Counted from the stretch's first letter, positions 1 to 61,662 are shown. The stretch: DNA of 61,662 bases from an uncultured Candidatus Saccharibacteria bacterium (GCA_964529785.1 CAZHAQ010000004.1:1-61662), one strand, 5' to 3'. Translations and numbers: made by a program. Notes: a model not told the origin generated them from the letters alone.

Positions 1-1675
1 ACAGTAGCCCGGATACAGTCAGCTGGGAGGAGGCTCCCTGGTAGCGGCCGCTGCCGTTGTTTCTAGCCCAGGCATTAATATGGCCGCCGCCAGTTGCCTG
101 GCAGTCAATGGTAGCTGGAACCGACGACTCGTCCAGTTCAGCCCGGGCTGCCCCGGTTACCACCTCGCCGCCGAAGAATTTGAGGTAGGGTTTGAAGGGT
201 ATAGTTACACAAGCGCCAGATGTTGGAGTGCTGCCTCTTTCCCTGTACTGAGTACCTCCAGGCTGATAGGTCGCTGCTGTAGGAGTGAAAGGAGCTACGA
301 AAGATTGGCCAGTTACCGGTCTAATATAAAGGTGGGCGCAAATTGTGTCCCCGGCGTCAAGTGCAGGTAAATCAAGCGGACCTGAATTCCATGTTCCTCC
401 AGCTGCGATTATTATTCTGGAACTCGTGCTCATACCAGTTTGAAGGACGCCGTTAACCCATACACGCCTATTTATTTCAACGCCCTGACCATCATTAAGC
501 TGTGAAGGGCCATCGCCAGTAGAATTATTAGCACTAAAGCTGACTGTACCATCATCTTCATTAATCACTGGCTCATCTGGATTAACGTTAAAATATGTTG
601 GTGGACGGTTAACGTTTATAGATGCTTGGCAGATTGCCCCAACATTATGATATCCAAGAGCTGGATGATGACCGTAAATATGATAGCGCCCGCTTGAGGC
701 TCCCATTGTACTAGGGGCAGTTAGGCCGCTTACTCTGAATGTTGTAGCTCTTCCTGGCTGTAGTACTCCTCCAAATGCTGGATTTACTCCAGACCCAGAA
801 ATATTGATTGCAGCCGGAGCCCAACCAGCAGATCCAGCTTGTCTTTGAAGACGGTAGCGTTCCGCAAGTCCTCCATAAACTGCCCAGTTTAAGCCATTTG
901 TCGTATTGTTATTGTTTCTAACTGTAAAATCTATAGAAAATGGCTCGTTTGGCGATTTATTAGTGCCGCCGACAATAGTAGCACTACAGCTGCCGCTATC
1001 TGTTGGGGGGATGACATTAACTCGAACAGGAATCGCAACTGTTGTAGCATTACATCTTGTAGCCCAATTGTCCATTGTTACTGCAGGGCTGCCAGGGGCA
1101 ACGCAAGCTACATTGTTATTTAGCCACCTATTTGCAAGTCTAGCTTGTATGCGGATTGTATGAACACCGCTCGTAGTAAAACCGCCAGCTGGTGAATACG
1201 TGAAGTTAACACTAGATCGCCTGAAGGTGCCGGCAGTATTTTGGCCTGGCCTAAAATCTATTCCACGTTGCGAGCCGACTGCTCCGGTAATAATACCTGC
1301 TGGTGTTGAGTTTGCGCCAATAATGCGGTAGTGTGCTTCAACAATTGGATTTGTAGCACTTTGTGGCCAGCCTATTGCCGCTGCTTCATGAAATTGCAGA
1401 TTAACAGTAGTCGTACCATAAGGCACATTTACTGTTGTTACAGTTGGCTGTCCGGCTAAGGATATCCATCGTGTGAATGCTGGAGTTTGGCCGTAGGAAT
1501 CTGCATTACGCAGATAATTTAATTCTGCTGTCGGCACTGTGCCAGCAGGGTTAGGATTTAAATTCAAAATAGCTTCTGCTTGTCCTGGCAGGAATGCCAT
1601 AAACCCAAATAAAAATAAGGTTGAATAAGCTGCTAGCTTAATGAATTGTATATTTTTAATTTTTATATTGCCCAT
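1..1675 (-). CDS. Large secreted/surface protein with Ig-like beta domains; 3' end runs off the window
   Basis: Absent from the ORF track because there is no stop in the window. Hand translation from ATG 1675 is open for 558 codons to the edge: MGNIKIKNIQFIKLAAYSTLFLFGFMAFLPGQAEA (signal peptide, AEA site), Thr/Gly/Asn/Pro-rich, scattered Cys, late motif KPYLKFFGGEVVTG. Confidence 0.85.
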   Translation of the reverse strand, partial: MGNIKIKNIQFIKLAAYSTLFLFGFMAFLPGQAEAILNLNPNPAGTVPTAELNYLRNADSYGQTPAFTRWISLAGQPTVTTVNVPYGTTTVNLQFHEAAAIGWPQSATNPIVEAHYRIIGANSTPAGIITGAVGSQRGIDFRPGQNTAGTFRRSSVNFTYSPAGGFTTSGVHTIRIQARLANRWLNNNVACVAPGSPAVTMDNWATRCNATTVAIPVRVNVIPPTDSGSCSATIVGGTNKSPNEPFSIDFTVRNNNNTTNGLNWAVYGGLAERYRLQRQAGSAGWAPAAINISGSGVNPAFGGVLQPGRATTFRVSGLTAPSTMGASSGRYHIYGHHPALGYHNVGAICQASINVNRPPTYFNVNPDEPVINEDDGTVSFSANNSTGDGPSQLNDGQGVEINRRVWVNGVLQTGMSTSSRIIIAAGGTWNSGPLDLPALDAGDTICAHLYIRPVTGQSFVAPFTPTAATYQPGGTQYRERGSTPTSGACVTIPFKPYLKFFGGEVVTGAARAELDESSVPATIDCQATGGGHINAWARNNGSGRYQGASSQLTVSGLL

Positions 1676-1676
1676 A

Positions 1677-2306
1677 TTACTCCCTTATTGATCCACCTAA
1701 ATATGAACGCTGTTCTACATCAGAAACCCTGGAGTTTAGAAAGTCTATATCTTCTTTTATTGCTTGTGGAGTGCGTGCGACTGATAGAAGGTCTTCGGCA
1801 TAGCCAGCTTCAATATTGAATTTTGCGCTCAGTAAATCGTGTTGTGTTTGAGCATTAGCGGCATCATCTAGGAGAATATAAGTCTGAGTAGTAATGAATA
1901 AACAGTTGGGGTCGTTTTCAAAATCCTCTTTCTGCATTACCATATCTTTAATACTTGCCATATTGCTGATGTCATTATTATTAAAGGCATTACTGTAATT
2001 TTTTAATAATTCTGTGTCGCTACTACAGGCATCGGTAGCTGCTACTTTTTCAACAGGTTCTTCTCTAGCCGCGACCCAAATTATAAGTGCCGCTGTAATA
2101 AGCAGAACTACAAAAAGCGCAATAATTATTATTTTAGTCTTCGGACTTAAATCTTTAACCTTTTTAATTATTGTAGATACATTAGGTTTTGGTTTTTGAA
2201 CTTGCCCACTGTTAGCAGGTAATACTTTTCCTGATTTTTCCTCTATTTTATTGCGGTCAGTAGGGCTTACAACTGCCGGACTTTCCTTATCACCTTCTAT
2301 AGCCAC
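1677..2306 (-). CDS. Single-pass membrane hypothetical protein
   Basis: GTG start with GGAGG RBS; one TM helix (IIIIALFVVLLITAALIIWVAA); helical C-terminal domain; stop abuts the start of the large surface protein gene. Confidence 0.8.
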   Translation of the reverse strand: MAIEGDKESPAVVSPTDRNKIEEKSGKVLPANSGQVQKPKPNVSTIIKKVKDLSPKTKIIIIALFVVLLITAALIIWVAAREEPVEKVAATDACSSDTELLKNYSNAFNNNDISNMASIKDMVMQKEDFENDPNCLFITTQTYILLDDAANAQTQHDLLSAKFNIEAGYAEDLLSVARTPQAIKEDIDFLNSRVSDVEQRSYLGGSIRE

Positions 2307-2385
2307 TAAAACCCTCCACGGATCATGACGCTTATGTATTTATAGTCAGTATAACAATATGTAGTCTATGTGCAAATAATTTTAT

Positions 2386-4413
2386 TTAATTTAATGTAAC
2401 GACAGCTTGTGCCTGCCTAATACGTTTATTTAAGAGGGGGAATCTTTTGATTTGATCAATGTCTGTAAACTTATTGACCGCTTTTTTGGCAGCTGCGATA
2501 AGCTTATGATCGGACAAATTTGCAAATTTTAAATCTAAAGCCCCATGCTGGAATGTTCCGTAGATTGCGCCAGGTCCTCGTAGCTCCATATCTAATTCAG
2601 CAAGCTTAAAGCCATCATTGATTTGCGAAAATGATTTAAGCCGCCGGCTAGGAGCCTTGCTGTCACTCGGCACGATATAGCAGTAAGCCTGATCGGAGCT
2701 TCTGCCAACTCTTCCTCTTAATTGGTGCAATTGTGCCAAGCCAAACCTGTCGGCGCCTTCTATCACCATAATAGTAGCGTTGGGTACATTTACGCCTACT
2801 TCTATAACGGTCGTTGATACAAGTATGTCTATATCACCTTCTACGAATTTCGCCATTATATTATTTTTATCTTCCGATTTCAGTTTTCCATGCAGCAGAG
2901 CTACATTTAAATCCTTAAATACGACTTCTTTTAACCTTTTATATGTTTGCTCTGCGCTAGTAGTTTGCAGTTTATTGTCTTCAGTTATTACTGGACATAC
3001 GACGTAAACTTGATGCTTTTTGCCTACCTCTGACCTTATATGGTCTTCCATTGACGTACGGCTATTGGGTGATATTATTTTTGTTTCTATCGGCTTTCTG
3101 CCAGGAGGCATTGAGTCAAGTAAAGATATATCCAGCTCCCCATAAAGGGTTAATGCTAAACTTCTTGGAATAGGGGTGGCCGTCATGCTTAGTACATGAG
3201 GTATTAAGCTATTCTGCCTAAGCAGCTTTTTGCGCTGCTCAACGCCAAACCGGTGCTGCTCGTCAACTATAACCAGTCCTAGCTTAGGTATATTAATATC
3301 CTGTAAAAGAGCATGGGTGCCAATAATAATACTGATATTTTTCTTTTCTAGATTCTGGTAAATCTGTTCTTTCTGTTTTTTAGAAAGGCTTCCTACTAAA
3401 AGACTTATCTCGCCGTCCATTTTTAATGGTTTAAGCAAATCAGCAACACTTTCAGCATGCTGTCTTGCCAGTAGCTCAGTAGGGGCAAGTAGAGCTGTCT
3501 GATAGCCGGCGCGACTTGCCATTATGGCCGCCATGGCTGCAACAACAGTCTTCCCTGACCCAACATCTCCTTCTAAAAGTCTGTTTGCAGGTTTAGTTTT
3601 CTGTATATCAGATAATATTTGCCACATTGCGGCCCGCTGGGCATCGGTTAACTCAAAAGGCAGGCTTTGGCTAAATTTTTTTGCTAGTGATTCATCAAAA
3701 CTTATTTTTGGTGAATTTTCACTGGATATTTCATTCTTTAGGATTTTTGATGCAAGCATAAGCTCAAAAATTTCAATAAATGACATTGAATATCTTGCTT
3801 TTTCTAATTTTTCAGTAGAATCCGGAAAGTGGAGCTGTTTTACAATCTGGCTGTAGCTTAACAGGTTGTTATTTTTTATAACTTCAGCTGGTAGAATCTC
3901 GCTTATATCGTCAACATGCTTAATGGCTTCAGCCATACTTTTTCTTATTAGCTTGGTAGTTAATTTTTTTGTCTGCTTATAGATGGGTACTATTCTGGCG
4001 GTATGCACGGGAAGTTCGCTCGCGAGCTCCATGCTGGGGCTGGTTATTGAGTAGCCTTGGGTATGAAACTCCAATTTTCCAGTTATGAAATACTTTTTGC
4101 CAGGCGCGATACTATCGGCACGATATGGCTGGTTGAACCAAACTAGCTTGACGCTTCCTGTCTCATCAGAGGCAATGGCTTCAGTAACGTGCATTCCCCG
4201 GCGGACATAGCGGCCTTTTGCCTGCTTAATAACTGCCTTGATTGTTACAGTGCCCGGTTTAACGGATTTTATAGTGCTTATTTCTGAATAGTCATCATAT
4301 CTTTTTGGGAAATAGTTTAAGAGATCTTCTATAGTTCTAATGCCAATATCAGCAAAGTTGCCGGCTATACTTGGTCCGACTCCCTTTAGTTCGGTAAGTT
4401 TAGCCTGAATCAT
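2386..4413 (-). CDS. recG: ATP-dependent DNA helicase RecG
   Basis: LKGVGP start, wedge/OB domain, GDVGSGKT, DEQHRFGV, MTATPIPRSL, QLHQLRGRVGR. Confidence 0.97.
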   Translation of the reverse strand: MIQAKLTELKGVGPSIAGNFADIGIRTIEDLLNYFPKRYDDYSEISTIKSVKPGTVTIKAVIKQAKGRYVRRGMHVTEAIASDETGSVKLVWFNQPYRADSIAPGKKYFITGKLEFHTQGYSITSPSMELASELPVHTARIVPIYKQTKKLTTKLIRKSMAEAIKHVDDISEILPAEVIKNNNLLSYSQIVKQLHFPDSTEKLEKARYSMSFIEIFELMLASKILKNEISSENSPKISFDESLAKKFSQSLPFELTDAQRAAMWQILSDIQKTKPANRLLEGDVGSGKTVVAAMAAIMASRAGYQTALLAPTELLARQHAESVADLLKPLKMDGEISLLVGSLSKKQKEQIYQNLEKKNISIIIGTHALLQDINIPKLGLVIVDEQHRFGVEQRKKLLRQNSLIPHVLSMTATPIPRSLALTLYGELDISLLDSMPPGRKPIETKIISPNSRTSMEDHIRSEVGKKHQVYVVCPVITEDNKLQTTSAEQTYKRLKEVVFKDLNVALLHGKLKSEDKNNIMAKFVEGDIDILVSTTVIEVGVNVPNATIMVIEGADRFGLAQLHQLRGRVGRSSDQAYCYIVPSDSKAPSRRLKSFSQINDGFKLAELDMELRGPGAIYGTFQHGALDLKFANLSDHKLIAAAKKAVNKFTDIDQIKRFPLLNKRIRQAQAVVTLN

Positions 4414-4485
4414 GCTGGCATTATATCAAAGGGCATCTGTTTTAAGGGGGTAACGATTAAGGAGACAAGTTATTTAATATAGTAA

Positions 4486-5328
4486 TTAGTCTTTTTCGGG
4501 CTTTCTGACTAAGAAGACTGTTGACGGACCAAAATATGTTTTAGCAAGGGTGCTTTGCATCAAGTTCTCTATTGCTAGAAGGCCACCATGGGGGATAACT
4601 TTTTTAAGGCGGGGACTACGAAGGTTAGAAACTGATAGTACTTTTTCCACTCTTAAGCCTGCATGGGCCAGTTGTTTGCGTACCGTATTAGGGTTGTGAT
4701 TAACGAATGGTATTTCATCATCAGTTCTATTCTCAGGAGACCGAATATCTATTGGTTCGGTAGGTAATTTTTTTCTTTTTAAAGTGTGTTTTACCCGGTT
4801 TTTAAAATTAGAGTAGTTTGCAAATTCAAAAAAGAAATAACCGCCAGGCTTTAGAATGCGAGCTATTTCAGCAAACTCTGCAGATGGATCAGGCAGGTGG
4901 TGCAACACTCTAACGACAGTGACTAGATCTATGCTGTTGTCTTTAAACTTAAGGTCGTCTGCTTGCAGTAATTTGCGTTCAACTGTTGGGTAATCTTTAA
5001 GATACTCTTCGGCTATATCCAGCTGCTGCTGGCTTGGTTCGGCTAATGTAACTTTATCGGCGTATTGGGTAAGTACTGCACTTAATCTGCCGTAACCGCC
5101 GCCGACATCTACGGCATGCTTAAACCGTCTGCCTTTAAGCATCTTGTCTAGTGCTATAACTTCTGCGGCATGCTCATAATCCCGGCCATTCCAATAATGA
5201 AGGTAGTTATGTTTTGGGTCGTTATACTGATCAGCTTTCTTTTTGTTAGTCTTGCTTGATGTTTTGATCTTGGCTTGTTTAGAACTGTTGGCAGCCTTAC
5301 TAGTCTTAGTTGTTTTATTATTGCTCAT
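4486..5328 (-). CDS. Class I SAM-dependent methyltransferase
   Basis: VDVGGGYGR motif I, VLHHL..P, ARILKPGG; Lys-rich N-terminal extension. Confidence 0.88.
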   Translation of the reverse strand: MSNNKTTKTSKAANSSKQAKIKTSSKTNKKKADQYNDPKHNYLHYWNGRDYEHAAEVIALDKMLKGRRFKHAVDVGGGYGRLSAVLTQYADKVTLAEPSQQQLDIAEEYLKDYPTVERKLLQADDLKFKDNSIDLVTVVRVLHHLPDPSAEFAEIARILKPGGYFFFEFANYSNFKNRVKHTLKRKKLPTEPIDIRSPENRTDDEIPFVNHNPNTVRKQLAHAGLRVEKVLSVSNLRSPRLKKVIPHGGLLAIENLMQSTLAKTYFGPSTVFLVRKPEKD

Positions 5329-5337
5329 AAGAATTAA

Positions 5338-5745
5338 TTATACCTTATTTATTACTTCAAATTCATCAAATCCTGTACTTTTATCTAATTTTCTTTTATA
5401 TTCCTTGTCCGTTTCTACAGCAATAATAACTTCGGCTGTCGTCTTGACGGTAGCTTTCCCCTTTAAATGACCTCCTAGCACTTGGCCAGTTGAATCAGAA
5501 ATAGAAATATGAAGATGTACGCCGTCCGGCGATAGAGTGCCAGTTAGAGATATTATTTCATAATCCCCGCTATAGCTTTGTATATTCTGGCGGCTTGGTT
5601 CGGCGCCGGCCATCCTTATTTCAATAAAGGACAGGCTGCCGACGCAGGTCAAAATTGAACCGGAAATATTCTGCTTGCTGGTTAAGGCGATTAGCTCTTG
5701 TTTTAAGTCTTGGCCGGGTTTTAGCCTAAACGCAATAGATCTCAT
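5338..5745 (-). CDS. PPC/DUF296 domain protein
   Basis: RLKPGQDL, EIISLTGTL, HLHISISD, GGHL motifs. Confidence 0.92.
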   Translation of the reverse strand: MRSIAFRLKPGQDLKQELIALTSKQNISGSILTCVGSLSFIEIRMAGAEPSRQNIQSYSGDYEIISLTGTLSPDGVHLHISISDSTGQVLGGHLKGKATVKTTAEVIIAVETDKEYKRKLDKSTGFDEFEVINKV

Positions 5746-6995
5746 TATTGTATTGCTACTACTGCTTGGCTGTTCTTGCCGCGTCGTAAAATAGCATGAC
5801 CACTGATAGCGTCTTCCGGATTAAGGTTGGTCTTAAGTTTGTCTATTTGGATACCGTTAATGTAGATGGCGCCACCTTCAATAAACCTTCTGGCTTCGCC
5901 GTTACTGCTTGCAAGCCCGCTATTTACGATCAGTTCAATAGTAGTAGTTTCATTAGATTTAGCCGTTACGGACGGCAGCTCTTTTTTTAGCTCTTCAAAG
6001 TCAGCTTCAGTGAGCTCTTGGTAGCTACCGCTGCCAAACAGTACTTCACTTATACGCTTGACTGAATCTGCCCGCTCTTGGCCATGAACAATACTGGTGA
6101 CTTCATAGGCTAGTCTTTTTTGAGCTATGCGACTGGCTTTATCCTGGCTGAACTCTTCTTCAATAGAAATAATTTCATCTTTAGGTAATAACGTAAATAT
6201 TTTTAAATAATCTATCGCTCCTTCATCGTCGCAGTTAAGCCAAAACTGGTAGAACTTGTATACGCTGGTCTTGTTATCATCAAGCCAAACTGCTCCGTCT
6301 TCAGACTTACCGAATTTTACACCTGTGGTTTTATTGACTACCAGGGGAGCAGTCCATACATTAGCCTCGCCGCCGGCAACTCTTCGAATTAGCTCAACCC
6401 CGGCAATTGAATTACCCCACTGATCGGCGCCGCTTAACTGCAGTGTAGCTCCCTTTTCCCGATAAAGATGTAGAAAGTCGTAGCCTTGAATAAGGGAGTA
6501 GCTAAACTCGGCATAGCTAATGCCTGCTCCGTCTTCGCTAAGCCTGGCCTGCACGAAGTCTCGGCCTAGCATCATGCGCATTGGCATATGTTTGCCGATA
6601 TTTCTTAGAAAATCCAGGTAATTAATATCTTTAAACCAGTCGTAATTATCTACGATTTCAAAATCCTGGCCGGCAAAAACTCTTTTATATTGTTTTGCAA
6701 TCGCTTCTTTATTAGCCTTAATTTCCTCTATAGACTTCAGGTCGCGCTCCTGCTTCTTACCGTCAGGATCTCCAATCATACCGGTTGCGCCGCCTACAAG
6801 TAGTATGGCTTTATGCCCATGATCGATAAAATGCCTAACCATCATTGCAGAGGCGAGATTGCCGATTTGCATAGAGTCAGCAGAGGGATCAACGCCAAAA
6901 TAGAACGTGATCTGATTATTATCAATTTCAGTTAGGTTTTTATAGGTAGTCTGATTAACAAAACCCCGCCAGCTAAGCTCTTCCGATAAAGTCAT
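5745..6995 (-). CDS. tyrS: Tyrosine--tRNA ligase
   Basis: GVDPSADSMQIGN (HIGH variant), GGATGMIGDP, GADQWGN, KFGKS, C-terminal S4 domain. Confidence 0.97.
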   Translation of the reverse strand: MTLSEELSWRGFVNQTTYKNLTEIDNNQITFYFGVDPSADSMQIGNLASAMMVRHFIDHGHKAILLVGGATGMIGDPDGKKQERDLKSIEEIKANKEAIAKQYKRVFAGQDFEIVDNYDWFKDINYLDFLRNIGKHMPMRMMLGRDFVQARLSEDGAGISYAEFSYSLIQGYDFLHLYREKGATLQLSGADQWGNSIAGVELIRRVAGGEANVWTAPLVVNKTTGVKFGKSEDGAVWLDDNKTSVYKFYQFWLNCDDEGAIDYLKIFTLLPKDEIISIEEEFSQDKASRIAQKRLAYEVTSIVHGQERADSVKRISEVLFGSGSYQELTEADFEELKKELPSVTAKSNETTTIELIVNSGLASSNGEARRFIEGGAIYINGIQIDKLKTNLNPEDAISGHAILRRGKNSQAVVAIQ

Positions 6996-7150
6996 ATAAT
7001 ATTTCTAAGCTTCCTCTTAGTTTTTTAATAGTAGTATCTTTAATATGCAACAATTAAAATCGTACATTAGGTGTTAAAAATACGCAAAAAACTATTAGTT
7101 ATATATAAGCATTTTGTTATAATTATCTTCAAGCAAGGAGTATATTCTGC

Positions 7151-10100
7151 ATGGCAGTAAAAAAGAGCTCTGGGAGTAATAGACCCAGAAAAAGCAACAA
7201 CGTTCATGTAACAAAAAGCGGCAAAACAATAAAATTGCATACCTCTCTTTCTGACCGAGTTAAAGCTAATCGTAATCATAAAGCGCTTAAGAAAGCTGAA
7301 AGACTCCAAGGCATGCCCAAAAGCCGTGTTCAACGCTTCTTTTACCGCATGCACCCTAAACGCCTGAAAGATTACTGGTTCAGCCGAGAAGGCGGAGTAA
7401 TGGCTCTGAAAATCGTTGGGATTGGATTAATCGCCAGTTTTATACTGCTAATTGGTGTATTTGCATATTTCAGAAAAGACCTTCCTAACCTTAGAGATAT
7501 ATCGGGCAACAACATTGGCGGCTCTATCCGCTACTATGACCGAACAGGAGAAACGCTGCTTTGGGAAGATTATGATGCTGTCAAAAGAATCCCAGTAAAG
7601 GGCGAACTTATTGCTGATCATCTAAAAGAAGCTACAATTGCTTTAGAGGACCGGGACTTTTACAAGCACGGCGGATTCGATATGAAAGGTATTAGCCGAG
7701 CGGCTTGGGCTAACATTACCGGCGGTTCTACTAGCCAGGGTGGTTCCACTATAACCCAGCAGCTAGTTAAGCTTAGCCAGGATTGGAGTTCTGATCGTTC
7801 ATACACAAGAAAAGTCAAAGAACTTATTTTATCTATCGAACTTGAGCGAAGCTATAGCAAGGATGAAATTCTAGCTGGTTATCTTAATACGGCTCCCTAT
7901 GGAAACATTCAGTACGGAGCAGAAGTTGCCGCCCAGGATTACTTTCATAAATCCGCTAAAGATTTAACTTTGACTGAGTCTGTTTTTCTGGCTTCCATAC
8001 CACAGTCACCGTCTTTCTATTCGCCTTACGGAGCATTCTTTAACGACGTAAACTCTAGAGGAGAGACAGGTAGAGAGGCTTTAATCGGCCGCATGCACTA
8101 CACACTCGATGTTATGCATGAAATGAACTTTATAACAAAGGAAGAAAGAGATAACGCTAAAAAGGACGATGTGCTTGCTACCGTTAAGAAACCTGAGAGT
8201 AAATACAATAATATAAAAGCTCCATATTTTGCACTTGCCGCTAAGGAAGAGCTTGAACAGAAGTATAGCGCTGAAACAGTCAACCGCAGTGGCTGGAAAG
8301 TAACAACAACTATCGATCTAGGCCTGCAGCAAATTGCCGAAGAAGAAGTTACAAGCGGCGTCAGACAGGTTATTAAGCAGGGCGGAAATGTTGCTGCATT
8401 TACGGCTGAAGATGTAGAAACCGGCCAAATAGTAGCGATGGTTGGAGGTCCTGACTTTTCTAATTCTGAATACGGACAAAACAATTATGCCCGCACTCCA
8501 TTGCCGCCAGGATCCAGCTTTAAGCCTTATGATTACGCTGCATTAATGGAAGCGACGGAAAATGTAGGGGCCGGCACGGTACTTTACGATACTCAGGCGC
8601 CGTTGCCTGGTTATCCATGTACTAACAAGGCCAGACCTAAAAATGGCGGTAACTGTTTGCATGATTACGATTTCAACTTCCCAGGTCCAGTTACGCTCCG
8701 CTATGCACTGGGAGGATCTAGGAACGTGCCTGCTGTCAAGGCAATGCTGATTGCCGGCGTAGACAAAACCATAGAAACAGCCGAGAACTTAATGAACGCC
8801 AGCAACCCAAATAGTTTTGGTTATAACTGTTATGCTCCTGAAACTGTAGACTTCTCGGCCGCCAATGAAGAGCAATGTTATGCTTCCTCAGCCATTGGTG
8901 ATGGTGCCTACCTAAAGATGGATGAACATGTTCACGGTCTTGGCACATTGTCGCGAAACGGTTTAAGTATCCCTCGTACATATATCCTAAAAATTCAAGA
9001 TGCTGCTGAGAAAACTACCTATGAGTGGAAGCTGGAAGGTGGAAAGCAAGTAATTAGAGAGGACACGGCCTATATCATAAGTGATATGCTAGCCGATCCA
9101 AGGGCGAGCTATATGTCTACTAAGATTCACTCTATGCCGGGTAAGGGCGGCAACTGGCGTCTAGCTGTCAAAACTGGTACGACTAACGACGCTAAGGATG
9201 GTTGGATGACTGGCTATTCTCCTAAATATGCTGCAGCAGTCTGGGTTGGATATCATAACCGCACCAAAGAAATGGGCGGCTTTATGGAAAGTATGACCAG
9301 GCCTATATTCTATAACTGGATGAAGCGGGCTCATAAGGATTTGGAGCCTAAGGACTGGAACAAGCCAAGCGGAATTCAGACGCTACCAGCCTATGTGATA
9401 AGAAATCATGTTGGAACCGGCTCTCAAGAACCAAGTCCAAGTACTGATCTTTACCCTTCTTGGTACAAAAAACAGACCGGGCAAAACAAGAATCGTACCA
9501 TAGATATAGTTTCAGGTAAGCTGGCTACTGAATGTACTCCTGAAAGAGCTAAGAAAAATGAGTCAGGAGGTACTGCCTCCCAGCATAGCGGTGACACATT
9601 TGTGGATGCTGCAAGCGGCGGCAATACTGACGAGAAAGACGATGTGCACAAGTGTAGTGATGTTAAGCCTTCAATTACAGTTACCAGGTCCTTGGGGTCT
9701 GCCGGGCAATACAGTATCAGCGCTAACGTAACTGGCGGCACTCACCCACTTAGCGGAAATCCTGAAAAGGGCGGCGGTAAAATTGAGTTTATGGTTGGAG
9801 ACCAGGTAATCGGATCACAGGATATATCCGGTCCAGGTTTATACACTGCTGGCTATTCACCAACTAGCGGCGGAAATCAGACAGTTACTGCAAGGGTAAT
9901 AGATAGCGTATTATATGAGGCTGTCTCTAATCCTGTGACGCTTAATGTCATCACACTGAATTACTCTGCAAATGGAAATGTAAATTTCAACTGGTCCAAC
10001 CACAACGGCTCTATTACCATCTTTGGTTCAGGTGGCAGCATTTGTTCGGGTAACTCTTGTAACAGTGTTAACAAATCGCAGGTGCCTTCGGGATCCAGAG

Positions 10101-10153
10101 TCTATGCCCGGGATGGCGACGACGTCTCACCAACTTTGACAGTTAGCTATTAA
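7151..10153 (+). CDS. Class A penicillin-binding protein (transglycosylase/transpeptidase) with C-terminal Ig-like extension
   Basis: EDRDFYKHGG, GGSTITQQLVK, RKVKE; transpeptidase motifs SSFK, SRN, KTGT; N-terminal TM. Confidence 0.95.
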   Translation: MAVKKSSGSNRPRKSNNVHVTKSGKTIKLHTSLSDRVKANRNHKALKKAERLQGMPKSRVQRFFYRMHPKRLKDYWFSREGGVMALKIVGIGLIASFILLIGVFAYFRKDLPNLRDISGNNIGGSIRYYDRTGETLLWEDYDAVKRIPVKGELIADHLKEATIALEDRDFYKHGGFDMKGISRAAWANITGGSTSQGGSTITQQLVKLSQDWSSDRSYTRKVKELILSIELERSYSKDEILAGYLNTAPYGNIQYGAEVAAQDYFHKSAKDLTLTESVFLASIPQSPSFYSPYGAFFNDVNSRGETGREALIGRMHYTLDVMHEMNFITKEERDNAKKDDVLATVKKPESKYNNIKAPYFALAAKEELEQKYSAETVNRSGWKVTTTIDLGLQQIAEEEVTSGVRQVIKQGGNVAAFTAEDVETGQIVAMVGGPDFSNSEYGQNNYARTPLPPGSSFKPYDYAALMEATENVGAGTVLYDTQAPLPGYPCTNKARPKNGGNCLHDYDFNFPGPVTLRYALGGSRNVPAVKAMLIAGVDKTIETAENLMNASNPNSFGYNCYAPETVDFSAANEEQCYASSAIGDGAYLKMDEHVHGLGTLSRNGLSIPRTYILKIQDAAEKTTYEWKLEGGKQVIREDTAYIISDMLADPRASYMSTKIHSMPGKGGNWRLAVKTGTTNDAKDGWMTGYSPKYAAAVWVGYHNRTKEMGGFMESMTRPIFYNWMKRAHKDLEPKDWNKPSGIQTLPAYVIRNHVGTGSQEPSPSTDLYPSWYKKQTGQNKNRTIDIVSGKLATECTPERAKKNESGGTASQHSGDTFVDAASGGNTDEKDDVHKCSDVKPSITVTRSLGSAGQYSISANVTGGTHPLSGNPEKGGGKIEFMVGDQVIGSQDISGPGLYTAGYSPTSGGNQTVTARVIDSVLYEAVSNPVTLNVITLNYSANGNVNFNWSNHNGSITIFGSGGSICSGNSCNSVNKSQVPSGSRVYARDGDDVSPTLTVSY

Positions 10154-10166
10154 GGCCTGTTTAATA

Positions 10167-10200
10167 AAATAAGGAGCAGATTATTGCCTGCTCCTTATTT
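10167..10200. terminator. Hairpin between convergent pbp and radA, probable bidirectional terminator
   Basis: aaataaggagcag / ctgctccttattt 13-bp inverted repeat. Confidence 0.65.
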
Positions 10201-11541
10201 GCTTAGAAAATTATTTAGAGCCGTTTTTATGTCTTTGACTTCACTGGTATAAGATTTCTGTTTGTTGTCAGCCGAGCCTCTTGGCGCAATAGCACCATTA
10301 AAGCCTAATTTTATAGCTTCGGCTATACGCTTTTCTGCAAAAGGGACTCGCCTGATCTCACCGCTTAATCCAAGTTCTCCAAAGACTACTGCGTCGTCTT
10401 TGAGCCGCATACCTTTAGCCGCTGAGGCTATAGCCATACATACCGCCAGATCAGCGGCTGGTTCAGAAATTTTCAGTCCGCCCACTATATTTATATAAAT
10501 GTCCTTATCATTTAGCCGCAGCTTTGTACGCTTTTCAAGCATGGCAACAAGTAGGTTTACCCTGTTTATATCTATTCCGCTGGCTGTTCTCTTTGGATAG
10601 CCATATGCTGAAGTGTTAACCAGAGCTTGTACTTCAACAAGAAGCGGTCTCGCTCCCTCCATAGTGGCTAAGACTACCGACCCGTCGCTGACCTGGCGTT
10701 CTTCTAGCAGGGCTGCAGAAGGGTTGTCCACTGCAGTAAGTCCAGTCTGTTTCATCTCAAAAATAGCTGATTCAAAAGTACTTCCAAATCGATTTTTAAC
10801 GCTTCTTAATATCTTAAATCCGCCATAACGGTCCCCCTCCAGCTGCAGTACCACGTCTACTACGTGTTCTAGCACCTTGGGTCCGGCAATAGAGCCCTCC
10901 TTGGTTACGTGTCCAACTAGCAGCAAGGCCGTGCCAGAGGCTTTTGCAGACCTGATGAGCATTTGGGCGCTATTTGTTATTTGGGCAACAGACCCAGCTG
11001 CTGAAGAGACCGAGGAAACGGAAGTGGTCTGAATAGAATCTACAATTACGAGGTCATAACTTTTAGTGGCGATTGTTGCTGCTATATCATCTGCAACCGT
11101 CGATGATACCAGATCCAAATCGGCAGTCTGAGCGCCCAGTCGTGAGGCTCTCATGGCTACCTGTCCAACTGACTCTTCCCCGCTTACATATAGTACTTTG
11201 ACGGATTTAGCTGAACTATGGGCAATTTGCAGCATGAGAGTACTCTTGCCTATGCCTGGCTGCCCGGCAATTAATGTTACGCTGCCGCTTACAAATCCAC
11301 CGCCAAGTACTTGATTAACGGACTCTTCTCCAGAATCTATGCGCTGTTTTGTGTCAGCAGTTGCAGCTTTTTTTATGTGTGAAACTTTTAGGATTTTACC
11401 GCTCGGACTAGACAAGGATTCATTGTCCAGCTGTTCTATGATTGTATTCCACTCTCCGCAAGAACTGCATCTTCCAAGCCAGGAGTTATAAACTGATCCA
11501 CAGTTAGTACATACATATCGGATGCTTCCCTTTTTTGCCAT
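10195..11541 (-). CDS. radA: DNA repair protein RadA/Sms
   Basis: CxxC..CxxC zinc finger, GQPGIGKSTL, KNRFG, Lon-like C-terminus. Confidence 0.97.
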   Translation of the reverse strand: MAKKGSIRYVCTNCGSVYNSWLGRCSSCGEWNTIIEQLDNESLSSPSGKILKVSHIKKAATADTKQRIDSGEESVNQVLGGGFVSGSVTLIAGQPGIGKSTLMLQIAHSSAKSVKVLYVSGEESVGQVAMRASRLGAQTADLDLVSSTVADDIAATIATKSYDLVIVDSIQTTSVSSVSSAAGSVAQITNSAQMLIRSAKASGTALLLVGHVTKEGSIAGPKVLEHVVDVVLQLEGDRYGGFKILRSVKNRFGSTFESAIFEMKQTGLTAVDNPSAALLEERQVSDGSVVLATMEGARPLLVEVQALVNTSAYGYPKRTASGIDINRVNLLVAMLEKRTKLRLNDKDIYINIVGGLKISEPAADLAVCMAIASAAKGMRLKDDAVVFGELGLSGEIRRVPFAEKRIAEAIKLGFNGAIAPRGSADNKQKSYTSEVKDIKTALNNFLSK

Positions 11542-11589
11542 ATGCTACCAGTATACCTGTATTTCAGTTTAATTTTATAGATCTAGTAA

Positions 11590-12567
11590 TTAGTGCTGGT
11601 CAGGCACTACAGTACGGCTATCTATTGCGTCAACAAGCTCAGCTTGCTCGCTGGCAATTGCATTTCGCTGTTGGACTATTCGGTTATGTTCAACAATCAG
11701 GGAGGTTAATTCACGGGTCTGATTATTGTATTGTTCAACCCGCATGTTGTGTTCAGGGACTAGGGCATTAAACTCATCTATTCTACCTTGTCTTTCAAGA
11801 TCGCTCATATTTTGCTTGGACTCCTGGATAGATGCATTTTCTGATTCAAGCCGGCCGCTGAGCTCTTCTATCTCTTCTCGCAAACTTGCTAGCTGAAAAT
11901 CGTAGTCCCTGATAAGATTTCGCCTTTCAACAAAAGCTTGTTCGTATTTTTCAGAATAAGCTACGATTTTTAACCTGTCGTTGAAGTACCTGGCGTAATG
12001 GTTCTCCAGTTCTCTAGATAAACTTCTAACCTCTGTGCCAATAATTGAATGCAGTTCGTTGTTTACAACTAAAGGATCCTGCTTGCGATACTGCTCAATG
12101 GTTTCTTTAATTCTGTCGCTGGTGATATTTTTGTAGGCCTCTTGCAGCAAGCTGTCTATCCTGTTCTTTTCTGCGATACTAAGACGTTCATAGGCGGCGT
12201 GCAGCAGCTCATGAGCTGCAGTTACTTCTTTAATCCCCTGAAGTCGTTCATCGGTAACATCCAGAAGGTAGATACCTCTTTGGCCAGGTAGATAGCATCC
12301 TAATACAATAGAGTGCTGATGTGCTACATCTCGGCAATGCTGATTAAAACTATCTTTATCAGTGATGGTTGGACGGTTAACGAAAAATAGCCGCCGAGTT
12401 TTATCGTTCATAGTTGTATTATCGGCAAGAGAAACTATTTCTGGCGGCGGAGAGTAGTTGCGCAGCTTTGCCCAATCATATATATCTTGACGGTAATAAA
12501 AACCTAATCCAGCTGTAACAAAAACCAGCATGGTTATTAAAAAACCGGTTTTTCTACCTATAGACAT
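11590..12567 (-). CDS. Membrane-anchored protein with HExxH motif and C-terminal coiled coil (putative zinc metallopeptidase)
   Basis: N-terminal TM; AAHELLHAAY; downstream NELHS; heptad-rich C-terminus. Confidence 0.7.
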   Translation of the reverse strand: MSIGRKTGFLITMLVFVTAGLGFYYRQDIYDWAKLRNYSPPPEIVSLADNTTMNDKTRRLFFVNRPTITDKDSFNQHCRDVAHQHSIVLGCYLPGQRGIYLLDVTDERLQGIKEVTAAHELLHAAYERLSIAEKNRIDSLLQEAYKNITSDRIKETIEQYRKQDPLVVNNELHSIIGTEVRSLSRELENHYARYFNDRLKIVAYSEKYEQAFVERRNLIRDYDFQLASLREEIEELSGRLESENASIQESKQNMSDLERQGRIDEFNALVPEHNMRVEQYNNQTRELTSLIVEHNRIVQQRNAIASEQAELVDAIDSRTVVPDQH

Positions 12568-12651
12568 ACTAGTGTAATCCGATCATATTACTTAAATGTT
12601 ACATGAAGCTTTAGCTTATGCAAAATAACTGTTTGTGATTACGGAGCTTTA

Positions 12652-15153
12652 TTATTTGTGAACTTTTTCTTCTTTTAGGCTAAAAGTGAGACCTTTTTTA
12701 TTGGCGCTGACAGCGATTACATCGCCCTTCTGGTATTCTTCATCAAGAAGTCCTTCCGCAATATGGTCTTCAATTTCATCTTGAATTAATCTTCTCATTG
12801 GACGGACACCATTTTTAGCGTCATATCCTTTTTGAAGCATGAATTTTTTAGCATTATTGTTTACAGTTAGTCCAATGCCTTTACCGACTAGTCTTTTTCT
12901 CAATTCGTCAATCTGTAGGTCCATAATGCTTAATGCATCCTTCTTAGTTAAAGCTCTAAATACAATTGTTTTGTCAATTCTGTTTAGCAGCTCAGGGCGC
13001 ATTAATTTTTTAAGTTCATCAAGTACCTTATGCTTGTTTTCTTCGTGAAGATCGTCTAAGTCTTCAATATCTTTTTTACCGATCGCCGAGAATCCAAAAC
13101 TAGCTTCTTTTTGCAGTTTATCTGCGCCAACGTTACTTGTCATGATGACTATAGTATTTGTGAAATCAATGGCGCGGCCTTTAGCGTCAGTTACCCGGCC
13201 ATCTTCTAACAGCTGTAATAGCATGTTGAAAACATCTGGATGTGCTTTTTCTATCTCATCAAATAGTACAACGCTATAGGGCTGGCGTCGTATCTTGTCG
13301 GTTAATTGTCCGCCGTCGTCGTAGCCAACATAGCCTGCAGGCGCACCAACAAGACGCGATACATTATGATGTTCGCCGAATTCACTCATGTCAATCTTAA
13401 TTAGTGATGATTCTGAGCCGAAAAACTCTCTGGCAAGGACTCTGGCAAGCTCAGTTTTACCCACTCCAGTAGGCCCTAAGAAAATGAATGAACCGATTGG
13501 CCTGGTGGTCTGGCCGATGCCTACCCGGTTTCTTCTGACTGCCTTAGCTAAAGCTGTTACGGCTTCGTCTTGGCCGATAATATATTTACCTAAGTTTGAC
13601 TCCAAATTGCGCAAGTATTTAGCTTCAGACCTGATAACTTTATTAACAGGTACGCCTGTCATACGGGCTACTACATCTGCAATATCTTCACTGGACAGCT
13701 TCAGCCGCTTTCCGCCTTTTGTTTTTTCCAAGATCTTATCGATTTCAGAATGTATCTGGGAAGCTCGCTGCTTATATTCAGCTGCTTTCTGATATTCTTC
13801 AGCATCAACAGCATCATCTATCCTCACATTTAGCAGCTTTAATTCTTTCTGTAGCTTTCTAATCTCTGGAGGGGTTCTGCCTTTACTTACCCTTAGGTTA
13901 GCTGCCGCTTCATCCAGTAGGTCAATTGCCTTGTCTGGCATAAATCTGTCATTAACGTATCTTTTGGCTAAATTGACGGTATCCTGCAAGACTTCATCGC
14001 CAATTACAACTCCATGGAACTCTTCATAATGCTTGCGTAATCCTTTTAAGATAGCTAGCGTTTCCGGTACTGTAGTTTCCGGTACCTGAACTGGCTGGAA
14101 GCGTCGTTCTAGGGCTGTGTCTTTTTCTATATATTTCGTATATTCATTGGTTGTTGTAGCCCCAATCAGCTGTATCTTTCCTCTAGCAAGTGCTGGCTTT
14201 AATATATTACCGGCGTCCATGGAGCCTTCAGCGGATCCTGCTCCTACTATTAGGTGAAGCTCATCAATAAAGACAATAGTTTTTTTATCATCTTCCACTT
14301 CGCTCATAACTTTTTTTAGCCGCTCTTCAAACTCACCGCGATATTTCGTACCAGCAATCATGCCGGCTAAATCAAGCATTATTATTTTTTTGTCCAGCAG
14401 CGAATCTGGAACGTCTTCGGAAACTATTCTCTGGGCCAGGCCTTCTACAATGGCAGTTTTACCAACACCCGGCTCGCCAATTAAAACCGGGTTATTCTTT
14501 GTGCGTCTGTTCAGAATGGTGATAACCCGCTTAATCTGCGGATCGCGTCCCACTACAGGATCAAGTTTTCCAGTTCTAGCTTGAGCAGTTATATCACTGC
14601 CGTAGGTATCAAGAGCGGTTTTACCACGTGGTTTTTTAGACCGCCGACGAGACGATGCGCCTGATCCGGAATCACTAGAATCATTATACTGTTGTCTGTT
14701 AAGGAATTGCTCCAGCTCACTTATAATGCTGTCTGTATTGACATTTAAATCTCTTAACAGGGTGCTAGCTCGGGCATTTTTCTGGCTTAAGATACTGTAT
14801 AAAATATGCTCTGTACCGCAGAATTCCTGGTTAAATTCCTGGGCAAGCTCATAGGCCATTCTAAGCGTCAGTTTAGCGGCTTCACTTAAACCTTTGGCGC
14901 CCATGTTGATAGTAATAGAGTTAGGCGCGAGATTTAAGGCTACTCTTGCGCGTTCTAGTGTTATGCCTGATCCCTCCAGGACTTTAGCGCCCAATGAGCT
15001 GTCCTGGGCCAATACGCCAAGCAATAAATGTTCAGTACCGATATACGGGCTATTAAAACTTCTAGCAATACCGTCTGCATGCTTTAGGCTTTGCAGCGCA
15101 TTATCGGTTAAATGATTCAAAAATTCTTGGAAATCTGGTGATTGAGGCATCAT
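12652..15153 (-). CDS. clpC: ATP-dependent Clp protease ATPase subunit ClpC
   Basis: Two Clp-N repeats, GEPGVGKT and GPTGVGKT Walker A motifs, short UVR-like middle domain, SFGF ClpP-docking loop. Confidence 0.93.
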
Positions 15154-15212
15154 ATAAATTCCTACCCTTGCTAGCGATAGTTTAAATAATCGCTAGATTC
15201 ATTGTAGCAGAA

Positions 15213-15239
15213 TTAGCACTCATAGTGCAAGAGTGCTAA
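15213..15239. promoter_or_regulatory. CIRCE operator (HrcA site) upstream of clpC
   Basis: TTAGCACTC-atagtgcaa-GAGTGCTAA, exact consensus with 9-nt spacer, 60 bp before the clpC start. Confidence 0.95.
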
Positions 15240-15264
15240 CTGCTAATTTAGAATTTATATTTTT

Positions 15265-16419
15265 TTACTGGCCGTGTTCTTCTATCGCCTCTAGAAGACT
15301 GCTTTCAAGCTGATCTTTGCGCTTTAGTTTTTGAACCGGTTTTACGGCTTCTATATTTGCTTCGTTTGCTGATTCGGAAGACTTGTCAGCAGAAATATCA
15401 ATATCGTAACCAGTCAACTTGCTAGCCAGTCTGACATTCTGGCCGTTTTTGCCGATGGCAATACTTAACTGATCTTCGTCAACTGAAACTTTAGCTTTCT
15501 TAGCAGCTTCGTCAATCTGTACTTCATTTACTTTGGTTGGGCTAAGGGCATTGTTAATGAAAGTTTTTAAATCTTCATCCCAGACTACTATGTCAATTTT
15601 TTCCTGCTCCCCAACTTCGCTCATTACGGCATTAACTCGTGTACCGTGTCCGCCAACGAATGTGCCTACTGGATCTACACCCTGTACGCTGGAAGCAACT
15701 GCAATCTTGCTTCTTACGCCTGATTCACGGGCTATACCCTTGATACTGACGGCGCCAGATTCCATTTCCGGAACTTCGCCTCTAAATAACCATTCAATAA
15801 ACTCTGCGCTTCCTCTTGATACAACTAGCTGCGGTCCCCTGAAGCCTCTTTCAATGTCTTTCAAATATACTTTAAGACGCTGTCCAGGATAGTATCTTTC
15901 GCCTTGGATCTGCTCGCTTCTTGGCATGATAGCTTGCGCCTTTCCAAGCTCCATTCTAACTATGTTGCCTTCAACGCGGGCTACTATACCATTTACGACT
16001 GTGCCTATCTTGTCTTCAAATTCGGCCATTACTATTTCTCGCTCAGCTTCTCTTAACCTTTGCAGGATAACCTGCTTAGCGGTCTGGGCGGCAACTCTAC
16101 CGAAGCTTTCAATCTTCTGGTGTACTTCAACTATTTCGCCGATTTCAGCATCTTTATTTATCTTTTTCGCGTCGCTTAGGCTGATTTCTATATATTCATC
16201 TTCAACTTTATCTACAACCGTTTTTGAAATGTAAGCGTCCACTTCCCCGCTATCGATATCCATAGTCACTCGGACATCTTGTTCGCGGTCTCCGTAGTCT
16301 CTCCTGTAAGCGGCCGCTAAGGCTTGCTCTACTACTTCCTGAACTATGTTTTCAGAAAGATTTTTTTCTTCAGCAATAGCCTTAATAGCTGTTGCTAGCT
16401 GCTTTAGATCAAAATTCAT
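15265..16419 (-). CDS. nusA: Transcription termination/antitermination factor NusA
   Basis: FGRVAAQTAKQVILQRLREAER, S1 and two KH domains, AIGKNGQNVRLASKLTG. Confidence 0.97.
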   Translation of the reverse strand: MNFDLKQLATAIKAIAEEKNLSENIVQEVVEQALAAAYRRDYGDREQDVRVTMDIDSGEVDAYISKTVVDKVEDEYIEISLSDAKKINKDAEIGEIVEVHQKIESFGRVAAQTAKQVILQRLREAEREIVMAEFEDKIGTVVNGIVARVEGNIVRMELGKAQAIMPRSEQIQGERYYPGQRLKVYLKDIERGFRGPQLVVSRGSAEFIEWLFRGEVPEMESGAVSIKGIARESGVRSKIAVASSVQGVDPVGTFVGGHGTRVNAVMSEVGEQEKIDIVVWDEDLKTFINNALSPTKVNEVQIDEAAKKAKVSVDEDQLSIAIGKNGQNVRLASKLTGYDIDISADKSSESANEANIEAVKPVQKLKRKDQLESSLLEAIEEHGQ

Positions 16420-16481
16420 TTTTTATACCTTTCTTTTGTTTAGTAAAAAATAAGATTTGCAGTATATGTAGTGCTGGGATT

Positions 16482-16505
16482 AAAAAACCCGACCATCTGG
16501 CCGGG
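16482..16505 (-). terminator. Intrinsic terminator in the nusA 5' leader (attenuator)
   Basis: Minus strand CCCGGCC-AGAT-GGTCGGG-TTTTTT, just downstream of the promoter at 16520-16548. Confidence 0.7.
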
Positions 16506-16519
16506 ATTACTACAACTAA

Positions 16520-16548
16520 ATAATATCACTGATGCATTTGTTTGTAAA
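16520..16548 (-). promoter_or_regulatory. Sigma70 promoter for nusA
   Basis: TTTACA-17 nt-TATTAT with TG extension on the minus strand. Confidence 0.6.
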
Positions 16549-16567
16549 TAAGAATGGCTTATTAAGT

Positions 16568-16597
16568 AAAATGGACTAGCTTTTACTAGTCCATTTA
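16568..16597. terminator. Stem-loop terminator
   Basis: aaatggactag / ctagtccattt inverted repeat with T-rich tails on both strands. Confidence 0.7.
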
Positions 16598-16609
16598 TTT
16601 TTTTGAATA

Positions 16610-16657
16610 CTAACGTATTAATTGCCGATTTTCTCGGTCTTTTTGCCAGCCGTACAT
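16610..16657 (-). CDS. Candidate 15-aa peptide MYGWQKDRENRQLIR
   Basis: ATG preceded by AAAAAGGTA, A-rich leader, upstream TTGTAT-18-TAAACT promoter, downstream terminator. Confidence 0.35.
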   Translation of the reverse strand: MYGWQKDRENRQLIR

Positions 16658-16741
16658 ATTGTATTTACCTTTTTCTTTTTTTTGTTTTTTTGTAGGTACT
16701 TATAGTTTAGCAAAGTCAGCCGGGCTGATACAATAGTAATT

Positions 16742-19288
16742 ATGAAAAAGACCGTTACTCATTTACTAGACAGTTTTAAACCTGAAAATTATCAGTTAAC
16801 TTTAGAAATACTACCGAAAAAAAATAAATTCGTAGGTACGGTGTTTATACGCGGACGAAAGGTTGGCCGGCCAAGTAAAAGAATTACATTTCATCAGAAA
16901 AATTTAAAGATCACAGAAGCTGCTATTGTTCATCATTCTAGAAGTGGAGAAGAAGAAATTGAGGTCCAGCGGATAAATCTGCAAAAATCTTTTGATGAGG
17001 TACGGCTGCACACAAGCAAGACGCTGCACAGCGGCAGCTACACAGTTCAAATGAAGTTTAGTGGCGATATCACTGATCCAATGAATGGTCTTTATCCATG
17101 CTACTTTAATCATGATCAGCAACAGAAGAAGTTATTTGCTACGCAGTTTGAAAGCCACCATGCCCGCGAAGTTTTCCCGAGTATTGATGAGCCGGCAGCT
17201 AAGGCTACATTTGATCTGACGCTAATAACTCCGGACGATGAGGGCACTGTTCTTGCTAACACGCCAGTACTGGAGCAATTTGTTTCTGAAGGCAGAAAGC
17301 AAACAACCTTTGAAACGACTCCAATTATGAGCACCTACTTGCTGGCTTTTGTTTATGGAGAGATTGGCTACAAAGAAGCTGCGACTAATAGAGGAACTAA
17401 AGTGCGTACTTACGCCACTCCCGACAATGTGAAATTTACTGATTTTGCTTTAGAGACCGGCGTAAAAATTTTAGAATTCTACGAAGATTATTTTGATATT
17501 CCTTATCCGCTGGAAAAATGCGACATGATAGCACTGCCTGACTTTGCTAGCGGAGCAATGGAAAACTGGGGGTTGATTACTTATAGAGAGCAATGCATGT
17601 TGGTAGACCCAGATAATACCAGCCTGCCAACCAAGCAGTACGTTGCCATGGTGGTAGCTCATGAGCTTGCCCATCAGTGGTTCGGCAATTTAGTTACTAT
17701 GGAGTGGTGGACTGATCTATGGTTAAACGAAGGTTTTGCTTCCTGGATTGAGTATCTAGCTGTTGATCACCTATTCCCTGACTGGGACATGTGGACGCAA
17801 TTTATAGCTGGTGAGCAGCAGTCGGCTCTTAAGCTTGACTCCCTGGACAATACTCATCCTATTGAAGTCCCTATTAATCATCCGGATGAAATTAGAAGTA
17901 TCTTTGACGCGATAAGTTACAACAAAGGTGCAAGCGTTATACATATGCTGCATGGCTATTTGGGTGAAAAGGATTTTAGGAATGGGTTGCGGCATTATTT
18001 AAACCAGCATGCCTATAAAAATACCAGTACCAATGATTTGTGGAGCTCACTTGAAAAGATTTCTGGCAAACCGGTTAAAAAATTCATGCATGCCTGGACT
18101 TCACTACCGGGCTTCCCACTAGTTAAGGTTGAGACTGCTGGTAAAGATATTTCTTTAAAACAAGAACGTTTCTATATGCAAAAGCCGGCCAAGGCTAAGA
18201 CTTTGAAATGGCCTGTACCACTAATGAGCAGTAAAGATATGCCGGAGAGACTAGATAATTTGGAACTAACTGTAAAAAATATTAGTTCCGCTGACGGCTT
18301 GATGATAAACACTGGCAGAAATGGATTTTACAGGAGCTTGTATTCTGCTGACTTAAACTCTCTAGTAGCAGCAAGAATAAATAAATTAAAACCCTTGGAC
18401 AGGCTCGGTATACTGGCTGACTCATTTGAAACAGCTAAGGCGGGCTATGGAACGGCCGTCGAGTCGTTTAAGCTGCTTGAAAAATATAGCCAAGAAGATA
18501 ATGCAGCCGTGTGGGATATCATTGCCGCCAATATCGGAGAGACTCGTCGGGTCATGGACGATGAAAAAGTACGAGAATCTATTAAGCCATTAATAATAAA
18601 CTTAACATCCAGCCAGATAGACAGGCTTGGAACTTCAGAAAAAAAATCCGATACACATTTTGATAAATTACTTCGCCCAACCGTGCTAGGTTTAGCTGCA
18701 AGTGCCGATCATCCAGAAATTGTTAAATGGTGTATAGATAGCTTCAATAACCTCAAGTCAAGCGAAGATATACATGCAGATTTGCGCAGCGTTATATTCA
18801 ATACTGCTGCTCGTCATGGGGATGAGAAAGTTTATAAAAAGCTTCTAAGTCTTCATGACGCTACGGACCTGAGCGAGGAACGCACTACATTAGCAGCTGC
18901 AATGACTTCCTTTGAGCAGCCTAAATTAATTGAAAAAGCCCTGTCTCTAGTAGTGACTGACAAGGTACGTCGTCAAGATGCCATGTACTGGGTGGCCTAC
19001 AGTTTTATGAATAGGCATGCTAAAAAAGCGACTTGGGAATGGATGAAAGATAATTGGGGCTGGCTTAAAAAAGAACTTGGAAGTGATTTAAGCTTCTACA
19101 GAACACCCATATATGCGGCAAGAAGTTTTAGCGATAAATCGTTTCTTAGCGAGTTCAATACATTCTTTAAGTCAAAGAGCTCACCATCACTTGAAAGAAG
19201 TATTAAACAAGGTGAGGAAATTCTTAACTGGCAGATTGCTTGGCGGGATCGCGATCTTGAGTTATTGCAGCGGCATTTAGCAAATTAG
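16742..19288 (+). CDS. pepN: M1 family aminopeptidase N
   Basis: GAMENWG, HELAHQWFG..NEGFA zinc motif, ERAP1-like C-terminus. Confidence 0.95.
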   Translation: MKKTVTHLLDSFKPENYQLTLEILPKKNKFVGTVFIRGRKVGRPSKRITFHQKNLKITEAAIVHHSRSGEEEIEVQRINLQKSFDEVRLHTSKTLHSGSYTVQMKFSGDITDPMNGLYPCYFNHDQQQKKLFATQFESHHAREVFPSIDEPAAKATFDLTLITPDDEGTVLANTPVLEQFVSEGRKQTTFETTPIMSTYLLAFVYGEIGYKEAATNRGTKVRTYATPDNVKFTDFALETGVKILEFYEDYFDIPYPLEKCDMIALPDFASGAMENWGLITYREQCMLVDPDNTSLPTKQYVAMVVAHELAHQWFGNLVTMEWWTDLWLNEGFASWIEYLAVDHLFPDWDMWTQFIAGEQQSALKLDSLDNTHPIEVPINHPDEIRSIFDAISYNKGASVIHMLHGYLGEKDFRNGLRHYLNQHAYKNTSTNDLWSSLEKISGKPVKKFMHAWTSLPGFPLVKVETAGKDISLKQERFYMQKPAKAKTLKWPVPLMSSKDMPERLDNLELTVKNISSADGLMINTGRNGFYRSLYSADLNSLVAARINKLKPLDRLGILADSFETAKAGYGTAVESFKLLEKYSQEDNAAVWDIIAANIGETRRVMDDEKVRESIKPLIINLTSSQIDRLGTSEKKSDTHFDKLLRPTVLGLAASADHPEIVKWCIDSFNNLKSSEDIHADLRSVIFNTAARHGDEKVYKKLLSLHDATDLSEERTTLAAAMTSFEQPKLIEKALSLVVTDKVRRQDAMYWVAYSFMNRHAKKATWEWMKDNWGWLKKELGSDLSFYRTPIYAARSFSDKSFLSEFNTFFKSKSSPSLERSIKQGEEILNWQIAWRDRDLELLQRHLAN

Positions 19289-19297
19289 TAGGGCGAG

Positions 19298-19864
19298 TTA
19301 TGCCAAGGCTTTTATCGGTGCAAATGACATGCGGTGTATATCACTGGCGCCATATTTATCTAGCATTTCACGATGCAGTTTAGTCCCATACCCTAAATGC
19401 CTGTCAAAATAATACTTGCTATATTCGCTAGTTAAATTTTCCATATAGCTATCTCTTGTTACTTTTGCATAGATACTGGCAGCACTTACAATTGGGTGGC
19501 TGTCGTCGGCTTTTATGACAGTTTGGACATTTATATACTTAGTATCGCAATAGTTTATGCTGCCATCAAAAATTATAGTATCTTCGTTAGTCGCGCCAAT
19601 ACTTTCTAGTGCTCGGCTAGTGGCCAGTCTCATAGCGTTGCTTAAACCAATTTGATCAATTTCATGCGGATAAACCCAGCCTTCTCCAAGCTGGCATGAT
19701 ATTTCTATGTCATATTTCAGTAGTTGCCGTCGTTTTTTGCTAAGTTTTTTAGAATCTTTTAAACCGTTTGGCAAATTAGATATTGCTCTTGCTGCCACCA
19801 CTAAAAGTGGCCCTGCCCAGCAACCCCTGCCTACTTCGTCAATTCCTATTATGTCTTTTGTCAT
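19298..19864 (-). CDS. rnhB: Ribonuclease HII
   Basis: GIDEVGRG, DSKKL, AASIYAKVTRD, GYGT. Confidence 0.96.
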   Translation of the reverse strand: MTKDIIGIDEVGRGCWAGPLLVVAARAISNLPNGLKDSKKLSKKRRQLLKYDIEISCQLGEGWVYPHEIDQIGLSNAMRLATSRALESIGATNEDTIIFDGSINYCDTKYINVQTVIKADDSHPIVSAASIYAKVTRDSYMENLTSEYSKYYFDRHLGYGTKLHREMLDKYGASDIHRMSFAPIKALA

Positions 19865-19880
19865 TATTGTTCAGGATATC

Positions 19881-19913
19881 AAAAAACCGCCGTTTTATTT
19901 AGGCGGTTTTTTT
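19881..19913. terminator. Intrinsic terminator after rplS
   Basis: aaaaaaccgcc-gttttattta-ggcggttttttt. Confidence 0.85.
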
Positions 19914-19921
19914 AGTTTGAT

Positions 19922-20350
19922 TTATTTTGTTTCTTCAGGAGTTTCCGTTTTCTCTTCTTTTGCTACTGGAGCTTCTTCTACAGTGTTTACAGCCTCTTTG
20001 TCAAAAGCGAGACCTGTTAGACGGGCTGACTTGCCTCGTCTGTCTCGCATATAGCTCAAATAATTACGGCGAACTTTTGATCTTTTAGTAACCTCAAGCT
20101 TTACAACAAGTGGTGAATGAATCAAATAAGTTTTTTCTACGCCAATTCCACTTGCGATTCGGCGAACAGTAATACTGCTAGTATGAGAATCCTTGCGATC
20201 CGTACGGATCACTAGACCTTCAAATACCTGAATACGTTCTTTGTTTCCTTCTTTAATTTTCTGATGGACACGGACAGTATCACCAGAACGTACATCTACT
20301 ACCTGGTACTTCTTCTGCGCATCTTTAAGGGATTTAATAGCTGATTGCAT
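19922..20350 (-). CDS. rplS: 50S ribosomal protein L19
   Basis: GDTVRVHQKIKEGNKERIQVFEG, KVRRNYLSYMRDRRGKSAR. Confidence 0.97.
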   Translation of the reverse strand: MQSAIKSLKDAQKKYQVVDVRSGDTVRVHQKIKEGNKERIQVFEGLVIRTDRKDSHTSSITVRRIASGIGVEKTYLIHSPLVVKLEVTKRSKVRRNYLSYMRDRRGKSARLTGLAFDKEAVNTVEEAPVAKEEKTETPEETK

Positions 20351-20459
20351 AACTGTTCAATACTACACTATTTTACTCTTTTAGGCAAGAGATTAATGAC
20401 TTCTAATTGTTGTTAACTTGAAATGTAAAATGCAAGCAAAAAAGTTTACAATAATTAGC

Positions 20460-21593
20460 ATGGATATTTATGAAACAGCAATGCAGCTACACAAGCAATA
20501 CAAAGGTAAGATAACTACTAGTTTAAGAGACGTGCCTGACAGTAAAGAAAAACTAAGCGCTTACTACAGTCCTGGCGTAGGAGCTGTGGCAAAACATGTT
20601 GCAGAACATCCAGATGAGCTAAGGGATTACACCTGGACAAATAATCAGGTAGCCATCATTTCTGATGGGTCTGCAGTGCTTGGGCTGGGAGATATAGGGC
20701 CTCATGGAGCCATGCCCGTAATGGAAGGCAAAGCTATGCTTTTTAAGCATTTTGCTGGAATAGATGCGGTGCCCATTGTGCTAACCGTTCATGACACTGA
20801 AGAGATAATATCTGCCATTAAAGCCATAGCCCCTTCTTTCGGCGGAATTAATCTTGAAGATATTGCAGCTCCTAAATGTTTTGAAATTGAAGAAAGACTT
20901 AAGGCAGAACTAAATATACCAGTAATGCATGATGATCAGCACGGTACAGCGATAGTTACTCTAGCTGGCTTAATCAACGCTGCGAAAGTTACTAATCGGG
21001 ATTTGGACAGTTCACGAATAGTTGTAGTAGGAGCCGGCGCAGCAGGCTCGGCAATAATTAAATTGCTTAATTTATATACTAAAGCCGAAATTCTAGCCGT
21101 AGACAGTAAGGGAATTATCAGCAAAGACCGTACTGACTTGAATGATGAGAAGAGATCTTTGCTTGTATATACCAATCCTAATCACCTGAATGGATCTATG
21201 GAGCATGCAATTACAAGTGCTGACGTATTTATAGGAGTTTCTAAAGCTGGACTGCTTACTCAGGAAATGGTGCGCTCAATGTCGGATAACCCGATAATAT
21301 TTGCTATGGCTAATCCTGAGCCTGAAATACTGCCAAACGAAGCCCATGAAGCCGGGGCTGCTGTAGTTGCGACTGGAAGAAGTGATTTTCCAAATCAAGT
21401 GAATAATTCTTTGGGATTTCCCGGAATTTTTAGGGGCGCCTTAGACAATGGAGTCACTAAGATTACTGACGACCATAAGCTCGCTGCCGCACAGGCCCTA
21501 GCTGACTTAGTTAAAGAGCCTGCTGCTGAAAAGATCATTCCTGGACCATTTGATGAAGGCGTAGTCGAAGCCGTTGCCGCGGCAATTAAGTAG
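20460..21593 (+). CDS. NAD(P)-dependent malic enzyme (short form)
   Basis: YSPGV, DGSAVLGLGDIG, PVMEGKA, INLEDI, HDDQHGT, GAGAAG, MANPEPE; start set to ATG 20460 behind TACAAT. Confidence 0.93.
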   Translation: MDIYETAMQLHKQYKGKITTSLRDVPDSKEKLSAYYSPGVGAVAKHVAEHPDELRDYTWTNNQVAIISDGSAVLGLGDIGPHGAMPVMEGKAMLFKHFAGIDAVPIVLTVHDTEEIISAIKAIAPSFGGINLEDIAAPKCFEIEERLKAELNIPVMHDDQHGTAIVTLAGLINAAKVTNRDLDSSRIVVVGAGAAGSAIIKLLNLYTKAEILAVDSKGIISKDRTDLNDEKRSLLVYTNPNHLNGSMEHAITSADVFIGVSKAGLLTQEMVRSMSDNPIIFAMANPEPEILPNEAHEAGAAVVATGRSDFPNQVNNSLGFPGIFRGALDNGVTKITDDHKLAAAQALADLVKEPAAEKIIPGPFDEGVVEAVAAAIK

Positions 21594-21610
21594 TTAGCTA
21601 TCTTTAACTT

Positions 21611-23218
21611 TTATCCGACTACTCTATAGACTTCTTCTAGGGTGGTCTCGCCGGCTATAACTCTTAGTATGCCTTTTTGTTCCATTGTAAGCATACCGTC
21701 TTTAGATGCGGCCGATTCAATTTTTTGTGAAGTTAGATTAACGTTCGGGTCTTCTAGTAGCTGCTTGACATTTGGGGTCATTGTAAACTGCTCTCGGAGT
21801 ACTATGCGTCCACTATATCCATATGGGTTGTCCGGTGAGCTACCGGGATCGTACAGCTTAAGCCCGTCTATGTTGGGTCGTTCAAATTTTCCGGGCAATG
21901 TGTCAAGCACACTGTTTATTCTGTTCCATTCAGCTTCTGTCGGATCCCGCTGTATTTTTAAGCCATCATCAAGCCGTCTAACTAACCGCTGACCCATTAC
22001 CAGTCTGATAGCTGATACGAATAACGGATTTTGGCCAATTATCTCTTCCATGCGGGTAAGAGCAGCAGCTGCTGATGAGGCGTGGAAGGTGCTAAGTACC
22101 AAATGCCCAGTTAAAGAGGCCTGCAATGCTGTCTTAGCCGTCTCGTTGTCCCTAATCTCACCTACCATTACTATGTCTGGATCCAGCCTAAGTACGGCGC
22201 GTAGTTTACTGGCGAAGCTGCCATCGTTACCAGCTGAATTGGTGTCCACGGGGATTTGAGAAATGCCTGGAAACTGATATTCAACCGGGTCTTCTATAGT
22301 TATAATTTTGCGTTCTTCGCTATTTAAAGTATTTAGTATTGAATACATAGTTGTTGTTTTACCCGAACCAGTCGGTCCAACAACTAGCACTAGCCCGCTT
22401 GGTCTAGAAATAATGTCATCAACTATAGCTCTCTCTGCTGGCTCCAGGCCTAGTTTATCCAGTGTATAATTTTCAGCTTCCATGTTAAACAGCCTCATTA
22501 CCACGTCCGTTCCATTGACGGTAGGTACTGTTTCCAGCCTTACATTGACCCGCACTTGGCGCTGATCGGCCATAGTTAAGTCCTGCGATATGTGACCCTG
22601 CTGTGCATCGGGGTCGGCGCTAGATATATTAGCAGCGCTGGCAATTACGCCAAGCAGCGTTCTATATCTGTCGTGATCAATTGTAGCGATTGGGTGAAGA
22701 ACTCCGTCTATCCTAAACCTGAACCTAACATTATTTCGCTGGGTTTCTATGTGGATATCACTTGCATTAAGATTGTGGGCCTGCTCAACTAGATATGCCA
22801 ACGTATCGTCTGGCCGTATCTCCTGGAGCATTTTAGTTACCCTGCTGACAAGATCGTCAGTGCCGGCATCGCTTAGAGTTATATCTTCATAAACAACTTG
22901 TTTTGGCGGATCATACAGCTTCATGTAATCGTTATAGCCAGTGTCAGAAATAAGTGAGAATCTTACCTGATAATCGCTGAATCTCTGCTGGATTTGACGC
23001 ATAGTTTGCTGCGAGGTGGTATTGGTAATTCCAAATGTAACATTCTTCTGCTCTACAATTAAGGGAACTGTTCGCATGCTGTAAAGTTCTGGCACAGTTA
23101 AAAACTGTAGGTACAACTGCCTGTTGGGCATTTTCGTAGTATCTATGTAGGGAAGTTTTAGTATTTGAGCGCGCCGAGCAGTGTTTTGTTCTTCAATTAA
23201 TCTTGCATCTAAAGCCAT
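21611..23218 (-). CDS. GspE/PilB family type IV pilus assembly ATPase
   Basis: ASDIHIE, RFRIDGVL, GPTGSGKTTT, TIEDPVEY, LRLDPD..MVGEIRD, TGHLVLSTFH; start set to ATG 23218 behind TATAAT. Confidence 0.92.
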   Translation of the reverse strand: MALDARLIEEQNTARRAQILKLPYIDTTKMPNRQLYLQFLTVPELYSMRTVPLIVEQKNVTFGITNTTSQQTMRQIQQRFSDYQVRFSLISDTGYNDYMKLYDPPKQVVYEDITLSDAGTDDLVSRVTKMLQEIRPDDTLAYLVEQAHNLNASDIHIETQRNNVRFRFRIDGVLHPIATIDHDRYRTLLGVIASAANISSADPDAQQGHISQDLTMADQRQVRVNVRLETVPTVNGTDVVMRLFNMEAENYTLDKLGLEPAERAIVDDIISRPSGLVLVVGPTGSGKTTTMYSILNTLNSEERKIITIEDPVEYQFPGISQIPVDTNSAGNDGSFASKLRAVLRLDPDIVMVGEIRDNETAKTALQASLTGHLVLSTFHASSAAAALTRMEEIIGQNPLFVSAIRLVMGQRLVRRLDDGLKIQRDPTEAEWNRINSVLDTLPGKFERPNIDGLKLYDPGSSPDNPYGYSGRIVLREQFTMTPNVKQLLEDPNVNLTSQKIESAASKDGMLTMEQKGILRVIAGETTLEEVYRVVG

Positions 23219-23313
23219 GAGCATCATTATAAACATAAGTTAACTGCAAGGCCAACAAGATAGTTTAAACTATTTAAACACCTAGGATTATTAATGTAGT
23301 ATATAGATGAATT

Positions 23314-23808
23314 ATGAGAAATATTGTTGTTATAGCCCACGATATGCGCAGCACGTTCAACGTGGGGTCTCTATTAAGAACGGCCGATGGGCTTGGTGTC
23401 AGTAAGTTATATTTAACTGGCTATACTCCTTACCCTAAAACCCCGGATGATACTCGACTGCCTCATATAGCTGACAAGCTGGATAAGCAGATAGATAAGA
23501 CTGCCCTGGGAGCGCAAGCGTTAATAGACTGGGAATATCGCGAAAATATATCTGAACTTATTAATGAGTTAAGGCAGAAGAATTATCAAATTATTGCTCT
23601 GGAGCAGACTCCTGGGTCAGAAGAATTACCAGGTGCGGCAGTAAGTGATAACATTGCGATTATATTAGGGACAGAAGTAACAGGATTGCCTAACGAGATC
23701 ATAAGACTAACTGACAAGCAGGTACTTATACCAATGCTTGGAGGCAAAGAGTCTTTCAATGTAGTAATTGCGGCCGCTATAGCTCTTTACGAATTTAGAT
23801 TTCGCTGA
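23314..23808 (+). CDS. SpoU/TrmH family RNA methyltransferase
   Basis: NVGSLLRTADG, ILGTEVTGL, IPMLG..ESFNV. Confidence 0.92.
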   Translation: MRNIVVIAHDMRSTFNVGSLLRTADGLGVSKLYLTGYTPYPKTPDDTRLPHIADKLDKQIDKTALGAQALIDWEYRENISELINELRQKNYQIIALEQTPGSEELPGAAVSDNIAIILGTEVTGLPNEIIRLTDKQVLIPMLGGKESFNVVIAAAIALYEFRFR

Positions 23809-23851
23809 TCTGGCTGTTATTGTGATAAGATAACTTTATAAATTTAAAGTT

Positions 23852-24952
23852 ATGTCCAAAAACAAAAAAAATACTTCCAGTCATAAAACTAGCAAGACCT
23901 CCAGGACTACCAGTAGAAGGTCTAATAAACCACGTGGTAGCAAGGTGTCGTTTGTTAAATACTTGCCGGCGGTTTTAATCAGTCTTTTTGCCAGCTATTT
24001 ATATATTCAGCCATATTTGCAAGCAAGTCGCTTAAATAAAAACGATGTATTAGCATATTCAACGCATGTAAGCATTGATGGGCTGCTAACTTCAACCAAT
24101 CAACAGAGAGCGGCTAACGGAGTTGCTTCATTGGGCTTAAACAGCGCCTTAAATACTGCTGCTCAAGCGAAGGCCAACGACATGGTTAGTCGCAATTATT
24201 GGTCTCATCAGACTCCTGACGGCCAACAGCCTTGGATTTTTATTAATAATACCGGCTATAAATACTTATCGGCAGGAGAAAACTTGGCCTATGGATTCAT
24301 GACCAGTAACGCTACAGTTACAGGATGGATGAATAGCCCTACTCATAAGTCAAACATGCTATCAAGCAACTTTACAGAAGTGGGGTTTGGTATTGCCAAC
24401 AGTCCAAACTACGTCAATAACGGCCAACAGACTGTAATAGTTGCCATGTATGCCAAGCCTCAGGTTTTAGCCTCTTCGCAAACAAATGTGAAAGCTAGTG
24501 AGCCCGCTCCAGTTAAGCGGCAAGAGGTAAACTCAAGCGCAAGTCCAGCTACGCCTCCTAAAAGCACCCAGAAGCAGGAAGAAACGGCGTCTCTGCCAGT
24601 TGAGAATGATACCTCAGATCAGCAAGCGGCTGATAGTAGCGAACCACATAAAGAGGATACAGTTATTGCGGCTTCCGATATGCAGGGCGATCCTCCACTT
24701 AGCGTTGGCACAGCTGAAATTAAGCGTATAGATATAATGGCCGGTGGGAACAGCTTTATTAGCGCGACACTAATAATTTTAAGCGTATGTGCAGTTGGAT
24801 TGTTATGGCTTTTGCACCGAAGTATCAGATTCAAGAAGTGGCTGAAATCTTCAGAAAAGCTAGTTGGGAAATACCTGTATCTTGATTTAACAGTACTGGC
24901 AATCGTTTATTTAGGATTTGTACTGCTTACCTTTAGCGGTGCAATTAAGTAA
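23852..24952 (+). CDS. CAP (SCP) domain membrane protein
   Basis: TNQQR, AAQAKANDM, YWSH, AGENLA, WMNSPTH, EVGFG; N- and C-terminal TM segments. Confidence 0.9.
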   Translation: MSKNKKNTSSHKTSKTSRTTSRRSNKPRGSKVSFVKYLPAVLISLFASYLYIQPYLQASRLNKNDVLAYSTHVSIDGLLTSTNQQRAANGVASLGLNSALNTAAQAKANDMVSRNYWSHQTPDGQQPWIFINNTGYKYLSAGENLAYGFMTSNATVTGWMNSPTHKSNMLSSNFTEVGFGIANSPNYVNNGQQTVIVAMYAKPQVLASSQTNVKASEPAPVKRQEVNSSASPATPPKSTQKQEETASLPVENDTSDQQAADSSEPHKEDTVIAASDMQGDPPLSVGTAEIKRIDIMAGGNSFISATLIILSVCAVGLLWLLHRSIRFKKWLKSSEKLVGKYLYLDLTVLAIVYLGFVLLTFSGAIK

Positions 24953-24957
24953 CGGCT

Positions 24958-27900
24958 CTACTGCACCACCACTTGATTGTCGCCAACTATTTGTTTAAGC
25001 TCATCAAGCGATTCTTGACTAGACTTTATCCCGGCCGGTAGTTTTATTATTTGCTTGCTGTCTGCTTCACCGACGACTAATACTACTTCTGTTTGACCCT
25101 TATGATTATCTATAGTTTTTTTCAAAGCGATTAATTGCTCCTGGTTCTTGCTGTCGTTTAGTCTAATGTATACCCGAGCATCAACCGAAGCACTGACAGA
25201 ATTTTTATTAGCAGCAGCTGTAGGCATTGTTTTAGCTTTACTCTTAGATTTGCCCGGCAGTTTAACAGATCTCCCTCTTGGCTGGTAAGCTTCGGCCTGT
25301 GTTATGGTTACCTCTCTAGCTTCATCAACTAGTACTTTCATATCTGTCATTAGTTCGCCGGTTTGACGATCGCGGGCATTTAGCTTGCCTTTTAAGATCA
25401 CCACCCTATCTCTCTCCCAGATTCCAGTTGTCTGCTGATAGACACTAGGGAATAAAACAATTTCTATTTCGCTTTTGAGATCTGCGATTTTTACAAATGC
25501 CATTTTCTGGCCGTTCTTTGTGGTAATCTCTCTCATTTCCTCGATTGCACCGCCAATTACTACATTCTTGCCGTCCATGTCTGGTACAAGTTCAGATATT
25601 GGCATGCTCAGTTCGGTAAGATAAGTTTCATAGGCTTTTAAGGGGTGTTGAGATAAATATAGTCCAAGTAGTTCTCTTTCCCATTTAAGCTGTTCCTGCT
25701 TATTGTACTCTATACTTGCAGGCTCTAGACTAATCTTAGGGTCCATATCAGCTACGGTTGAGTCACCAAATAATCCTACTTGGCCTGCAGCTCTCTCTTT
25801 CTGAATACGGTTAGCAAAAGAAAGTAGTATATCAATATTGTCTAGCAGCTTGCTTCGTTCATCAAAACGGTCAAACGCCCCCGACTTTATTAAACTTTCC
25901 AATGCCTTTCTGTTAACTAGTCTTGGATTTATTCGCGAAAATACGTCTTCTAGCTTACTGAATTTTCCTTCTTCACGAGCTCTAAGTATCTCTTCTACAG
26001 CACCAGTGCCGACATTCTTGATAGCATTCATTCCGAATCTTATCGGGTCATGAAGCGGGTCGCCAGTTGGTACTACCGCAAACTCTAAGTATGATTCATT
26101 GATGTCGGGAGGCAGTACTTCTATGCCTACGTGCTTGCATTCTGTAATTTCAACACTTAACCTGTCAGTATCGTCATAATCACTGGTCATAAGAGCAGCC
26201 ATGAAGGCTGATGGATAGTGGGCTTTAAGGTAGGCGGTCTGATAGGCAATCAATCCATAACACGCCGAATGAGACTTATTAAATGCATAATCGGCAAAGC
26301 CTAGAATATCTTTCCAGATTTTTTTGACTACATGTTCTGGTACGCCGTTTTTTATTGCACCATCAATAAACTGCTGGCCCATCTTATCCATGACATCGCG
26401 TTTTTTCTTGCCGATTGCTTTTCTTAAAGTGTCAGCTTCGCCGCCTGTAAAGCCGCACATTTCCTTGCTCATCTGCATAACTTGTTCCTGGTAGACGATT
26501 ACACCATAAGTAGATTCCAGCGAGTTCTTCGCCAAAGGATGATCATAGGTTATTTCTTCTAAACCATTTTTTCTTTTTACAAATGAATCAGTAAGGCCGG
26601 CGGTTAATGGGCCTGGCCTATATAGTGCACACATGGCAATAATGTCACTGAACTCTGTTGGTTTTAGCTCTTTTAAGTATCGTTTCATGCCTGAGGATTC
26701 AAGCTGGAATACACCGGTAGTATCTCCTCTCTGAAGCAGCTCAAACGTCTGCTGGTCATCTAAGGGAATGGAGTTGATGTCTATTTCTTTCTGATAAACC
26801 TTTTTAATAATACGCAGCGCATTCTTAATTATGGTTAGGTTGGACAGGCCAAGAAAATCCATCTTAAGCAGTCCAAGCTCTTCAATTGGGCCCATGGAAT
26901 ATTGGGTGGCCACTACGCCTTTTTGGGCCATTTCAAGTGGTACGAATTTAACAATATCATCTGGAGCTATAACTACTCCTGCTGCATGAACCCCATGACT
27001 TCTAATCGTGCCTTCAAGCTTGGTAGCCAAATTAAAGACCCTAGCGGACTGTTCATTTGTTTCATTTTCCCGTTTTAAATCTACATTCTCTGTCAGTGAA
27101 GTGGCTAGAGGTATATGTCTACCTTGAATTGGTGGCGGTATCATCTTAGCCAGCCTGTCGGCTTCTGCATAAGGTACTTCCAGTACTCTGGCTACATCCC
27201 GAACGGCATTTCTGGCTGCCATTTTGCCAAAAGTAACAATGTTGGCTACTCTTTCACTGCCGTATTTTTCTACACAGTACTGGATCACCTCATTGCGCCT
27301 GGTATCCTGAATATCTATATCAATATCAGGCATGCTAATACGATCAGGGTTTAAAAATCTTTCAAAAAGCAGATCGTATTCCATAGGGTCAAGTTCAGTA
27401 ATACGCAGTGAATAAGCTATTATTGACCCTGCGGCTGAGCCTCTACCAGGGCCAAAGACTATACCATTATCTTTACCCCATTTAATGAAGTCCCAGATGA
27501 TTAAGAAATAGCCATTAAAGCCCATATTATCTATAACCTGCAGCTCATATTCAGCCCGCTTTAATGTTGCCGGATCCAGCTTTTCTTTAGCCTGCTCAAC
27601 GCTTATACCCTTGGAGTCTTCCTCGCTTACCCCTCCATAGCGCCAAGCCAGTCCTTGGTAGACAAGCTTGGTTAAATAGGATTTTTCAGTTTCATTATCT
27701 GGCACTGGAAAATTAGGGATTAGTATTTTACCTAGCTCCAAGCTAATTGAACAGCGGTCAGCAATTTCTTTAGTGTTGGTTATAACCTCAGGGTGATCAT
27801 TGCCCCAGCGCTCAATTAGCTCATTAGGGTCGGTAATATGGAGCTCCATATTAGATAGGCTCATCCGGTTGGTATCGGATAAAAATGAGCCAGTCTGGAC

Positions 27901-28614
27901 GCATAGCAGAATCTCATGAGCTTCCTGGTCTTGATGTGTCAAATAATGCGCGTCGCATGTTAGTGCACACTTAATGCCTAGTTCTTCTGATAATTTAAAT
28001 AGCTGTTTGTTTATAGCTACCTGCTCATCCCAGACTGTTGGATGATCAGGGTGGCCATGGTCTTGAACTTCAAAGTAGTATCTATCGCCAAATACTTTCT
28101 TATACCAGGAAGCAATCTCCTTAGCCTTGTCGTATTGCTGCTGCCTTAGAGCGTCCCCCACTTCTCCACCAATACAGGCGCTGAGAACAATTAATCCTTC
28201 ATTATATTTTTCAAGCAAATCATGGTCTATCCTGGGCTTATAATAGTAGCCTTCAAGATTAGCTATAGTGCTCAGCTTCATAAGATTCTGGTAACCAGTC
28301 ATATTCATAGCCAGCAGTATGAGATGATAGTTAGGCTTGTCTTTGCCGGCTTCTTTATCGGTATGTTTTCTGGCGGCAATATAGGTTTCCATACCGAAAA
28401 TTGGCTTTACTCCGGACGAGTCAGCCTCTTTATAAAAGTCGATTAAACCCGATAGCGTACCATGGTCAGTAACCGCAATTGCCTCCATGCCTTTCTCTTT
28501 AACGTAGGACAACATGGCCGGTAACTTAGTTAAACCGTCCAGCAGGCTGTAGTGAGTATGATTATGCAAGTGCACATAGTCACTCGGCAATAATGAGCTG
28601 CTACCCTTCTTCAT
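24958..28614 (-). CDS. dnaE: DNA polymerase III alpha subunit
   Basis: HLHNHTHYSLLDG PHP domain, GRGSAAGS, PDIDID, FNKSH, OB fold; no intein seen. Confidence 0.97.
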   Translation of the reverse strand: MKKGSSSLLPSDYVHLHNHTHYSLLDGLTKLPAMLSYVKEKGMEAIAVTDHGTLSGLIDFYKEADSSGVKPIFGMETYIAARKHTDKEAGKDKPNYHLILLAMNMTGYQNLMKLSTIANLEGYYYKPRIDHDLLEKYNEGLIVLSACIGGEVGDALRQQQYDKAKEIASWYKKVFGDRYYFEVQDHGHPDHPTVWDEQVAINKQLFKLSEELGIKCALTCDAHYLTHQDQEAHEILLCVQTGSFLSDTNRMSLSNMELHITDPNELIERWGNDHPEVITNTKEIADRCSISLELGKILIPNFPVPDNETEKSYLTKLVYQGLAWRYGGVSEEDSKGISVEQAKEKLDPATLKRAEYELQVIDNMGFNGYFLIIWDFIKWGKDNGIVFGPGRGSAAGSIIAYSLRITELDPMEYDLLFERFLNPDRISMPDIDIDIQDTRRNEVIQYCVEKYGSERVANIVTFGKMAARNAVRDVARVLEVPYAEADRLAKMIPPPIQGRHIPLATSLTENVDLKRENETNEQSARVFNLATKLEGTIRSHGVHAAGVVIAPDDIVKFVPLEMAQKGVVATQYSMGPIEELGLLKMDFLGLSNLTIIKNALRIIKKVYQKEIDINSIPLDDQQTFELLQRGDTTGVFQLESSGMKRYLKELKPTEFSDIIAMCALYRPGPLTAGLTDSFVKRKNGLEEITYDHPLAKNSLESTYGVIVYQEQVMQMSKEMCGFTGGEADTLRKAIGKKKRDVMDKMGQQFIDGAIKNGVPEHVVKKIWKDILGFADYAFNKSHSACYGLIAYQTAYLKAHYPSAFMAALMTSDYDDTDRLSVEITECKHVGIEVLPPDINESYLEFAVVPTGDPLHDPIRFGMNAIKNVGTGAVEEILRAREEGKFSKLEDVFSRINPRLVNRKALESLIKSGAFDRFDERSKLLDNIDILLSFANRIQKERAAGQVGLFGDSTVADMDPKISLEPASIEYNKQEQLKWERELLGLYLSQHPLKAYETYLTELSMPISELVPDMDGKNVVIGGAIEEMREITTKNGQKMAFVKIADLKSEIEIVLFPSVYQQTTGIWERDRVVILKGKLNARDRQTGELMTDMKVLVDEAREVTITQAEAYQPRGRSVKLPGKSKSKAKTMPTAAANKNSVSASVDARVYIRLNDSKNQEQLIALKKTIDNHKGQTEVVLVVGEADSKQIIKLPAGIKSSQESLDELKQIVGDNQVVVQ

Positions 28615-28682
28615 TAGTATTATTATAGATTAGGCTGAGTGTAGGGGCAAAGAACAAAGCTTATCGTTGTAATAAGAACTTG

Positions 28683-28961
28683 TTACTGAGCTTGGTTTAC
28701 AGTTTGCTCTACTTTTTCGGTAAAATTACCAACAAGAGGTACCTGATCAAATAACGACAGTATCCAGATTAACAATGCAACTAGTATAGTGGCGCCGATT
28801 ACGCCGCCTAGACCCTGCAGCATACCCTTTATAAATGACATCTTGTAGCTTTTGGCGGCATCTAGGTAGCCGGTCTCATAAATGGACGCGACAATCTTGC
28901 CTAACTCCTCATATTGCTTGCGAGTTAGAGTTTTGCTGTTATTTTTTGAGGAATTTTTCAA
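28683..28961 (-). CDS. DUF5665-like small membrane protein
   Basis: SFIKGMLQGLGGVIGATI motif plus TM helix. Confidence 0.75.
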   Translation of the reverse strand: MKNSSKNNSKTLTRKQYEELGKIVASIYETGYLDAAKSYKMSFIKGMLQGLGGVIGATILVALLIWILSLFDQVPLVGNFTEKVEQTVNQAQ

Positions 28962-29343
28962 GGTTTTTCAGCGCGTCTTTCGCGTCTTTTAAGGCTTTTT
29001 TAAGTTCAGGATCTTCAGCGTCGCCTTCATGAAGCGCGCTTAAAGCTTGTCTGACAATTTCCTTAGCCTCTGACGCAGAATCAAATAGCTTCTCGTATTC
29101 TTTTTTAGCTCGGCCTTTCAGGTCTTTACCTTTTTCTTTGGCCTCATCTAGCTTTTTATTTAATTCAGAGTTTAACTCTTTCAATTTCTTTTCAGCTTCT
29201 TTTTTAGCCCGTAGGCCTGCATTTTTAATGTCTTGCCTTGTTTCCTTGCCGCTTTTAGGTGCTGTTAATAGTCCAGCTAAGTAACCGATAATTCCTGCCA
29301 ATAGAGCACCTACTGCTACTTTTTTACCCGAGGCTTTAGACAT
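28939..29343 (-). CDS. YtxH domain protein
   Basis: GALLAGIIGYLAGLLTAPKSGKETR followed by coiled coil. Confidence 0.9.
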   Translation of the reverse strand: MSKASGKKVAVGALLAGIIGYLAGLLTAPKSGKETRQDIKNAGLRAKKEAEKKLKELNSELNKKLDEAKEKGKDLKGRAKKEYEKLFDSASEAKEIVRQALSALHEGDAEDPELKKALKDAKDALKNLEKFLKK

Positions 29344-29344
29344 A

Positions 29345-29602
29345 TTACTTTCTCCTGTCTTTTTTTAGTACAGTTTCAGCTAAGTTTACGAAAAACTTAC
29401 CGATTACAAGCGGATTAACAGACTTTTTGATCATGCCTGCCGCAGCCTCTACATTGCCAACGACATCTTCAGCCTTCTCGGCTATATGCCTTAAAGCCAA
29501 AGCAAGTTTAATAAGAATTATTGCCAAAATTATATTTAGCAGCAAAAATATCGCTAAGAATGCTGACAGGATTACTACTAAAATTTCTGTGGCGTTCTCC
29601 AT
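29345..29602 (-). CDS. Small membrane protein
   Basis: Long hydrophobic N-terminal helix, directly upstream of ytxH; ATG 8 nt after TATAAT. Confidence 0.75.
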   Translation of the reverse strand: MENATEILVVILSAFLAIFLLLNIILAIILIKLALALRHIAEKAEDVVGNVEAAAGMIKKSVNPLVIGKFFVNLAETVLKKDRRK

Positions 29603-29642
29603 GTGCAAATATTATACAACAGCAATGCCAGCTTGTGCTAAT

Positions 29643-30530
29643 TTACAGCTTAGTACTTAAATATTCTCTGAAGTCTTTGCCTAGTTCCTGATGTTCTAGT
29701 CCGAAATCTACCAGTGTCTTTAGATATTCAAGTTTATTGCCAGTATCATAATACTTACTTTCTTTTAAGGCGCAGGCATAGATATTCCTGCCATCCCTGA
29801 GCATAGGTTCAATACCATAGGTTGTAAGATAAAATTCTGCGTCAGCAGGCAGCTCTTTAATTGCCTTGTTGACGTAATCAAACACTTCAGGAGTTAATAA
29901 GTATCCGCCGATGCTGGCCATATCGGATTTGGCTTCTTCTTTGCCGGGCTTTTCAACAATGCCGTCCATTTTTATTACGCCGTCTCTAACTGTCTCGCCA
30001 TGGACGATACCGTATCGCTTATAACTATCATCGTCGGTAACCTTAATACAGGGAAAGATTGAACCGTTAAATTCATTATATAAATCAATCATTTGCTTGA
30101 AGCGATTAGGGTTAGATGGTACTAAATCGTCAGCATAGGTATAGATAAACGGTTCGTCACCTATCAAATGAGCGACGTTCATGATAGGAGTTGCGCTTCC
30201 GTAAGGTCCTTTTTGGCGTACATATGCAAAATTTGCTAAATTAGAGATTTTTTTAGTCTCTTCCAGCAGCTCTAGTTTGTTCCCCTGCTTCAAATTCGCT
30301 CGAAGATCAGCGCTCAAATGATCAAAATGATCTTCTATTGAACGCTTGTGATAGCCAGTAACAATAATAATGTCTTCTATGCCAGCATCTACTAATTCTT
30401 CAACTATATACTGGATGATCGGCTTGTCTATCAGCGGCAGCATTTCTTTAGGCATTGCTTTAGTTTGAGGCAGAAACCTGGTGCCAAAACCGGCTGCTGC
30501 TATGACTGCTTTTCTTACTGTTTTGGACAT
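29643..30530 (-). CDS. galU: UTP--glucose-1-phosphate uridylyltransferase
   Basis: KAVIAAAGFGTRFLPQTKAMPKEMLP, VEKP, YDTG. Confidence 0.92.
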   Translation of the reverse strand: MSKTVRKAVIAAAGFGTRFLPQTKAMPKEMLPLIDKPIIQYIVEELVDAGIEDIIIVTGYHKRSIEDHFDHLSADLRANLKQGNKLELLEETKKISNLANFAYVRQKGPYGSATPIMNVAHLIGDEPFIYTYADDLVPSNPNRFKQMIDLYNEFNGSIFPCIKVTDDDSYKRYGIVHGETVRDGVIKMDGIVEKPGKEEAKSDMASIGGYLLTPEVFDYVNKAIKELPADAEFYLTTYGIEPMLRDGRNIYACALKESKYYDTGNKLEYLKTLVDFGLEHQELGKDFREYLSTKL

Positions 30531-30534
30531 TATT

Positions 30535-31965
30535 CTACACTCCTAATTGTCGTTTTATTAACTGTTGCACCACTGAAGGATTTGCTTTTCCTTGGCTTGC
30601 TTTCATTACTTGGCCAACTAAAAATCCAATCGCTTTCATTTCCCCGCCTTTAATATCTTCTGCGGCTTTAGGGTTTTCGCTTATAATTTGCTGAACTATC
30701 ATTACAAGGGCACTCTCGTCTGATTCTTGGATTAGATTTTTATCACTGGCGATTTGTTTTGGGTCAGCACCTGAGCTTAGTGTATCGGCAAGTATTTCTT
30801 TTGCAGCCGATGAATTAAGCATCGAGCTGTCTACCATGCTTGCAAGCGTTACTAGCTGACCAGAGCGATCAATTACAGTTTCCCAAGATAATGTGCCGTC
30901 GGCTACAAGTCTTACTGCTTCCGTCGTTAGCCAGTTGGCAATCATCTTAGCTGTCTTATCTCCGTGAGCATCTATTATCCCACGGACAAATGAAGCTAAA
31001 GTTGGCTCTTCCAGCAGGACATCAACCTGAGAGCTGTCTAATTTTAGATTACTAAATGACTGCCTTAAGACATTGGGCATGTCGGGCATTTCGTTTTGAA
31101 TTCGAGCTATAGTCTTGTCGTCCAGCTCAATTGGTGGAAGATCAGGATCGGGGAAGTATCGGTAATCATGGGCGTCTTCTTTGGTGCGCTGACTAAAAGT
31201 TTGCTGTTTATTATCATCCCAGCCACGAGTTTCCTGTACTACTTGCTTTCCTTGTTCCAACAGGTTGGTTTGTCTTTTAATTTCATAATCTACGGCTTTT
31301 TCTACCGAGCGAAAAGAATTTAAGTTTTTGGTTTCAGTTCTAGTGCCTAGGTTGTCGTCTTTACTGACAGATACATTGACATCAAAACGCATATTGCCGT
31401 GGTATAAGTCGGCATCACTTACCTGGGCATATTTCATTAGCAGGTATAACTCATGAGCAAATGCTCTGGCTTCTGCTGCTGAATGCATTTCGGGCTCAGA
31501 TACAATTTCAAGTAACGGCGTGCCAGCACGGTTAAAGTCTACCAGGCTGTAATCTTCACCTTCTGGGTGGGTTGATTTGCCGGCATCAGCTTCAAGATGC
31601 GCTCGCGTAATATTAATTCTTTTAGTTTCACCATTTAAGCTTATGTCTACAAAGCCGCCTAATATTATTGGCTCATCGTACTGGCTGATCTGGTACCCCA
31701 TGGGTAGGTCTGGATAAAAGTAATGTTTGCGATCAAATTTACTGAATTTTTCCGGTCTCGTTCCCAGTGCGAAGGCGGCTTTGGAGGCTAGCTCAACGGC
31801 TTTTTTATTTAAAACAGGCAGAGCTCCCGGCATTCCAAGACAAATATGGCTAATAAGCGTATTCGGCTCAGCGCCTCGGGCATCATTGCCTACTCCAGCA
31901 AAAAGCTTGGTTCTAGTCTTTAGCTGAACATGACATTCAATTCCAATTGTGGCCTTATAGCTCAT
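30535..31965 (-). CDS. gatB: Asp/Glu-tRNA amidotransferase subunit B
   Basis: IGIECHVQL, FDRKHYFYPDLP, NRAGTPLLEIVSEP, YRYFPDPDLP, C-terminal YqeY-like domain. Confidence 0.97.
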   Translation of the reverse strand: MSYKATIGIECHVQLKTRTKLFAGVGNDARGAEPNTLISHICLGMPGALPVLNKKAVELASKAAFALGTRPEKFSKFDRKHYFYPDLPMGYQISQYDEPIILGGFVDISLNGETKRINITRAHLEADAGKSTHPEGEDYSLVDFNRAGTPLLEIVSEPEMHSAAEARAFAHELYLLMKYAQVSDADLYHGNMRFDVNVSVSKDDNLGTRTETKNLNSFRSVEKAVDYEIKRQTNLLEQGKQVVQETRGWDDNKQQTFSQRTKEDAHDYRYFPDPDLPPIELDDKTIARIQNEMPDMPNVLRQSFSNLKLDSSQVDVLLEEPTLASFVRGIIDAHGDKTAKMIANWLTTEAVRLVADGTLSWETVIDRSGQLVTLASMVDSSMLNSSAAKEILADTLSSGADPKQIASDKNLIQESDESALVMIVQQIISENPKAAEDIKGGEMKAIGFLVGQVMKASQGKANPSVVQQLIKRQLGV

Positions 31966-32372
31966 TTTAATGCCCCTAAATCTCGTAGTCCTTGTCGGAT
32001 ACCCATTAGTGCTTTCTGTACTTCCTTTTGAGACAGCGGTACGTCTACTTCATGGACAATTTTATTACGAAGCTTATGGCCGTACCAGACTGCATCGTTG
32101 TTGGACAGCGATCGTTGAGCTGATACCAGTCTTTCTCCCATGGTTTTACCCTTGAATCGCCTTTTTTTAAGTACTTCATCAAGTAGGTTATCAGCTTGAA
32201 TAATAGCCATAGGCCAAGTTTCTTTGCTTTTTAGTCCAGATTGTAGCTCTTTCCATTTGCGCTCAAAGTATGCTCTGTCTAGGTCTTTATGAGGCTTTCG
32301 GGCGACCAGGCTTATTAGACCCAGTACTGCCAATCCAGCACCTATGATAGCTACGACTGCTTCTGCGCTCAT
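31962..32372 (-). CDS. Membrane-anchored hypothetical protein between gatA and gatB
   Basis: 4-bp overlaps with both neighbours; N-terminal TM; AIIQADNLLD, GKTMGERL, HKLRNKIVHE. Confidence 0.8.
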   Translation of the reverse strand: MSAEAVVAIIGAGLAVLGLISLVARKPHKDLDRAYFERKWKELQSGLKSKETWPMAIIQADNLLDEVLKKRRFKGKTMGERLVSAQRSLSNNDAVWYGHKLRNKIVHEVDVPLSQKEVQKALMGIRQGLRDLGALK

Positions 32373-33790
32373 TTAGATATCTCCTCAAATGCTTTAGCAA
32401 GTCCAAGTAGTGATCGGTCTTGGTGTTGGGGTGCCATCAGCTGTAATCCTACAGGCATATTATCTACAGTACCTGCTGGTACACTAATGGCTGGGATGCC
32501 AGTTAGATTAGCAGCAACTGTCATAATGTCTGTTAGGTACATCTTTAATGGGTCAGTTGTATTCTCTCCGATTTTAAAAGCTGTATTAGGGGCTGTAGGG
32601 CCTGCTAAAAAGTCTACCTGGTCAAATGCTGACTGAAATTCATTGATTAACTTGGTTCTTACAGTTTGAGCTTTCTTGTAGTACGCATCGTAATACCCGC
32701 TGCTTAATACATAGGTGCCAATCATAATTCTGCGCTTGGCTTCTGTGCCAAATCCCTTTTCTCTTGATACTTCATAGCTGCTGGTTAGATCTTCGGTTTC
32801 TTTTTCGCTGTAACCATATCTTTGGCCGTCGTATCTGCTTAGATTGCTGCTTATTTCGGCTGGACAAATAATATAATAAACAGCAAGTGCATATTTAAGC
32901 GAAGGTAAGCTGATTTCTTTTATCACGGCACCTGCATTTTCAAGTTCATTGATTGCTAGATTGATATTGGCCCGCACCGACTCATCCAGTCCCTCGCCCA
33001 TATACTCTTTGACTACGCCAACTATTTTGCCATTTAAATCAGTATCCAGTTTTGAGTAGCCTTCACTATCTCTTTCAATCGTAGTGCTGTCTAAAGGATC
33101 GCGTCCCGAAATTACTTCCATTACAAGTGCAGCATCATCAACGTTTTTGGTGATTGGCCCTATACAATCTAGGCTGCTGGCCATTGCAATAACACCATTG
33201 CGGCTAGTAAGGCCGTATGTTGGCTTAAGACCAACTGCTCCACAATAACTTGCCGGTAGTCTAATTGACCCACCCGTGTCGGTACCAAGTGCAAAGGGGG
33301 CAAGATCAAGCATGACAGCGGCGGCAGATCCTCCAGAACTTCCGCCAGGAACTCTGGTTTTGTCTATAGGATTTAAGGTAGTGAAAAAATCGCTATTTTC
33401 GGTACTAGATCCATGGGCAAAAGCATCTAGGTTTGCTTTGGCAACACAGATTGCCCCTTCAGCTTCTAGTTTTTCAATGACCGTAGATTGATATGGGGCG
33501 CTAAAATTTTTAAGCATATTGCTGGCTGCGGTCGTGTTAGATCCAAATGTAAGAAAATTATCTTTAGCAATAAATGGCACGCCAGCTAGCCTGCCGGCAG
33601 GTTTGTTTGAACTGGTTAGTTCATCTATATTTTCTGCTCTTTCAAGAGCTCTGTCGGCAGTTAATGAAATTACAGACTTATACTCTTCGGCGTTTTTAAT
33701 TCTAGCTATTGAGTCTTTGACTAGATCTTTAGCAAGCAGTTCGCCAGCCTGCACTCTTTTAGCGATACCATCAATTGGATCCCAGCTCAT
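32369..33790 (-). CDS. gatA: Asp/Glu-tRNA amidotransferase subunit A
   Basis: Amidase signature PGGSSGGS, GTDTGGSIRLPAS; RRIMIGTYVLSSGYYDAYY. Confidence 0.97.
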   Translation of the reverse strand: MSWDPIDGIAKRVQAGELLAKDLVKDSIARIKNAEEYKSVISLTADRALERAENIDELTSSNKPAGRLAGVPFIAKDNFLTFGSNTTAASNMLKNFSAPYQSTVIEKLEAEGAICVAKANLDAFAHGSSTENSDFFTTLNPIDKTRVPGGSSGGSAAAVMLDLAPFALGTDTGGSIRLPASYCGAVGLKPTYGLTSRNGVIAMASSLDCIGPITKNVDDAALVMEVISGRDPLDSTTIERDSEGYSKLDTDLNGKIVGVVKEYMGEGLDESVRANINLAINELENAGAVIKEISLPSLKYALAVYYIICPAEISSNLSRYDGQRYGYSEKETEDLTSSYEVSREKGFGTEAKRRIMIGTYVLSSGYYDAYYKKAQTVRTKLINEFQSAFDQVDFLAGPTAPNTAFKIGENTTDPLKMYLTDIMTVAANLTGIPAISVPAGTVDNMPVGLQLMAPQHQDRSLLGLAKAFEEISK

Positions 33791-33815
33791 TAATTAAACC
33801 TCGTCATTATACAGC

Positions 33816-34109
33816 TTAACCGATCATTCGTTTGACTTTTAGATACGCACCTTGGCTTGCCGGAGCATTTTTAAAAAGCATCTTGCTATCTGTGCCATAG
33901 TTTATTTCGGTATCTTCTCTGGCTACATTGCTTAATCCGGTAATTTGGTAAGTTGGTTTTAAGCCGTCGGTATCGGCTGAGTCTAATAGTTCAACGTAAG
34001 TTAAAATCTCACTAATCTCATGCTGGAAGGCTGAAATTTCATCCTCGCCCAAACGAAGACGCGCCAGTTTTGCCAATTTTAATATGTCTTCTCTTGAAAG
34101 TTTTGCCAT
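33816..34109 (-). CDS. gatC: Asp/Glu-tRNA amidotransferase subunit C
   Basis: LAKLARL..REDT..NAP pattern; directly upstream of gatA; start set to ATG 34109. Confidence 0.92.
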   Translation of the reverse strand: MAKLSREDILKLAKLARLRLGEDEISAFQHEISEILTYVELLDSADTDGLKPTYQITGLSNVAREDTEINYGTDSKMLFKNAPASQGAYLKVKRMIG

Positions 34110-34344
34110 CTGAAACCTAGTATAACACTTTAAAAATAGTATAAAAACCCGAACAAGCAATTATCTAGCTTGTTAATATCCAGCGTACAACCATGTCTTT
34201 AATCCTTCTATATACTTTTTCATCATATTGCATGTTAGCTATACAGTACTGCATACCGTTATGTTTTGAATTTTCCATTAAAGATAGTATACGACTTTTT
34301 TAATAAAATCAGACATATAAGCTCTACTGCTTAGTGAAGTTAAG

Positions 34345-36309
34345 CTAAAGCTTGCTTTTAATATCTGTAATCACGTCTCTAATTTCAGCGGCCTTCTCAA
34401 ATTGCAGGTTTGCTGCCGCCATATCCATTTGTGCTGTCAGATCTTTAATTAGGTGCTTATATTCTTCTTTAGGTATTTTTTTAAGGTCAAGCTTAGGTTT
34501 CTTTTCTTCTTCAGAAAGTTCCGGTCTCATGCCTTTTTCTATCGCCCTAGCTATCCCTGCCGGCGTAATTCCATGCTTGATATTGTAGGCTTCTTGAATT
34601 TCTCGCCTTCTATTAGTCTCATCAATTGTACGCTTCATGCTGCCTGTAATATTATCCGCGTACATGATTACCCTACCCTCAACATGCCTTGCGGCGCGAC
34701 CTACTGTCTGGATTAAAGCTTGCTCGCTTCTTAAAAACCCTTCTTTGTCGGCGTCCAGTATGGCTACAAGACTGACCTCCGGAAGATCTAAACCTTCTCT
34801 CAGTAAGTTAATTCCCACCACAACATCATAAATTCCTAGTCTTAAGTCGCGCAGTATGTCCGTTCTATCCAGAGTATCTACATCACTGTGCAAATATGTA
34901 ACCTTGATATTTATATCTTTAAGGTATTCAGTTAAATCTTCGGACATTCGCTTCGTCAAAGTAGTTACAAGTACGCGCTGTTTTTTGCTAATTGTAGCTC
35001 TAATTTCACTAATCAAGTCATCTACCTGGCCTTCTACAGGCCTTACTTCAATAGGTGGATCCAAAAGCCCGGTAGGTCGTATTACTTGCTGGGCGGGTTC
35101 AGGGCTGCGTTCTAATTCATACTGGGCAGGCGTCGCACTGACATAAACAGCCTGATTGATATGTTGCTCAAATTCAAGAAAGTTCAGCGGTCTGTTGTCT
35201 AGGGCGCTTGGAAGCCTGAAGCCATGCTCTACTAGTACTTCTTTTCGTGCTCGATCACCGTTATACATTCCCCTCACCTGAGGTATTGTCATATGAGATT
35301 CGTCAATAAACATTAAATAATCGTCCGGATAATAATCAAGCAGAGTAGCTGGCTGTTCGCCTGGCTCGCGGTTGGTTAGATAGCGGCTGTAATTCTCAAT
35401 CCCTTTAACAAACCCGGTTTCTTCCAGCATCTCAAGGTCAAACTTAGTCCGCTGCTTAAGTCTTTGGGCTTCCAGTAATTTTCCTTGTTTTTCAAATAAA
35501 GCTACTCTTTCATCTAGTTCCTGCTGGATTTTACCAAGGGCAACTTTGAGCTTGTCATAGGGTGTAACATAGTGGCTGCCAGGGAAAATCTGCAGACGGT
35601 CTAACTTTTGCAATATCTCCCCTGTTAACGGATCAATTTTAGTTATACGATCTACTTCATCTCCAAAAAATTCAATACGGTATGCAAATTCTTCACCTGC
35701 CGGGAAAACATCTACCACATCTCCGCGCACTCTGAATGTACTGCGATGAAAATCTATATCATTTCGCTGGTATTGGATATCTGTTAGGTGCCTAATAAAC
35801 TTATCTCTTACCTTTCGTTCTCCAGTAATTACTGTCTCTGAAAGGCCCGCATAATCTTCCACAGAGCCTATACCGTAAATACAGCTGACACTAGCTACAA
35901 TAATTACATCTCGCCTAGTCAGCAGCGCATCTGTTGCCGCATGACGCAATCTGTCAATTTCCTCGTTTATCTGACTGTCTTTTTCTATAAACGTATCGCT
36001 TCTGGCAATGTAGGCTTCCGGCTGATAATAATCAAAGTAGCTAACAAAATAATGTACAGCATTGTTTGGAAAGAAGTTTTTAAATTCGCTATAAAGCTGA
36101 GCGGCTAAGGTTTTATTATGGCTTAAGACTAAGGTGGGTCTTTGAGTATTCTGAATAACATTAGCCATGGTGAAAGTCTTGCCGCTGCCCGTAACTCCAA
36201 GCAAGGTCTGTTCCTTTTGGCCCGACTTAACAAGATTGGTTATGCGCTCAATAGCCTCAGGCTGATCACCCTGAGGCTTATACTTACTCTTAAGCTCAAA
36301 TTTTACCAT
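34345..36309 (-). CDS. uvrB: Excinuclease ABC subunit B
   Basis: [33 protein letters not shown]-terminal UVR domain; start set to ATG 36309. Confidence 0.97.
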
Positions 36310-36371
36310 CCTATTATTGTAACAATATCGCAGAATATTTAATAGATTATGCAATACCCCAAAGCAAACAA

Positions 36372-37628
36372 TTAAATGATAGTTTGTTTTGGTGAAATCA
36401 TATTACTGCCTAGCTGCTGAAGAACCTGGCTTTCTAAGACTTTTTGGCCCATATAACGCATGTAGAGTTCGTTCCAGAGACTTGCCCTCATATGCGCCAC
36501 AATCCTGTCTGAATAATCACATGCTAAATAGTAGCTCATACTTAAATCCATAAGGTTAAAGCTGACAGGTTTTGCTTCACCGATACTAGCGCCCACATAA
36601 TCCAATCCGCGCCAAAAATTTAGTTCTGGATCAATCTCATATAGTTGCTCTTCAGCACGGCGCCAGTATAGATCTTCTGGCTGTATGTGAGGCTGGAATA
36701 TTTCCGGATGATCTAAATGTTCAGGCCGACCATAGTGGCGCTGCACAATGCGCCAGTGAATCTGACTGCCGGCCATTTCTGCATTTGATGTTACATCTTC
36801 GTTTAGGGTGCTGGTTATAATTTTGCCGAAGTCCGGTTTCACCTGCTGCATTTTAAAGAACGCGCTATATAGTCTAATTTCGTTAATATAATGAAGAGCG
36901 ATCGGCAATGTGGCTATAGTAAAGCCTTCAATTTTATTGTGGAATGGCGGCAGGAGCGCAACTACGCCAAGTTCTTTTAAGTGAGTAATGTTGTAGGCTT
37001 TATTGTTTGTAAACTTAGGAAGAGAGCTCCACTTATCCTTGTCAATTAATACCACCTCAATTCTTCTATTTTCAAAATCGGAAGGCATCAGGTGCTTATA
37101 TAATTTATTGAATTTTTTAAGCCACGCTGGACTTTGAGCAAACCTTAAGGCGCTAAATATTTCTGCTAGGTTCTCTCTTTTAGTCAATGATTCAACTGAA
37201 GTATAGCCTAAAACTTTCATCACTTTATCAGGGGGCATCTGATGCAGCAGCCGCTTAGCTACACTTTTCTTAAGAACCCAGGCTTCTGAGCCGCTAGAAG
37301 AATTGTTTAGATATTTCTCAAGAGTTCTCTTTATTACTGGCTGCATTGAGTGAACTTCAGATGGATCCTTGCCGCCAATGTGCCGCGCCAGGTGCTGGTC
37401 GTGAGCCTTTATTTTTCCAAGCAGCATATAATACAGCTCTTCTCCGGTTGTATCCGTCGGGTCAAGATCTAGCTCTTCAACTTTTTGCCTTACTTTTTGA
37501 ATTATTTCGCTCATTAGGCGAACATCCATACTTGGACTACCGGAGACTCTTTCCAGTTGCTTAATTGACATAGAGAATGTCGGCTCTTCGGCTCCGAGTA
37601 GCTTAGAAAGCATATTTCCCACCTGCAA
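36372..37628 (-). CDS. Hypothetical cytoplasmic protein (418 aa)
   Basis: Long ORF with GGAGGT RBS; exact start uncertain (TTG 37628, GTG 37622 or ATG 37613); no motif recognised. Confidence 0.8.
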
Positions 37629-37796
37629 TTACCTCCACCCAAGTAATTTAGTTAATAGTTAAAGTTTAGCATACTGACGGCATTCTAACATTGGTATTGT
37701 GGAAGAAGTTGTTGTAATAATTGATATATGTCCATTATCTGTTTTGGCCTTACAAAACTTTTTTGAAAGTAAAAAAATGTTATAATCATAAACAAT

Positions 37797-38525
37797 ATGC
37801 AAAATAAAAAGTTAAGTGCTATTACGCCTCATCGCGATGCAGTTATTCGTCTTGTAAATAATGAAACAGAAGCAAGGGTCAACCGCATTGAAAAAGAATT
37901 TAAAGCCGGCTTTGAAGTAGTGAACAGCTACAATCACACCGTAACAGTTTTTGGATCTGCTAGGTTTTTAGAAGATAATTATTACTACCAGCAGGCTAGA
38001 AAATTAGGCGGTATGCTTGCACAAGAAGGATTTACAGTCATTACTGGCGGCGGCAGCGGAATTATGGAAGCAGCTAATAGAGGAGCATACGAAGCTGGTG
38101 GTAAATCAGTCGGCTTTAATATAGAACTTCCTCACGAGCAACAGCTTAATGCCTACACTACACAATCAATGCCTTTTAGATATTTCTTTGCCCGCAAGGT
38201 TATGCTGGCCTATGCGGCAAGCGCACTAATTTGTTTTCCTGGAGGGTTTGGCACACTAGATGAATTATTTGAAGTTATTACCTTAATTCAAACTGGCAAA
38301 ACCCCTAAAGTACCGGTCGTTCTGGTTGGTAAAAAATTCTGGCACAATTTAGATAGCTTTATAAATAATCAGCTTCTTAAAGAACTGGGAGCTATTAGCC
38401 ATGGCGACGAAGAGCTTTATATTATAGAAGATGATTTAGAGAAAGTAGTAAACATAGTTAACTCCCACCGAGAAACGACTTCTGTATTTGCTCTACCGCC
38501 TGTATCTGAAAAGGTATTAGTTTAA
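37797..38525 (+). CDS. LOG family nucleotide monophosphate nucleosidase (TIGR00730-like)
   Basis: VFGSAR, TGGGSGIMEAANRGA, RKVML, PGGFGTLDE. Confidence 0.93.
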   Translation: MQNKKLSAITPHRDAVIRLVNNETEARVNRIEKEFKAGFEVVNSYNHTVTVFGSARFLEDNYYYQQARKLGGMLAQEGFTVITGGGSGIMEAANRGAYEAGGKSVGFNIELPHEQQLNAYTTQSMPFRYFFARKVMLAYAASALICFPGGFGTLDELFEVITLIQTGKTPKVPVVLVGKKFWHNLDSFINNQLLKELGAISHGDEELYIIEDDLEKVVNIVNSHRETTSVFALPPVSEKVLV

Positions 38526-38616
38526 TTAAATTATCAAATCATAGGATAGCTAATGTGCGACTTATGAGTTAGTATGTTCGCGGTGTCTACTAATAGTAAA
38601 AAGCAGAATTAATTCA

Positions 38617-39294
38617 ATGTCCGAACTTTTACCTGTCCAGTCTACTACCCCTATCTACCTAGAAGGAAGTAAAGCTGATCATAATACCGCTGGACGCTTA
38701 TTAGAGCATGCTGCCGTAGGTGCTACTTTAGTTAGAGGCTTAGGTGCTGTCGCTAATTTCTATAGCATAATGAATTCCGAGGAATACCGATCCTGGAGCA
38801 GTGTTGCCCGATTTGGTGTCTACGCATCAACTGATTTTATTGACGGCAAATTAGCCCGTCTCGGTAGGAGGCTGCAAGGTAAGGACGAAAATACGCCGCG
38901 TCCGCTTAGATCTTACCTGGATCATCTTACCGACAAGGGCTTGGTTGATAGTACTGTGATTGCCATCGGAATGAAGGAAATTAATAAGGGTAATACTAAA
39001 TATGGCAATACATTGCTGGCTGCAGCCGGTGTAACTGTGGCTAGAGATGCATTAACGACGGCCGATAGGATAATCGCAGATGTGCAAGGCATTGATACCA
39101 GAGCTCAGTCTTCGGGCAAGGCTAAAGCCGTTAAACAATTTCTTGCTGTAGGGTTCGCCTTAAGCCCGCTAGCCAAATCCGTAGCTGGCCAGACTATATC
39201 TGGCACTGCTCTATTATGGACTGCTAAAGATTCGGTTAGTAGTGGGCTGGATCTTCATCGGCATTTTAAAATACGCCGCAAAGAAAGAAAATAG
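38617..39294 (+). CDS. CDP-alcohol phosphatidyltransferase family protein (divergent)
   Basis: TDFIDGKLAR...LDHLTDK motif with insertion; GKAK..Q later. Confidence 0.7.
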   Translation: MSELLPVQSTTPIYLEGSKADHNTAGRLLEHAAVGATLVRGLGAVANFYSIMNSEEYRSWSSVARFGVYASTDFIDGKLARLGRRLQGKDENTPRPLRSYLDHLTDKGLVDSTVIAIGMKEINKGNTKYGNTLLAAAGVTVARDALTTADRIIADVQGIDTRAQSSGKAKAVKQFLAVGFALSPLAKSVAGQTISGTALLWTAKDSVSSGLDLHRHFKIRRKERK

Positions 39295-39336
39295 CAGCTA
39301 ATGCTGCTATTTCTGCTATCTATTAATAGACTTTAT

Positions 39337-40356
39337 TTACATTGGTTTTGGAACGTACCAGTCCGGAGCTTCATCTAAGAATTTTTGTATCTCAGTTTCA
39401 CTTAACAAGCCTTCTTGGGCACCAGGATGTTGAACTACATTCATTGAATTGACCGGTCCCCATTTCATCGCTTCCTGAACGGTTTTGCCGCGCATAATAG
39501 CTGCTGTGAATGTACTGGCAAATGCATCGCCAGCACCCGTACGTTCATAAGGTGGCGCAATGTCAGGGTAAATAGGCATGAAGAAACGGCCTTCTTCGCT
39601 TGAGCTGTAAGCTCCATTAGGACCATCGGTAATACATACAATTTTTGGACCTAAGGCATGTAGCTTGTCAAACTGATCGTGAATATTGTTTATATCGCCG
39701 CCGCCAACTAATGTGGCCTCTTCTTTGTTTAGTACTAGAATCTCGCTGTGCTTATATATTCTATTTAATCTTTCGGCTCCAGCTTTCATCTGGAATGTTC
39801 CTGGCTGGAAAGCAAGCTTTACTGAAGGATTTTCATCAAGCCAGTCGGCAAGTTCATCATGAAAATCTAATGCATTTTCGGCAATTGAGCTGAAGTATAT
39901 CCACTTTGGAGTTTCTTTACCTCTAAGGTTAGGCCAAACGTATTCGTACTGCTCATGATTAATTAATATAGTACGCTCTTCCTTGTACCATAGTACGTAG
40001 TGATAGTTGGTCTTTTTTCTTGGGTTAACCCTGACCCATCTGGTATCAATTTTTTTTGCGTTAAGTGCAGCAATTATACCGCGGCCATACTTGTCATCAC
40101 CAACATTAGTTACAAAGCCACAGTTTAGTCCAAGCCGAGTTAAGCTGACAGCTGCATTAGCTGCATTACCAACACCTTCAACGACCACTGCTTCGTCAAA
40201 TGGAATCTTTGTGCCATATTCCATAGCAATAACTTTTTTTCCATATTCATCAGTGTAAGTCCACGCTTTGTCATCAAATAGCTTAATGAATGCATCGGTT
40301 ACTACGTCGCCTACACTCAGTACGTCCAGTTGGTCGCCCATATTAACTGTCACCAC
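39337..40356 (-). CDS. PfkB family carbohydrate kinase
   Basis: GNAANAAVSLTRLG, VGDDKYG, NKEEA, ERTGAGDAF. Confidence 0.92.
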   Translation of the reverse strand: MVTVNMGDQLDVLSVGDVVTDAFIKLFDDKAWTYTDEYGKKVIAMEYGTKIPFDEAVVVEGVGNAANAAVSLTRLGLNCGFVTNVGDDKYGRGIIAALNAKKIDTRWVRVNPRKKTNYHYVLWYKEERTILINHEQYEYVWPNLRGKETPKWIYFSSIAENALDFHDELADWLDENPSVKLAFQPGTFQMKAGAERLNRIYKHSEILVLNKEEATLVGGGDINNIHDQFDKLHALGPKIVCITDGPNGAYSSSEEGRFFMPIYPDIAPPYERTGAGDAFASTFTAAIMRGKTVQEAMKWGPVNSMNVVQHPGAQEGLLSETEIQKFLDEAPDWYVPKPM

Positions 40357-40415
40357 CCTTCTTTTTATTAATACTTATGCTTAATGAACATTATTGCATA
40401 CAGCAGTGCTTTTTA

Positions 40416-41381
40416 CTAGTTAAAGTCCTCTTGATTAACTTCTTTGTTGGCTTCAGCCTGATAACTAGTCTTAAAGGCTGATTTGCCTGCTGAATTAAAC
40501 ATATCAATCTTTTCTTCTACCACCGCCTGGATAGCATCGATAACCGTGCCCATCAGCTTGACTACAGCATACTCTTCAGGATTGTCGCGCAGAATTTTCT
40601 CTAATGTATCCCTAAAAACTTTACGCATATCTGAATTTATATTTACTTTGCTTACGCCAATCTTGGCCGCTTCCGCAAAAAAGTGCGCTGGCGTGCCACT
40701 GCCGCCATGAAGGCTAATCTGGCAGTCAATTGCGTTTCGTACCTGTGATAATAGTTCAAGATCAAGCTGCTTAGGAACCGGATAGCTGCCATGAAGGTTG
40801 CCTACGGCTGCTGCAAATGTGTCTATGCCGGTTGATTCAACAAAATATTTAGCCCCTTCAGGAGTGGAGAATGTCTTCTTTATTTCATCATAATCAAAAG
40901 CTTCATCAAAGACATTAGACCCGCCACCAAAATAATGAGGCTCACTTTCTACTAAGGCGCCGGTGAATTTAGCATAATCCACCACTTTTTTAGTGCCATT
41001 AATTATCTCCTCAACTGATGCGTCCTTATTTGCCTGGGATATGTCTATATGTATAAATTCAAATCCAGCATCGATTGCGGCCATGGCATCTTCAACTGTG
41101 GGAGAATGGTCCAAGTTAAGATACATCTCTACGCCATATTCAGATCGATAGTTATCTACCATACATCTAGCATTTTGTAGCCCAATAGCATCAACTTCAC
41201 CTTTGCTCAGCTGGATAATTACAGGAGCATTCTTCTTCGCAGCAGCTCTACAAATTGCAATAAGTGTTTCCTGGTTATCTATATTAAATGCGCCCACAGC
41301 AAAATGCTCATTTCTAGATCTTTGCATTAATTCGCGGGCCTTAGATGTATTGTGTCTAATCCTGGATAGCGTTTGCGACAT
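40416..41381 (-). CDS. fba: Class II fructose-bisphosphate aldolase
   Basis: AVGAFN, NLDH, GNLHG, LHGGSG, KVNINSD. Confidence 0.9.
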   Translation of the reverse strand: MSQTLSRIRHNTSKARELMQRSRNEHFAVGAFNIDNQETLIAICRAAAKKNAPVIIQLSKGEVDAIGLQNARCMVDNYRSEYGVEMYLNLDHSPTVEDAMAAIDAGFEFIHIDISQANKDASVEEIINGTKKVVDYAKFTGALVESEPHYFGGGSNVFDEAFDYDEIKKTFSTPEGAKYFVESTGIDTFAAAVGNLHGSYPVPKQLDLELLSQVRNAIDCQISLHGGSGTPAHFFAEAAKIGVSKVNINSDMRKVFRDTLEKILRDNPEEYAVVKLMGTVIDAIQAVVEEKIDMFNSAGKSAFKTSYQAEANKEVNQEDFN

Positions 41382-41451
41382 GTTTTTCCTCCGTTTTATT
41401 TATTGTGCTTATACTTATGGTTAGCTTAGCAAATTGCGGCATTTATTTGTA

Positions 41452-42345
41452 TTAATTCCATAAGATTATACTTAGTGAAATTAAGGAAATTGTCGCAGCG
41501 GCTAGTTTTTTATAGTAAAACTGTCTTTCTTTTAATATCCATCCGGCCAAGACTGCTACTATTATTATTCTGAAGTTAGCGATAATAGAAACTAGCGAAA
41601 CGCTATCACTCTTAATTAGGGCCATGACGAAGAATAATCCGGCAGCCGCCCTAAGGGCGCCAAGCTGAAGGGCGCTTCGTATAATCTTATGGCTTTTAAA
41701 TATTTTTTTAGCATGGCGACCAAAGATAAAGTATAAAAGCCAGGCAATAATTAGCTGCATCAGCCACCCATAAGCAACGTATGTAGCAAGCGAGGTATTA
41801 TGTAATATTTCCTTTTCAAGAATATGGGCAAAAGCCAGGAATAAGCTGGAAGACAAGATGAATATGGCTCCCTTAACCCAGCTTTCATCTCTGAAGTCTA
41901 AAAACTTACGGTGTTTTTTTGCTAATGTTAAGACATACCATAAGCAAGGCACTAATATGGAAATCCCCAAAACCTGCATTAACGACAGCTGTTCGCCAAA
42001 AAAGAAATTAGCTAGTATTACCACGAACAATGCGCTGGAAGTGCCAAGCACGCTGGCAGTTGCACTCTCTAGATGGACCATACCTTTGTACATAAAGTAT
42101 AACGCCATGACAAATAGCACCGAAGTAGTTAAATACATTATTGCTTGGCTCTTAAAGTCTTCAAAACTAACCTCGCCCAGCAGAGGCAGGATAATCAAGC
42201 TACATACATAAAGAGCTGTATAGGCAATGGCATTGATAGCAAGTGCAGCATGACGAGTAGGTTTTGCCCGGGCAATTGCCCTGTACTGCAGGGCCTGCAA
42301 GGCTGAAAATGTAGCATGAAGAAGTACTAAACCTTGCCAGTTCAT
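41452..42345 (-). CDS. EamA/DMT family transporter
   Basis: About 10 TM helices in two repeats; FFGE and ILKER repeat ends. Confidence 0.85.
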   Translation of the reverse strand: MNWQGLVLLHATFSALQALQYRAIARAKPTRHAALAINAIAYTALYVCSLIILPLLGEVSFEDFKSQAIMYLTTSVLFVMALYFMYKGMVHLESATASVLGTSSALFVVILANFFFGEQLSLMQVLGISILVPCLWYVLTLAKKHRKFLDFRDESWVKGAIFILSSSLFLAFAHILEKEILHNTSLATYVAYGWLMQLIIAWLLYFIFGRHAKKIFKSHKIIRSALQLGALRAAAGLFFVMALIKSDSVSLVSIIANFRIIIVAVLAGWILKERQFYYKKLAAATISLISLSIILWN

Positions 42346-42359
42346 AACTTATTTAGCCA

Positions 42360-43334
42360 CTAGTTTTTCTTATCTGTTACGTGATGGGCTGCCATAACAA
42401 TGTACTTGGCAGTTAGCCCGAAATGCTCAAATAGCTCGCTTGGTTTTCCTGATTCTCCGAACTTATCCTTAACACCAATACGGTGCATAGGAGTCGGCAG
42501 TTCTTCGCTCAAAAGTTCAGCTACCGCACCACCCAGGCCGCCAGTAATCTGGGCCTCTTCAGCAGTGACTACGGCTTTAGTTTTGCTTACGGACTTAAGA
42601 ATTGTTTCATTATCTAGCGGCTTGATGGTAGGCACGTGGATTATCTCTGCGTCAATACCGTCTTTAGCCAGCTTGTCGGCGGCAACTAACGCCTGATAGG
42701 TCATAATTCCGGTAGAGATAATACTAACGTCGCTGCCTTCTTTGTAAACATAGGCCCGGCCAATTTCAAATGGTGTGTCGGAAGTAGTTATTATAGGAGT
42801 AGCTTCTCTTGCCAGTCGCATATAGTTTGGCCTTTTATCCTCGGCCATGGCTATAGTCATCTTTTCAGCTTCAACAGCATCACCGGGAGCCAGTACAACC
42901 ATATTGGGCAGCGACCGCATAATCGCGATATCTTCAAGCATTTGATGAGTAGCACCATCCGGCCCTACAGATAAGCCTGCGTGCGATCCAATAATCTTTA
43001 CCGGCCTATCGTTAAGGCAAATTGTCGTCCTAATCTGCTCCCAGTTTCTGCCGGGACTAAAGGCGGCATAAGAACTCACGAACGGTATTTTACCCATAGC
43101 TGCAAGACCTGAGCCAACGGTAACCAAATTCTGTTCTGCTACGCCAATTTCTATAAACCTGTTTGGAAATTCTTCCTTGAAAAGATGCATCTGAGTAGAG
43201 TCGGTTAAGTCTGCACAAGCAGCTACTACCTCGGGGTGATTTTCTCCCGCTACTTTTAATCCTTTACCGAACCCTTTGCGAGTAGGCTCACTAACAAGTT
43301 CACCTTTAATATCAACTAGATATAGATTACTCAT
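42360..43334 (-). CDS. Transketolase, C-terminal (pyrimidine-binding) subunit
   Basis: GVAEQN, GPDGATHQ, TIKPLD, GGLG. Confidence 0.94.
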   Translation of the reverse strand: MSNLYLVDIKGELVSEPTRKGFGKGLKVAGENHPEVVAACADLTDSTQMHLFKEEFPNRFIEIGVAEQNLVTVGSGLAAMGKIPFVSSYAAFSPGRNWEQIRTTICLNDRPVKIIGSHAGLSVGPDGATHQMLEDIAIMRSLPNMVVLAPGDAVEAEKMTIAMAEDKRPNYMRLAREATPIITTSDTPFEIGRAYVYKEGSDVSIISTGIMTYQALVAADKLAKDGIDAEIIHVPTIKPLDNETILKSVSKTKAVVTAEEAQITGGLGGAVAELLSEELPTPMHRIGVKDKFGESGKPSELFEHFGLTAKYIVMAAHHVTDKKN

Positions 43335-44178
43335 ATAAACCCTCGCTCTTGATTTTGCCTTTTAGGGTGCGCAGATCTTTTAAGGCTTCTTTAGCCTGCT
43401 TATTGTCTGGCGGTACTCCATGCCACTTAAAGTCGTATTCCATAAAGTCCACGCCTTTACCCGGTACAGTGTGAGCAATTAGAACTACTGGCTTGTCCCC
43501 TATAGCTCTAGCCATAGCACAGGCATCAATAATAGCTTCAATGTTATTGCCATCAATTTCAATTACATACCAGCCGAAGCTCTCCCATTTTGCTTTTAAA
43601 TCTCCGAGTGGCATGACATCTTCAGTATTGCCATCAATTTGAATATAGTTACGATCTATTATGCCAATTATATTATTGAGTTCGTATTTGGCTGCCAGCA
43701 TAGCAGCTTCCCAGACATTGCCTTCGTTTAACTCGCCATCTCCCATGACAACATAGACCCATCTATGTAATTCACTGTTCATTCTCATAGCCAGGGCCAT
43801 GCCAGCTGCCTGGCTCAAACCGCAGCCAAGCGGGCCGCTGGTATTTTCAAGCCCCGGGAGCATAGTCCGTTCCGGATGACCCTGCAGCCTTGAACCAAAT
43901 TTTCGTAAAGTACGAAGTTCTGACCGGTCAAAGTAGCCTGCATGAGCCATAGTGGCGTACTGCACTGGCACCGTGTGGCCATTGCTTAGTAGAAAAATAT
44001 CGCGCTTATCCCAATCTGGTTTCTTGGGATCATGTTTCATTACCTCAAAGTACAGGGCAGTAAATATATCAGCCAGACCTAATGGGCCAGCCGAATGTCC
44101 GCTACCAGCTTCTTCTAGCATCTTTATAATATCTTGGCGAATATCGTTCGCCTTCAGCTCTAGTTCATGTAATGTCAT
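43327..44178 (-). CDS. Transketolase, N-terminal subunit
   Basis: GSGH, LSNGH, LQGHP, GDGELNEG ThDP motif, WHG. Confidence 0.94.
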   Translation of the reverse strand: MTLHELELKANDIRQDIIKMLEEAGSGHSAGPLGLADIFTALYFEVMKHDPKKPDWDKRDIFLLSNGHTVPVQYATMAHAGYFDRSELRTLRKFGSRLQGHPERTMLPGLENTSGPLGCGLSQAAGMALAMRMNSELHRWVYVVMGDGELNEGNVWEAAMLAAKYELNNIIGIIDRNYIQIDGNTEDVMPLGDLKAKWESFGWYVIEIDGNNIEAIIDACAMARAIGDKPVVLIAHTVPGKGVDFMEYDFKWHGVPPDNKQAKEALKDLRTLKGKIKSEGLYE

Positions 44179-44191
44179 TTTTGTCTTCTTT

Positions 44192-44818
44192 TTAGCTTAT
44201 GCTTGATACTAGTATACCATATGCTTCTTTAGGATTGGATGATCTCTGTATAGCGCCGCCAACATTTAAAACATCTACTCCCCCTGCCGACAATTTTGGT
44301 GATGTTTTAGCATTAACACCCCCGTCCCAGCCAATCTCAAGTGAAGGTTTAAGTTTTTTAATTTGCTTAACTTTATCCAGCAAACCATAATCCACGGTTC
44401 CGCCATAGTAGCCTAGCTCGCCGCTGAACACTAGCACGTGATCTAAATAGTCTAAATGTGGTTTGATTACTTCTGCAGGAGTTTCTTTTAGCAGGGCCAC
44501 GCCTCTTAAGATACCGAGACCGCTTAACTCTTTAAGGAAGTCCCAGGAGCCTTCAGCTTCAGCGTGCACTATAGCCAGATGTGGCTGATGGACTATTACT
44601 GTTTCCAGATGCTTAAGCGGCTGCTGGTACATTATATGGAAATCCACCTTGATGCCAATTGGCCACCAGGCGTCTTCTATTGGTTCAAGTTTAGTTGGTG
44701 CAAATTTGCCGTCAGCAAAGTCTATGTGTATTCGATCTGCAAATTCAGTAACTCGTTCAATTGACTCGCGGTAGCCCCGAGCATTAGCACCCATAACAGT
44801 AGGACATATTACAGCCAT
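44192..44818 (-). CDS. rpe: Ribulose-phosphate 3-epimerase
   Basis: HIDFADGKF, DFHIM, VHAE, WDGGVN, VGG. Confidence 0.88.
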   Translation of the reverse strand: MAVICPTVMGANARGYRESIERVTEFADRIHIDFADGKFAPTKLEPIEDAWWPIGIKVDFHIMYQQPLKHLETVIVHQPHLAIVHAEAEGSWDFLKELSGLGILRGVALLKETPAEVIKPHLDYLDHVLVFSGELGYYGGTVDYGLLDKVKQIKKLKPSLEIGWDGGVNAKTSPKLSAGGVDVLNVGGAIQRSSNPKEAYGILVSSIS

Positions 44819-44865
44819 AATTATTATTATCTTAACCGTTTTAGATTGATTGGTAAATAGACCGT

Positions 44866-45510
44866 TTAAACGCTTATACAGCTATAGCTATTATCTTCCA
44901 GTTTAGTTCTTAGGATATAATTTCTTTTTGACCCTTCAGATAAATTGCCTTCGTCATCACAAACATATCCAGCCTGATATTGTATTTCTCCAGCTGCAGG
45001 TTCGGTTTCTACGATCTCATAGCTAAAATCATTTTTTAAATATTTAGAGATAAATTCATCGTCCAAATCACTTACAGCCGGGATGACACCACTTCTATTA
45101 GATATAAATTCACCAATACCGGCAGATAGGCGGGACATATCTATTCTTATCTCTTGTTGGGATACTATTTCCTTAACTTTTGCAGGCTGGTTGGCAGAAT
45201 CTGAGCTATTCTTAGTTAACAGGAACGCTGCCGCTGCTCCAATAACAAGTAATACCAGCACTGTCATTGCTATAACCAGCGGCTTTTTATTACCAGAATT
45301 ACTGCTTGATTGACCAGTCACTGGCGCTGACACAACCGGTTGGCCTGCGGTCGTAGGGTTATTGCTCTGGGGACTAAAGTTTGATGGCGGAACTTGGGGA
45401 ATTTCATTAGTATTTAGACTGTTTTCAGGCTGCGGCGGAACAGGCTGGCTGTTTTGACCTGGGGCTACATTTGGCTGCTGTGCTTGGTTGTTTTGTTCTT
45501 CAGGATTCAA
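44866..45510 (-). CDS. Membrane protein with Pro/Gln/Asn-rich N-terminus and possible pilin-like C-domain
   Basis: TTG start with GGAGGT RBS; TM helix; RIDMSRLSAGIGEF..GVIP helix; C-terminal Cys pair. Confidence 0.7.
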   Translation of the reverse strand: MNPEEQNNQAQQPNVAPGQNSQPVPPQPENSLNTNEIPQVPPSNFSPQSNNPTTAGQPVVSAPVTGQSSSNSGNKKPLVIAMTVLVLLVIGAAAAFLLTKNSSDSANQPAKVKEIVSQQEIRIDMSRLSAGIGEFISNRSGVIPAVSDLDDEFISKYLKNDFSYEIVETEPAAGEIQYQAGYVCDDEGNLSEGSKRNYILRTKLEDNSYSCISV

Positions 45511-45519
45511 AATAACCTC

Positions 45520-46020
45520 CTAATTTAGACTAAGTTTATTTACTCGGCGAACATGACGCTCCGACTGATCATAAGGTGTTTCTAACCAAACCTTAATAGC
45601 GTCCTTAGCTTCGTTAAAGGATAAAAACCTTACAGCCAGACTTAAGACATTTGCGTGATTATGCCGACGAGATAACCTCAATATCTCATAGGGGTCGGTG
45701 CTCATGTCACCTTCGGCGTTAATAGGATGTTTAGCTATTGCCGGGCCATAGAATAACGTACACCGCACGTTATTTATACGATTTGCCGCCATAGCTTCAC
45801 CTTGCCCGCTGCCTCCCATAATTATGGCAGCTTCACATTCGCTACTTGCGACGGCTTTTGCTGCGGGAAAAATAAGGTCTGGGTAATCGTCCTCTGGATT
45901 AAAATCGTTCGGTCCATAATCTAGAACTTCATGTCCAAGTGAAGTCAAATAGTCTTTAATATCTTGATACAGATGGCCGTATGCCAAGCCGGTATGATCC
46001 GTGGTTAGTGCTATTTTCAT
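45520..46020 (-). CDS. rpiB: Ribose-5-phosphate isomerase B
   Basis: DHTG, DDYPD, GGSGQGE.MAAN, HNHANVLSL, RHVRRV. Confidence 0.93.
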   Translation of the reverse strand: MKIALTTDHTGLAYGHLYQDIKDYLTSLGHEVLDYGPNDFNPEDDYPDLIFPAAKAVASSECEAAIIMGGSGQGEAMAANRINNVRCTLFYGPAIAKHPINAEGDMSTDPYEILRLSRRHNHANVLSLAVRFLSFNEAKDAIKVWLETPYDQSERHVRRVNKLSLN

Positions 46021-46034
46021 ATCCTATTTGCCCT

Positions 46035-47099
46035 TTAGCTATGGTGAACATGGCCATGGTCAGCCGTACTTTGATGTGTATTAGACTTTTTATGAAGTAG
46101 TTTTCCAGTATCTGCCACAACTTCAACTAATCTATTACTGTAACCCCACTCGTTGTCGTACCATACCATTATTTTTGCCAGGTTGCCGTCAACTACTTTT
46201 GTTAGCAGCAGGTCAACAATGCCGGAGTGGCTATTACCTATATAATCGCTACTAACCAGCGGCTCTTCACTAACTCCCAGTATCCCTTGATAAAATGGGT
46301 CTTTAGCAGCTTTCCTGAATACATCATTTATTTCCTCAACAGAGGTATTGCGCTTAAATAAAACTGTAACATCACTAATTGACACTACTGGCGTAGGAAC
46401 ACGAACGCTTAAACCGTCAAATTTACCTTTTAGATGCGGCATTGTAAGGGTCACGGCAATTGCAGCACCAGTTGTTGTTGGAACCATATTCTCGGCAGCG
46501 TTCCGACCTTCTCTTAAATCTTTAGCCGGAGCGTCCTGAAGGGCTTGGCTAGCGGTATAGCTGTGAACTGTAGTAAGCAGAGATTTTTCAACCCCAAATT
46601 CTGCATCCAAAATTCCCATAACTGCTCCTAGCGAGTTGGTAGTACAGGACGCGTTACTGATTACTTCAGTTGCTCCATCCAGTTTTTCTTCATTGGCTCC
46701 AAGCACAATAGTATCTACCCCATCACTTTTAGTAGGGCCGGAAATAACTACTCTTCTTGCTCCAGCCTTAATATGAAGTTCTGCATCCTCTTTAGCCGTA
46801 AACCGGCCAGTCGATTCAATTACAACGTCAACATTTAGGTCCTTCCAAGGTAGTGAGGCTGGATCTTTCTCGGCCGTAACTCTTATGCTCTGTTTATCAA
46901 CGATGATATTATTATCGTCAAAGCTTACATCTTTCTCATAGGTACCATAGTTGCTGTCATGCTTTAAAAGGTAGGCTAGAGTCCTTGTGTCGGTTAAGTC
47001 ATTAATAGCTACTATTTCTATGTCCGTCCTGGCAAAAGCAATTTTAAATGCATTTCTTCCAATACGGCCAAATCCGTTTATAGCCACCCGTGTCTTCAT
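46035..47099 (-). CDS. gap: Glyceraldehyde-3-phosphate dehydrogenase type I
   Basis: INGFGRIGR, SNASCTTN, RVPT, WYDNEWGYS. Confidence 0.97.
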   Translation of the reverse strand: MKTRVAINGFGRIGRNAFKIAFARTDIEIVAINDLTDTRTLAYLLKHDSNYGTYEKDVSFDDNNIIVDKQSIRVTAEKDPASLPWKDLNVDVVIESTGRFTAKEDAELHIKAGARRVVISGPTKSDGVDTIVLGANEEKLDGATEVISNASCTTNSLGAVMGILDAEFGVEKSLLTTVHSYTASQALQDAPAKDLREGRNAAENMVPTTTGAAIAVTLTMPHLKGKFDGLSVRVPTPVVSISDVTVLFKRNTSVEEINDVFRKAAKDPFYQGILGVSEEPLVSSDYIGNSHSGIVDLLLTKVVDGNLAKIMVWYDNEWGYSNRLVEVVADTGKLLHKKSNTHQSTADHGHVHHS

Positions 47100-47176
47100 G
47101 TTTATCTCCTGTTAGACTTTTTCATATTATCTAACAGTATTGTATAAGCGTAAGCGACAATAGGCAATTTTTTTAG

Positions 47177-47707
47177 CTACTGTTTAGTCCACCTGTCCTG
47201 GCATTCTTTAATTATAGCCTTAGCTTCTTCTACATTGCCCCAGCCCAATACCTTGGTAGATCCTGGCTTCTTTAGATCCTTATAGTGGTTAAAGTGATGT
47301 TCTACTTGCTTTTTCCAGCTTTCTGATACGTCTTCAATGTCCTTAATTGCATTTCCCCAGTGGCGGTCATCTTCAGCTACACATATGACCTTATGATCCA
47401 TTTCATTGTCATCTTCAAAATTCATAATGCCTACTATGCGAGCATTGACTTTAGTGCCGGTCGGAACCGCCGCGTCTACTAGCAGCAATACATCCAATTC
47501 ATCGCCATCTTCATCAAGAGTTTGAGGTATAAAACCGTAGTTACACGGCTTGGCAAATATTTGTGGCTCTACTCTGTCTAATTCAAATATGGCAAGTTCG
47601 CGGTTCCATTCAATCTTTAGGTTCGAACCTTTAGGTATTTCATTAATAACGTTAATAATACCGCTGTCTACGTCGCCCGCATTAAATACTTGATTGAAAT
47701 CTGCCAT
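47177..47707 (-). CDS. ppa: Family I inorganic pyrophosphatase
   Basis: EIPKGS, NYGFIPQTLDEDGDELD, FNHYKDL. Confidence 0.95.
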   Translation of the reverse strand: MADFNQVFNAGDVDSGIINVINEIPKGSNLKIEWNRELAIFELDRVEPQIFAKPCNYGFIPQTLDEDGDELDVLLLVDAAVPTGTKVNARIVGIMNFEDDNEMDHKVICVAEDDRHWGNAIKDIEDVSESWKKQVEHHFNHYKDLKKPGSTKVLGWGNVEEAKAIIKECQDRWTKQ

Positions 47708-47752
47708 TTTTACTCCTTTAATTTAATGACATTATAGTACACTGTAAGTAAG

Positions 47753-48415
47753 ATGTTAATCATTGGTCATAGAGGCGCTAAAGGGCTGGCGCAGGAAAAT
47801 TCATTAGATGCCATTGCCTGGGCTTTAAAATATAAAGTAGATCTAATTGAACTTGACGTCAGGACTACTGCCGATAATATTGCGGTCCTTTATCACGACA
47901 GTTACACGGTTAATAAAAAGACTAATAAAAAATTAAAACTTTCTAAATCTTCATATATTTATTTGGCTTCAAATATTGCCGGTCTGACTACTCTTGAAGA
48001 AGGCTTAAGCCATACCAAAAACACCGGCACCTTAATAGAGATTAAGCCGGGAGCAGACATAAAGTCAGTTCTAAAAGTAATTAAAAATACTTCAGCTGAA
48101 GTTAAAGCTAGAATGATAATTACTTCATTTGACTATAAGATACTTAAAATTGTTAGCCGAGAATGTCCTGGCATAAAACTAGCCGTACTTGATAAATGGT
48201 CCGGGGTACGAGCTAGTCATCGAGCCAAAAAGCTAAAATCGGAAATTATAATAATGAACCAGCGCTGGCTGTGGGGAGGTTTCATAAGTTCTGTTAGCAG
48301 ATCTGGGCTCCAGCTGTTCGCCTATACAGTAAATAATCCAGAGAAGGCTAATAGATGGCGCAAGTTCAATCTGGCAGGAGTCATAACAGACTATCCTGAC
48401 AGATTTATAAATTAA
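47753..48415 (+). CDS. Glycerophosphodiester phosphodiesterase
   Basis: IGHRGA, ENS, IELDV, YHD, IEIK, YTVN, ITDYP. Confidence 0.92.
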   Translation: MLIIGHRGAKGLAQENSLDAIAWALKYKVDLIELDVRTTADNIAVLYHDSYTVNKKTNKKLKLSKSSYIYLASNIAGLTTLEEGLSHTKNTGTLIEIKPGADIKSVLKVIKNTSAEVKARMIITSFDYKILKIVSRECPGIKLAVLDKWSGVRASHRAKKLKSEIIIMNQRWLWGGFISSVSRSGLQLFAYTVNNPEKANRWRKFNLAGVITDYPDRFIN

Positions 48416-49362
48416 TTATGGCTTTCCAGATACTCCCGGATTCGCAAGGCAGCTGTAGCTCCCTCGCCGACCGCGGTAGCTATTTGCATTGTTGCGCCAT
48501 GCCGGCAGTCTCCAGCCACATAAACTCCGGGCATAGAAGTTTGCAGGTTTTCATCGCTTTTTATTAGGCCAATTTCATCTAACTCTATAGCTGAATCTTT
48601 TAAAAAGCCGGTATTAGGGTCTAGTCCGACGAATACGAATACTCCATCGGTTTCAAATTCTTTTTGTTCGCCGGATGACTTGTCGGTTCCAATTACTTTA
48701 GTAACCTTATCCATGCCATCTATGTTTTCGCCAATAATTTTATCGGTAGTAGTTTGTTTATGAATGGTTATTTTATCTTTGAACTTTTCTTCCAGTTCCT
48801 TAACAAGCACATCGGACGCCCTAAAATCCGATCTGACAAGCATATCTATATGGTTCGCAAACCTAGTTAAAAACATGGCTTCTTGAACGGCTGAATTTCC
48901 GCCGCCGACCACTACCAGCTTTTTATCTCTATAAAATGCACCATCGCACGTAGCACAGTAATGAACACCTCTAGCATAATACTCATCTTCACCTGGCACA
49001 CCAATTTTTCTATAGCCGCTGCCGGTAGCGATCAAAACAGTCCGTGCATACACTTCACCATCTGTAGTATCAAGTTTTTTGTACTTGCCTTCGTCGCTGA
49101 TTCCCAGCACTTCTCCCATCTCAATAACCGCACCAAACCTCTCGGCTTGCTTCCTCATATTTTCACCTAGCTCAAGACCAGCAATCCCTTCAGGAAAGCC
49201 CGGGTAGTTATCCACCCAATCGGTTGTAGATATTAAGCCGCCTGGTACAGCTTTTTCATATAGTAAGGTTTGGATATCTTCTCTAGTGGTATAAATTGCC
49301 GCACTTAAAGCGGCCGGGCCGGCGCCTATAATTACTAACTCATTTATTTTTTGGTCATTCAT
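48412..49362 (-). CDS. trxB: Thioredoxin reductase
   Basis: GAGPAA, CATCDG, GGGNSA, VAGD. Confidence 0.95.
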   Translation of the reverse strand: MNDQKINELVIIGAGPAALSAAIYTTREDIQTLLYEKAVPGGLISTTDWVDNYPGFPEGIAGLELGENMRKQAERFGAVIEMGEVLGISDEGKYKKLDTTDGEVYARTVLIATGSGYRKIGVPGEDEYYARGVHYCATCDGAFYRDKKLVVVGGGNSAVQEAMFLTRFANHIDMLVRSDFRASDVLVKELEEKFKDKITIHKQTTTDKIIGENIDGMDKVTKVIGTDKSSGEQKEFETDGVFVFVGLDPNTGFLKDSAIELDEIGLIKSDENLQTSMPGVYVAGDCRHGATMQIATAVGEGATAALRIREYLESHN

Positions 49363-49430
49363 CTTTTAAAGTAAATCCTTTTAATAGCTGCTTTAATCCA
49401 AGCCTAGCATACTTCTTGTGTAATTTTGAT

Positions 49431-49460
49431 AAAAAGAGACTCTTTTATGTAGAGCCTCTT
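49431..49460 (-). terminator. Intrinsic terminator after nrdH
   Basis: Minus strand AAGAGGCTCT-loop-AGAGTCTCTT-TTT. Confidence 0.6.
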
Positions 49461-49481
49461 AGAAATACTGCTTTTTTTATT

Positions 49482-49730
49482 TTAACCTAACGCTGGAGCT
49501 AATTTAGCTAAGTTAAACCCTACAACCACTTCTTTTGTGTCGTCTTCTTTGGTGACAACTGTAACTGGTACAGTGAGTGCACCGCTGATCGCTAGAGCTT
49601 CCTGCTGGCGGTGAGGCTGTTCATCAATATTTACTTCTTCATACTGATGGCCTTTGTTGCCCAGATACTTCTTAACCATTACGCAGTAGGCGCAGGTATT
49701 GGTTGTGTAGATTGTAATGTTTTTAGCCAT
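49482..49730 (-). CDS. nrdH: NrdH-like glutaredoxin
   Basis: YTTNTCAYC, TVPV, VVGF; NrdR boxes upstream. Confidence 0.82.
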   Translation of the reverse strand: MAKNITIYTTNTCAYCVMVKKYLGNKGHQYEEVNIDEQPHRQQEALAISGALTVPVTVVTKEDDTKEVVVGFNLAKLAPALG

Positions 49731-49847
49731 GATTACCCCTAAAACATTTTAATTATTTTAATTTTGCTGTTTTTTGATCTTGATAGTATAAGTTGCTTTA
49801 TTCTTGCTGCAGTTCTTTATATATCTGACCTTCAAACAAGTCCTACA

Positions 49848-49896
49848 ACCCAGTATATAGTGCTTATGATATTCGTCAATACGCTATATGTTGTGT
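49848..49896. promoter_or_regulatory. Tandem NrdR boxes overlapping the nrdH promoter
   Basis: ACCCAGTATATAGTGC (49848-49863) and ACGCTATATGTTGTGT (49881-49896) versus consensus acaCwAtATaTwGtgt; minus-strand promoter TTGACG-16-TATACT at 49852-49879. Confidence 0.75.
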
Positions 49897-49921
49897 TTTG
49901 TACGTAATATCAGCTATTTTG

Positions 49922-50485
49922 TTACTGCTGTACGCCTACAATTTCAATGTCAAAAACAAGATCTGAATCACCAGGAATAGTCGGCGGGCTTCCTGCTTCG
50001 CCATAAGCTTTGGCGGCTGGAATAATTAAGCGTCGCTTGCCGCCAACTTTCATGCCGGGTACACCTTCACCCCAGCCTTTAATTACTTCATTTAGGCTAA
50101 AAGGAATTGGTTCGCCTCTGTCATGAGAACTCTGAAATATAGTTCCAGTGGCTACAATTGCCCCGGTGTAGTGAGCAGTAACAGTAGCACCTTCTCTTAC
50201 TTCTTCCCCGTCACCTTCCAAGATATCTTCTTTAGTAAGTTCTGTCACCCGTTCTGTAGTAGGTGTAAAGTCTGCCAACTGCGTTCCTTCTAACATGTTT
50301 TCTCCTCCATTATTAGTCTGCTTATTTAATGCTTCTTGTATTGCGGCCTGTTCGGCTGCACCCGGATCATTGTTATTTTGAGATTCCCAAAATATTAGCC
50401 CGGTAAAAGCGACAGTAGTGATTAAAAAAACTGACGCAAGTGCTAGCGTCCCGAACCGCCGGGCTATTTCAGCCTTGTCTGCCAT
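49922..50485 (-). CDS. FKBP-type peptidyl-prolyl isomerase, membrane-anchored
   Basis: HYTG, VIKGWGEG, MKVGGKR, AYG, IPGDSDLVF. Confidence 0.94.
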   Translation of the reverse strand: MADKAEIARRFGTLALASVFLITTVAFTGLIFWESQNNNDPGAAEQAAIQEALNKQTNNGGENMLEGTQLADFTPTTERVTELTKEDILEGDGEEVREGATVTAHYTGAIVATGTIFQSSHDRGEPIPFSLNEVIKGWGEGVPGMKVGGKRRLIIPAAKAYGEAGSPPTIPGDSDLVFDIEIVGVQQ

Positions 50486-50578
50486 TTATATTATTACCTC
50501 CAACTTTTTGTAGTTACTTAAGTATAACCTAGCCTATACAAGTTCAAGCAAGCCTATTGTTGGAATTACAGCGTCAAT

Positions 50579-51043
50579 CTAGCTTAGCCGTTCCGAGTGC
50601 TTAGATGAGAATCTGTAAGGTTCATTAGGCCAGCCATGCTTTAGCCCCATTAATATCGCTTCTTTAAGTAACGGCGATACAAATGGCACCTTGTCTAAAT
50701 CTGAAATAGGCAGCCACATTGGCTCATAAGTATTCTTGCCAGGCGTCGTCCAAAATGCTTCCTCAGAATTATCGGGCAGTACTGGTTCGCCGGATACATA
50801 GTCACATAGGTGGACGTACTGCATGCCGAAAGGCTGGGGAGCTTCTTCTATGAATATCAGTCTAGGGTTATTTACTACTACTGTAGACTCTTCTTCAACC
50901 TCCCGAAGAGCGGCCTGCTGAGGTGTTTCAGTACGTTCAACTGTTCCGCCAAGCAGCGTGTAATATTCTCGGTCAATCTTAAACCGTTTCATGACAAGAA
51001 TTTTGTTATCTTTGATAACTAACGCTCTGGCGCAGGTTCTCAT
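50579..51043 (-). CDS. NUDIX hydrolase
   Basis: GGTVERTETPQQAALREVEEES Nudix box. Confidence 0.9.
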   Translation of the reverse strand: MRTCARALVIKDNKILVMKRFKIDREYYTLLGGTVERTETPQQAALREVEEESTVVVNNPRLIFIEEAPQPFGMQYVHLCDYVSGEPVLPDNSEEAFWTTPGKNTYEPMWLPISDLDKVPFVSPLLKEAILMGLKHGWPNEPYRFSSKHSERLS

Positions 51044-51062
51044 GTCTACTAGTCTACTATTT

Positions 51063-52835
51063 TTAGTTGGCTATTTCGAATTCTTTTAACTGTTTTTTTA
51101 TTTTTTCAGTTGGAGTTTTATTCTGCAGAGATAAAAGCTTGGCATATATTCCACCGGTCTTAGAAAGCTCCCCAGGGGTGCCAATTTCGTCTACTTGACC
51201 GGATTTAATAGTAATTATTTGATCTACCTGCTGGATAGTGCTTAGTCTATGAGCAATAATAATTGTTGTCCTGCCTTTCATAAGTCTTTCCAATGCTTCT
51301 TGTACCATCATCTCTGATTTACTGTCTAGTGAGCTGGTGGCCTCATCCAGTATAAGAATCGGCGCGTCTTTCAGGATTGCTCTGGCAATGGCAATACGCT
51401 GCTTTTGACCACCAGACAATTTAAGGCCGCGTTCGCCAATTTCGGTATCATATCCCTTTTCCAGCTGGCTGATAAATTCGTGGGCATTAGCGGCTTTTGC
51501 AGCTTTTTCTATCTGGCTCATATCTGCGCTTTGCATAGAATAGGCGATGTTCTCTTTGATTGTTCCGCTGAATAAAGCCGGGTCTTGAAAAACTACAGCT
51601 ATATTTTCCCTTAGCGACGACTGAGTAACTTTAGAGATGTCCTGATCGTCTATAGCAATTACTCCGTCTAGCGGTTTATAAAGCCTCATTAATAGGTTTG
51701 TGATTGTTGTTTTACCTTCGCCACTCTCTCCGACTAGCGCAACTTTGGTATCGGGCTCAACTGTAAAACTTAAACCGCTTAATACTTTCTTTTTGTCATA
51801 TGCAAAAGTTACGTCTTTAAAGTCTATCTTTCCAGAATTGACTATAAGCGACGCCGCATTTTTGTCGTCCTCAATATCAGGAGTTAAACTCATAATCTCA
51901 AAATAATCCTTGCTATCTGCAACGGCTCTTTGGGTATTTTCAACAAGAAAGCTGATAGTAAAAATCGGTATCCTTATCTGCATGGCATACAGAATTAAGG
52001 CCACTGCCTGCCCCGGGCTATAGCTACCATTTGCGCCGCCTACAAAAATCAGCAGGTAGACGCCAAAGAATATCAGGTTTAACACTATACGGCGCTGAAC
52101 GTCGCGCTTATGCCACAATTTGGACTGGGGTTTATTAGTATCAATTACGCCCTGCAACTGTTTATCAAAGAATTTAAGTTCTCTTTTTTCCTGAATAAAG
52201 CTTTTAACTACCTTTATCTGGCCAATGCTTTCCGCAAAACGCCCAGTGGCCATGTCGCGATAGTTATTCTTCTTGTGCTGGTACTGCATCCATCTATTAC
52301 TTGTCTTAACGGTCATAAAAATATAAATCGGATAGAGTGCAAATAGCAGCGCAGCGATCGGCCAGCTATAAAAAGCAATGATAGCAAGAGCAAAAATAGT
52401 GCTAAAAATAAACTGCAGGAAGTTATTGCTGAACATATGCATAAAGCTAGCAATCTGCTCAATTGACCTGTTTAAACGGTTTATAATTTTACCGGTTAAT
52501 TCTTTATCAAAGTACTTTTGTTGCAGGGATAGGATATGCTCATAGTAGCGATAACTAAGCAGGCGCTGCAGTTTTTCGGCCATCTGATCTCCATAATACC
52601 CGCCGACATTGGAAATAATCGTTGTACCAAAATCCATGGCAAATATACCAATAGCCAGAAAGATCATTACTCCCATATTAGCTTCAGTGCCCCGGCTAAT
52701 TTCATCTATTGCCCGCCCGCTTAAATAAGGCAGCAGCATGTTAAGAAGGCTAAGCATTACGCTTAAAATGCTTACCGTTAAATAGTAAGGCCAAAGGCTA
52801 GAAGTATGCCGGAGTATTCGCCATATATATTTCAT
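51063..52835 (-). CDS. ABC exporter, fused permease and ATPase
   Basis: TM domain; GESGEGKT, LSGGQKQR, LDEATS, AHRL. Confidence 0.95.
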   Translation of the reverse strand: MKYIWRILRHTSSLWPYYLTVSILSVMLSLLNMLLPYLSGRAIDEISRGTEANMGVMIFLAIGIFAMDFGTTIISNVGGYYGDQMAEKLQRLLSYRYYEHILSLQQKYFDKELTGKIINRLNRSIEQIASFMHMFSNNFLQFIFSTIFALAIIAFYSWPIAALLFALYPIYIFMTVKTSNRWMQYQHKKNNYRDMATGRFAESIGQIKVVKSFIQEKRELKFFDKQLQGVIDTNKPQSKLWHKRDVQRRIVLNLIFFGVYLLIFVGGANGSYSPGQAVALILYAMQIRIPIFTISFLVENTQRAVADSKDYFEIMSLTPDIEDDKNAASLIVNSGKIDFKDVTFAYDKKKVLSGLSFTVEPDTKVALVGESGEGKTTITNLLMRLYKPLDGVIAIDDQDISKVTQSSLRENIAVVFQDPALFSGTIKENIAYSMQSADMSQIEKAAKAANAHEFISQLEKGYDTEIGERGLKLSGGQKQRIAIARAILKDAPILILDEATSSLDSKSEMMVQEALERLMKGRTTIIIAHRLSTIQQVDQIITIKSGQVDEIGTPGELSKTGGIYAKLLSLQNKTPTEKIKKQLKEFEIAN

Positions 52836-52877
52836 TACTTTGCCAGTATAAAGTGTTTACTATTTATTTTAAATAAT

Positions 52878-53603
52878 CTTCTTTCGCAGTACATAACCGA
52901 CTTATGTGCTATGAGAGAAGGACAGATGTATATAAGAAAAAGAAAATTAATAAAGGAGGAGCTAAAAAGGCTCAAAACTCAAAACTTTATTAATTATGAT
53001 CATGGAAACTGGGGCCCATCGCCTTTGCCTCAACGCAAACACGGGAGAGAAGGGTTATGTTGTGTTCGCGGATTCATCAGCGACAGGCCCCAGACAGTGG
53101 TAAGAGAGTAAGCACCTAAGGCGCTTGCTTAAGTCTCTTACAGCGAAACGAGGAGGACGGAACTTCTTCCATATCTGCAGGGTTCCCAAGCCCACAGACA
53201 GTTTGGAAGGCTCATTGCACTCAGGCAACCGTTTGCAGTCGTTTCAAGCTGCAACCGACATCCTCCTCGAAAATTGCAGAAGCGATTACCTAGCAAGGAA
53301 GTCAGCGGCAAAAGAATGCCCCAGCTCACCCCGAACTATAAAGTTCACGCTTCCACAAGAAAGCCACGAACGGACGAGTTCTATGTCAAGGGTTTTAAAC
53401 CTTAATTTTGAAAACGCCCGTCCGTGATCCGACGACTGACCCTTCCCACGAGGATCGTTGCCGTCAGAGCTTGATCATTTTGTCTGTAGTAAGACAATGT
53501 TACCAACTTGCCGGCAGCAAACTAGTAACATTGTCTTACTTTTATATATACATCTGTCAAAGTGCACTTGGGAATTTTAAGACATGCAAAAACTCAACCA
53601 AGT
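52878..53603. ncRNA. Structured non-coding element A (unknown family)
   Basis: 14-bp terminal inverted repeat GACAGATGTATATA (52921-34 / 53545-58); many internal stems including a perfect 16-bp stem (53488-503 / 53525-540); flanking hairpins; no credible ORF; functional strand ambiguous. Confidence 0.65.
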
Positions 53604-53611
53604 CGTAATAC

Positions 53612-53640
53612 ATATTAAACTTTTTTTATATTTTTGTCAA
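53612..53640 (-). promoter_or_regulatory. Sigma70 promoter pointing into element A
   Basis: TTGACA-17 nt-TAATAT on the minus strand. Confidence 0.75.
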
Positions 53641-53657
53641 TAACTACTTGTAATTTT

Positions 53658-54298
53658 CTTCGCCTGATGCCACTACCGAGTAATGAAATCGGGTGAAGGG
53701 TGTAAGTTTAATTATAGATATGTGAGGGAGTGTCAGGAGCAGATGGCTCAACTTATGTCTCTACCTCTATATAGGCAAAACCAATTACTTAGACTAAGCA
53801 ATCAGCAGTTGTTGGTGCAGCTCCCGGTTTGACCCGTATGGGATGAGGAAAGGCTGGTGCCTTGGTGGTCAGGGACCGGGAGCTGCACGCTCTTTTTGCT
53901 TTATAAGCGACTCAAACGGACTGTCCGGAGTACAAGCTTTTATAAAGCACGAAACGAGCTGGAGAGGAGTACTGCCCATGAGGACTACGCGTTTGAAGGA
54001 CTAGCCTTCAGCGACGTTATCCTTGGAAGCTGCTCAAACCCTCCAGCTCTATCCCACAGGACATCGAACCTCTAGATTCCCGCCGACAAAGGCTAGATGC
54101 ACTACCGTGGAAGTTGGTCGGGGTGGAACTCCAAAATACCCGGCTGGGAGCGGATACTTTGGCACCCCGTTGATCTAATAATTAGCATTAACAGACAATA
54201 GTCGCTGCAGACCAGTTCAATAATCTGCACTGACTAATGCCTGTTAACTCTTACACCTTAAGTTACGTCCCTGGGGAGCAATCACTCAACCTCGGAAC
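53658..54298. ncRNA. Structured non-coding element B, same plan as A
   Basis: Closing stem GGTGTAAG / CTTACACC (53699-706 / 54250-257); perfect 14-bp stem GTGCAGCTCCCGGT (53815-28 / 53875-88); further long hairpins; flanking hairpins share motifs with A. Confidence 0.65.
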
Positions 54299-54304
54299 CA
54301 GCTT

Positions 54305-54333
54305 ATTATAGCTACTAGTTCATACTTTTTCAA
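54305..54333 (-). promoter_or_regulatory. Sigma70 promoter pointing into element B
   Basis: TTGAAA-17 nt-TATAAT on the minus strand. Confidence 0.75.
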
Positions 54334-54353
54334 GAGGTGATTTACTAAAAAGT

Positions 54354-56153
54354 CTACCAGCCGCCACCACCACCGCCGCCTCCTCCGCCGCCAGCGAAAC
54401 CACCGCTAAATCCTGAGCCGCTGGAGCTTTGGGGTGCAGAAAAGGATGAAGCTATACTGCCATTAACAGCCCCGCTTAACGAACTGGCAAGATATATAGC
54501 ACTAAAAGAATCAAGATTGCTGCCTTGGTACCAGCTAGGCTCCTGCGTGTAAATACTGCTAAACTCTTCTGCCCACTCTTTTTCTACATTAAAAACAACA
54601 GCATATGGTAGAAGCTTCTCAAAAAAGTCTACTGTTTTTTCTGGTTCTGTTGCATTATCCGCATACTTGGCTCCGGGACTTTGCATCATCTTAATACGGT
54701 CGGCTTCTGCTGTTTGAAGATACATTTTTAGACCCAAGGAATACTCCTTAGCAGCCACTCCTTTTTCAGTTCTAGCAGGCATTGCAGCTATGCATATGAC
54801 GGTAATTACTGCTGCAACTGCTCCTCCAATAACTATTAACGAGTCTGCTCTTATGATACCGGCTGAAATGACAACCCCTGCCATTGCCAGCAGAAACCAA
54901 AGTTTAAATCTAGATTTTAAAGGATGGGATATTAAATAATTATTTTCTTTTAATTTTTTATCTAAATTAGTCTTAAAATCGTGGGCGGGCTCGCTTAATT
55001 TACCCCTTAAATCATTAAGTTTAATAATTTTGCCAATATTTTTATCATTACCGAACAGCCCGTTTAATATTATTTTCTCAAACTCTTCCAGTTGAGACTG
55101 GTCGTCATTTGTTAGCTCTAAGGAGTATTCTAGCTGGTCTTTTAATATCAGTCGGTCTTTCTTGGATTCAATAATCTTTATATAGCCCCTAACTGCCAGG
55201 TCAATAATTGTTGCAGTTATATCTTTCTTATCGGCTTTAAAGTCGGCAATATAGCCCACTTCAGCTGGCTTTAAATTATCTGGTGGCCCGTACTGTGGAA
55301 TTATTGTTGATTTGCCAGCTGGGTCGCGGCCGTTTTTATACCAGTAGTATATTGCCCAGCCGCCAATTAAGAATGGAGCGACAATTAACACTGCCAGCCC
55401 CGGCATTAAGTCTTTAATTTTTTCTGCTATTGTAGGCGCTTGAAAGTAATTTTTAGCAAATCCAGCGACAATAGTTAAAGTTTGACCAGCTTCTAGATCA
55501 TAGGCATTTGCGCGGATTATACTACCATCATTTTCTACCGTGCACTTGCTGTCCGTCTGCCCAAAGCTTCCTGTAAAACAAACTTCGTCATTGTTGACAG
55601 ACAAGCCATCTGGCAAATGTATTCTGGCGTTAACATGAGCAAACCGCTGGCCCCATTCTGTTCCATTTATATCCCAATAAAGTTCATCATGACTATCATG
55701 AAATGTTATTACATTCCTAATTGAGTATTCTATCTGATAGTGTTGAAGCCCGGTAACCGTCCGATTTGGATCGCCGATTTTTAGCACTAGGTTGCTATTC
55801 TCTGAGCTAGTAGTAAACTGCGTAGGTGCGCCTGTTGATGAATCTACTTTAATTATTTTAGGCTTTAGGGCCTGACTATTATACTTCTTGGGAATCGCTC
55901 TTAAAATGCCGTGATTATTGCCGTTAAAGGTAAGGTAAATATCTTCTTTGACAGTCATCTCACCTTGTTTATCGGTGTTATTTAGAAAATAATCGGCTGA
56001 AAATTCGTTAATCAGAAAATCATTAACATCTGCACTAGCCCTGCTAGGATTAAAAGCGGATGCTGTAACTAAGACAGCAGCAAGAAAGAAAAGAAGTTTC
56101 GCCCACCCGAAACTCTTTCTAGTCATTAAAATTAATTGATTTAACGGCCTCAT
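54354..56153 (-). CDS. DUF2207 family membrane protein
   Basis: ELYWDING, ATIIDLAVRGYI, EKLLPYAVVF, Gly-rich C-terminus ending GGGGW; true start may be ATG 56126. Confidence 0.92.
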   Translation of the reverse strand: MRPLNQLILMTRKSFGWAKLLFFLAAVLVTASAFNPSRASADVNDFLINEFSADYFLNNTDKQGEMTVKEDIYLTFNGNNHGILRAIPKKYNSQALKPKIIKVDSSTGAPTQFTTSSENSNLVLKIGDPNRTVTGLQHYQIEYSIRNVITFHDSHDELYWDINGTEWGQRFAHVNARIHLPDGLSVNNDEVCFTGSFGQTDSKCTVENDGSIIRANAYDLEAGQTLTIVAGFAKNYFQAPTIAEKIKDLMPGLAVLIVAPFLIGGWAIYYWYKNGRDPAGKSTIIPQYGPPDNLKPAEVGYIADFKADKKDITATIIDLAVRGYIKIIESKKDRLILKDQLEYSLELTNDDQSQLEEFEKIILNGLFGNDKNIGKIIKLNDLRGKLSEPAHDFKTNLDKKLKENNYLISHPLKSRFKLWFLLAMAGVVISAGIIRADSLIVIGGAVAAVITVICIAAMPARTEKGVAAKEYSLGLKMYLQTAEADRIKMMQSPGAKYADNATEPEKTVDFFEKLLPYAVVFNVEKEWAEEFSSIYTQEPSWYQGSNLDSFSAIYLASSLSGAVNGSIASSFSAPQSSSGSGFSGGFAGGGGGGGGGGGW

Positions 56154-58626
56154 CTAGCAGCCCCTTAGCTTCTTCCGTAGTCATAGTCTTGCTGGGATGA
56201 CTGAAATTAATTCTAAATGTAAATCTTCGATTATCGGTATGAGTGTCTTTAAATACGCTGATCGGCTCAACAGATGTCTTGTAGCCCTTAGCTTGTACAT
56301 CTTTAAGGCCTGCAGTTAATTTTGCTTTGACGCTCTCCCATGTGATATCGCCGCTAACTTCATGGGTATAGTCCTGCGAAGTGCCAGGCAAAGGAGGTAA
56401 TGGCTGATATTTTCTAGCGGTTTTATATTTATGAAGCACCTCTACATCCACCTCAAATCCTGCTGAAAATTCTGGCAGTTTCAGTGATTTTCTAACACTG
56501 GGCTTAAATTCACCTATAACTCCAAGAACTTGATCCTCAATTACTACAGTTGCACTTCGGCCTGGCTCAAACGGAGAGGTCAATGGATCGTCCGAGTCTT
56601 CAAGCGGTAAAAGAGAAATATTACTAGCAATCGATTTTAAATATTTCAAAGCTAGATAGTAGGCGGCACCATGCTGTTTAGACTTTGCGGTTTTATTATC
56701 GGCCGCAATTACCAGCCCAAGACGATGCAGCTGCATTGGCAGTTCGCCGCTGTCTGATTTTAAATGAGATTTTCCAATTTCAAATAAAGCAAACTGGTTA
56801 TCTAAAGAGCCGGCTTGAGCCTTAATATTGGCATGCACTTTAGATAGCAGGCTCGGTATTAAACTTGGCCGATAGTACTGCAGCTCAGGGCTAATAGCAT
56901 TGCGGATATGGTAACTCCACCTGTCTGCATCAATACCAGTCTTTCTAAGCAGTTCGCCATGAACAAAACTGTATGTCAGGACTTCATTTGCACCTCGTTC
57001 TTTTAGGTGTTCTCTTAGCTGCATTTTAAAATCCTGTAGCTGATTTTTAGCTGCCGGCTTAGCGCTTCTAATTGGTAGGCTGACAGGTATTTTATTATAG
57101 CCATAAAGTCGGCCTACTTCTTCTACTATATCTTCTGGAATATTAATATCCATTCTCCAGAAAGGAGCATGTATTTTTAATTTCCCGTCTACTTCCTCTA
57201 CCTTAAACTCTACTTTTTCTAGAATACTCTTTAGGTCTTCATTACTAAAACTGGTACCTAGACGCTGATTAACAAATTCAGCCGCTACATTTACATAGCC
57301 ACTCTTCCATCCGTCATGATTTATATCTACTTTATCTGGATCTGTCATATCGTACACAGGGCTGGCTTGAATTGCGCCCGTTAGTTCTGACATCATCTTC
57401 ATGGCGTAAGCTAACACCCGATCAGTCTGAAGCGGACTCTGGCCTTTATTGAATCTGGTAACCGCATCAGTAAACAGGCCATGACGCATGCTGGTTCGGC
57501 GAATACTGTACATATCAAATGTGGCGCATTCAATAATAATATTTTTTGTATGTTCATCAACTTCCGTATCAGCCCCGCCCATCACGCCGGCAAGCGCCAC
57601 TGCCTGCTTATCGGTACTAATTACTATCTCTTCGCCGGTTAATACAATTCCCTTCTGGCCAAGTAGATTTATTGTTTCACCAGCTTGGCTTAGCCTTGGA
57701 TGCAGCCCGGCAGTAGTGGAAAGTTCTTTTACTTTGTCATAATCAAATGCGTGTAAAGGCTGGCCTGTCAGATGCATTACATAGTTTGTAACATCAACAA
57801 TATTATTAACTGGTTTAATTCCAACTCTAACCAACGCTGTTTCAAGCCAGAATGGGCTTTTACTAACGGTCGTATTGCTCAAAGCCACAGTCATAAACCT
57901 TGGTACCAGGTGCTGAATATCGTTTCCGACTGCAAGCTGAATATCATTCTTTTCTTCAAATATGGGTTTATTTATATACCAGTCAGGACTTTTGAAATCT
58001 AAACCGTTAATACCTGCTAGCTCGCGAGCTACCCCTAAATTCCCAAAACAGTCCGGACGATGAGTAAACATCTTATTTTCGCAATCTATAACAAAGTCGT
58101 CTAGGCCAAAATGATCTGCCAGCGGGCTACCTTCCACCGGCATTGCTTCAAAATCTGCTTCAGTAAGCTCAACAATACCAGTATGATCATCAGATATCCC
58201 TAGCTCTTGAGCACTAGCTAGCATGCCGTTGGATACTACCCCCCTGATATCACGAGACTCTAGTATAAATGGATCGGTATTTAGGGTACTTGGTACAACC
58301 ACTCCAGGTGCCAGCCAAATAGCGTATATGCCAGCTCTCACATTTGGTGCGCCACACACAACCTGTACAAGTCCGTCTTCATCGCGTTCTACGCTGTTAT
58401 TTCTCCCACCGTCATCTATTCTACAAACACTTAGTTTATCGGCGTTGGAATGCTTTTCACAGCTAACCACCTTAACAATGACGGCACCTTTAAATTTAGA
58501 TTTCCAATCTTTAGTGTCCTCAACTGCTCCCAGTTGAGCCCCTACGCTCTTAAGTAGTTCATCGTGGGATATAGATTTTAAATCTACGTTGGAATAATCC
58601 TGAGCTAAATTTAAGCTTACCTTCAT
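56119..58626 (-). CDS. pheT: Phenylalanine--tRNA ligase beta subunit
   Basis: HSNADKL, VVCGAPN, HRPDC, GQPLHAFD, B5 domain DIVEEVGRLYGY, FDX-ACB C-terminus. Confidence 0.96.
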   Translation of the reverse strand: MKVSLNLAQDYSNVDLKSISHDELLKSVGAQLGAVEDTKDWKSKFKGAVIVKVVSCEKHSNADKLSVCRIDDGGRNNSVERDEDGLVQVVCGAPNVRAGIYAIWLAPGVVVPSTLNTDPFILESRDIRGVVSNGMLASAQELGISDDHTGIVELTEADFEAMPVEGSPLADHFGLDDFVIDCENKMFTHRPDCFGNLGVARELAGINGLDFKSPDWYINKPIFEEKNDIQLAVGNDIQHLVPRFMTVALSNTTVSKSPFWLETALVRVGIKPVNNIVDVTNYVMHLTGQPLHAFDYDKVKELSTTAGLHPRLSQAGETINLLGQKGIVLTGEEIVISTDKQAVALAGVMGGADTEVDEHTKNIIIECATFDMYSIRRTSMRHGLFTDAVTRFNKGQSPLQTDRVLAYAMKMMSELTGAIQASPVYDMTDPDKVDINHDGWKSGYVNVAAEFVNQRLGTSFSNEDLKSILEKVEFKVEEVDGKLKIHAPFWRMDINIPEDIVEEVGRLYGYNKIPVSLPIRSAKPAAKNQLQDFKMQLREHLKERGANEVLTYSFVHGELLRKTGIDADRWSYHIRNAISPELQYYRPSLIPSLLSKVHANIKAQAGSLDNQFALFEIGKSHLKSDSGELPMQLHRLGLVIAADNKTAKSKQHGAAYYLALKYLKSIASNISLLPLEDSDDPLTSPFEPGRSATVVIEDQVLGVIGEFKPSVRKSLKLPEFSAGFEVDVEVLHKYKTARKYQPLPPLPGTSQDYTHEVSGDITWESVKAKLTAGLKDVQAKGYKTSVEPISVFKDTHTDNRRFTFRINFSHPSKTMTTEEAKGLLDEAVKSINFND

Positions 58627-58705
58627 ATATTATAATTTTCTCTTATCTATCAGTTGCATTTAAGTTATATTCTACGTTTCTTTTTAAGTAGTTTCTAGTA
58701 AAACA

Positions 58706-59122
58706 TTAATTATTAAAATCTCTTGTTTCATAAATTGGATCAGCGAGAGAATAATCTGTAAGTCTCAGCCATGTGGGTTTTATTAAAAAGTATCGCTGGC
58801 CTTCCTGCTTTTCAAACCGACGTGCTTGCGGAACTTTTTCATAATGTTCGTCCAGCTGCTGATCAGTTGGAATAATTTCACTGGCTGTTCCTTCTAGCTG
58901 GACTGTTGATTTGCCAGTAACCCCTATAACTAATGCCACGTTTGGATTACTGGTAATGTTTTTATATTTTCTAGTACTTAGGTTGGTGCCGATTAAGATT
59001 TCAAATTTACCGTTATGGGAAAACCCTACAGTCGCAGCTTCGGGTTTTCCCTCCGTATCTACACTGGCTATGACACATGTCTGATGATCATCTAGTAGTC
59101 TGCTCGCTAAATTTAAACTCAT
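58706..59122 (-). CDS. Pyridoxamine 5'-phosphate oxidase-like FMN-binding protein
   Basis: GKPEAATV, TRKYKNITSNPNVAL, VQLEGTA. Confidence 0.85.
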   Translation of the reverse strand: MSLNLASRLLDDHQTCVIASVDTEGKPEAATVGFSHNGKFEILIGTNLSTRKYKNITSNPNVALVIGVTGKSTVQLEGTASEIIPTDQQLDEHYEKVPQARRFEKQEGQRYFLIKPTWLRLTDYSLADPIYETRDFNN

Positions 59123-59138
59123 AATTTATCCTAAAATA

Positions 59139-60167
59139 TTAAAATTGCCTTAAAAATTTTAGATTAGCTGATTCAAAATGGCGTATATCCTCAATACCAT
59201 GCTTCATCATGACAAGCCGCTCTATCCCGCCTCCCCAAGCAAATCCGGTATAAACCTCGGGGTCAATATCGGCCATTTTAAGTACGTTAGGGTGTATCAT
59301 GCCGCAACCAAGCAGCTCAAGCCATTTCTGTTCTTCACTATCATCTTTTCTTAAAACTTCTGGTCGTTCTACTGCAAATTCAAAACTAGGTTCAGTGAAA
59401 GGAAAATAAAATGGCTGCAGCTTAGTTTTTAGCTCTTCGCCAAAATACTCGTTCATAAACGCACTTAAAGTAGCAATTAAGTTTCCAACTACGACGCCCT
59501 TGCCAACATATACTCCTTCCAGTTGATAAAAAGTATGCTCATGGGTTGCGTCAAGGTCTTCATTACGGAAAACACGACCCGGTATTACAGCTGCAATCGT
59601 TTCGCCTTTTTCAAGATTTACTTTATATTTTTTAAGTATACGGTTCTGCATAGTGCTGGTATGAGCAGGTGCTATCAGACCCTCGTCTGTCATGAAGGTG
59701 TCATAATCGTCTCTCGCTGGATGTCCTTCGGGAAAGTTCAGACTGCCAAACATATTAAAATCATTATCTATCTCCCTAGAATCCTCGACTACAAACCCCA
59801 TTCGCTGGTAAATCTCACAAATGCTGTCAATTTCCTGCATCAGAGGATGAATGCTGCCCTGTTCAACAGAAAAGAACTTAGGCTGGTTCTCAATATTAGT
59901 ACCTTCATCCCAAGGTGAAGTAATGTCTAAAGGTGGCAGTATTTCTTCGGCTATTAAAGAATCGGCAACCATGCCCTCTAACTCTTTTCGCAATAGATTG
60001 ACTTCTTTACCAAAGTCGCCTCTTTCCTCTGGTGGAAGTAATTTTATCTGATCAAATAGGCTTTTAAGAGCCGGGTCTCGCAAAATAGACTTCTTATCTT
60101 CAAGTTGGCTCAAGGAGTTTTTAAGCCGTTCAGCGACTTGAGCAATATCTTCATTATTGTAGTTCAT
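59139..60167 (-). CDS. pheS: Phenylalanine--tRNA ligase alpha subunit
   Basis: GSIHP, HPARDDYDTF, FPFTEPS, GCGMIHP, GFAWGGGIERL. Confidence 0.97.
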   Translation of the reverse strand: MNYNNEDIAQVAERLKNSLSQLEDKKSILRDPALKSLFDQIKLLPPEERGDFGKEVNLLRKELEGMVADSLIAEEILPPLDITSPWDEGTNIENQPKFFSVEQGSIHPLMQEIDSICEIYQRMGFVVEDSREIDNDFNMFGSLNFPEGHPARDDYDTFMTDEGLIAPAHTSTMQNRILKKYKVNLEKGETIAAVIPGRVFRNEDLDATHEHTFYQLEGVYVGKGVVVGNLIATLSAFMNEYFGEELKTKLQPFYFPFTEPSFEFAVERPEVLRKDDSEEQKWLELLGCGMIHPNVLKMADIDPEVYTGFAWGGGIERLVMMKHGIEDIRHFESANLKFLRQF

Positions 60168-60206
60168 TATTTTAATTATAACAGGTTAGAATACATAAGC
60201 TTCATA

Positions 60207-60235
60207 TTGACTTTTCATTGCGCTTGTGCTATAAT
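60207..60235 (+). promoter_or_regulatory. Strong sigma70 promoter pointing into element C
   Basis: TTGACT-17 nt-TATAAT with TGn extended -10. Confidence 0.8.
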
Positions 60236-60241
60236 TATTTT

Positions 60242-60993
60242 GTTTAAGTTGAGTTTTAACTCCTTAAACGAACAGTGACAGAATAGAGAATAAATTCTGA
60301 TTCACATTTTGGGGTTAGGATGGATTGACCTTATTGGCTGTAAAGCTATTTATAGTAAGCAAGGTCTATCTATCCTGAAGACTGCCCCATCCGTCCAGAC
60401 CATGAATTGAGGACAAGGTGAAGAAGATGATGAACCCCATGCTCACCAAGGTTCTGCTTGCAGTCTTGGCGCTGTTTTTTGCCGGCTTCTTGCTGGCGAG
60501 CATCACTGAGAGTAACAAGCAGCCGAAGCTCTACACTACGGGAACAAGAGAGTGCCTGTCGTATCAGACTGGCGTCTACTGCTCAGAGGCTGAAGTCGGT
60601 ACCGTCCAGTTCGTCTCCAGCCTGGCTGAAGGCGATAAGATCTGCGTGTCGGATCATGTCAAGGGATGGAGAACCGAATACGAGGTCGTCAGCCTGCCCG
60701 AGAGGCACAACGATGAGTCTCGAATCATCTCTCTGATGGATTCATCCGGCGCAGTGCACGACATGTCCATTCACTCAATCGGACTGCGGGAGCGCGGAGA
60801 CAGCCCTTACGGGCTTCCTCCTGATGTTTACCTTCCATTTCCGAAGGGACCGTTCGTGTACCGGTACGTCTGTCCATTCCCGAACTGAGCTCAGTGGGGG
60901 TCCCTTTTCGCAGCCGCGATCACACCCCCAGCTCATCTATTTCTCTATTCTGTCCTTTACCTTAGATTTAAATTATTTAAGTCTGCGGTAAGG
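60242..60993 (+). other. Structured cassette C: same scaffold as A/B, enclosing a GC-rich ORF
   Basis: 5' hairpin 60242-69; 14-bp terminal inverted repeat GACAGAATAGAGAA (60277-90 / 60941-54); long 5' UTR hairpin ~60310-60389; 3' hairpin 60895-60930; abutting hairpin 60955-93. Confidence 0.65.
60418..60888 (+). CDS. GC-rich orphan protein with N-terminal signal/anchor
   Basis: GAGGAC RBS before GTG; hydrophobic KVLLAVLALFFAGFLLA; 4 Cys; hand count 34/60 G+C at 60481-60540 versus 20/60 in yajQ 61021-61080. Confidence 0.7.
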   Translation: MKKMMNPMLTKVLLAVLALFFAGFLLASITESNKQPKLYTTGTRECLSYQTGVYCSEAEVGTVQFVSSLAEGDKICVSDHVKGWRTEYEVVSLPERHNDESRIISLMDSSGAVHDMSIHSIGLRERGDSPYGLPPDVYLPFPKGPFVYRYVCPFPN

Positions 60994-61005
60994 TATAATG
61001 AATCT

Positions 61006-61503
61006 ATGGCGACATTTTCTTTTGATATAGTTTCAGATTACGATAAAGCGGAATTGAATAATGTTTACGACCAGGTTCAGCGTGAACTTATTAATCGTTA
61101 TGATTTTAAAGGCACTCCTGCAGCGGTTGAATGGCTAAATGATGATAAGACCGGTATTAAAGTAATTGGCAATAGCGACTGGCAGGTTGATGCGATATTA
61201 GATATTGTGCGTAAAAAACTTGCGGCCCGCGAGCAGTCCCAAAAAATCCTTGATACAACCAAAGAACCAAATGTCAGCAACCTTAAGACCACTAAAGAAG
61301 TACCTTTTAAGAAGGGTCTTGACCAGGAGAAAGCTAAAAAGATTACTAAGCTTATCCGAGATGAATACCCCAAAGTTAAAACCCAGATTCAAGGCGAAGA
61401 AGTCAGAGTAACAAGCGGCAGCAAGGATGACCTGCAAGCAGTCATGTCGCTTCTGCGCGAGAAAGATTTTGATTTTCCGCTGTCATTTACAAATTTCCGT
61501 TAG
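61006..61503 (+). CDS. yajQ: YajQ family nucleotide-binding protein
   Basis: SFDIVS, RYDFKG, QIQGEEVRVT, KDDLQAV, FTNFR. Confidence 0.95.
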   Translation: MATFSFDIVSDYDKAELNNVYDQVQRELINRYDFKGTPAAVEWLNDDKTGIKVIGNSDWQVDAILDIVRKKLAAREQSQKILDTTKEPNVSNLKTTKEVPFKKGLDQEKAKKITKLIRDEYPKVKTQIQGEEVRVTSGSKDDLQAVMSLLREKDFDFPLSFTNFR

Positions 61504-61554
61504 TTAAATTAGACCGCTTACGTTTTAATAGCTTGTTGGCTATACTATTAGCTA

Positions 61555-61662
61555 ATGACTGATAATAAAATGCCGAAAGACGACATGTCTGAGCTGATTA
61601 AAGCCATGCAGGCTGTTTTAGACGCCAATGATATGTCCACCCACACTAAACCAGCCAAACTA
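61555..61662 (+). CDS. Start of a hypothetical protein, truncated by the window edge
   Basis: ATG 8 nt after TATACT; open to the end (MTDNKMPKDDMSELIKAMQ...). Confidence 0.55.
   Translation, partial: MTDNKMPKDDMSELIKAMQAVLDANDMSTHTKPAKL

What the first reader, a model, noticed from the sequence alone, without database searches (positions are those of the whole stretch)
52878..53640. Element A: ~730 nt almost fully paired non-coding sequence in a gene-dense genome
Seen: nested stems aattaataaag/ctttattaatt, ctggggcc/ggccccag, gtaagaga/tctcttac, cgaggagga/tcctcctcg, a perfect 16-bp agtaagacaatgttac stem, and a 14-bp terminal repeat 638 nt end to end. Together with B it fills a 1.5 kb gap, by far the largest in the window. 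Inference: a large multi-domain ncRNA. Its size class matches GOLLD/ROOL/OLE, but I could not match it to any of these.
Basis: partly seen in the sequence, partly recalled or inferred. Interest (0 to 1): 0.75.

Follow-up and report, generated by a model that had tools for sequence, protein, structure and literature searches.

The report
Second large folded RNA gene, Saccharibacteria
The flagged stretch is most likely a roughly 730-base, heavily folded RNA gene read from the opposite strand, a diverged second copy of an undescribed family of large RNAs that some ultra-small Saccharibacteria keep in front of one transporter gene; what it does is unknown.

Summary
All six stems exist, and 68% of bases pair in the best fold. 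Folding is far above chance (z -16.4 on the plus strand, -13.6 on the minus strand). The 1518-base gap is the largest in the window.

Element A matches no Rfam family, phage or plasmid, and holds no credible reading frame.

The RNA strand is the minus strand. That is the strand of both flanking genes, of a 10-of-12 promoter match at 53640-53612, and of the lower folding energy (-294 against -250 kcal/mol).

A is not an orphan. Neighbour B belongs to an RNA family detected in 10 of 20 genomes of the same GTDB family, in 2 of 3 sampled genomes of a second family, and in metagenome contigs. Each member has its own promoter, a 5' module, a long-range closing helix that covaries, a long hairpin, a variable core and a terminal hairpin.

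A has the same layout. Models built without A hit its 3' end (36.1 bits, E 2.8e-5) and its 5' end (12.9 bits, E 0.008). One metagenome contig holds a closer A-type relative.

A lacks the family's most conserved loop bases. RNA contigs covered only B. Function is unknown.

The parts
53612..53640 (-). Sigma-70-type promoter of Element A, with -35 at 53640-53635, a 17-nt spacer and -10 at 53617-53612. It begins about 10 nt after B's terminal hairpin.
   Evidence: 10 of 12 consensus matches. It is one of 8 promoter-like sites in 2 kb, against 2.7 expected from shuffles.
53566..53603 (-). 5' hairpin of A, part of the family's 5' module.
   Evidence: mean pair probability 0.96-0.98. The 5'-module HMM built from 16 other members hits 53599-53545 at 12.9 bits, E 0.0083 in the window and 0.11 in the genome. 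The next genome hit scores 7.0 bits.
53545..53558 (-). Closing helix P1, 5' strand. It pairs with 52921-52934.
   Evidence: 14 perfect pairs, probability 0.99. The equivalent helix is present, with different letters on both strands, in the other 16 members examined.
53488..53540 (-).
   Evidence: On inspection a hairpin of about 20-25 bp sits at the same place, right after P1, in B and at least five other members.
52996..53478 (-). Core. A 7-bp helix (53478-53472 with 53002-52996) closes a multi-way junction that carries five well-defined domains: 53468-53428, 53426-53365, 53269-53149, 53141-53100 and 53093-53009. The stretch 53364-53274 is poorly defined.
   Evidence: No sequence relative of the core was found.
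52945..52995 (-). 3' hairpin: an 11-bp outer stem enclosing the family's small hairpin motif.
   Evidence: Aligned to the family's 3' module by models R2 and R3.
52921..52934 (-). Closing helix P1, 3' strand.
52878..52920 (-). Terminal hairpin of A and its likely 3' end. It has no clear U-run. It abuts the -35 box of the exporter gene's own promoter.
   Evidence: The family's conserved loop bases are not kept (alignment).
52845..52873 (-). Separate promoter-like site for the ABC exporter gene, whose start codon is at 52835.
   Evidence: 9 of 12 matches.
53651..54333 (-). Element B, the conserved member of the family. Its promoter is at 54333-54305, the RNA runs from about 54298 to 53651, and its 3' module is at 53800-53652.
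   Evidence: RNA-library contigs cover 53851-54169.

Best explanation
Element A is a gene for a non-coding RNA of about 730 nt, transcribed from the minus strand by its own sigma-70-type promoter. It is a diverged, A-type member of an undescribed family of large structured RNAs of Saccharibacteria. Members sit at one syntenic spot: after pheT, or after pheT and a DUF2207 gene, and before an ABC exporter gene.

Every member has the same frame. In order it comprises a promoter, a 5' module, a long-range helix (P1) that clamps the two ends together, a long hairpin, a fast-evolving and heavily paired core of about 500-1000 nt, a small 3' hairpin motif, the return strand of P1, and a terminal hairpin.

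This genome carries two members in tandem: B, the conserved type, and then A.

Shown: the fold excess, the strand, the shared frame, the model matches and the synteny.

Inferred: A is made as a stable stand-alone RNA. The clamp and end modules would serve folding, stability or partner binding. The variable core would act as a structural scaffold, as in the other large 'ornate' bacterial RNAs. Because A has lost the loop bases that the family conserves most, it probably no longer binds whatever B's terminal hairpin binds.
For: (1) Structure far above chance, strongest on the minus strand.

(2) Strand. Both flanking genes and the promoter lie on the minus strand. The minus-strand fold is -294.4 kcal/mol with 28 G-U pairs; the plus-strand fold is -250.2 with 17. 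The same orientation folds better in 10 of 10 members tested.

(3) Family of B. Model R1 hits 10 of 20 genomes of the GTDB family, G000 included. Its 3' module has 13 of 27 pairs with changes on both sides and 97.8% of cells paired, against 43-47% when the partners are slid. That alignment was fitted to the model, which favours the structure.

(4) A matches models built without it.
- R3, from 16 other 3' modules: 36.1 bits, E 2.8e-5 in the window and 3.8e-4 in the genome. It is second only to B.
- R2, from 10 modules: 19.9 bits, E 0.0078.
- The 5' HMM from 16 members: 12.9 bits, E 0.0083 in the window and 0.11 in the genome. This is the best non-self hit in the genome.
The two hits lie in the right order and on the right strand, about 560 nt apart, inside one promoter-led unit next to B.

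(5) P1 is kept while its letters change on both strands across the 17 elements, A included.

(6) Metagenome locus L077 holds an A-type relative between pheT and an ABC exporter gene. Its P1 and flanks are nearly the same as A's, and its core cannot be aligned.

(7) Not coding, and not in known libraries.

(8) B's centre occurs in contigs of three metatranscriptome runs from two studies. In those runs the rest of the 9 kb laid has no organism-specific cover; the only other pieces are about 33-nt matches at 54360-54396, 3 of 4 of them in X17 and all 3 in X18 with 3 mismatches. So the family is transcribed in this organism.
Against: No transcript evidence for A itself.

A lacks the family's best-conserved bases, in the 3' motif and in the internal loops of the terminal hairpin (alignment).

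Sequence-only profiles of the 3' module do not find A. A 5' profile that includes the promoter does not reach E 1 genome-wide.

R3 includes the A-type relative L077, and its E-values are rough.

Only one close relative was found, so the core helices have no covariation support. Their near-perfect pairing could also arise at the DNA level.

No canonical terminator follows A.

The excess of G-U pairs may partly reflect base composition.
Confidence: 0.7

Rival explanations
1. A is a decaying duplicate, an RNA pseudogene, of the family's resident RNA. It may still be transcribed but has no function.
For: A has lost the family's most conserved loop bases. No RNA contig was seen on A in the runs laid. 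Within the GTDB family only G000 carries a second element: none of the other 8 complete loci has anything between the 3' module and the next gene.
Against: A and B share almost no sequence, so the split is old or A came from another lineage. Yet A keeps a 10-of-12 promoter match, a perfect 14-bp P1, a 25-bp hairpin, and 188 of 251 pairs at probability above 0.9. Random decay over that time would have broken them. An A-type relative exists at the same locus elsewhere. A 0.82-Mb genome keeps little junk.
Confidence: 0.13
2. A is a very long structured 5' leader or cis-regulator of the ABC exporter gene. Read-through or occlusion from A's transcription would set the exporter's expression.
For: In every complete locus the family's terminal hairpin ends just before the next gene, usually the ABC exporter. 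A's terminal hairpin abuts the exporter promoter's -35 box, and no terminator was found.
Against: The exporter gene has its own promoter-like site about 10 nt before its start codon, here and in relatives. In G001 and G012 the RNA is kept although the exporter gene is absent, and a NUDIX-size gene follows. In L074, L075 and G049 the terminal hairpin carries a U-run, as a terminator does. No riboswitch or leader family matches.
Confidence: 0.1
3. A is a DNA-level element: a non-autonomous transposon remnant with terminal inverted repeats, or a recombination or palindrome hotspot. On this view it is not an RNA.
For: A has a 14-19-bp terminal inverted repeat spanning 638 nt and many near-perfect palindromes. 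Both strands fold well above chance.
Against: There is a single copy in the genome. No direct repeat flanks the inverted repeat. The window has no transposase next to it. No match was found in phages, plasmids or viral contigs. The position is syntenic across genera. The strand asymmetry of folding and of G-U pairs fits RNA-level selection. A promoter sits just upstream.
Confidence: 0.05
4. A encodes one or more small proteins.
For: Plus-strand ORFs of 101 and 100 aa and minus-strand ORFs of 63 and 57 aa overlap A. Some family members do carry small ORFs behind strong ribosome-binding sites.
Against: These four ORFs have no Pfam match at E up to 0.1. The long ones lie on the strand opposite the promoter and the flanking genes, and one of the two starts with TTG. 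The closest relative shares no alignable core, so no frame is conserved. The Cys-rich small ORF of relatives is absent from A and B.
Confidence: 0.02

Closest known systems
GOLLD RNA (large ornate RNA of phages and prophages)
   Same: Size class of 700-800 nt or more. Conserved regions flank a variable stretch. [quoted passage not shown] Here ARAGORN finds tRNA-like modules in the variable cores of L073, L074 and L075. Function is unknown in both.
   Different: No Rfam match at E up to 1. The conserved parts here are short end modules of about 60 and 110 nt joined by one clamp helix. The variable part is heavily paired, where GOLLD's linker is unresolved in the cryo-EM structure (PMC12286853). 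The locus is chromosomal and syntenic, not a phage or a tRNA island, and phages and viral contigs gave no match.
ROOL RNA
   Same: A large, heavily structured bacterial RNA with no known protein partner or function (PMC12286853, passages).
   Different: No Rfam match. ROOL is encoded in phages and prophages near tRNA islands. This family sits at a fixed chromosomal site in Saccharibacteria.
OLE RNA
   Same: About 600 nt, highly structured, expressed as its own gene. [quoted passage not shown] This family lies between genes for a DUF2207 membrane protein and an ABC exporter.
   Different: No Rfam match. OLE is well conserved in sequence across Bacillota (abstract listing), whereas only the ends are conserved here. 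Lineages with DUF2207 and ABC genes directly adjacent have no RNA between them, so no partner is implied.
raiA motif RNA and HEARO RNA (other large bacterial ncRNAs in Rfam)
   Same: Large structured RNAs found by comparative genomics.
   Different: No match at E up to 1. No IS-type nuclease gene lies nearby. That HEARO goes with such genes is recalled, not taken from a call.

Membership tests
Undescribed Saccharibacteria end-clamped large RNA (family of Element B) | Own sigma-70-type promoter about 45-60 nt upstream of the clamp helix, on the strand of the flanking genes | tested here: met
   (10 of 12 matches); the position relative to P1 is as in the other 16 elements.
Undescribed Saccharibacteria end-clamped large RNA (family of Element B) | 5' module (short conserved run, hairpin, then the 5' strand of P1) | tested here: met
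   The HMM of 16 other members gives 12.9 bits, E 0.0083 in the window and 0.11 in the genome; the next-best genome hit is 7.0 bits. The match is weak. RNAalifold found no consensus pairs in this module.
Undescribed Saccharibacteria end-clamped large RNA (family of Element B) | Long-range helix P1 of at least 10 bp joining the 5' and 3' modules across 500-1040 nt | tested here: met
   14 perfect pairs spanning 638 nt. P1 was located by inspection in all 17 elements, so that count is not an independent test.
Undescribed Saccharibacteria end-clamped large RNA (family of Element B) | 3' module (small hairpin motif, 3' strand of P1, terminal hairpin) scored by a covariance model | tested here: met
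   R3: 36.1 bits, E 2.8e-5. R2: 19.9 bits, E 0.0078. R1, built from 4 sequences, gave no hit.
Undescribed Saccharibacteria end-clamped large RNA (family of Element B) | Conserved bases of the 3' motif and of the internal loops of the terminal hairpin | tested here: not met
   The alignment shows these positions changed or deleted in A, as they are in the A-type relative L077.
Undescribed Saccharibacteria end-clamped large RNA (family of Element B) | Syntenic place: downstream of pheT (with or without DUF2207), directly upstream of the ABC exporter or the next gene | tested here: met
GOLLD, ROOL, OLE, raiA, HEARO and all other Rfam 15 families | Match to the family's covariance model | tested here: not met
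   Nothing within A or B at E up to 1; the one listed match (P8 sRNA, E 0.23) lies in the ABC gene. Nothing reached a gathering score in the window. Relatives' loci gave nothing at E up to 1.
Housekeeping RNAs (RNase P RNA, tmRNA) | The genome would otherwise lack the RNA | tested here: not met
   RNase P RNA lies on contig C26 (241 bits) and tmRNA on C1 (63.5 bits).
Non-autonomous transposon (MITE) | Several copies, target-site duplication, terminal inverted repeats | tested here: not met
   An inverted repeat is present, but there is a single copy and no flanking direct repeat.
tRNA or tmRNA-like element | ARAGORN detection | tested here: not met
   0 genes in 52000-55000.

The most novel reading that the evidence does not exclude
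The family is a new class of giant bacterial RNA built as a 'clamped cargo' module. A short conserved 5'/3' clamp presents a rapidly evolving, heavily paired core that in some lineages carries tRNA-like domains and small Cys-rich reading frames. The two tandem members of this genome (B and A) are non-coding versions that may assemble with themselves or each other into a higher-order RNA particle, as GOLLD, ROOL and OLE do.
Probability: 0.15. Interest if true: 0.85.

Novelty: new variant of a known kind. Interest (0 to 1): 0.62.

Why it matters
Large, intricately folded bacterial RNAs of unknown function are few, and recent structures showed some of them to form RNA-only cages (PMC12286853).

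Saccharibacteria have tiny genomes with little room for ballast. Yet this one spends 1.5 kb, its largest gap in 61 kb, on two such RNAs.

A family with conserved ends, a covarying clamp and a hypervariable structured core would be a new architecture. In some relatives the core holds tRNA-like modules or small reading frames.

The family also offers a natural experiment: a tandem pair in which one copy kept the conserved loops and the other lost them.

Four literature searches and term look-ups in two recent preprints found no description of such an RNA. Supplements were not looked at.

Tried and rejected
Rfam: no family within A or B at E up to 1; the single match listed (P8 sRNA, E 0.23, 52686-52776) lies in the ABC gene. 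No family over its gathering score in the window. Nothing in three relatives' loci.

BLAST of A+B against 60 relatives found only B's 3' end. BLAST of A against 400 genomes of the class gave only short AT-rich matches with E above 7e-4.

Sensitive blastn of A against 49 loci: the best E-values were 0.066-0.18, all at the 3' end. A against B gave nothing below E 1.

Phages, plasmids and a viral-contig motif scan gave no match.

The exact-pattern scan of genome contigs returned 25 loci. Only 2 were Saccharibacteria; the rest were chance matches.

R1, built from 4 sequences, does not hit A.

Sequence-only 3' profiles (A5, A9) do not hit A. Their hit on contig C9 (E 0.044) lies inside a coding region.

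A 5' profile that includes the promoter does not reach E 1 genome-wide.

RNAalifold gives no consensus pairs for the 5' module.

RNA-library contigs: none lay on A or on the flanking genes in X17-X19, apart from short mismatched pieces at 54360-54396. Run X15 looks like DNA. Contigs cannot show absence, so this says nothing about A.

ARAGORN found nothing in the gap.

The apparent 2087-nt gap in L098 was an error of my ORF script; the stretch is pheT coding sequence. The 1065-nt gaps in L100 and L101 show none of the family's features.

The 11-nt perfect complement between B's terminal hairpin and the exporter's start region is about what chance gives, by my own estimate. By inspection it does not recur in G006 or G011.

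The ORFs were then read by coordinates.

Our earlier findings held nothing for this place or these sequences.

Full report
THE OBSERVATION

The window has one 1518-nt stretch without a credible gene, 52836-54353. It lies between two minus-strand genes. Counting ORFs of at least 120 aa it is the largest gap in the window; the next is 559 nt.

Folding is far above chance for 52878-53640.
- Plus strand: -250 kcal/mol against a shuffle mean of -183.5, z -16.4.
- Minus strand: -293.2 against -207.4, z -13.6.
- In both cases 0 of 20 shuffles folded as well.

About 68% of bases pair, so 'almost fully paired' is too strong. The fold is nevertheless well defined: 188 of 251 pairs have probability above 0.9.

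I scanned 410 windows of 300 nt and corrected for GC content. On the minus strand the two strongest outliers of the whole 61.6-kb window lie in A (z -6.7) and in B (z -4.9). On the plus strand neither stands out.

CONTEXT AND STRAND

The genome holds 0.82 Mb in 41 contigs. Record titles of two related loci name Candidatus Saccharibacteria.

The gene order, all on the minus strand, is pheT, a DUF2207 membrane protein, B, A, an ABC exporter, NUDIX, FKBP.

The minus strand has three promoter-like sites.
- Before B: 54333-54305, 11 of 12 matches.
- Before A: 53640-53612, 10 of 12 matches.
- Before the exporter gene: 52873-52845, 9 of 12 matches.
No terminator-like site was found on the minus strand.

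A folds to -294.4 kcal/mol with 28 G-U pairs on the minus strand, and to -250.2 with 17 on the plus strand. The same orientation is the more stable one in 10 of 10 related elements tested. Base composition may explain part of this difference.

WHAT IT IS NOT

- No Rfam 15 family matches within A or B at E up to 1. The single match in the stretch searched is P8 sRNA at E 0.23, at 52686-52776 inside the ABC gene. None reaches its gathering score anywhere in the window.
- RNase P RNA and tmRNA lie elsewhere in the genome.
- ARAGORN finds nothing in the gap.
- There is no second copy in the genome, and no match in phages, plasmids or viral contigs.
- The four longest ORFs in A match no Pfam family.

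THE FAMILY OF B

BLAST against 60 relatives matched only B's 3' end, in three genomes. In those genomes a non-coding gap of 650-750 nt lies at the same place, behind a promoter.

I built a covariance model of the 3' 160 nt from four sequences (R1). It hit 10 of 20 genomes of the GTDB family, G000 included. In the complete loci the hit lies just before the next gene. That gene is the ABC exporter in most. In G001 and G012, where the exporter gene is missing, it is the NUDIX-size gene.

On the 10 matches, 13 of the module's 27 pairs change on both sides. 97.8% of cells pair, against 43-47% when the partners are slid. The alignment was fitted to the model, which favours the structure.

A scan of metagenome contigs with the exporter protein gave 40 loci.
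- Six of them (L071, L073, L074, L075, L083, L107) carry elements of the same build upstream of the exporter gene.
- Two loci with long gaps (L100, L101) do not.
- About 18 loci have gaps under 400 nt and no such element. I did not study these further.

A broader model, R3, built from 16 3' modules, found the family in 4 of 151 sampled genomes of the class. These were G000, one more genome of its own family, and 2 of 3 genomes of a second family. R2 found it in 4 of 151 genomes of the order, all in the first family. Both runs used strict filters, so these counts are detections, not limits.

The common build, seen by inspection in all 17 elements I examined, runs in this order:
1. promoter;
2. 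a short conserved run and hairpin;
3. the 5' strand of a clamp helix P1;
4. a hairpin of about 20-25 bp;
5. a core of very different length and sequence (P1 spans 507 to 1037 nt);
6. a small 3' hairpin motif;
7. the 3' strand of P1;
8. a terminal hairpin.
The truncated G002 copy was left out of this set.

P1 keeps pairing while its letters differ on both strands from genus to genus.

In L074, L075 and G049 the terminal hairpin carries a U-run.

Contigs of three metatranscriptome runs from two studies cover B's centre, 53851-54169. The only other pieces from those runs are about 33-nt matches at 54360-54396 in the Gly-rich end of the DUF2207 gene, most with 3 mismatches. I take them to come from other organisms. 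So this family is transcribed in this organism.

A IS A DIVERGED MEMBER

A has every part of the build, in order.
- Promoter: 53640-53612.
- 5' hairpin: 53603-53566.
- P1: 14 perfect pairs, 53558-53545 with 52934-52921.
- P2: a 25-bp hairpin, 53540-53488.
- Junction-closing helix: 53478-53472 with 53002-52996.
- Five well-defined core domains within that junction.
- 3' hairpin holding the small motif: 52995-52945.
- Terminal hairpin: 52920-52878.

Three models built without A find it.
- R3: 36.1 bits, E 2.8e-5 in the window and 3.8e-4 in the genome, second only to B.
- R2: 19.9 bits, E 0.0078.
- A promoter-free 5' HMM of 16 members: 12.9 bits, E 0.0083 in the window and 0.11 in the genome, where the next hit scores 7.0 bits.
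An earlier 5' HMM of 10 members gave E 0.021.

The 5' and 3' hits lie on the same strand, in the right order and about 560 nt apart, in one promoter-led unit next to B. By my own rough estimate, the chance of that arrangement is on the order of 1e-5.

Results against this reading:
- R1 gave no hit on A.
- Sequence-only 3' profiles gave no hit on A.
- A 5' profile that included the promoter stayed above E 1 genome-wide.
- R3 includes L077, and its E-values are rough.

L077 is the one closer relative. It is an element of about 870 nt, after pheT and upstream of an exporter gene. Its P1 and the flank after P1 nearly match A's: 88% identity over 25 nt, E 0.18. Its core does not align with A's.

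A's clamp resembles those of other genera more than B's. A and B share no alignable sequence. A is therefore either an old paralog or an import, not a recent copy of B.

A, like L077, lacks the loop bases that the rest of the family conserves most.

HOW IT MOST LIKELY WORKS

Shown: a promoter-led, minus-strand, strongly and specifically folded unit with the family's frame.

Inferred:
- It is made as a stand-alone RNA.
- P1 and the end modules serve folding, protection of the ends or partner binding.
- The core acts as a structural body, as in other large ornate RNAs.
- With the conserved terminal-loop bases gone, A probably does not share B's partner.

I put 0.7 on 'real RNA gene of this family'. 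Confidence in any particular mechanism is much lower.

Rivals:
- relic copy, 0.13;
- cis-acting leader of the exporter gene, 0.10;
- DNA-level element, 0.05;
- coding, 0.02.

COMPARISON WITH WHAT IS KNOWN

The nearest known kinds are the large ornate RNAs.

GOLLD is the best analogy. It has conserved parts around a variable linker that sometimes holds tRNAs (PMC12286853, passages read). ARAGORN finds tRNA-like modules in the cores of L073, L074 and L075.

Membership of any Rfam family was tested and not met. The build also differs: short conserved ends, one clamp helix, and a paired rather than unresolved variable part. The setting is chromosomal and syntenic.

Four literature searches listed no description of such an RNA in Saccharibacteria or Patescibacteria (listings and abstracts only). 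Term look-ups in two 2026 preprints also found none. Supplements were not looked at and may bear on this.

Earlier notes of this scan mention similar orphan RNAs in CPR genomes, but none at this place or with this sequence.

VERDICT

What this work adds:
- the strand;
- the promoter;
- the domain map;
- the family, with A as its diverged tandem second member.

Function and expression of A remain open.

Noticed in passing
window 53641-54353 (minus strand): Element B is the conserved member of the family. It has its own promoter (11 of 12 matches), folds at z -9.05 on the minus strand, and has a 3' module with covariation. RNA-library contigs of three runs from two studies cover 53851-54169.
   Followed up: yes
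L046 1209-1475, L048 1321-1491, L073 1228-1494: The variable cores of three family members hold a conserved small Cys-rich reading frame of about 40-55 aa behind a strong ribosome-binding site. It has no Pfam match. L071 and L074/L075/G049 hold other small frames at the same relative place.
   Followed up: partly
L073 1039-1111; L074 1915-1993; L075 1924-2001: ARAGORN calls tRNA-like modules inside the cores: one tRNA-Leu(taa) of 73 nt, and two with an irregular 8-nt anticodon loop. By inspection of its sequence, G049 carries the same kind of element as L075.
   Followed up: partly
L077 about 940-1340 and 1740-2010: The core of the A-type relative contains an internal tandem duplication of about 200 nt. 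Behind it lies a second promoter with a family-like 5' hairpin that leads into a 152-aa ORF.
   Followed up: no
window 60168-60417 (plus strand): A 250-nt ORF-free gap whose 300-nt window is the strongest plus-strand folding outlier of the window (residual z -3.5). No Rfam family reaches its gathering score there.
   Followed up: no
window 49363-49921: The second-largest ORF-free gap, 559 nt and AT-rich (GC about 0.34-0.38), downstream of the FKBP gene.
   Followed up: no
window 53679-53689 and 52829-52839: An 11-nt perfect complement between B's terminal hairpin and the start-codon region of the ABC exporter gene (pair I11). It is about what chance would give, by my estimate, and by inspection it does not recur in G006 or G011.
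   Followed up: partly
G000 whole genome: The small bacterial SRP RNA model (RF00169) finds nothing in this 97.6%-complete genome, although RNase P RNA and tmRNA are found.
   Followed up: no
window 27151-27450 and 15001-15300 (minus), 16351-16650 (both strands): Further local folding outliers, with residual z between -2.5 and -3.5. One overlaps a 322-nt ORF-free gap at 16420-16741.
   Followed up: no
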